From: a virus
Lineage: Duplodnaviria; Caudoviricetes
Virus record (IMG/VR): IMGVR_UViG_3300029309_000155
Span: 1 to 33,895 of that record
Length of the DNA stretch: 33,895 nt
Direction: 5' to 3' (one strand)
The notes beneath the pieces were generated by a model, which saw nothing but the letters and a program-made list of their open reading frames with translations, ran no database searches and was not told where the DNA came from. The position numbers and the translations under genes are program-made. Of the stretch, positions 1 to 33,895 are shown piece by piece. How positions within the stretch are numbered: position 1 is the stretch's first letter; every line of letters begins with the position of its first letter.

Positions 1-1
1 T

Positions 2-781
2 ACAGCTACAAGGCACATATTAAATGCGAGCTTGTATATTACCAGAAGATTAGCAGAGGGTATAGTATTAAGAACAGCTGATGTTTTAGAATATTCAGAG
101 TTCAAAGACCAGTTTGCTATGCAAATTGGTAAATATAATTTAAACTTACTTGAAGATATTAAGAATTTATATCTGTATAGTTTCGGTATATTTTTAGAGT
201 TAGCACCAGATGAAGAGGAAAGAGCGATGCTTGAAGCAAACATACAAATGGCTTTATCTAAAAATGATATCAATTTAGAAGATGCGTTAGATATTAGAGA
301 GATTCATAATCTCAAAATGGCTAATCAACTTTTAAAAACTAAAAGAAAAAGAAAGGCTGCTATGGAACAGCAGCAAGCACAGATGCAACAAGCTGCTCAA
401 GCGCAAATGCAACAACAAGCAGCAATGATGGCTGCACAAACCGAGCAACAAAGAATAGCTGCAGAAACTCAATCTAAGATGCAAATAAAACAAGCTGAGA
501 TTGCTATGGAAATAGAAAAAATGAAAAACGAAGCTATGTTAAAATCGCAACTTATGGAAACTGAATTTGCCTATAACATGCAGTTGAAAGGCATTGAACA
601 ATCTCAAATAGACAAAAGAGAAGCAGCAAAAGAAAGAGGAAAATCAGATAGGATTAGTCAAGCTAACACACAGCAATCCAAACTTATTGAACAAAGAAAA
701 AGAAACTTACCAGCAGTAAAGTTTGAATCAAACGAAGACACTTTAGATGGTTTTGATTTAGCAGAGTTTGGACCTAAATAA
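2..781 (+). CDS. Portal protein, C-terminal part (5' truncated by window)
   Basis: Frame is open from base 2 (TATRHILNASL...), so the TTG at 32 is not the true start. Gln-rich coiled-coil C-terminus; lies upstream of the scaffold and capsid genes. Confidence 0.75.
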   Translation, partial: TATRHILNASLYITRRLAEGIVLRTADVLEYSEFKDQFAMQIGKYNLNLLEDIKNLYLYSFGIFLELAPDEEERAMLEANIQMALSKNDINLEDALDIREIHNLKMANQLLKTKRKRKAAMEQQQAQMQQAAQAQMQQQAAMMAAQTEQQRIAAETQSKMQIKQAEIAMEIEKMKNEAMLKSQLMETEFAYNMQLKGIEQSQIDKREAAKERGKSDRISQANTQQSKLIEQRKRNLPAVKFESNEDTLDGFDLAEFGPK

Positions 782-787
782 TTTTCT

Positions 788-1342
788 ATGGATAGTATTC
801 CTTCTATGTTTAGTGGTTTCAATATCAAAAAATATAAGTCAATAAAATATCCTTCAGATATTAGTTTGAAAACTCTTAATGAAATAAAATCATTACAAAC
901 TCAAAAATTAGATATACCATTTGCTAACAAGTATGACGATATACATGAGTCGTTTAAACGTCTTTTTGTAAATAGAAAAAGAGAATATCCTTCTGAGTTA
1001 GTTATGGATTTAATAGGTAAATCCAAACCTATAATAATGCGTATAAAAAATTATCACGACAGGAAAAGACCAAACGTATTAGCTAAAAACTTTGGCATAG
1101 ATTTAAAATATCATAAGATGGATAGTGCTCAAACTCCTGCATTTCCTTCTGGACATTCTGCTCAAAGTAAATTAATAGCTTTAGTTTTATCTGACATGTT
1201 TCCTGAAATGAAAAAAGAGTTTACACAGGTTGCAGAAAATGTTTCTAAAAGCAGAATTGTTGCCAGGGTACATTATAAATCTGATAAAGACATAGGTGAA
1301 AAATTAGGACAAGATTTATATAATCACCTAAATAACGCCTAA
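788..1342 (+). CDS. PAP2 / vanadium haloperoxidase-superfamily phosphatase, soluble
   Basis: All three catalytic motifs are present: K-x6-RP (KNYHDRKRP), PSGH and SR-x5-H-x3-D (SRIVARVHYKSD). No obvious signal peptide or TM helix. Confidence 0.85.
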   Translation: MDSIPSMFSGFNIKKYKSIKYPSDISLKTLNEIKSLQTQKLDIPFANKYDDIHESFKRLFVNRKREYPSELVMDLIGKSKPIIMRIKNYHDRKRPNVLAKNFGIDLKYHKMDSAQTPAFPSGHSAQSKLIALVLSDMFPEMKKEFTQVAENVSKSRIVARVHYKSDKDIGEKLGQDLYNHLNNA

Positions 1343-1363
1343 AATTGGTAAATAAATATTGTT

Positions 1364-1371
1364 TAATTTTG
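1364..1371 (+). promoter_or_regulatory. Bacteroidota sigma-A -7 element (TAATTTTG)
   Basis: Matches TAnnTTTG, intergenic, 16 nt before the ATG at 1388. Confidence 0.55.
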
Positions 1372-1387
1372 TTAAAAATTTAATCTA

Positions 1388-2527
1388 ATGGAAATAAAAG
1401 TAAAAGCAGTGGACGGTAACACTCAAAAATCAAAAGCCGAAATAGAAGAGCAGTTGTTAAAAAAACACGAAGCTCAACAACAAGAAACTCAAGCGGAGGA
1501 AAAACCTGAAAAGGTTGAACCAAAAGCAGAAGAGAAGGAGAAACCAGCTGAGGAAACTCCAGCTGTAGAAGAAAAAACTCCCTCGTCAGAGTTAAATGAC
1601 GAACATGTTCTTAATTTTATTAAAGAGAGGTACAACAAAGACATCAACTCAGTTGAAGAATTATTTGAAACTAAAGAATCAAATCCAGATTTACCTGAAG
1701 ATGTTAAATTGTATTTTGATTATAAGAAAGAAACAGGCCGTGGAATCGAGGACTTTTATAAATTACAAAAGAACTACGATGACATGGATGAAGATTCGGT
1801 TTTAGCTGATTATCTTGGTGTTCAAGAAGAAGGTCTTGACGCTATAGATATTCAAGATATCATGGACGACAGATTCGGATACGATAGTGAAGAAGATGAC
1901 GAAAAAGATATTAAGAAGAAAAAGTTAGCTAAAAAGAGAGAGCTTGCAAAAGCAAGAAAGTTTTTTAAAGAACAGAAAGATAAGTATAAAGTTCCCCTTG
2001 AGTCAAGTGGGGGTGGATTATCTGATGAACAAGAAAACAATCTTAATGCTTACAAGACAATGTTAGAGGAATCTAACTCTCAGAAGGAAAGCTTCCAGCT
2101 TATGAGAAAAAATTTTGAGGAGCGTACAAACAAAGTGTTTGGCGAAGAATTCAAAGGTTTTGAGTTTAACGTTAGCGACGACAAATCAATTCTCTATAAA
2201 CCAGGGACTGCTGAAGAATTAAAGAACAAGCAAATGGATTTTAATAATTTCATCTCAAAATATAATGATGAGAATGGACTTATGAAAGACGCAGCAGGAT
2301 ATCACAGAGCTATGTCAATAGCCATGAATCCTGAAAAGTTTGCAAAGTTCTTTTATGAGCAGGGTGTTGCTGCAACAGTAGATGATGTAGCAAGAAAATC
2401 TAAGAATATCAATATGGATGTTCGTAGAGCCCCGCAACTTAGCACGAAAAATAGTTTAAAAATAAAAGCTGTAGGAGATACTTCGAGTGGTAGAGGTCTC
2501 AAAATTAGAAGTATTAAAAAAGTTTAA
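1388..2527 (+). CDS. Putative capsid scaffolding/assembly protein
   Basis: Very acidic and helical with a low-complexity N-terminus; directly upstream of the major capsid gene. Confidence 0.6.
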   Translation: MEIKVKAVDGNTQKSKAEIEEQLLKKHEAQQQETQAEEKPEKVEPKAEEKEKPAEETPAVEEKTPSSELNDEHVLNFIKERYNKDINSVEELFETKESNPDLPEDVKLYFDYKKETGRGIEDFYKLQKNYDDMDEDSVLADYLGVQEEGLDAIDIQDIMDDRFGYDSEEDDEKDIKKKKLAKKRELAKARKFFKEQKDKYKVPLESSGGGLSDEQENNLNAYKTMLEESNSQKESFQLMRKNFEERTNKVFGEEFKGFEFNVSDDKSILYKPGTAEELKNKQMDFNNFISKYNDENGLMKDAAGYHRAMSIAMNPEKFAKFFYEQGVAATVDDVARKSKNINMDVRRAPQLSTKNSLKIKAVGDTSSGRGLKIRSIKKV

Positions 2528-2547
2528 CAAATTAAAATTATAAAGTT

Positions 2548-4026
2548 ATGGCAGTAAATATTAGCCCAGGCTTCGATTTACAACCTTCGGCTCAACAGGT
2601 TCCTGTTGAAACGAATTATATCAAAGATTTTGATTTCTTGAATCAGTATCTACCAGATACTTACGAGAAAGAATTTGAAAGATATGGTAATAGAAGCATT
2701 AGTTCATTCCTACGTATGGTAGGAGCAGAAATGCCTTCTAACTCTGACCTTATTAAATGGTCTGAGCAAGGAAGATTGCATATCAAATACAAAGCGTGTA
2801 CTTCTGGAGCAGCAGCAGGTACAGACGCTGGAGCAGTTTGGACAATTCCAAATAACATTACTAACTTTAATCCTGCGTTAGCTAACCCTAACACAGCGAG
2901 AGATGCTAAGAATGTTATTAGAGTAGGTCAAACTGTAATGATTTCAGACAACACTCCAGGTTCTACGTTACAAAACAAAGCGATTGTAACAGCTGGACCA
3001 ACTGACGCAAACCCTAACCAATTTACAGTAGCTTATTATGAAGCAGCTGGACAGGCTATGGCAGCGGGAGTAGCGTGTGATGTTTTCATTTATGGTTCTG
3101 AGTTCGCAAAAGGAACTGAAGGAATGTCTGGTTCATTAGAAGCAGATAGCTTCTTCTTTGACAACAAGCCAATTATCTTAAAAGATAAATACTCTGTATC
3201 AGGTTCTGATATGGCGCAGATTGGCTGGGTTGAAGTAAGTGGTGAAGACGGAGTAAGTGGATACTTATGGTATCTAAAGTCTGAGCACGATACAAGACTA
3301 AGATTTGAAGACTACATGGAAACAGCATTAGTTGAAGCAGTACCAGCAGAAGCAGGTTCTGGTGCTGGAGATGTCCTACAGGGATTAACTCCAGGTGGTG
3401 GTGGTTCAGTTGCTGGACTAAGTGGTTCTAAAGGTGTATTCTTTGAAGTAGGTGCAAGAGGTAATGTTTATGGTGGTGGTAACCCAACAACATTAGCAGA
3501 CTTCGACAGCATTATTCAAAGATTAGACAAGCAAGGTGCAATCGAAGAAAACGTAATTTTCTTAAATAGAAACTTCTCGTTTGATATTGACGATATGTTA
3601 TCCACACAAAACTCTTACGGAGGTGGTGGAACATCTTATGGTCTATTTGATAATGACGAAGAGATGGCACTAAATCTTGGTTTCTCTGGATTTAGAAGAG
3701 GTTATGACTTTTATAAGTCTGACTGGAAATACCTAAACGACCCAACAATGAGAGGTGGATTAGTAGCAGGTGGTATCAATGGACTATTAGTTCCAGCTGG
3801 TTCTACTTCAGTTTATGACCAAATACTTGGTAAAAACGCTAAGAGACCATTCTTACATGTAAGATATAGAGCTTCAGAAGCTGAAGACAGAAGATATAAA
3901 ACTTGGATTACTGGTTCAGCTGGTGGTGCGAGAACATCTTCTTTAGATGCTATGGAAGTTAACTTCTTATCTGAAAGAGCAGTTTGTGTATTAGGTGCAA
4001 ACAACTTCTTCTTATTCCAAAACTAA
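2548..4026 (+). CDS. Major capsid protein
   Basis: 492 aa; N-terminal FLNQYLPD.YEKEFERYGNR and W.EQGRLH motifs recalled from Bacteroidota podovirus capsid proteins; follows the scaffold gene and precedes a strong terminator. Confidence 0.8.
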   Translation: MAVNISPGFDLQPSAQQVPVETNYIKDFDFLNQYLPDTYEKEFERYGNRSISSFLRMVGAEMPSNSDLIKWSEQGRLHIKYKACTSGAAAGTDAGAVWTIPNNITNFNPALANPNTARDAKNVIRVGQTVMISDNTPGSTLQNKAIVTAGPTDANPNQFTVAYYEAAGQAMAAGVACDVFIYGSEFAKGTEGMSGSLEADSFFFDNKPIILKDKYSVSGSDMAQIGWVEVSGEDGVSGYLWYLKSEHDTRLRFEDYMETALVEAVPAEAGSGAGDVLQGLTPGGGGSVAGLSGSKGVFFEVGARGNVYGGGNPTTLADFDSIIQRLDKQGAIEENVIFLNRNFSFDIDDMLSTQNSYGGGGTSYGLFDNDEEMALNLGFSGFRRGYDFYKSDWKYLNDPTMRGGLVAGGINGLLVPAGSTSVYDQILGKNAKRPFLHVRYRASEAEDRRYKTWITGSAGGARTSSLDAMEVNFLSERAVCVLGANNFFLFQN

Positions 4027-4041
4027 TAAGAAGTAATTATT

Positions 4042-4079
4042 AATATTAGGGGAGGTATACTCCTCCCCTGATATTTTTT
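4042..4079 (+). terminator. Rho-independent terminator after the capsid gene
   Basis: Hairpin AATATTAGGGGAGG-TATACT-CCTCCCCTGATATT followed by a T run. Confidence 0.85.
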
Positions 4080-4104
4080 ATTAATCAAATTAAATTTAAA
4101 TAAA

Positions 4105-4863
4105 ATGAAAAAAGTAAAAGATAAATATTCCGATAAAGCTTATAGATTACTCTTAAAGCAAATACCGCTAACTTATATGTTAGCTTCAAGACACACTAAC
4201 AGGTCCCCTTTATTATGGTTTGATGAAGAAAAAGGAGTTAATAGGCCCCTTAGATATGCACGAAACCAGAAGTCTCCATTTGAAGATGAGCAAGATGGAA
4301 ATGCAGTTTTAGAACCAGTAATGTTTGAGGATGGTATGTTGTCAGTTCCAAGAAGCAATCAATCACTTCAAAAGTTTTTATATTACCATCCATCAAATGG
4401 TAGAGTATTCGAAGAGATTAACAATGAAAAAGATGCGGCTGAACAATTAGCATTTGTTGAAATGGGATTGGAAGCACAGATACTTGCAAAAAATTTAAAA
4501 GGCGATGAGCTTATTACAGTTTGTAGAGTATTAATGGGAGCGGCAGCTGATAGGTTAACTACCTCTGAATTAAAAAGAGATATCCTGTTGTATGCAAAAG
4601 ATTCACCACAAGATTTTATGGAAACTGTGAATGACCCTATGTTAAATTTATATAGTGAAACTGTACAGTTTTTTAATAATACGTGGTTAGTTTTAAGAAA
4701 CAATGGTAAAGATGTATTCTTTAATCTTCCTAAAAACAAAAACAAATTATTATCAGTGCCGTTTGGTGAAGACCATTATTACATAGTGGCTTCTTTCTTC
4801 CAAGGTGATGACGGTATTGAAACTTACAAGTTGTTATCCAAAAAGCTAAAAAAAGATAAATAA
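4105..4863 (+). CDS. Hypothetical protein downstream of the capsid gene
   Basis: 252-aa ORF with A-rich start context; LRYARNQKSPFEDEQ motif; position in the head module. Confidence 0.6.
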   Translation: MKKVKDKYSDKAYRLLLKQIPLTYMLASRHTNRSPLLWFDEEKGVNRPLRYARNQKSPFEDEQDGNAVLEPVMFEDGMLSVPRSNQSLQKFLYYHPSNGRVFEEINNEKDAAEQLAFVEMGLEAQILAKNLKGDELITVCRVLMGAAADRLTTSELKRDILLYAKDSPQDFMETVNDPMLNLYSETVQFFNNTWLVLRNNGKDVFFNLPKNKNKLLSVPFGEDHYYIVASFFQGDDGIETYKLLSKKLKKDK

Positions 4864-4870
4864 GGTTTCG

Positions 4871-4878
4871 TATCTTTG
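4871..4878 (+). promoter_or_regulatory. Bacteroidota sigma-A -7 element (TATCTTTG)
   Basis: Exact TAnnTTTG in the intergenic gap upstream of ORF 4910. Confidence 0.65.
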
Positions 4879-4909
4879 TGGTATTGTTTAACCCTTAAAT
4901 TTTTTAACT

Positions 4910-5239
4910 ATGATGAAATATTTAAAAATCAGTTTAAGTGATGCTTCGCATTTAATTCCTATTCAAAGTGTATTAGGTGTTGAAGTTGGTGCCGATACAG
5001 AAGTAAAGATTCTTTACAATGTGAGAGGGCACGGTGCAACAGGTGCTTCTGAGGTGTTAGGTGTAAAAATTACTGCTACTACAGCAAGTGATGCAGCTAA
5101 AACTAAAGAGCAATTAAATAGTATCGTTGATGCTATGGAAGATGCACTATCTACTGCGTGGACAAAACCTATCTATGTACTTGAGCCTAAGTATGCTGTT
5201 ACAGCTATTGCTCAAATAGAAGATGTGTGGGCTGCATAG
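4910..5239 (+). CDS. Small hypothetical protein, possibly virion/decoration
   Basis: 109 aa, Ala/Val/Thr-rich, bracketed by its own promoter element and terminator. Confidence 0.55.
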   Translation: MMKYLKISLSDASHLIPIQSVLGVEVGADTEVKILYNVRGHGATGASEVLGVKITATTASDAAKTKEQLNSIVDAMEDALSTAWTKPIYVLEPKYAVTAIAQIEDVWAA

Positions 5240-5261
5240 TAATCACTAAACATTAGTTATG

Positions 5262-5296
5262 AAAGGGGCTTAAACATTTAGGCCTCTTTTTTTTTT
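5262..5296 (+). terminator. Rho-independent terminator
   Basis: Hairpin AAAGGGGCTTAA-ACAT-TTAGGCCTCTTT (with G-U pairs) running into a T10 tract. Confidence 0.8.
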
Positions 5297-5299
5297 GCT

Positions 5300-5307
5300 T
5301 ATATTTG
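5300..5307 (+). promoter_or_regulatory. Bacteroidota sigma-A -7 element (TATATTTG)
   Basis: TAnnTTTG immediately after the terminator and 15 nt before the ATG at 5323. Confidence 0.6.
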
Positions 5308-5322
5308 TAAAAAGATTTACGG

Positions 5323-6285
5323 ATGATTAACTCAGTTAGAAATACAGTATTGGCTATTGCTAATAAAAATAATTACGGATACATATCTCCACAAGATTTT
5401 AATTTATACTGCTTACAGGCTCAAATGGATTTGTTTGAGGACTATTTCTATCAATATAATAATTGGATAAATAGAGAAAACGCAAGAACATCTGGAACAG
5501 GATATGCTGATATTATAAAAAACTTAGAAGAGGTAATAGATACTTTTTCAACTACAGCTTATTTAGCTCAACCAGCTGCTGACCTTAACAATCAATATAA
5601 TTTACCTGCAGACTATTATTTAATAAATAAAATATTTTATTATCCAACATTAAGAGTTAGTGGCACGACAACTGCAGCAAATGTAAATCAGTTAATTGAT
5701 GCAACTCAAACTTTTACAACTTCAGTATCAGTAGGAGATATAATAACTAATACCACGGATAATACTTCTGCATATATCACAGCTATTGTTAGTGATACAA
5801 CCTTAACAATAAGTTCTGATATAATGGCAAACGCGGAAACATATAATATTTATGACCAGTACAATATTACAGAAGTCGAAAGAGTTAATCAAAATAAAAT
5901 ATTTTATTTAACAAGTTCTAATCTTACTTATCCTACATCGCAGTATCCTGCGTATGTTTTAGGAGGAGCAAGTTCAAATACAACACCTGGTGTTTTAGGA
6001 AACACTATAACTGTTTATCCCAATACAATTACACAAGGTGGTGCTATTCAAGCACAATACATTAGATATCCATTAGCTCCGAATTGGACCTTTTTAAATA
6101 CATCTGGTCAAGACCCTATATTTAATCCAGCTGCTGCTGATTTTCAAAACTTTGAATTGCCAGCATCTGACGAACCAAATTTAGTTGCAAAAATTTGTCA
6201 ATACATAGGTATAGAAATTAGAGAAGATTCGGTATACAAATTTGGGCAAACAGAAGAATTAACAGATACACAAGAAACAAGCTAA
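5323..6285 (+). CDS. Putative tail tubular / head-tail connector (ring) protein
   Basis: N-terminal NKNNYGYISPQDFN and C-terminal QYIRYP..P.W...FELP motifs; first gene of the tail operon. Confidence 0.6.
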   Translation: MINSVRNTVLAIANKNNYGYISPQDFNLYCLQAQMDLFEDYFYQYNNWINRENARTSGTGYADIIKNLEEVIDTFSTTAYLAQPAADLNNQYNLPADYYLINKIFYYPTLRVSGTTTAANVNQLIDATQTFTTSVSVGDIITNTTDNTSAYITAIVSDTTLTISSDIMANAETYNIYDQYNITEVERVNQNKIFYLTSSNLTYPTSQYPAYVLGGASSNTTPGVLGNTITVYPNTITQGGAIQAQYIRYPLAPNWTFLNTSGQDPIFNPAAADFQNFELPASDEPNLVAKICQYIGIEIREDSVYKFGQTEELTDTQETS

Positions 6286-6286
6286 G

Positions 6287-7201
6287 ATGACATATATAAA
6301 TCAATATCAATATTACACAAACAATGGTAACGCTCCTGATGATGCTAATTGGGGGTCTTATCAATATGTGTCTTTACAAGACATAGTAAATAATTTTATG
6401 TTGATGTATCAAGGAAATCATGAATTAGTAAACAACATTAATAGGTTTCAAATATTATTTCATGCTAAGCGTGGTATTCAAGAGTTGAACTATGACGCCA
6501 TGAAAGAAATAAAAATATTACAGTTAGATGTGGATAGCTCTTCCAGATTTATTTTACCATCTGACTATGTAAATTGGGTTAGAATATCTCAATTTAGAAA
6601 TGGTGTGTTATATCCTATGAGCGAAAATATACAAACTAATTGGAGCTCTGCATATTTACAAGATAATAATAGTAGAATATTATTTGACCAAGATGGAAAT
6701 GCTTTGAGCCCTCAAGATTCTGAAGTTGATTTAAGCAGGGGTAGAGTGGGGATATATTTAAACAGTAATAGCATGTTTCATAATTGTGAAGGAACTTGTG
6801 TTGATGGCTGTTGGTATTTTGATTACTCAGTTGGGGCACGATTTGGTTTAAACACGGAAACAGCAAATGTAAATCCTACATTTACTATTGATAAAAAAGC
6901 AGGAGTAATTAATTTTAGCTCATTAGGAGATACAGCTTCTGTGGTATTAGAGTATGTGTCAGACGGTATGGAAGGTGGAGATGATTCTAAAATTAGTGTA
7001 AACAAATTATTTGAAGAATATATATACGCATATATTAAATATTCCATTTTGAATAGTAGATTAGGAGTGCAAGAATATGTAGTAAGAAGAGCTCAAAAAG
7101 ATAAGTCTTCTTTACTTCGTAATGCAAAAATAAGATTAAGTAATATACACCCTGGTCGACTCTTAATGAATTTAAGAGGTCAGGATAAATGGATAAAGTA
7201 G
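6287..7201 (+). CDS. Putative virion structural (ring/adaptor) protein
   Basis: FHAKRGIQELNYD, LP.DYVNWVRI and LEYVSDG motifs; tightly coupled between the connector and stabilisation genes. Confidence 0.55.
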   Translation: MTYINQYQYYTNNGNAPDDANWGSYQYVSLQDIVNNFMLMYQGNHELVNNINRFQILFHAKRGIQELNYDAMKEIKILQLDVDSSSRFILPSDYVNWVRISQFRNGVLYPMSENIQTNWSSAYLQDNNSRILFDQDGNALSPQDSEVDLSRGRVGIYLNSNSMFHNCEGTCVDGCWYFDYSVGARFGLNTETANVNPTFTIDKKAGVINFSSLGDTASVVLEYVSDGMEGGDDSKISVNKLFEEYIYAYIKYSILNSRLGVQEYVVRRAQKDKSSLLRNAKIRLSNIHPGRLLMNLRGQDKWIK

Positions 7202-7202
7202 T

Positions 7203-10200
7203 ATGCCAATAGTAACCACAAATTTTATTAAAGGACGTATGAATAAGTCTGTGGATGAAAGACTTCTTCCACCTGGCGAATATGTCGATGCCGTAAATGT
7301 AAGGTTGGGTTCTACTGAAACCACTGAGGTTGGAGCAGTAGAAAACAGTAGAGGTAATACAAGATTGACTACTTTATCGTTTCGTGGTGTAGAGTTATCC
7401 AGTAAGGCTACCTGTATCGGGGCATATCAAGACAGTGCTAACGAAACACTTTATTGGTTTGTTCATGACCCAGAGTATAACGATGGGGGAAAACTCAGAA
7501 AGCTTGATTTAATTTTGTCATATAATACAAATGCAAATACGCTTAGATATCACGTAATCACTTTTAACGTATTAAATTTTGACCCACAATTTTTAATGAC
7601 TGCGGTGGAAAAAATTGAAGACCTACTTTTCTTTTCAGATAATTTAAATCCACCAAGAAAAATAAACATAACTCACAGTTATGATTTTCCTATCGGTAAT
7701 GTAGACCAAATAGTAGATGAAGATATAAATGTGATAGTAAAACCACCTGGTTATGAGTTCGAACCAGGAGTAACTCCAACTGCTGACATACCTTTACCAG
7801 CTCCAACGTTTGTTGGTTTAAACTTGCCAGGTTCAGAAAACTATATAGAGGATAGATTTTTATCTTTTGCTTACAGATATAGATATGAAAACAACGAATA
7901 TAGTGCTACATCATTATTTTCAAATCCTGCTTTTTCTACAAATGCTTTTAAATTTAGTGTGAAAAATTACAACAATGAAGGAATGACAAACAGGTTTAAT
8001 GCTGTGGATATATCCTTTAGTACAGGGAGTGAAAGAGTTAAAGAGGTAGATTTATTGTTTAAAGATTCTGGCACGAATAATATATTTGTTATCGAAAGAT
8101 TTAATAAGTTAGAACAAGGTTGGGCTGATAATTCAATACATACTTTTCAGTTTAACAATAGTAAAATATATTCAGTATTAGGTAGTGATGAGTTAGGAAG
8201 ACTATACGATAACGTCCCGATAAAAGCAAGAGCTTTAACTATAATGGGCAATAGATTAATTTATGGCAACTACGTTGATGGTTTTAATATAACGAATGAA
8301 AACAACCAGCAAATAGCTATCAATTATAGTACAGAGCTGGTAACAAAAAATGTTGATTTTGAAGAGTTAGATACTGCAACTATAGCTAATGGAGATAATT
8401 ATACTATTGACCCAAATCAAACAGTCGCGGCTTCTAATGCCGTTGCTCAAATAGATTTAACTCAAATAGCAACAAAATTAAAAAAGAATTCAGTTTTAAA
8501 TATAAGTATATTATTAGAGCATTCTAATTTAAGCGGAACTACAGGAGAACAATGTTTTCAAGACAATATAAATTTTAGTCAAGGCGTAATTAATTTTGAT
8601 GTAAGTATTACTCTACAGCAAGATTATGCAAACGTTTATGACTTTTCTCAAAGTGCTGATTTTAGAAACGGAATAGGAACACAGCTGGGTGTTAATTTTC
8701 AACCGATGGCCAACGCCAGTCAGGGAGGTTCTCTAACTGATAAGTTCAATAATGATTTAGCTATACCTTCTATTACTTGTACCTTTACAAAAGTAATTAG
8801 TGGAATAGATAGCTCCACTGACCAACAAGGGTTTAGAATTACAGCTACTCCTGGTAGTAATGTAATAGGTTTACAGACCATAGCAATGAAGTTCAATAGC
8901 GCAGCTGGCGCACCAAATCCAAATCCTACTGATTTGTATGAATATTTTAGAATCGTTTCTGCAGATGTAGCTTTTAGCTCAGCGTCATTTACAGGTTCAT
9001 TACATAGCAATAGAGACTTTGCTACTGGTATTGTTTATTTGGATGAATATGGAAGAGCTTCGACAGTACTGACCTCAAACTTTAATACCATAAGTATACC
9101 TACAGCTAACAGTATAACTCTTAATAGCATAAAAGCGACTGTACAGAATTTTGCACCATCATGGGCGCAAAGGTATAAGTTTGTGGTGAAACCAAGTAAA
9201 GGAAATTATGAAACAATATTTTCTAATTTTTATTATACTGTGCAAACCTCACAAGTTACTTATTTTAAATTAGAAGGTGACAATCAAAACAAAGTTAAAA
9301 CAGGAGATACGTTAATTGTAAAAACAGACGTAGGTGGACCTATAACAGAGGTTGTAAAAGCAAAAGTTCTAAATGTTGAAGCTCAAGCAAGAAACTTTTT
9401 AGATGATGACCAAGGATTGGGTGCTAATACTTTTCAATTACCTGGTTTGTATATGGAAATAAAACCTTCAGGCTTTAGTGTTAACATACCAGATGATGCA
9501 GTTATTGATGCTGGCGAAGAGAAAACAACAGGTACTGGTAATGATGGTACGTGTAAACATGGTATACGTTATCCTTTATTTACAACCGATAGTGGAGGTG
9601 TAACAGAAAATTATTCAATACCTGCTGGTTCAGCGATTGATATAAATATAAGGATTAATCGAAATGAAAGAGGGAGTAGATGTGAAGGATATGAATGGAA
9701 ATGGAGGCAAACTTTATTTTCATCAGCTGATTATCCAGACTTTAGAAGATGGTGGATAGGAGACCAAGTCAATCCTGCTAACGCATCCCCTGGAGAAATA
9801 CAATCCTCTGGGACTATAGATGTAGTAAATAAATCAGCAGTAGGTAGTTTTTCTGTTGGAGTTCCAGGTGTTACTTGTACAGATAACAGCGGTGCAAATA
9901 TGAGTAATAACACTATATTTTTTCAATTTGTACAAGATGTTGTGGGAGACCCAGCATCAAAACTCGGTTTAGTTGTTAAAACTAAAAAGCAAGGATGTTC
10001 AGGCTTTCAACCTTTTTCCAGAAGAAGAAACGTTAATGTAAGATGTGAGATTGTTGTTACAAGAGCAAACTCAATGATAGTGTTTGAAACCGAACCAGTA
10101 GATTCAAGCCCAGATATATTCTTTGACGCTTCGGATTCATATCCTGTAATTAGAGACACGGTTACTGGTAACTTTTTACATCAAGCTCCTAACGGAGATG

Positions 10201-12014
10201 GAGACCAGAATCAAACAACATCACAGCCAGCAATAGTGACATTACCGTTTATAGATTGTTTTACTTTTGGTAATGGTGTAGAAAGTTTTAAAATAAAAGA
10301 TGATTTAGCGGGAAGAGCTTTAGCTATGGGTCAAAGATTTTTATCTGTATCAGAACAAGATTTTAAGGAAGCTCATAGGTTTGCTGATTTAACATATAGT
10401 GGTGTCTTTAGTAGCAATGCGGGAGTTAACAATCTTAACGAATTTAATTTGGGATTGGCTAACTTTAAAGAATTAGAAACAAGCTTTGGTCCAATACAAA
10501 AATTATACGCCAGGGAGACAGATATACTTACACTACAAGAAGATAAAATAAGTTATGTCTTAGCTTCTAAAAATTTAATTAGTGATGCCACAGGAGGGGG
10601 AGCCATAGTTTCTTCGCCTACTATATTGGGTACACAGATTGCAAGAACAGAAGAATACGGTATAAGTTTCAATCCAGAGAGCTTTGCAGTTTATGGTGAC
10701 AGTTATTATTTTACTGATGTAAAACGAGTTGCTGTAATTAGATTAGTAGGCAACAGCCAAAACGACCAATTAGAAGTAATCTCTGATAAAGGTATGCGTT
10801 CATGGTTTAGAGATAACTTTCAATTAGCCTTGGGAACACAAAAATTAGGAGGGTACGACCCTTACATGGATGAGTTTGTCCTGTCTACTAATGACAAGGA
10901 AGTTCCTGTACCAGTTGTTGTATACGAATGTAACTCTGAGTTTCAAGCTAATTCTGCTTCCGTAGAAACTTATACTATAGAATTTGGAACTATAATAGGA
11001 GCAATAGAAGTTGACTATACTGTAGTTGGTTCTGCTACTTTTGAAATAAATTGGAATAGTAATACTGTTACCTCTGGAGTTGAAACAGACACAAGTGGAA
11101 CTATAACAATAAACAAAACCACTAACACACCTACCACAGCTATAGTTACTGTAACTCCAAGCGGTGGAAGTGCAAGCTGGACTGTACAGCCTAAATGTAT
11201 TGACCCTATAAATATAACGGTATTTAAGTGTGTTATAAATTCTAATATAGATAGTGGTGATTTAATTCATGTAGAGTATGGTTGGTCTGATAGCCAAACT
11301 ATTAGCCCCATAGATACTGACCAGGTTACTTTAGGTTCTAACCCACAGGTTTTCAGTTATTTCCAAAGTCAAACAGGTGTGCGTTCTGTAGGTGTTTATC
11401 CTTATGATGGAGCAAGTTTAAACATGAGGATAAATAAATTGGCTACTGATAATTATGATTTTAAATTTCCAAATGATAATTTTAAATTTTTATCAACCAA
11501 CACTCTGTTTGCTAACACAGTTTCTGATGTTAGTACTTTATTAGGATTAGCTTCAACCATACCAAATAGTTTTGTTTCTAATCCTACTGGAACTAATATT
11601 AGAGAAGCTACTGTAACTCCTTCAACTAACCCTGCATTTACATTACCTACAAATCAACAGTACTTATATTTAATTTACGATTTTAGATTTACAGCAGCAC
11701 AAAACTTATGTTATTCAGATACATCAGCTCAAGAGGCTTGCTGTGATTGTGTAATACCTTGTAACTCATTTCAATCAAGCACGGTACAGTTGTCATCACA
11801 AGTTGCTTGTAATCAACCATTGAGTCAGACTTTTTATTATGCAGGTACAGGAGGGTTAGCGTTGTATGATTTAGTATATAGTGACCCACAGTGTGCTGGT
11901 AATGCACCAGGGCAAGGTATAAATAATCTGCCAGCAGGTTATTATAAGATAACAGGAAATGAGTATATTAGAGTCAATAATTTAGGAATGGTAATAGAAA
12001 AAGCAAGTTGTTAA
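7203..12014 (+). CDS. Tail stabilisation / muzzle (P22 gp10-like) protein, N-terminal main part plus Cys-rich C-terminal extension
   Basis: GRMNKSVDERLLP.GEY.DA.N start; LFFSDNLNPPRKIN, FAYRYRY, GNRLIYGNYVDG, NNLNEFN, YGISFNPESFA and GGYDP motifs typical of this family. Confidence 0.75.
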   Translation: MPIVTTNFIKGRMNKSVDERLLPPGEYVDAVNVRLGSTETTEVGAVENSRGNTRLTTLSFRGVELSSKATCIGAYQDSANETLYWFVHDPEYNDGGKLRKLDLILSYNTNANTLRYHVITFNVLNFDPQFLMTAVEKIEDLLFFSDNLNPPRKINITHSYDFPIGNVDQIVDEDINVIVKPPGYEFEPGVTPTADIPLPAPTFVGLNLPGSENYIEDRFLSFAYRYRYENNEYSATSLFSNPAFSTNAFKFSVKNYNNEGMTNRFNAVDISFSTGSERVKEVDLLFKDSGTNNIFVIERFNKLEQGWADNSIHTFQFNNSKIYSVLGSDELGRLYDNVPIKARALTIMGNRLIYGNYVDGFNITNENNQQIAINYSTELVTKNVDFEELDTATIANGDNYTIDPNQTVAASNAVAQIDLTQIATKLKKNSVLNISILLEHSNLSGTTGEQCFQDNINFSQGVINFDVSITLQQDYANVYDFSQSADFRNGIGTQLGVNFQPMANASQGGSLTDKFNNDLAIPSITCTFTKVISGIDSSTDQQGFRITATPGSNVIGLQTIAMKFNSAAGAPNPNPTDLYEYFRIVSADVAFSSASFTGSLHSNRDFATGIVYLDEYGRASTVLTSNFNTISIPTANSITLNSIKATVQNFAPSWAQRYKFVVKPSKGNYETIFSNFYYTVQTSQVTYFKLEGDNQNKVKTGDTLIVKTDVGGPITEVVKAKVLNVEAQARNFLDDDQGLGANTFQLPGLYMEIKPSGFSVNIPDDAVIDAGEEKTTGTGNDGTCKHGIRYPLFTTDSGGVTENYSIPAGSAIDINIRINRNERGSRCEGYEWKWRQTLFSSADYPDFRRWWIGDQVNPANASPGEIQSSGTIDVVNKSAVGSFSVGVPGVTCTDNSGANMSNNTIFFQFVQDVVGDPASKLGLVVKTKKQGCSGFQPFSRRRNVNVRCEIVVTRANSMIVFETEPVDSSPDIFFDASDSYPVIRDTVTGNFLHQAPNGDGDQNQTTSQPAIVTLPFIDCFTFGNGVESFKIKDDLAGRALAMGQRFLSVSEQDFKEAHRFADLTYSGVFSSNAGVNNLNEFNLGLANFKELETSFGPIQKLYARETDILTLQEDKISYVLASKNLISDATGGGAIVSSPTILGTQIARTEEYGISFNPESFAVYGDSYYFTDVKRVAVIRLVGNSQNDQLEVISDKGMRSWFRDNFQLALGTQKLGGYDPYMDEFVLSTNDKEVPVPVVVYECNSEFQANSASVETYTIEFGTIIGAIEVDYTVVGSATFEINWNSNTVTSGVETDTSGTITINKTTNTPTTAIVTVTPSGGSASWTVQPKCIDPINITVFKCVINSNIDSGDLIHVEYGWSDSQTISPIDTDQVTLGSNPQVFSYFQSQTGVRSVGVYPYDGASLNMRINKLATDNYDFKFPNDNFKFLSTNTLFANTVSDVSTLLGLASTIPNSFVSNPTGTNIREATVTPSTNPAFTLPTNQQYLYLIYDFRFTAAQNLCYSDTSAQEACCDCVIPCNSFQSSTVQLSSQVACNQPLSQTFYYAGTGGLALYDLVYSDPQCAGNAPGQGINNLPAGYYKITGNEYIRVNNLGMVIEKASC

Positions 12015-12015
12015 T

Positions 12016-13587
12016 ATGGCAGTAACGTATCAAGTATATTATTTTGATGGATTGAATTTTTCAAACGCAACAACTGTGTTTGATGACCAAGCATTAACAG
12101 TAGTCTCAGCCGATGGGTTCTATGCTCAAAACGGTATAGTAAGACAACAATTAAATGGTGTGTTATTAAACGCACAAGCCTGCACATCTTGCGGTGCCGA
12201 TTGTGGTTCTGGTATTAGTGCAAGTTTTTCTGGTAATGGATATTTTAGTGCAGATATAAATGTTGCTAATAGCGTAGGGGCAGTTGTGATTTATTGTAAA
12301 ATGAATAGCTCTGTGCCTGATGGTATACAAGCCACCTTTGACAATGTTGTATATAACAAATTAACTTGTGAAGATAATCATAATGGAGTTACATTAATAG
12401 ATTGTAACAGAAACACAAATCTTGATTATGCGGGTGTGAATAATCAACCTGCTACTGGAACTAATTTTACAGTGGTTGGAAACGACTATGGTCCTGGTTT
12501 GTGCGGAACTTACAATAATTTAGATGAATATAATTTAGTTAACACATCTTATGTTGCAACTGGAGGAACCAGAAATGTAACGGTAGTTAACAATATGGTA
12601 GGATGTGCAACGGATACATCAACTCCAAGCTCTCCAGTATTTACACTTGTGGTACCAAAAACAAATATTAATTTAACAAGCGTTAACGTAGAAATATTTG
12701 CACCTATAACTGGTACGGTATTCGCCTGGGAAATATTATGTCCTACAGCTTTACCATCTTTTTTAGGTTCAAATTTGCAAGACACTAAAGATTGTATTTC
12801 ACCTATAGAGGATTATTTCTTCGCAAGAAATGCAACTGGTAGTAGCCCACCATTTACAAAAGATACAAACACTACTCCTGATATAGGTAATTTTGTTTAT
12901 AGTGATGACAGCGGTACAACACCTGTAAATAATACGTCTGCTTTAAGATACATAATAATTAATAATACTACTGCTCTTGGAATTAGAAACGGAGTTGTTG
13001 TAAGTTCAGAGCCATGTTCAAACACGGGTGGGTTCAAAGCATTTAATTCTTCTTCAAATGCAGGAGTAAGTACCATTTGTGATGGAGGAACACCACCTGT
13101 TACAAGTCAAACTTTTTATCATGATGGTTCAGGAATAGGTCCTGGCAACGTATATCCAGATAATGGCGATACTGTTTATGTTGACGCCGCAGGTAATACT
13201 GTTTTAAGTCCAGGAACATATTACTTGTACACATCAGGTGGAGTAAATAATTATATGACAATAGGTATTGGCGGGTCCGCAACAACAGTTACTTGTACGC
13301 CACCAACTCAAACATTCTTTATAAGCGCACTATCTGCTACTTGTAACAATTTCTGTACATCTAACTTCCAGATAGGCGTACCGAGAGGAACTACAAACAA
13401 CGCATCATTTGCTGGTGTAAGTGTTGGAGATACAATAGCAGGTTCAACTTTAACTCCTGGTTGGTATGCTTATGCAGCGTCCGTTACAAATACACAAAGC
13501 GGTACGTTTAAACAGATGCAAATAGATGGTAATAATCAAATAACATCACTGGCTGAATGTGATGGACAACAATGTAATCCTTTATAG
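12016..13587 (+). CDS. Cys/Thr/Gly-rich modular virion protein (fibre / receptor-binding candidate)
   Basis: 523 aa, beta-rich composition, repeated Cys-bounded modules of about 85 aa. Confidence 0.55.
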   Translation: MAVTYQVYYFDGLNFSNATTVFDDQALTVVSADGFYAQNGIVRQQLNGVLLNAQACTSCGADCGSGISASFSGNGYFSADINVANSVGAVVIYCKMNSSVPDGIQATFDNVVYNKLTCEDNHNGVTLIDCNRNTNLDYAGVNNQPATGTNFTVVGNDYGPGLCGTYNNLDEYNLVNTSYVATGGTRNVTVVNNMVGCATDTSTPSSPVFTLVVPKTNINLTSVNVEIFAPITGTVFAWEILCPTALPSFLGSNLQDTKDCISPIEDYFFARNATGSSPPFTKDTNTTPDIGNFVYSDDSGTTPVNNTSALRYIIINNTTALGIRNGVVVSSEPCSNTGGFKAFNSSSNAGVSTICDGGTPPVTSQTFYHDGSGIGPGNVYPDNGDTVYVDAAGNTVLSPGTYYLYTSGGVNNYMTIGIGGSATTVTCTPPTQTFFISALSATCNNFCTSNFQIGVPRGTTNNASFAGVSVGDTIAGSTLTPGWYAYAASVTNTQSGTFKQMQIDGNNQITSLAECDGQQCNPL

Positions 13588-13589
13588 AT

Positions 13590-14381
13590 ATGAGTTTACA
13601 AAATTATACACTAACATATAAACCAGAAAACGATGGATGGCCTTCGTTCTATACATTCATGCCTGAATATATAATAGGAATGAATGCTTTTTTATATACA
13701 TTTAATAGAGGTAATTTATTCAGACATAACACTAATAATCAACGTAACGAATATTATAATGTACCTGGTAGCCAAGCCCCTTCTACAATTACCAGTGTGT
13801 TTAATCCAGAGCCAACCCTTTCAATTAAGTTATTTAAAACTTTATCCTTTGAGAGCAATGCTGCTTGGGACTGTACTACATTGACTACTGATTTAAGTCA
13901 AGGAGATGTAGATGAGATACATTTCGAACAGAAAGAAGGAGAGTGGTATGCCTATGTAAGACATTTAGAAGGCGTAACTAATTTTAGTTTACGTTATGCA
14001 AATGGTTTGGGAGCTGTAAGTATTCCCCCTACTGGACCAAACACAGCAAGAGTTGTTACGTTAGGACAGCCTATTGGAAACATAGTTAGTATTGGTGCAG
14101 TTATATATACTTTAGTTGGCGGTAATGCTCCAGTAATAGCAGGAACAATAACAGGAATTAATAGAAATGATAATACCATTACAGTAAATGAAACTATACC
14201 AGCTGGACCTCCAGCTCCTGTTGGACCAGTGAATGGAGATTTTATTTTATTTACTAATAACACTGTTGCTGAGTCATACGGAATGAGAGGATATTATATG
14301 GAATTTACTTTATCTAATAATGATACTACGCCTGTAGAGCTGTTCTCGGTAGGTAGCAGTGTGATGAAAAGTTTTCCATAG
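13590..14381 (+). CDS. Probable detached C-terminal part of the tail stabilisation protein
   Basis: Starts TLTY...GWPSFYTFMPE...YTF..GNLFRHN and contains KLFKTLSFES, FEQKEGEWY and G.RGYYMEF, which I recall following the GGYD motif in unsplit homologues. Confidence 0.6.
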   Translation: MSLQNYTLTYKPENDGWPSFYTFMPEYIIGMNAFLYTFNRGNLFRHNTNNQRNEYYNVPGSQAPSTITSVFNPEPTLSIKLFKTLSFESNAAWDCTTLTTDLSQGDVDEIHFEQKEGEWYAYVRHLEGVTNFSLRYANGLGAVSIPPTGPNTARVVTLGQPIGNIVSIGAVIYTLVGGNAPVIAGTITGINRNDNTITVNETIPAGPPAPVGPVNGDFILFTNNTVAESYGMRGYYMEFTLSNNDTTPVELFSVGSSVMKSFP

Positions 14382-14389
14382 AAATTTAT

Positions 14390-14397
14390 TATCTTTG
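14390..14397 (+). promoter_or_regulatory. Bacteroidota sigma-A -7 element (TATCTTTG)
   Basis: Exact TAnnTTTG; it contains the TTG that the ORF track used as a start codon. Confidence 0.6.
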
Positions 14398-14415
14398 TCT
14401 GAAATAGTATACAAC

Positions 14416-14949
14416 ATGCAAGAATCTTTGGTAACTAAAGAGTATAAGCCAGAAGATATTTTAAATGCTGTTCACTATAACAAAGGTATTTTATGGGATA
14501 AGATATCTGCATTTCGTGAACAAATATCTGTTTTAGAAGGTGCAGCAACTCATGAGGTAGGAAAACCACAGGAAGAATTGATGCAGGAATATTATCCATT
14601 AAAGCATCACATGGAAGGTGGTTTATATACCAGAGAAATATTTATGCCGAAGGGACATCTGACTGTTTCGTTTATACATAAACAACAGCATCCGTCTTTT
14701 TTACTTCAGGGTAAAGTTTCTTTTTTGAATGATGAGGGTAAGGTTATTACTCTTGAAGCTCCACATACTGTGTTTACACAGGTTGGAACTCAAAGAATAT
14801 TTTATATACATGAAGATACTATATGGGTGTGTGTTTACAAGACAGATGCAAAAACAGTAGAGGAAGCAGAAAAAGAAATATATGCAAGTCATTATAAACA
14901 ATTACCAAAAAAAATAATTAATAAAGCTTTAAAATTATGTCAGGAGTAA
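14416..14949 (+). CDS. Cupin-like protein (start revised to ATG 14416)
   Basis: HH..GG.Y.REI.MPKG.....IHK..H..F...G.V pattern of a phage cupin-fold family. The in-frame ATG lies downstream of the promoter element. Confidence 0.6.
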   Translation: MQESLVTKEYKPEDILNAVHYNKGILWDKISAFREQISVLEGAATHEVGKPQEELMQEYYPLKHHMEGGLYTREIFMPKGHLTVSFIHKQQHPSFLLQGKVSFLNDEGKVITLEAPHTVFTQVGTQRIFYIHEDTIWVCVYKTDAKTVEEAEKEIYASHYKQLPKKIINKALKLCQE

Positions 14950-15782
14950 TAGCAGGTATAGGATTAGCACTATCAGCAGCAGGTTCAGGAGTAAGTTTCG
15001 CACAGGCAGCAAAAGCAAGACGTGAACAAAGAACAGCCATGAACCAACAGAAAAAACTAATGCAAAAAGCAAAAGAAAGAGCGGAGAAAAACTTTTATGA
15101 AACTCTTAACGTACCAATCGACGCATTTGAAAATCAGTACAAACAGAATCAACAAGTAGCTGCTCAAGCTTTAGCAGCATTACAACAAGGGGATGCAAGA
15201 AATTTAGCAGCAGGTGTAGGTGGATTACAGCAAGCGGCAGCTCAAGCTAACGAAACAGTTAGAACTGGTATGCAACAAGCACTTTATGATAACGCAGCTA
15301 TGAAAGCCAAAGCTAAAGATGCAATGAATCAGCAGTTAATAGAGATGGAAGTTGGAGCTGCAGCTGACCAGGCGCAAATGGCAAGAGACTACAATCAACA
15401 ATATGCCCAAGGTATTCAAGGGGGTATATCTGCAGCAAGTCAAGCTGTACAACAAGCTTCTTCATTAGTTCCATTGTTTGGAACATCAAAAGCTGATAGA
15501 GCTGGACAGAAATTGGAATCAGGTTTCGGTACAAGTGAAACTTTAGGTAAGACCATAGAAGAAGGAGGAACTGGTTTAACACAAAAACAAAGAGCTGATA
15601 GATTAAGAAAACTTGAATTAACTCCAAGGGAAGTAAGACAATTAAAAACTGGAGGTAATATTGATATAGAGAAGGCTAAAGAGTTGTTCACGGGCGATGA
15701 CCCAAGATTCAAAAACTTACAAGACGGAATCGGAGATGTTACTGATTTAGTTTCATTACAAAAATTACTATACGGATATTAA
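14937..15782 (+). CDS. Putative DNA ejection / pilot protein
   Basis: Hydrophobic Gly/Ala N-terminus (MSGVIAGIGLALSAAGSG) followed by Ala/Gln-rich helices; first of three genes of increasing size after the tail genes. Confidence 0.55.
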   Translation: MSGVIAGIGLALSAAGSGVSFAQAAKARREQRTAMNQQKKLMQKAKERAEKNFYETLNVPIDAFENQYKQNQQVAAQALAALQQGDARNLAAGVGGLQQAAAQANETVRTGMQQALYDNAAMKAKAKDAMNQQLIEMEVGAAADQAQMARDYNQQYAQGIQGGISAASQAVQQASSLVPLFGTSKADRAGQKLESGFGTSETLGKTIEEGGTGLTQKQRADRLRKLELTPREVRQLKTGGNIDIEKAKELFTGDDPRFKNLQDGIGDVTDLVSLQKLLYGY

Positions 15783-15786
15783 TAAC

Positions 15787-17943
15787 ATGGCTGAAGAAGT
15801 AATAAACAAAGGTAATACTCAAGAACCGAAGGCAGCAAATAAATATTCTCTTTACGCAGGTAGAGAGGAAACCGTTAATTGGGGTCAGGTTGCGGTGAAT
15901 TTAACAAAGGGTTTAAACACCATCAAGCAACAGAGAGACGCTGCTAAACAAAAAATTATTGATGACACTTCTGCGGCAATGACGACGCTTAGTGAAATCG
16001 CTGATGTTCAGTCAGGTTCAATGAACACTCTACTTATAGATGGTTCAGACTTTTCTAAAAATACTTTACAAGCAAACATGGATTTAGTTAGACGTGGTCT
16101 GTTAGACCCGAAAGACTACATGTTAATTATGCAGCAGCAAAAAGATGGTTACAAATCTTTAAGTAACTATGCAAAAAATTATGATGCTAAATATCAAGAG
16201 GGAATGAAAAGAATACAAGACGGTTCTGCTTCAAACTTAGAAGAGTATTTTAGAGGCACAGGGTTTAGTTTTGGTAATGTAAAAAATAAAAAGCTTTGGA
16301 CAGACCCTGCATCAGGTGAATTGTTTTTAGTTGAAATGCAGGAAGAGAATGGTAAATTTGTATTACCTGATAGAGCTAAAAATCCTGGTGCTTATCAATC
16401 ACCATCATCTATGGTAAACATGATAGCGTTTCAAGAAGATTCAGCTAACTTGAGTGAAGATGTAAAAAATATGGTAACCGCTAATTTAGCAGAGGTCGTA
16501 ACTTCTACTATGAGTTCATATACTGTTTTATCAGGAGGTAAAGATGTGAAGAGTATTGAAGATTTCAGACAGTTGTTCGATGATGTTGAGGGTGAAGGCT
16601 TTACTGATGCTAATGGGAATAAAATGTCTTTTGATGATTGGATGGCTCAACAAGCTAAAGGTGTAGTTGGTAACTCAAATAAGGCTGCTGAATATTTGAT
16701 GAACTCTGGTATGGGGTATTTTTTTACTGATGATGAAAACGTAGCAAAAAATAATAATCTCGCCATTTTTACAAAAGTTGATGGTGGTCCGCCGCAAGTT
16801 ACTATATCAGATGAACAGATGAAGCAAGCTGAAAGTTTAGCTAAGAACGCAATTAATTCTCAGTTAGACATGGTAGTTAAAAATAACGCTGGTCTTGGTG
16901 GTCAACAGAAACAACAAGATTCTTCAGCTACTATAAATAAAGATACTCTTGATAAGAATATAAACGGATACCTAAATGATTTAAATCGTGTATTAACAGA
17001 CACAGATTTAGGGTCTGCTGAATCACAATTAAACAAACTTATACAAGCAAGAAACGAACAAAACATTGATAATGGTAATCCTGTTATAACTAATGTAGAT
17101 ATTACAGATGATATTATATTAGTAGAGTTTGATGGTAGAGAGCCTATACAAATACAGAGAAGAAGATATAATGATGATAATTCGTTAGCTGGAGAAACTA
17201 CCTTACAAGAAGACATAGCTTCTCTTTATGATGTGTTAAGTCCATTTGGAGACCAAGAAGGATATGACCTTTCAACTACTGAGGTTACACAAAGAATAAA
17301 AGATAACGTAACGTTAGGTGATAGAGGTGAGAATAGAAATGTAGGATTTGAAGAAGCTCAAGAAGATGCTGTTACAGGAACTACCTCAGCAACTGTGTTT
17401 GATATAAACGGAGAGGATAAAACTCTTGCAGATTATTTTAAAAATGACGCTAATTTAGGAGACATCGTAGACGTAACAAACTTAGATAGCACCGTTCAAG
17501 ATAAATTGAATACAGCCCTTAATGATTTCCTAAGTGAAAATGATAAAAAAGTTTTTGCAGATGCGGGATTAACTAATTTACAAATTGAAGTTTACGGTAC
17601 TCCAGCTAAAGCCAGAGTATCATATCAATATAAACCTACAAGAGAGGAGGCTATTGCGCTGATTAAAGCAAGAGGTATTGAAAAACCTGAAGAAGCAAGT
17701 ATTGAAAAAGTTATGAATACACTTCAGACAAAAAATGAATATCTTGGTTCAACTAAAGGCGGAACTTCAATGGCTCAATTAGCTAATCATGTTGCGGAAG
17801 CTATGAACTGGGTTAATAAATCTGCTAATAAAAGAAGAGGTAAGAAATCAGGACAAACATTTAGACCTACTTTAATGGTCTGGTTGAAAGATAACCCTGG
17901 AAAGACTGCGGCGGATTATAAAAAAGAATACAACTTGAAATAA
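15787..17943 (+). CDS. Putative internal virion (ejection/cargo) protein, 718 aa
   Basis: Position between the pilot-like and giant genes; helical, acidic, with no Cys seen. Confidence 0.5.
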   Translation: MAEEVINKGNTQEPKAANKYSLYAGREETVNWGQVAVNLTKGLNTIKQQRDAAKQKIIDDTSAAMTTLSEIADVQSGSMNTLLIDGSDFSKNTLQANMDLVRRGLLDPKDYMLIMQQQKDGYKSLSNYAKNYDAKYQEGMKRIQDGSASNLEEYFRGTGFSFGNVKNKKLWTDPASGELFLVEMQEENGKFVLPDRAKNPGAYQSPSSMVNMIAFQEDSANLSEDVKNMVTANLAEVVTSTMSSYTVLSGGKDVKSIEDFRQLFDDVEGEGFTDANGNKMSFDDWMAQQAKGVVGNSNKAAEYLMNSGMGYFFTDDENVAKNNNLAIFTKVDGGPPQVTISDEQMKQAESLAKNAINSQLDMVVKNNAGLGGQQKQQDSSATINKDTLDKNINGYLNDLNRVLTDTDLGSAESQLNKLIQARNEQNIDNGNPVITNVDITDDIILVEFDGREPIQIQRRRYNDDNSLAGETTLQEDIASLYDVLSPFGDQEGYDLSTTEVTQRIKDNVTLGDRGENRNVGFEEAQEDAVTGTTSATVFDINGEDKTLADYFKNDANLGDIVDVTNLDSTVQDKLNTALNDFLSENDKKVFADAGLTNLQIEVYGTPAKARVSYQYKPTREEAIALIKARGIEKPEEASIEKVMNTLQTKNEYLGSTKGGTSMAQLANHVAEAMNWVNKSANKRRGKKSGQTFRPTLMVWLKDNPGKTAADYKKEYNLK

Positions 17944-17946
17944 GTT

Positions 17947-20900
17947 ATGAATGAGATTCAATTAAAAATATTAAACGATTTATTTACATTGGTTCCCGAG
18001 GGAACCTTTAGTGATATAGAGGAGTTGCAAGAATTTATTGAAGACAAAGGTGTAGAGGATATTTTTACATTAATGCCTGAAGGTGTCTTTGAAGATGAAG
18101 AAGAGTTTGGGGAGTTTATAACACCCTTAAAAAAAAAAGATTTTTCTGGAGATGGACCTCAGCAGCCCGTGGATTCGGGTACGCCAACACCTGCAGAAGA
18201 GACTCCTTCGCCTCAAGGTCCTGGTTCTTCGGCTATACCAGATAGAAGTGTAAATAGAATTGACCCTCGTTTAAACGACCTCATAAATCCCGATACCGCT
18301 CTTCCCGATAAACCAGTGGGTACTAAGTTTGGTGCTAACGTAGATGTTGGTGAGAAGAATACTTGGCTTGAAGAAATGCTGGGTAAAAATACAGTTACAG
18401 ATTTTTTTGGTGATATGTACAGAGCAGGAGCTCAAGGTCTTGGTCAAGGTGCTACGATTGATGATGCTCGAAGATTATTTATATCAGGTAGTGAAACTTC
18501 TTCGGAAGATGTAGAAAAATATATTGCTGCAGTTAAGAACATGGACAACTATGGTATGTCTGATGAAATGAAATCTTTCAATAGAATCTATGAAAATAAT
18601 GGAGGAGGAGTAATGGGATTTATTTTAGGTGTGGGTGCAAATCCGTCAGTCATTGGTCAGTTGTTTGTGTCATCAGTTGCATCAATGGTAAACCCAGATG
18701 TTCTTGCAGGTGTTGGAGCAGGTGCAGCTATAGGTGCTGGTGTTGGAGCTGGAACAGGTGCAGTAGCTGGAGCCATAGGTGGACCAGTAGGTAGTGGTAT
18801 AGCAGGTTTAGTAGGTGGAGTAAGTGGTGGTATAAACGGTGCCATTTTAGGAGCAAGTGCCACACTTGAAACTGGTTTAGCCTTCACAGAATTTATGAAA
18901 GAAGAAATAGACCGAGCTGGATTAAAATTTGATAAAGAAAGTGTAAGAAAAATATTAGAAAACCCTACTGCTATGCAATCCATAAGAAACAAAGCTATGG
19001 CAAGAGGTCTTGTTATAGGTACTATAGATGCGTTTACACGAGGTTTTGCCAGTAAGGTAGGGGGTAGTAGTATCAAGGCTGCAAAAGCCGCAGATAGAGT
19101 TATTACAAAAGGAATGAAGGCGCGAGCTGGTTTGAAAGCAGCTGGTATCGAAGCTATTGGGGGTTCAACTGGTGAAGCTGCTGCAAGAGTAGTTACGGGA
19201 CAAGACATGGATGTAGCTGAGATTGGATTTGAAGGTATAACAGGACAAGCTTCTTCTGTTTTATCAGTTCCCGCTGCTGTTAGTGGAAACAGCTTAACAG
19301 ATATAGGTAGGAACATGGTAGGTAAAGGTAAAAACTTTTTTAAACCGCCAAGCTATGGTTACTTAACAAAGAAAGGTACTAAGATGTTAATGAGCAAGGA
19401 AGAAGTAGAAGCTGCTATTGACTCCATGACTGACCAAGAGATAATCGACTCACAGTTTGTTATTGAAAATGATACGGCTCTGGAACAGAAGTATGAGAAC
19501 AGAAGACAAGAAGCTAATTTAAATCAACAGACACCAGATAATTTAAAAGGTGAAAGAAGAAAAAAATATATTGAGCTGCTACAGGAAAAAAACAATATGG
19601 AAAATCCTGATAGTCCAGAAAATAAAGAACGAATAAAAGCTATTGATGAAGAGCTTCAAACTATTGTAGACGAAGCAGAAACAGACCTAAGTGAAGAGGT
19701 TCAAATATCGGAGGACGTAAAAAAATTAGTATCAATATCACGAAATGAAGCAATACAAGCTTTACTTGCAGAGGGTATTGAAAATCCTACTGATGAACAG
19801 GTTAATAATAAACAAAAAGAAATGCTTAAATTAGCAGTAGCAGCTGCTAAAAAAGCTGGTAAAGAAGTAAGTAGGTTTAAGAACGTAAAAGATTTAGATG
19901 ATGATGAAGCTAAAGAACAAGCTAAAGACGAACTTATATCTGAAGGTATACTTGAACCAACAGACCAACAAATAAACGAAAGAGCCAATGCCATTCAGGA
20001 GTCAAGCGCAACGCAGGTGGATGTACAAGAATCTACCACAGATAGCCCAGAAGTGGGAGAAGGAGACGCCCCAGGGGTCGTTACCCCAGAGAGTCAGACC
20101 CAAGAGCAGGTTGCTGACCAGCCTATTGAGACGCAAACGCAAGAGGAAATAAAAGTAAATGTTGCTCCTTTCTTTGAGACATCCATAGAATCTACAACAG
20201 AAGCAGGTGGTTTAAGAAAGTCACCAGAATACCAACAATACAAACAAAGCCTAACTGACATAGCAAATGATTTAGGAGTTGAGGTTGAAGTTGATGAAGC
20301 TGTAGGCGGCTATGTAAATGAAGCAGGAACAAAGATTAGAGAGATAAGTAACGTAGTAAGATTAAAAAACGCAACATTAGACCAAGCTTCTCAGTACGCA
20401 GCTATTACAGCAGCGTTAGCACCCGAAGTACAAGAGTCTTCCATCGCAGCAGAATATACTGTTGATGGTGCAGAAAACCATAACGGAAACGAATTAACCA
20501 TTAAAGTTTCTGATAGTGAAGGCACTTTTCAAGCATTAAAAGAAGTAGGTATTGATGAGTACACTTTGGATACGTCAAATAATTTACTATCTTTGCTGGA
20601 CATATTTGATTTTAGTGACCCACAAGCGGACGCAAAATTAGATGCGTTAATAGATTTATTAGATAATAAAAATATAACTTATGAAATCACAGACAAAAAA
20701 GCAATCAACTCAAGATTTATTGGCAAGGAGAGCAGGCAGCAGATTCTTTCAGATGGTAGACAAAGTGCCATTCAACAACAGCAAGAAGGGACAAGTCTTT
20801 ATAAGAAAATCCTCTCAGCGATAAATCGTGACGCTCAGAAGCAAGGCATATCTCCCAACGAATATATAGGTGCACAAGAAGCACCGCAAGTCACGGCAGA

Positions 20901-23900
20901 CCAAAGTCGTGTAGAAAAAATAGCACAAGACATAAAGAAAAAAATACTTAGTCGTAGACCAAAGTCTATGAATCCTGCTTACATTGTAAAGCAAGTAACT
21001 GAATATTTAACACAAACCAAACTACGTTCTCAACTTAATGACGTTCAGTTTGATGCGTTAGTTAGAAAGGTTACGGAAGATTTAGGAGTCAAAGTTAAGA
21101 AAGGACCAAGTGTTAAAAAAGTAATAGGTGATAGTCAAGGTGGACCAAAGGTTGCAGATAAAAAAGTTGTAGTAAATGAAAGAGTAGCACTTAAAGACCA
21201 GATAAGAAAAGAAGCTAAAGCTGCAAGAGAATCAGCAGCTGCTTATAAAAAGTCTATGAAAAACATAGCTGGTTTAATAAGTAGCTTTGGAAGAAACCTT
21301 GGTAAGATTTCACAGTCTAAAGTCAAAGCAATTACAAAAAGATTTGCAAATGTAAATCTTAATAATAAAAAATCCGTAGATAGCTTCCTTACATTTGTTG
21401 ATAATGTATTTACTAAACAAGATTATGTTCAGCGTTTAAACACTGCCAGGAAACAATCAAGAAAAGCTAAGAAACAGGTTGGTGGAGCAAAGACTGGTGT
21501 ATTACCAGCTGATTTAAAAGCCGCGTTGAAGACAGTGTTCAGTATAAATCCTGCACTAATACCAGAACCTTTATTAGATTCTTTTATAGAACTTTCCGCT
21601 GAGTATGGTTCAGGTAAAAAAGTTCCTGCGTTTAAAAAAGCTCAAGAAACTTTACCAAAAGCTTTAGAGATAATTAATGGTGTCCAGGAAAATATAAACC
21701 AAGATATTGATTCTATAAAAGCTGAGCCTACACCTGATGATTTTGATGCAGATGCAACTATTAAAAACATAAGTGAAAAACAAAAGACAGTTACTCAAGC
21801 TGACTTAAATAATATACCAGATAAAAGAGCTAAAGAAGATGCACGTCAAATATTAAACATGACTCCAGAACAAATGAAACAACTGGATGATTCTGATTTA
21901 AAAGTACTGGAGCAGATAATAGAAAATATTAAGAATGGTTTTGCTGGTAAACCAGTAACTGATATTGCAACTAAACTAAATGCTATAAAAAGTTTTGAGC
22001 AAGTCAACCCTATTATAAAAGCGTTTACACAAAACAAATATGTAGATGCTATAACTAATCTATATAGTAAAATTAAAGCTTCAAGAACAGGTAGAGGATT
22101 TTTAACAGAAAGAATACGTAGTCTTTCAACTTTCTTTATTGATGATGTGTTTGGAAATAGAAATAGTAAAACGCTTTATAACAATACGTTTGGAAAGATA
22201 GCCAGGTCTTTGGAAACAGTTAAGTCTAAAATAAAAAGATTAGAAGTAAAAGTAAATGCGGCTGAGAAATTATTAAACACTGATGGTAATAGATTAGGTA
22301 TAACAAGAAATGCTTTAGTCAAAAAGAAATACAAACTTAGAATGTTACAATTACAAAGAGAACATGAATCTAATTTTGTTGACGGTAAACCTAACGCAAA
22401 GACTCCTCCTGCTATAGACTTTATAAATAAAACATTAGAAGCTATAGAGAATGATGGTATTTTAAATGAACAAGATGCAACAATACTTAACGAATTAAAA
22501 ACAGAGTTTGAAGTAGATGGACAAATAAGTTTAGAGAAGATTGAAAACTCTTTAACTGCTAAAGAAAAGAAAGCCCTGGCGTTATATGATGACGTTAATA
22601 ATTCATTGGCGTCTGAAGCTGAATATAACGCAGCTAATTTACATGGTCAACCAGTTGAGTTGTACAATAATTATAGTCACCGTTATGTTATAGATGCCAA
22701 GACTAAGAACGAACAGACTGTTCAAAAATTAGTTGATAAAGTAAATAACAATATAACAAGCACTAAATCAAATACAATAGTTACCCGAACAAATGGAGCT
22801 AAACCTATTAGTTTTGACCCAAGTTTCTCAGCAATGCGTGGAGCTCAAGAAACTATTATGGATTATGAGATGACGCAGACATTAAGAGAAGTAGAACAAA
22901 CTCTTAACAAAGTTAAAGAAGATGCAAAAAGTGGAAGTAAAGACGCAAAGAAGGCTATTAATGCTATTATAAAAGCAAAGACCGAGATAGTAGACATCAT
23001 ATTAAAAGGAACTTACACCGATACGCCAAGTGGGAACTTGAGTGCAATGAACTTGATGCGTCTTGGTTATCAAGCTACCCTTGGTTCGATATACAGAATG
23101 GGAGCTGAAATTGTAGCTAACTTTGGTATCATGTTAAAGAATCCTGCCATGGCAGCACGAGCTTACAAAAACTTTGCCACGTGGGTTGCTAATCCAAAAA
23201 ATGTTACAGCAGGTTTTGATGCCATGACAAATCTTAGGTCATCACAAACAAGTAAATTGTATAATGCTGACGTAATGGAATCAAAGCACACACAAATGTC
23301 AGACTACGGTGGGTTAGATGCTAAAGCTGGCTCAGCTACAAATCGTGTAAACAATGTCTTTGGTGAGATTTTAAAATATACAGGATTAAAAATGACAGGT
23401 AGAATAGTAAATCAAATAGCATCAAACATAATAACTTTTCCTGATAAAGCTATGTCTCGTCCTTTATGGTTTGGTAAATGGGCAGATTCTTTTGAAGCCC
23501 AGGTAAAAGAAATGACAGGAGAGGATGTTAAAATTACTAAAAAAGATTTTCAAGAAATAGCAGATGGAACATCAAGGTATTTATCTCCTGAGTTTAAAGA
23601 AGCTCGAGATAATGCTACAGCTATGGCAGATGGTGAAGTAGTTACTATGGCTACCTCTAACAATGCAGCTGATGCTATTATTAAAAACATGAGGAGACCA
23701 GGAGAAAAATCAGGTATGGCAATTTACCGAATGGCTAATTCATTTATGGCAAGATTTAGTTTGTTTGAGTTTGCAACAGCTCGTAACGCAATCTTTGCTT
23801 TATTTAATAAAGGTGACTTGTCAAAAGCTGAAGCAGCTGGCCTACTTGCTGGTATAACGTTTAGAATGTCTGCTTATATGACAACGTATGGTATGTTAAC

Positions 23901-24552
23901 AAGTATGTTAGATGAAGAGTTGTTTGATGCGGAAGATGATAAGGAAGAAAACATAGAAGATGTAATGGCAAGACAAATAGTGGGAGCAATGATATCGCTT
24001 CTTGCAAGACAGTCATTAGGTAACATTCCTATGTTGCCAATTAACTTCTACTTAGAAGAGTCTGTGAACAGAAATCTATTGGAAGATTTAAGAGATGGTG
24101 AAGAGTATGATAAATATAAACACTCTATTGTATTTAGTCAGATAGGTGTTGAAGATTTAAAAAAGAAAAGCTTAGAGGAAATATTCCTTGACTCTTTTGC
24201 TGGACCTTATGGACCAATGATAAATACTTTGTCACGTTTGCTGAAGGTAGGTGTCACATCTCAGACAGCAGTAAAACCTGAGACAAGACAGAAAGCAATG
24301 GACGAAATAGAAAATAGATTAATAATTGAAGTGTTAGGTAATTTAGGATTGGTTCCGTTTTATAAAGATGTTAGAAGAGTTGTAATTAAAGATATGTTTC
24401 CTCCTGAAACTGAACTTACACCAGAACAAAAGAAACGTTTGAAAAAAATAAAAGAACAAGAGGAAAAAAGACGACCACAAAGAGAAAGAAGTGGTGACAG
24501 AAGAAAGACAAAAAACAGAAGGCCTAAAAGAGTAAGAGTAAACAGACGATGA
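17947..24552 (+). CDS. Giant internal virion / polyvalent-type ejection protein, 2201 aa
   Basis: Glycine-zipper hydrophobic segment, low-complexity linkers, long helical C-terminal region and Arg-rich tail; last large gene of the virion module. Confidence 0.6.
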   Translation: MNEIQLKILNDLFTLVPEGTFSDIEELQEFIEDKGVEDIFTLMPEGVFEDEEEFGEFITPLKKKDFSGDGPQQPVDSGTPTPAEETPSPQGPGSSAIPDRSVNRIDPRLNDLINPDTALPDKPVGTKFGANVDVGEKNTWLEEMLGKNTVTDFFGDMYRAGAQGLGQGATIDDARRLFISGSETSSEDVEKYIAAVKNMDNYGMSDEMKSFNRIYENNGGGVMGFILGVGANPSVIGQLFVSSVASMVNPDVLAGVGAGAAIGAGVGAGTGAVAGAIGGPVGSGIAGLVGGVSGGINGAILGASATLETGLAFTEFMKEEIDRAGLKFDKESVRKILENPTAMQSIRNKAMARGLVIGTIDAFTRGFASKVGGSSIKAAKAADRVITKGMKARAGLKAAGIEAIGGSTGEAAARVVTGQDMDVAEIGFEGITGQASSVLSVPAAVSGNSLTDIGRNMVGKGKNFFKPPSYGYLTKKGTKMLMSKEEVEAAIDSMTDQEIIDSQFVIENDTALEQKYENRRQEANLNQQTPDNLKGERRKKYIELLQEKNNMENPDSPENKERIKAIDEELQTIVDEAETDLSEEVQISEDVKKLVSISRNEAIQALLAEGIENPTDEQVNNKQKEMLKLAVAAAKKAGKEVSRFKNVKDLDDDEAKEQAKDELISEGILEPTDQQINERANAIQESSATQVDVQESTTDSPEVGEGDAPGVVTPESQTQEQVADQPIETQTQEEIKVNVAPFFETSIESTTEAGGLRKSPEYQQYKQSLTDIANDLGVEVEVDEAVGGYVNEAGTKIREISNVVRLKNATLDQASQYAAITAALAPEVQESSIAAEYTVDGAENHNGNELTIKVSDSEGTFQALKEVGIDEYTLDTSNNLLSLLDIFDFSDPQADAKLDALIDLLDNKNITYEITDKKAINSRFIGKESRQQILSDGRQSAIQQQQEGTSLYKKILSAINRDAQKQGISPNEYIGAQEAPQVTADQSRVEKIAQDIKKKILSRRPKSMNPAYIVKQVTEYLTQTKLRSQLNDVQFDALVRKVTEDLGVKVKKGPSVKKVIGDSQGGPKVADKKVVVNERVALKDQIRKEAKAARESAAAYKKSMKNIAGLISSFGRNLGKISQSKVKAITKRFANVNLNNKKSVDSFLTFVDNVFTKQDYVQRLNTARKQSRKAKKQVGGAKTGVLPADLKAALKTVFSINPALIPEPLLDSFIELSAEYGSGKKVPAFKKAQETLPKALEIINGVQENINQDIDSIKAEPTPDDFDADATIKNISEKQKTVTQADLNNIPDKRAKEDARQILNMTPEQMKQLDDSDLKVLEQIIENIKNGFAGKPVTDIATKLNAIKSFEQVNPIIKAFTQNKYVDAITNLYSKIKASRTGRGFLTERIRSLSTFFIDDVFGNRNSKTLYNNTFGKIARSLETVKSKIKRLEVKVNAAEKLLNTDGNRLGITRNALVKKKYKLRMLQLQREHESNFVDGKPNAKTPPAIDFINKTLEAIENDGILNEQDATILNELKTEFEVDGQISLEKIENSLTAKEKKALALYDDVNNSLASEAEYNAANLHGQPVELYNNYSHRYVIDAKTKNEQTVQKLVDKVNNNITSTKSNTIVTRTNGAKPISFDPSFSAMRGAQETIMDYEMTQTLREVEQTLNKVKEDAKSGSKDAKKAINAIIKAKTEIVDIILKGTYTDTPSGNLSAMNLMRLGYQATLGSIYRMGAEIVANFGIMLKNPAMAARAYKNFATWVANPKNVTAGFDAMTNLRSSQTSKLYNADVMESKHTQMSDYGGLDAKAGSATNRVNNVFGEILKYTGLKMTGRIVNQIASNIITFPDKAMSRPLWFGKWADSFEAQVKEMTGEDVKITKKDFQEIADGTSRYLSPEFKEARDNATAMADGEVVTMATSNNAADAIIKNMRRPGEKSGMAIYRMANSFMARFSLFEFATARNAIFALFNKGDLSKAEAAGLLAGITFRMSAYMTTYGMLTSMLDEELFDAEDDKEENIEDVMARQIVGAMISLLARQSLGNIPMLPINFYLEESVNRNLLEDLRDGEEYDKYKHSIVFSQIGVEDLKKKSLEEIFLDSFAGPYGPMINTLSRLLKVGVTSQTAVKPETRQKAMDEIENRLIIEVLGNLGLVPFYKDVRRVVIKDMFPPETELTPEQKKRLKKIKEQEEKRRPQRERSGDRRKTKNRRPKRVRVNRR
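18129..18138 (+). other. A10 homopolymer, candidate frameshift/slippage site
   Basis: TTA AAA AAA AAA GAT in frame 0, followed by a GC-rich 100 nt in which both alternative frames stay open. Confidence 0.4.
19988..20152 (+). CDS. Nested (+1 frame) 54-aa basic protein MPFRSQAQRRWMYKNLPQIAQKWEKETP...
   Basis: ATG 19988 to TAA 20150-20152, translated by hand. About 54% GC by my count. Resembles small stand-alone phage proteins of the MPFKS.AQRRWM type that I recall. Confidence 0.7.
   Translation: MPFRSQAQRRWMYKNLPQIAQKWEKETPQGSLPQRVRPKSRLLTSLLRRKRKRK
20681..20824 (+). CDS. Nested (+1 frame) 47-aa basic ORF MKSQTKKQSTQDLLARRAGSRFFQMVDKVPF...
   Basis: ATG preceded by AATAAAAATATAACTT (Bacteroidota-type initiation context); ends at TAA 20822-20824. 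Confidence 0.4.
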   Translation: MKSQTKKQSTQDLLARRAGSRFFQMVDKVPFNNSKKGQVFIRKSSQR

Positions 24553-24884
24553 AATACTTTGATGAACATAAATGTATGATGGACAGTTATAAATTATTAA
24601 CTGGTAAGGCTTCTTATGAGGAGTTGTTAGATGATGAAAACAATCCACCCGCATTTATATTTAATCCAACAAAGCCTGTGGTTACAATGGAAGATGATGT
24701 GTTTGATGTCCTAATGGAATACTTTATAGAGGTAGAAGACTATGAAAAGTGTGCTGAATTAAAAGAACACAAGCTTCTTAATTCTTACTATAGTTTGTCC
24801 TCTCCGCTTGTAGCTTATAAAAATGGAATGCCTGCATTCCGCTCACGTGGGAATCAGTTGGGAAAAAATACTTCCAACCTTTAG
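24549..24884 (+). CDS. Hypothetical protein with UVR-like (UvrB/UvrC) motif
   Basis: ATGA coupling to the giant gene; EDYEKCAEL resembles the E.YE.AA.L UVR motif. Confidence 0.5.
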   Translation: MKYFDEHKCMMDSYKLLTGKASYEELLDDENNPPAFIFNPTKPVVTMEDDVFDVLMEYFIEVEDYEKCAELKEHKLLNSYYSLSSPLVAYKNGMPAFRSRGNQLGKNTSNL

Positions 24885-25110
24885 ACCTTCCTCTATTTAT
24901 ATAATAACAAAACGCAACTGCAAGCTTACCGCTTGTTTTCAAGTTAGATGTTTTTTTAAAATTAATTACCGCTGAATCATCCGATAAAGGAATTATATCC
25001 TCGACAGTAAAAGTTTCTTTGTTTTGATTTCCGTCTCTGTTGAAATTTGAAAACCTATCAGCAATGGTTTGTGCAAATTTCTTGAGCTCAAGGGCCCTAT
25101 CTCTATTCAT
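24778..25110 (-). CDS. Hypothetical protein
   Basis: 110 aa; ATGA overlap with the upstream 63-aa gene; last gene of the - strand operon. Confidence 0.65.
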   Translation of the reverse strand: MNRDRALELKKFAQTIADRFSNFNRDGNQNKETFTVEDIIPLSDDSAVINFKKTSNLKTSGKLAVAFCYYINRGRSKGWKYFFPTDSHVSGMQAFHFYKLQAERTNYSKN

Positions 25111-25298
25111 ATTTCATCTGTTAGTGATTGAATTAATTCAGCCATGACTTTGCAAATCTGTTGTGCAGTTTGTTTTGCTTTCTCATTGTCACGGTCCATT
25201 AAGTCTTCGTATAGTTTGTTAATAAGGTCATGACTATCGTTAGTCACATGATTAATGTGAGAAATAGATGAATGGTCATTCTTAGAAACAGGTGTCAT
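25107..25298 (-). CDS. Small helical hypothetical protein
   Basis: 63 aa; tiles the operon with a 4-nt overlap. Confidence 0.6.
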   Translation of the reverse strand: MTPVSKNDHSSISHINHVTNDSHDLINKLYEDLMDRDNEKAKQTAQQICKVMAELIQSLTDEI

Positions 25299-25317
25299 TT
25301 ATTGTACAGTTGCTTCC

Positions 25318-25731
25318 CTATTGCACTGTGTGTTTCTGAAGAGTGTCTAATTGATTTTGTAATAGTCTCGACTCCAAATTAAGTAAAAAAATTCGTTCCT
25401 GCAAATCTTTTATCTGTTCAGAATGCTTTGTATACCTCTTTACATGGTAGTTTTCACCCCAGGTTTTTAACAATTCTACTTTTTTTTCAGCTAAAGATTT
25501 ATTGTATTTAATCATGTAAGGCAGCTCGTTATAAGCGTGCATAATTGTAGCATGATTTTTGTTAAAAACTTTTCCTATCTGTTGATAGGTCATGTTTAAA
25601 CAGTCTCTCATAATACTATAAACAACTGCCCTTGCCAGGATATATTGTTCTTGTCTACAATTAGAATAGATATCTACTTTAAAAATTTTACTTGCCTCGA
25701 CGAGGAGGTTTTGGATAACTGAATCTTTCAT
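25318..25731 (-). CDS. DnaA domain IV-like (Bac_DnaA_C) HTH protein with coiled-coil tail
   Basis: R....ILARAVVYSIMR....TYQQIGKVFNKNHATIMHA matches DnaA AR..AMYL...SL..IG..F..RDH.TV.HA. ATG at 25731 preferred over TTG at 25737. Confidence 0.8.
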   Translation of the reverse strand: MKDSVIQNLLVEASKIFKVDIYSNCRQEQYILARAVVYSIMRDCLNMTYQQIGKVFNKNHATIMHAYNELPYMIKYNKSLAEKKVELLKTWGENYHVKRYTKHSEQIKDLQERIFLLNLESRLLQNQLDTLQKHTVQ

Positions 25732-26041
25732 CAACAACTAAATTTAATTTAAGATTTATAAAATCTAAATACTCGTCCATGTCTATAAATTGTAAGTCAC
25801 TAAGAACCATTAACTCTTCATCTGGTTTTGTAACTTCTATTAAAAATGGTATTGGTTTACCATAATGATAAACTAAACCTGCTCTTACGTGAGAACACAA
25901 TTCATTTACAGGTAGCTCAGGTAAATACTCTTCTATGTAAAGAGCTATAGTTAAAGATAATGTTTGAGGAACATCTTGTAATGCTGAAATAAAATCATCA
26001 TCAATCTCAAAGTCCTTTACGTACTGAAACTTTACATCCAT
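25688..26041 (-). CDS. Acidic hypothetical protein
   Basis: Fills the gap between the VRR-NUC and DnaA-like genes; the MDVKF start at 26041 reduces the overlap. Confidence 0.55.
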   Translation of the reverse strand: MDVKFQYVKDFEIDDDFISALQDVPQTLSLTIALYIEEYLPELPVNELCSHVRAGLVYHYGKPIPFLIEVTKPDEELMVLSDLQFIDMDEYLDFINLKLNLVVDERFSYPKPPRRGK

Positions 26042-26249
26042 GTTTTTCAAGTTCTTCAATTCTATATTCTTGTAGTTTAGAAACTTTCCCATTTGTTTTT
26101 TTTACTTCAATGAATTCAACGTCAGAATTAGGAGGTATAGCTATCAAGTCAGGGATTCCGTTTTTATTTGTCATCTTTAACTTGATAACATAATATCCCT
26201 TAGCCTCCATTTCTTTAATTACCTTCGCCTGTATCTTCTGCTCTGTCAT
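26007..26249 (-). CDS. VRR-NUC family nuclease
   Basis: E..IQ, GIPDL, FIEVK and SKLQ motifs; adjacent to the SNF2-like helicase as is usual in phages. Confidence 0.85.
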   Translation of the reverse strand: MTEQKIQAKVIKEMEAKGYYVIKLKMTNKNGIPDLIAIPPNSDVEFIEVKKTNGKVSKLQEYRIEELEKHGCKVSVRKGL

Positions 26250-27486
26250 CTTCTAAAGTTACTAAATCTTTCTTGAAATGACTGAGAGTATAATCTTTCT
26301 TCTTAACAACAGCTTTGTATATTTGTTTTTCAATACCCGTTTTAGAAAAGACCCAATAGATTTTATTATATAACCTATCTTTAGTTGTCATTCTATCTCT
26401 TGACTGCCAATAACTTGTGGCACTGAAATCAATATTATAATATACCAAAGCTTCTGCTTTACGCAAACTAATTCCCTCGCGACCACTGACTATTTGTAAT
26501 GCAATGGAGCGTGGTGTTGTGTTAAACACATCAAGCGTGGTGCAAAGTAAATCGCCATATTCTTCTTTCAATGCACTAAGCTCTGCTTTAAATTTATAAA
26601 ATATAGCAATCTTTTTACCTTCAAATTTTTTACGTATGTACCTGGCTTTCTGATGACAAAGAACCATACTTTCACCGCTCTCAAATTTAATAGTTCCTGA
26701 ACTCATTTGATGTGTTTTAATCATTAGCTTTACTGGAGTGTCAGCAAGTATAACTTCCTGTTCACCCTGCAATACTTTATCCTTTGATAATTTTTTCATC
26801 ATGTCTGTTACGTCAGGACAAATATCCACGTACAAAATTTCTTCATCTGTTTGAACTTTAAAACCAGCTTCTTTCTGAGAATAAGATATCATATACTTAT
26901 TCATAACCTTTAGTATATCTTTATTACCGTTTGAGTAATCGTTGATAGGAAACCCATTAATAATTTTTTTCCTAACAGTTACATAGTTGTTTGCAAACTG
27001 ATAAAAGTTTTTACAATATGCAAAAGGATTTGATGGAATACCAGATACTTGATGATACATTTGACTGTATGATTCAGGTGTTGGTGTGCCTGATAAAAGA
27101 ATTACACGAGGGTGATGTATATCAATAAGTCTTTTTATTTGACCACTTCTTTTGTTTTGTTTTGGATAAGCTCCTATGGTATGAGCTTCATCAATTATGA
27201 GACAGTCATATATTGTCTCATGAGACACTTTATGTAAAGATTCATAGTTAATTACATGTAGTTTAAACGGTGCTTGTAACAAACTCATGTCGTGTTCAAT
27301 ACTTGATATTGCTTTTTTCTTTGTAACAAACAAGACATTGGTTGCGTTTAAACGCTGGCATATACTTAAGCTTGTCAATGTCTTACCTGTTCTAACTTCC
27401 ATTGCCAGATAGACAAACCCGTAGCGTGTTACAATTTCTGCACCCTGTGTTACAATCTGTTTTTGGTATGGTCTAAGTTTTATCAT
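26215..27486 (-). CDS. SNF2-like superfamily 2 helicase
   Basis: LRPYQ (Q motif), RTGKT (Walker A), IIDEAH, LSGTP, GREGISL and QSRDR. Confidence 0.85.
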   Translation of the reverse strand: MIKLRPYQKQIVTQGAEIVTRYGFVYLAMEVRTGKTLTSLSICQRLNATNVLFVTKKKAISSIEHDMSLLQAPFKLHVINYESLHKVSHETIYDCLIIDEAHTIGAYPKQNKRSGQIKRLIDIHHPRVILLSGTPTPESYSQMYHQVSGIPSNPFAYCKNFYQFANNYVTVRKKIINGFPINDYSNGNKDILKVMNKYMISYSQKEAGFKVQTDEEILYVDICPDVTDMMKKLSKDKVLQGEQEVILADTPVKLMIKTHQMSSGTIKFESGESMVLCHQKARYIRKKFEGKKIAIFYKFKAELSALKEEYGDLLCTTLDVFNTTPRSIALQIVSGREGISLRKAEALVYYNIDFSATSYWQSRDRMTTKDRLYNKIYWVFSKTGIEKQIYKAVVKKKDYTLSHFKKDLVTLEDDRAEDTGEGN

Positions 27487-29891
27487 CAGAAAGGAAAATC
27501 TTGTTGTTCATCGAGCTCATGTTTGTGTCTAAATCTAATCCACCTGGCGTGCATATCTCTTCCTTCTTCAGGAGCACAACCATAATGGTATAATGAAAAT
27601 GCTACCAGCCATTTAGAAAATCTAACTCTTGATACACTAAGTCTTGATTTAGGTGCAAAGTCTGGATTGTCCTCAACAAAGTCAGTATACAAATCATTCT
27701 TAGGAACCTTTCCACCAACCTTTAGTTTATCGTGTATAGGATTATCACCTATAACTCCACACCATTCAATAAATTCATGGCATGTTTCAGCTGAGAGCTT
27801 TCTAATTTTTAAATTTACAAACTCACTTTTCATTAATCCTTTCTCTAAGTATAACTGTAAACATTGAATCATATAGTTATCAAACTGACACCACTCCTCA
27901 TCATTCCAATCACCAAACATAAGTTTACCAAACTCTTCCAGGGGAGTGTAATCTTTATTATAATGGTGAGCTAACTCCAGCTCCCACTTACGCCTTTCGA
28001 ATGATGTGCCTTTACCTTTGATAGCATAGTTAGTTGTGATAGTTATCTTTGGTGACTTAGCAAAAGGTATTTTGATTGCGTCCTTATTTTTCTTTTCTAA
28101 TGTTAAACCTTCGGTTACTACTGAAAACAATCTTTCAAAATCAAAATGTTTTTTAACATCATCAAAGCAAAGCACTTGAGTATCAGCACTTACCAGCTGA
28201 TATGCAAATGAACGCTCAAAGTTAAATGACTTACCGTCAATGACTACAACTTTTTTCATGTGACTAAGTCCGTTGACCCATAAACCTTTACCGCTACCAC
28301 CTTCAGGATTATCTGAAATCATTTCATCATTTAATATAACAGCAGGACAATATGCCAGGTTCTTCCAACCATGAAGCATGTAGCCAATCGTTGAGCGCAT
28401 ACTGTTGACACGCTGTGCGTTATTACCACAAATGTTTTGGATAAACTTTTGATAATCACAATCAATGCTTTCACATAAAGCAAAGTCTCTATCAATGACG
28501 TGGTCTTTCCAAACATAACCACCAAGGTCTAAGTAATCAATTTGTTTGATGTTGTTGTATGTAATCTCAACAGCTCCGTTTCTGTAATATAAGTAAGACG
28601 TTTCTTTTTTATCTTCAATAAAGTATACATCAATAGATGAAAGCAATGTCAAGAACTCTTCACGAAAGTATCTTGTATGTTCAGCAAAGTAATTGTAAAC
28701 TGATATATCATCTATCTCTAAAAGATAATTTAGTATATAATCTTTAATTTCTTTTTCAGATGTATGGTCAATCAAATTGTTTGTTACCTTAACAAACACA
28801 TAATTCTTAGAACCTTCAGGACAAAACTTATAAAAACCATTCTCTTCTAAAAAGTTTTTAAAAGATATGTGTACAATTTTGATTACACCTTTTTCATTCT
28901 TTGTCCAGAACTGATGATTACTTTGTTCTTCTTCTAATCTATTGATAACATTCTCAACCAAGTTAGGGTCGAGCTCTGTTAACTGCGTTCTTAATTCTTT
29001 CTTTGAAACACCTCGTTTAAGCTTATGCTTAATCATGTTTACCTTCTCATCATCTTCATAATATTTCGTACCAAAGTTTTGTATCTGTGCGTATGCAGAG
29101 TCAACAGTTCTTTTAATTTCAGAACGTTTAAACGATGTGGTTTCAAAACCTCCAAGCACATACTCTGCTAAAGTTTTGGTGACACCATAATCGTTGAAGG
29201 CCGCGGCCAAAACATAAGCGTTATTATTTCTTTGTCCCTCACTCATTGGAAATTTCTTTTGCCACCACTTAACAAGTATTTCTACTATTTTATTTTCGTC
29301 AGTGATTGGTATAGTTTGTAGGTCAACGTTCTTTATAACCTCAGTGTATTCTTTTTCCTCTTGCTTATCCCAAACACTGGCGTTCTCATTGATATGTATG
29401 AGTGGGTCGTAGCTTTCATAACAAACACGAGATACATTCTTACAAGTCTTGTCAAACTGAGGAGAGTTAAAATGTTTTTCTAAACTATTGAAATAGCTTA
29501 CATGATTGTCTGGTAGTGGAGGTATCTTAATAATCGCTTTCAATCCTTTACCAGAAGGTGATATAAATACCGAGTAAACATAATTGTTTTTGGAGAGTCT
29601 TTCTTTTTCCTGTAATAAATCTCTTTGTGATTCGTAACCGTCAAAGTCTAAACAAATTAAACCACTGTGTTGGCTTAGTGACTTATCATTACGCTTTGTA
29701 AACTTGCCACTAAAACAAATAGCTGGAAGCTTTTGTTTCAATGCGTTTACTTTTTCTTTATCTTTTTCTTCTCTGATTCTCTTTACTAAATCTTTTGAAG
29801 CTCCTTCTTTTATTCTATTTAAAATAACTAAAGCACCCCTATAAAAAGGTTGAGACGTAACTTTTATGTCTTTAAATATTGTTATTTCCAT
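27486..29891 (-). CDS. Primase-helicase (BT4734/VirE-N-like primase domain, PriCT, C-terminal P-loop helicase)
   Basis: KLPAICFSG.F, SGLICLDFD and FISPSGKGLK; GQRNN (PriCT); GGSGKG Walker A and CFDD Walker B. Confidence 0.8.
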   Translation of the reverse strand: MEITIFKDIKVTSQPFYRGALVILNRIKEGASKDLVKRIREEKDKEKVNALKQKLPAICFSGKFTKRNDKSLSQHSGLICLDFDGYESQRDLLQEKERLSKNNYVYSVFISPSGKGLKAIIKIPPLPDNHVSYFNSLEKHFNSPQFDKTCKNVSRVCYESYDPLIHINENASVWDKQEEKEYTEVIKNVDLQTIPITDENKIVEILVKWWQKKFPMSEGQRNNNAYVLAAAFNDYGVTKTLAEYVLGGFETTSFKRSEIKRTVDSAYAQIQNFGTKYYEDDEKVNMIKHKLKRGVSKKELRTQLTELDPNLVENVINRLEEEQSNHQFWTKNEKGVIKIVHISFKNFLEENGFYKFCPEGSKNYVFVKVTNNLIDHTSEKEIKDYILNYLLEIDDISVYNYFAEHTRYFREEFLTLLSSIDVYFIEDKKETSYLYYRNGAVEITYNNIKQIDYLDLGGYVWKDHVIDRDFALCESIDCDYQKFIQNICGNNAQRVNSMRSTIGYMLHGWKNLAYCPAVILNDEMISDNPEGGSGKGLWVNGLSHMKKVVVIDGKSFNFERSFAYQLVSADTQVLCFDDVKKHFDFERLFSVVTEGLTLEKKNKDAIKIPFAKSPKITITTNYAIKGKGTSFERRKWELELAHHYNKDYTPLEEFGKLMFGDWNDEEWCQFDNYMIQCLQLYLEKGLMKSEFVNLKIRKLSAETCHEFIEWCGVIGDNPIHDKLKVGGKVPKNDLYTDFVEDNPDFAPKSRLSVSRVRFSKWLVAFSLYHYGCAPEEGRDMHARWIRFRHKHELDEQQDFPF

Positions 29892-30020
29892 TCTATTATA
29901 TTCTATTTTTTATGACGAGAATGACAAAGTAAACTAATAATATAGATATAGATAAATATAAAATCAAAATTATTTTGTCAATCGTTTTGTTTAATTTGAG
30001 TTTGTCATAATCAACATAAA
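29892..30020. other. AT-rich intergenic region with inverted TGACAAA/TTTGTCA repeats (candidate origin or operator)
   Basis: TGACAAA 29922-29928; TTTGTCA 29974-29980 and 30001-30007; AT-rich spacer; a minus-strand TAATTTTG at 29965-29972. Confidence 0.4.
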
Positions 30021-30056
30021 GAAGGGGGGATAAACCAAACTCACAAAAGCCCCCCT
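30016..30056 (-). terminator. Possible terminator hairpin after the SSB-like gene
   Basis: 7-bp AGGGGGG/CCCCCCT stem, 20-nt loop, then TCTTTAT on the - strand. Confidence 0.4.
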
Positions 30057-30089
30057 AAATTATGCTGTGCCTTACGGCTTCCAAAATTT

Positions 30090-30344
30090 TTAGAATCCCA
30101 AGTCGTCCTTATCGTTTTGAGGCTCAGGCTTCCAAGTGTTTACTTCAACAGAGTGAGTCTTACCATATTCGTCAGTCTCTTTTTTCTTGTTGACTTTGAG
30201 TTTTGTATACCACTTACCTTCGTACTCGAACCTATGTTCTTGTGGAATCTTTGATAAGCAAACAGTAATCTCAACAAGATTGCCGTCAAACTTTTCAACA
30301 CCGCTTCCACAATATAACTTTTCGTTCTTAACTTCTGTACTCAT
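30090..30344 (-). CDS. Putative single-stranded DNA-binding protein
   Basis: 84 aa, beta-rich, acidic-aromatic tail (DKDDLGF); next to the exonuclease and annealase genes. Confidence 0.55.
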   Translation of the reverse strand: MSTEVKNEKLYCGSGVEKFDGNLVEITVCLSKIPQEHRFEYEGKWYTKLKVNKKKETDEYGKTHSVEVNTWKPEPQNDKDDLGF

Positions 30345-30345
30345 A

Positions 30346-30513
30346 TTATTTAATTTTAATATTACGCTCCAAAATATTCACAGCATTTAGAATGGTTGTA
30401 TCCCTTTCCTCTTTGCTCATGTAGATAGTTGGAACTTCTATCCACAATTTTTTATCATCAGTTTTATAACGACGTTTAAACGAGTTATAGAACTTCCGTA
30501 TATATGTAATCAT
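30346..30513 (-). CDS. Small hypothetical protein (55 aa; start revised to MITYIRK)
   Basis: The later ATG at 30513 avoids a 110-nt overlap with the exonuclease gene. Confidence 0.5.
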   Translation of the reverse strand: MITYIRKFYNSFKRRYKTDDKKLWIEVPTIYMSKEERDTTILNAVNILERNIKIK

Positions 30514-31285
30514 CGATGTCGCAAGGCGCATCATTACTAAAAAACTTTTCATATACTTTAATTGCTTTTTTAACATTGTCTTCACCCTTGTCAATAAACT
30601 CTTGACTTGTAGGAAAAACTTTTAATAATCCGTCATTCTTACCTATAGCCACAAACACAAACGGTTTACCAAACAACTCTTGGTATATGTAGGCTTGTGA
30701 GTTATAGCAATAAGCAGAACAAGAATGTCTAAACTTAAATATGTCAGAGCTGGTTTTTAAATCTACGACAGCTCCGTCTGGATAATCCATTATAAAAGTA
30801 CCACCGTCATGTTCTATTTCCAATTCAAAAGGTTCGTTAACCAATACATCACACTTACCTTTGAACATGTGTCCGTGTATTTCTTTTATGTTAGGTACTT
30901 CATACTCAGTCTTATCACCGTAAATCAAATCAAACACCGTCCAGTTACTCAACATCTTATCAACCAGGTTATCTAATGCGTCTTTTTCTTTTGTCAAAAG
31001 AACATCGTACTGGTCAAGCTGTTGCTCAATCTTATACTGTTTAAACGCATTGGTTGTTCTTGATGAGGCATTGAATACTGGTATCGTGTCTATCTTTTCT
31101 GGTTCCAGAATCTTTGTGTGAAAGTATCTACCTTGTAGTAATGGCAAAGTCTTATCTGATTTATTAAAGTCAGTAGGCTTGTAAAGTAGTTGCCTTATAT
31201 TAGAAGCAGATAAAAACTGCTTACCAAACTTCCCATAATATTCTGAATCCTTTTGAAGCTTTTTGAGTATCTTACTTCTGTCCAT
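30485..31285 (-). CDS. PD-(D/E)XK exonuclease (RecE / DUF3799-like)
   Basis: LSAS, G..FH..ILEP, KGKCD, VDLKT and Y..QAYIY motifs. Confidence 0.8.
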   Translation of the reverse strand: MDRSKILKKLQKDSEYYGKFGKQFLSASNIRQLLYKPTDFNKSDKTLPLLQGRYFHTKILEPEKIDTIPVFNASSRTTNAFKQYKIEQQLDQYDVLLTKEKDALDNLVDKMLSNWTVFDLIYGDKTEYEVPNIKEIHGHMFKGKCDVLVNEPFELEIEHDGGTFIMDYPDGAVVDLKTSSDIFKFRHSCSAYCYNSQAYIYQELFGKPFVFVAIGKNDGLLKVFPTSQEFIDKGEDNVKKAIKVYEKFFSNDAPCDIDDYIYTEVL

Positions 31286-31859
31286 TAATAGCTTTCTTGA
31301 GTTTAGTTTTGATAGCTGGAGTTACCTTATACTTTGTTGACAACTGTGCCACAATATAATCCAAACCTTTTTCTTTATTCTTAGCTACATACATCAAGAC
31401 CTTAGCCCATTTGTCTGTAGTTAATTCAAAGGTTTGCTCTTTCTTTTGAACAGGTTTATCTTTCGACTCGTTTAAACGACCCGTGTCTTCCCCTATCCAC
31501 AACGATAAACCAAGTCCGTGCATTGCTATAGCTTTTGCTGTAGCTCTTTGTATTGCATTGTTGACGTCGAACGACGTCATCTTTGTTAGAGCAATAGAAC
31601 GGTTAGCGTTATCTAATACTGGAAGATAATCAATATGTTCAATACCATCAATTACTATCCCAACTTTTACATTAGCAAACTTGCCGTCAGTAAAGTACGG
31701 CATACCTGATTCATTTTCATAAACAATTCTGTTTGCTGTTGGGTACTCTTGTTTGACGTAGTGCCAAGCCCACGCCCAAGACAGGTAATCATACCTACCT
31801 TTTTTTTCTACCTTATCGGCAACTGAGATTGAGCTCAGATTTTTATATACATTTTCCAT
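31272..31859 (-). CDS. Sak-like ssDNA annealing protein (DUF1071)
   Basis: VEKKG...YLSWAWAW, LPVLD and DVN.AIQR..AKAIAMHGLGL..W.GED. Confidence 0.85.
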   Translation of the reverse strand: MENVYKNLSSISVADKVEKKGRYDYLSWAWAWHYVKQEYPTANRIVYENESGMPYFTDGKFANVKVGIVIDGIEHIDYLPVLDNANRSIALTKMTSFDVNNAIQRATAKAIAMHGLGLSLWIGEDTGRLNESKDKPVQKKEQTFELTTDKWAKVLMYVAKNKEKGLDYIVAQLSTKYKVTPAIKTKLKKAINGQK

Positions 31860-31860
31860 A

Positions 31861-32253
31861 TTATAAATTATTAAGTTCTGTTTTTAAATTTGTATACTTA
31901 TTAAGTAAAGTTTCCCTGCGGTTTTTTAAGTTCTGAATATGCTTATCGTTCTTACGAGTATTCAATTCAGTCTTAATTCTTGATTCGATTATTGACAGCT
32001 TATGCAAGCAGTTACTCATGCTAACTTGCGTGCAACCCTTACGCCAGCCGTCTTTATAAAAGAAATCATACTCTTCATCGGAACACTCTTTAAAATAGTC
32101 ACCGCCTTTTCCCATGTTGAGTATTTGTATACCGTCATCAAACTGTTGTATCTTAACACCCCTACCAATAACGCTTACACCTTTCGGTAAAACATTCTTA
32201 ATACTTTTAGGGTCTCCCAAAGCTTGATTCATGATATCCTTGCGTTTAAACAT
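31861..32253 (-). CDS. Hypothetical protein
   Basis: 130 aa; 1-nt spacing to both neighbours; C-terminal coiled coil. Confidence 0.65.
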   Translation of the reverse strand: MFKRKDIMNQALGDPKSIKNVLPKGVSVIGRGVKIQQFDDGIQILNMGKGGDYFKECSDEEYDFFYKDGWRKGCTQVSMSNCLHKLSIIESRIKTELNTRKNDKHIQNLKNRRETLLNKYTNLKTELNNL

Positions 32254-32254
32254 G

Positions 32255-32560
32255 CTATACTTTTAAATTCTGTAGTTCTATTAATTCTACGATAGCCTTG
32301 TAGTCTTCATCTTCAGCTACCATTTTTTTAGCTTTCTTATAGCCATGAATAATAGTGGAGTGAAAAACATCACAGCCATGCTCTGCCATGTACCTTTGTA
32401 TATAAGAAACTCTAATAGGTCTTTCCATACATAAGTAATAAAGCATTTGCCTGGCATCAACCAAGTCTCTTCGTTTATCTTTATTAAACATCTCATCTAA
32501 TTCAAGATGAAATTGTTTAGCAACCGCGTTCGCATACGCTTCAAATATATTTCCTTTCAT
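32255..32560 (-). CDS. Second DnaA domain IV-like HTH protein
   Basis: VAKQFHLELDEM..K.KRRDLVDARQMLYYLC...HSTIIHG matches DnaA domain IV. Confidence 0.8.
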   Translation of the reverse strand: MKGNIFEAYANAVAKQFHLELDEMFNKDKRRDLVDARQMLYYLCMERPIRVSYIQRYMAEHGCDVFHSTIIHGYKKAKKMVAEDEDYKAIVELIELQNLKV

Positions 32561-32883
32561 TATTTAAATTCTTTTAATTTTTGATTCTTTCCCTCAATCA
32601 AGATATCCTTGATTTTGTTTTCTTCTTTCTTTACTTGCACCTTATATAAAATAAGATAACCAATTAAGTCTTGAACAGTATCTTCAGTGAGGTCGTTTAA
32701 ACCCTTCTGCTTTATTCTGCTAAGCTTGTCATCAATACGAGCAAGCAACCCTTCTTTAGGAGATAGCTTACTAAAAATTTGTGGTGGATTATTAGCCGTG
32801 TCACCATAGGCCTTGTTCTTTTCAAGTAGCAGAAGGACAACTTCTTTACCTACCTGTTTAATTAAATCTTCTGTTTTAACCAT
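32560..32883 (-). CDS. DUF1599 / nucleotide-modification-associated domain protein
   Basis: LL.KN..YG, RIDDKLSRI and EDT..DLIGYLIL motifs. Confidence 0.75.
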   Translation of the reverse strand: MVKTEDLIKQVGKEVVLLLLEKNKAYGDTANNPPQIFSKLSPKEGLLARIDDKLSRIKQKGLNDLTEDTVQDLIGYLILYKVQVKKEENKIKDILIEGKNQKLKEFK

Positions 32884-33025
32884 AAATAATTTTTAATGTT
32901 TCATATAAAATAAATGCGAGGACGCAAACAGCCATGAAGCCAATAAGAAATTCCATAAATTTATATTGTGCTTCACGCTGTTTAAACGTTCTACCTTGTC
33001 TATACTTTTTATCTTCTTCAGTCAT
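32876..33025 (-). CDS. 49-aa putative membrane peptide (not in ORF track)
   Basis: MTEEDKKYRQGRTFKQREAQYKFMEFLIGFMAVCVLAFILYETLKIIYG; ATGA-coupled upstream and overlaps the next gene's start by 8 nt. Confidence 0.7.
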   Translation of the reverse strand: MTEEDKKYRQGRTFKQREAQYKFMEFLIGFMAVCVLAFILYETLKIIYG

Positions 33026-33198
33026 ATAAACAAAGGCGGTTCGTCATCGTTCTTACCCCAAGGAATAGGAGGAAGCTCTGGCTTAGGCTTTGGCTTCTCT
33101 TCTTTATCCTCTTCCTTGTCAGTAATTGGAAACAAACTATTAAGAAATTTATCAAACACTTTATCTTGATATTTAAATTCGTTATTATATTTCGCCAT
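33022..33198 (-). CDS. 58-aa Pro-rich protein (not in ORF track)
   Basis: MAKYNNEFKYQDKVFDKFLNSLFPITDKEEDKEEKPKPKPELPPIPWGKNDDEPPLFI; A-rich leader directly behind a full promoter. Confidence 0.7.
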   Translation of the reverse strand: MAKYNNEFKYQDKVFDKFLNSLFPITDKEEDKEEKPKPKPELPPIPWGKNDDEPPLFI

Positions 33199-33219
33199 TT
33201 AATTTAATTTTAATTGTTG

Positions 33220-33251
33220 CAAATTTATACAATCTATTTATATTTTCCAAA
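33220..33251 (-). promoter_or_regulatory. Complete Bacteroidota sigma-A promoter
   Basis: On the - strand: TTTG (33251-33248), 20-nt spacer, TAAATTTG (33227-33220). Confidence 0.8.
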
Positions 33252-33266
33252 CAATTTAGAGACAAA

Positions 33267-33500
33267 TTAATACCAGGGTTTATTTTCAACCGCGTACTCT
33301 CTAACTTGTGAATGTAAATTATCATCAACCCAATCCCAGTAGAAATCTGTTATATCATTTCCGTTTAACCATACTGCTTGTATAGTTAAATCATCTTCGG
33401 GAGGCTGGTAGTAATCACCATTGTCCCAGTAATAAGAATAGTCTACAGTCAACGTGTAGGTTTCTTCTTCTATTGCGTAGGTTCCTTGATACTTACTCAT
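33267..33500 (-). CDS. Acidic aromatic hypothetical protein
   Basis: 77 aa; GDYYQPP...V.LNG.DIT pattern; 8-nt overlap with the upstream gene. Confidence 0.65.
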   Translation of the reverse strand: MSKYQGTYAIEEETYTLTVDYSYYWDNGDYYQPPEDDLTIQAVWLNGNDITDFYWDWVDDNLHSQVREYAVENKPWY

Positions 33501-33894
33501 CTTTTTCGTCTTCTATAGTTTCCTCCATGTAATCAGCATGGGTACAGGCTTCATTATATATATTGGTTGAGTTTTGCTGAACATAATCAACAAAATCATT
33601 GAACCAATCTATTTGTTTTTGAAGACCCCAAGCTTCGTTTAAACGGACTTCGATATCGCATTCATCACGCAACCCTGAGATATGTTTTACTATGTACATA
33701 TCCTTTTCAACGTGGTCTAAAATTTCCTGTATTTGAGAGCAGTCATCACACGCTATCCAACCTTTGCCCCACAGCATGTTAGCTACATTAGATAGTTCAT
33801 TGTAACCAACGAAATGATACGTGCTCATGTATCGTTGGTCTAAGTCTATACTAAGATAGTCTTCGCTTTTGTTTTTAATTTTTGCTTTTGCCAT
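33493..33894 (-). CDS. Hypothetical protein (start at window edge)
   Basis: 133-aa ORF; upstream context is not visible. Confidence 0.6.
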   Translation of the reverse strand: MAKAKIKNKSEDYLSIDLDQRYMSTYHFVGYNELSNVANMLWGKGWIACDDCSQIQEILDHVEKDMYIVKHISGLRDECDIEVRLNEAWGLQKQIDWFNDFVDYVQQNSTNIYNEACTHADYMEETIEDEKDE

Positions 33895-33895
33895 A

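Follow-up and report, generated by a model that had tools for sequence, protein, structure and literature searches.

We identified a nested open reading frame (ORF) of 54 amino acids at 19988..20152, on the plus strand of the window (the whole stretch of 33,895 nucleotides of viral DNA that was analyzed), which is almost certainly a real gene. It extends from an ATG at 19988 to a TAA at 20152, lies entirely in the +1 frame of a giant gene of 2201 amino acids (17947..24552, plus strand), and encodes a member of what we refer to as the MPF[KR]SxAQ family. Judged from sequence, one stretch of DNA likely makes two proteins here, the smaller of which gene finders miss. The explanation that we favor, to which as a whole we give somewhat better than even confidence, is that a conserved +1-frame gene with its own start encodes a basic nucleic acid binder made late in infection, and that the acidic linker which the giant gene reads from the same bases is the shadow of this gene.

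The nested ORF lies in a giant gene of the virion module

The window record spans 33.9 kb, with an estimated completeness of 56%. Its likely major capsid protein (2548..4026, plus strand) falls near those of Elemovirus, Callevirus (Pervagoviridae), and Pachyviridae; it is 39 to 51% identical to the capsid proteins of cultured Flavobacterium elemo, Maribacter, and Cellulophaga phi40:1 phages and 25% identical to those of phi18:3-type phages. Placed by this protein, the window likely derives from a marine, Flavobacteriia-type podophage. Portal, scaffold-position, capsid, muzzle-like, and tail genes are followed by genes of 281, 718, and 2201 amino acids, after which the replication genes lie on the opposite strand. 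A PAP2-superfamily gene (788-1342, plus strand) is inserted between the portal and scaffold-position genes.

The giant gene is the last long gene of the virion module and likely encodes an ejection or cargo protein, as suggested by its position; its protein family, phrog_32588, has no assigned function. In phi40:1, the last long gene of the virion module encodes a structural protein detected by mass spectrometry (MS), and no sequence match was found between it and the window giant. Across the overlap, the host frame reads NAIQESSATQVDVQ... and forms an acidic linker (giant residues 681 to 736; 19987..20154, plus strand) that contains 13 Asp or Glu residues and 1 Lys or Arg.

The original prediction had described a complete 54-residue +1 ORF, and rereading the sequence yielded the same coordinates and peptide. 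The raised GC content and G/C-ending host codons that it reported were likewise recovered: GC is 88/165 (53%) in the overlap versus 36% across the giant gene, although 51.5% is reached at 18706, so that the overlap is only narrowly the highest-GC 165-nucleotide segment of the gene, and host-frame third-position GC is 0.47 in the overlap versus 0.23. When host codons were redrawn 20,000 times, an ATG-started, open +1 frame survived in 1.0% of draws. ORF length and GC content alone are weak evidence for a gene; what goes beyond chance is family homology together with frame-specific selection. These two properties, along with the composition of the peptide (6.7 kDa, 17 Lys or Arg, 2 Asp or Glu, and a pI of about 12), bear out the earlier proposal of a real gene for a strongly basic protein. 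The giant gene contains a second ATG-started +1 ORF (56 amino acids, 18344-18514, plus strand), and a further +1 ORF elsewhere in the window (69 amino acids, 1596-1805, plus strand) is not kept as an ORF among relatives.

The nested peptide belongs to a widespread family of microproteins

A word-index protein search with the nested peptide found no homologue. An exhaustive phmmer search did reveal the stand-alone family whose sequence pattern the original prediction had given, with 442 cluster representatives at E ≤ 1e-3; in nearly all of the best 150 of these, the match begins at residue 1. M1, P2, S5, Q8, P17, and P33 are invariant in the family, and W23 and L32 are nearly so. The profile of phrog_1375 (Barnyard gp9-like small proteins with no assigned function) is matched by 43 of 49 aligned homologues at E ≤ 1 (best, 8.6e-7) and weakly by the window peptide itself (E = 0.032), whose membership is indicated by this profile match together with the presence of the invariant N-terminal core residues. 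Unlike the nested window copy, the annotated members of phrog_1375 are free-standing. Free-standing family members occur in cultured phages and on bacterial chromosomes, relatives of Barnyard gp9 alone accounting for 486 actinophage records, and homologues remain 40 to 70% identical across unrelated sipho-, myo-, and podophages and chromosomal loci devoid of phage genes. Unannotated free-standing homologues are found in phages C75C1 (OQ984151.1 34579, L056) and S-CBS2 (NC_015463.1 34225, L223).

AlphaFold2 modeled the nested peptide with helices at residues 6 to 15 and 17 to 26 plus a tail helix (mean pLDDT, 85), and the predicted fold is a two-helix core (residues 6 to 26) followed by an Arg/Lys tail. 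Searches of the PDB by sequence and by fold gave no match to the family, and Pfam and NCBIfam gave none for the nested peptide or 49 members. The nearest named cluster by language-model features was DUF3008 (PF11450; 0.85 and 0.86), which serves as a lead only; the DUF3008/Pfam search had no match for the 49 members, 3 cellular members, or 5 genomes with cellular copies, and control genomes were likewise without a match. The idea that the family corresponds to the Patience/Adjutor capsid accessory protein was dropped because in Barnyard that annotation is on gp3 and the homologue is gp9. A literature search, mostly outside subscription journals, found no paper on the family or the overlap.

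Several variants were observed. The module also forms the N terminus of longer proteins with InPase, cupin, IF3-C, and DUF5661 domains (P0008, P0041, P0088, P0110, P0135, and P0137; L043-L050 and L052), some of which may be read-through or chimeric products. Other nested copies carry a conserved cysteine pair (L079:34367-34495; L076:35959-36090; L123, L125, L130, L131, and L133), possibly a disulfide or metal site, and some of these have a 10-residue insert (68 amino acids).

A search of genome collections gave 227 loci, and among the top 80 of these about 50 belong to a subfamily that is homologous to the phage family (hhalign probability, 99.1) and that shares the motif MPFKSxAQRRKFAELL..., a six-residue insert, and long Lys/Arg/Ala tails (L342-L399, genome_contigs), which we take to be histone-like. 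Its hosts are metagenome-assembled genomes, for the most part named as Acidobacteria and Gemmatimonadota, with Chloroflexi and Betaproteobacteria also represented. No phage structural family was found when 107 proteins adjoining 22 of these loci were searched against Pfam. The corresponding Atlas cluster has 3076 members and no Pfam family.

The microprotein may bind nucleic acid late in infection

We next considered what the microprotein might do. A nucleic-acid-binding role late in infection has, in our judgment, just over an even chance of being correct. The pI is near 12, free copies carry the basic tail just as nested copies do, and the tails of the chromosomal homologues resemble those of histones. 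Of 26 unrelated loci, 11 adjoin terminase or portal genes and 4 adjoin tail genes, counts that have no formal control. Small basic DNA-condensing proteins, including the histone H1-like bacterial and viral core proteins, combine a small folded core with a Lys/Arg-rich tail; the resemblance of the microprotein to them is in composition only, as no sequence or fold match was found. Among the structures and characterized families searched, none supported a function for the microprotein, and a predicted complex of the capsid protein with the nested peptide scored 0.00, which is uninformative either way.

According to the favored explanation, translation of the small gene would begin at an internal start of its own within the late virion-gene mRNA. 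The resulting 6.7-kDa basic protein would bind and compact nucleic acid, probably the DNA of the phage at about the time of packaging. A ribosome translating the giant gene would, from these bases, make a flexible acidic linker.

It seems unlikely that the two-helix core instead acts as an accessory to assembly, or as a tag for packaging, by binding a head protein (the portal, the capsid lumen, terminase, or the giant protein). The frequent position beside terminase or portal would fit such a role, as would the homologue directly after the portal gene in Mycobacterium phage Helpful (gp10), the nesting in a scaffold-position gene, and the occurrence of the module in front of InPase, DUF5661, cupin, and other domains; head-protein binding would also explain why the module caps longer proteins. 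Homologues 40 to 70% identical in unrelated tailed phages and in chromosomes without nearby phage genes argue against it, however, and we favor a general target, such as nucleic acid, over a capsid protein because the genes surrounding the Lys/Arg/Ala-tailed subfamily are ordinary chromosomal ones. Virion MS lists do not include two homologues, which counts against head-protein binding and also against a virion location in the favored explanation: 201phi2-1 gp383 (a distant homologue; weak match, E = 4e-4) does not have the MS note carried by its neighbor, and gp81 of PDRPxv, another distant homologue, is not among the 12 MS-identified virion proteins given in the accessible part of that phage's description (PMC9366990). 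Small proteins rich in Lys and Arg readily escape detection after tryptic digestion, and in this case trypsin leaves one usable peptide. Proteomics tables in literature supplements could bear on the presence of the family in virions.

These same two absences, together with the location of PDRPxv gp81 outside the virion module, would suit a nonvirion factor whose target is conserved host machinery (the ribosome, RNA polymerase, or the nucleoid) and whose place in late operons serves timing alone. The chromosomal subfamily points the same way, as does the strong conservation of the family among hosts from several phyla. We nevertheless regard such a factor as improbable in view of the repeated tight linkage to packaging and ejection genes, and no analysis here indicated a specific host target.

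Selection acts on the +1 frame of the overlap

To assess conservation, we searched for relatives using queries from the giant protein only and kept the inner sequence out of the search. A query from the giant N terminus recovered 19 loci; the nested ORF is present in 16, and the other 3 end before the site. An alignment of the giant C terminus recovered 59 loci, 7 of which were uninformative (6 truncated upstream of the site and 1 lying at the edge of a contig). Among the 52 informative loci, some of which are duplicates or close relatives, 48 are nested (one with undetermined bases at the start codon), 2 have a free copy directly after the giant's stop, and 2 lack the gene in a complete giant. 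Thus, the +1 ATG and the absence of +1 stops, both of which had been put forward as checks, are kept in relatives at 48 of 52 loci. Related giants without a nested copy include those of L107 and L138, and the L107 genome (94% complete) has no detectable copy anywhere. No family match was found in the cultured phages phi40:1, phi18:3, and Panino. The small gene is dispensable in some relatives.

For 35 distinct cores filtered for canonical spacing, we calculated pN/pS across the initial 27 codons. Across three divergence classes (66 pairs at ≥85% identity, 182 pairs, and 347 pairs), pN/pS was 0.135, 0.14, and 0.36 in the +1 frame and 1.6, 1.9, and 1.6 in the host frame. In a control region, the 90 codons just downstream in 9 close relatives, the pattern was opposite (host frame, 0.30; +1 frame, 1.05), and the +1 frame contained 7 to 13 stops per 90 codons. 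Purifying selection therefore acts on the +1 frame of the overlap and not on that of the giant; the reversal is large, although the pairs are phylogenetically nonindependent. Synonymous variation in the host frame, which had been expected to be reduced, is indeed low (pS of 0.06 in the overlap versus 0.58 downstream in 9 close relatives). In these respects the two frames behave as a dual-coding pair: the inner ORF is intact in relatives and under purifying selection, and the outer frame stays open.

Basic +1 "shadow" ORFs of ≥30 amino acids are common in acidic genes, including those of phages, which raises the possibility of an untranslated relic, with a conserved acidic linker merely yielding a basic +1 ORF. 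This is very improbable: it is the linker that is unconserved at the amino acid level and the +1 peptide that is conserved, redrawn host codons gave peptides at most 59% identical to the real one, and even a diverged copy (L071) retains the family's invariant residues.

Start signals precede the nested ATG across relatives

The predicted internal start region of the window (19963..19987, plus strand) has A at −12 and −13 (19976 and 19975) but C at −3 and G at −6. Adenine at −12/−13 stimulates initiation in Flavobacterium johnsoniae, according to the accessible part of that study (PMC6847099). At 76 Bacteroidota-type nested starts, A occurs at −12 in 84% and at −13 in 91%, versus 40% and 36% at other +1 ATGs; these 76 giants have no Shine-Dalgarno sequence at the nested ATG, and their start region is unstructured (median percentile, 0.96). 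In all eight giants of non-Bacteroidota type, which come from phages whose genes use Shine-Dalgarno sites, the nested ATG has a Shine-Dalgarno sequence at a percentile of ≥0.91 among the +1 ATGs of the gene. The own start signal is thus strong across the relatives as a group but weak for the window copy, whose profile percentile is 0.56, and the upstream A-richness may partly reflect host Lys, Glu, and Asn codons. RNA contigs from four metatranscriptome runs (small shares) do not span the overlap.

Access to the +1 ORF by ribosomal frameshifting, to make a shortened giant with a basic tail, would fit its location after the N-terminal part (22 to 45% of the giant's length) but is extremely improbable, given that the +1 frame is closed 0 to 24 codons upstream of the nested ATG in 31 loci (4 codons in the window, by an in-frame TAA at 19973-19975), that the ATG is always family position 1 and preceded by start signals, and that free genes make the same peptide.

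The small gene is probably older than the host frame

We examined 149 distinct loci and classed 100 as nested, namely, 79 in the linked giants of this phage group, 11 in scaffold-position genes, 4 and 4 in other giants, and 2 that were set aside. All accepted nested cases are in the +1 frame; L179, L214, and L345 satisfied the rule for nesting, although each is probably a free gene within GC-rich DNA. No similarity was found by phmmer between 5 giants of this group and 8 other giants plus 2 scaffolds, and nested copies thus occupy at least three host genes that lack detectable similarity to one another. The other host giants match DarB-like or unknown-function PHROGs, and some adjoin ejection or transglycosylase genes. 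In the scaffold-position cases (L039:3494-3619, L209:3419-3544, and 9 more), the copy lies near the N terminus of the gene between portal and capsid. At the 80 loci with the closest capsid genes, no copy was found in the 4 kb around that gene, and so nesting of this kind is a feature of a more distant clade.

In this phage group, 17 free copies begin no more than 10 nucleotides from the stop codon of the giant. Of 19 giants with a free copy or none, 16 were examined (several are cut at the 5' end), and the shadow linker was found in none of these 16, consistent with the proposal that NAIQ/DAIQ linkers are the shadow of the gene, as NAIQ, DAIQ, and DAVQ linkers are absent where the gene is free. 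Ten genomes searched whole contained one copy (8 genomes) or none (2 genomes). In quick trees of the giant C-terminal part, which leave out L127 (frameshifted range) in later versions, the free copy L116 falls among nested ones, and monophyly of the nested copies was rejected (p-AU = 2e-39; 18 rows, with the group named after the tree was seen); domain swapping could yield the same picture as release of L116.

The small gene is very probably older than the linker, and hence than this part of the host frame, because no host gene approaches the family in breadth of distribution and no independent constraint acts on the linker. This is the reverse of classic overprinting, in which the inner protein is limited to carriers of the outer gene and has no homologues elsewhere, a pattern not seen here. 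Thus, the overlap described as overprinted in the original prediction stands, and its polarity is probably reversed, with the acidic linker as the newer frame. We infer that the overlap arose by capture of an older free gene, with silent positions changed such that the host frame stays open.

Codon usage bears the mark of both frames. The shifted frame is closed in 38 of 38 free genes tested (1 to 10 stops each) and open in nested copies; two exceptions whose shifted frame is open, both GC-rich and probably free, were excluded. The Phe3 codon is TTC in 84 of 86 nested copies versus 12 of 38 free copies, because TTT followed by an Arg or Lys codon creates a host-frame stop, and third-position T is avoided in nested copies (5.7% versus 21%). 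Recoding to keep the host frame open accounts for the GC peak of the overlap.

Comparison with known overlapping genes

Small phage genes embedded out of frame are already known from the Rz/Rz1 spanins, which, in the accessible part of the source, are embedded in lambda and T7, overlapped in P2, and separated in T4, with the embedded forms most parsimoniously derived from separated genes (PMC6139136). The microgene is similarly embedded whole and has free-standing versions in other phages. Unlike Rz1, the nested peptide has no Cys, hydrophobic signal, or lysis or lipoprotein features, and it lies in the virion module. Rz and Rz1 form one complex, whereas the microgene has mutually dissimilar hosts; it also has nested and free forms within one gene family, whereas spanin families, as far as that source describes them, are shared between overlapped and separated forms only (PMC6139136). 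Out-of-frame remodeled genes of Escherichia coli take part of a protein from an alternative frame of another gene, and the remodeled regions are described, in the portion of the study available, as short and disordered (PMC8788219). Here, unlike in those cases, the donor frame survives whole within the recipient gene and is subject to purifying selection. What is new is the family, its likely older-than-host polarity, and its nesting in several unrelated genes.

A broader picture, which we hold tentatively and at less than even confidence, is that a histone-like microprotein widespread in phages and soil bacteria is needed late by many podophages and that its gene has repeatedly entered, and later left, disordered acidic linkers in virion genes that are unrelated to one another, with the shifted frame serving as a harmless Glu/Gln-rich spacer. 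If true, this would be a portable passenger gene invisible to annotation, and a general route to overlaps by capture rather than de novo birth. The overlap would be a clean and repeated case of capture of an old gene, and since nested, adjacent, and absent states occur in one phage group, the origin of such overlaps is traceable. It also exposes a large family of basic microproteins, with no assigned function, in phages and bacterial chromosomes.

Even in cultured phages, this conserved protein escapes gene callers when its gene lies within a giant virion gene. In the elemo record NC_055854.1, the nested copy spans 52512-52640. Flavobacterium phage elemoE_6-9C carries a 42-amino-acid copy nested in a giant structural gene, and 68 cultured elemo records match it; the nested gene is unannotated, and among the matches listed, the locus is annotated as "structural protein" only. 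As cultured carriers exist, both the overlap and the function of the microprotein are directly testable. On the opposite strand of the window giant, an antisense ORF of 219 amino acids (18657-19316, minus strand) with no Pfam or PHROG match covers the Gly/Ala-rich part of the gene.
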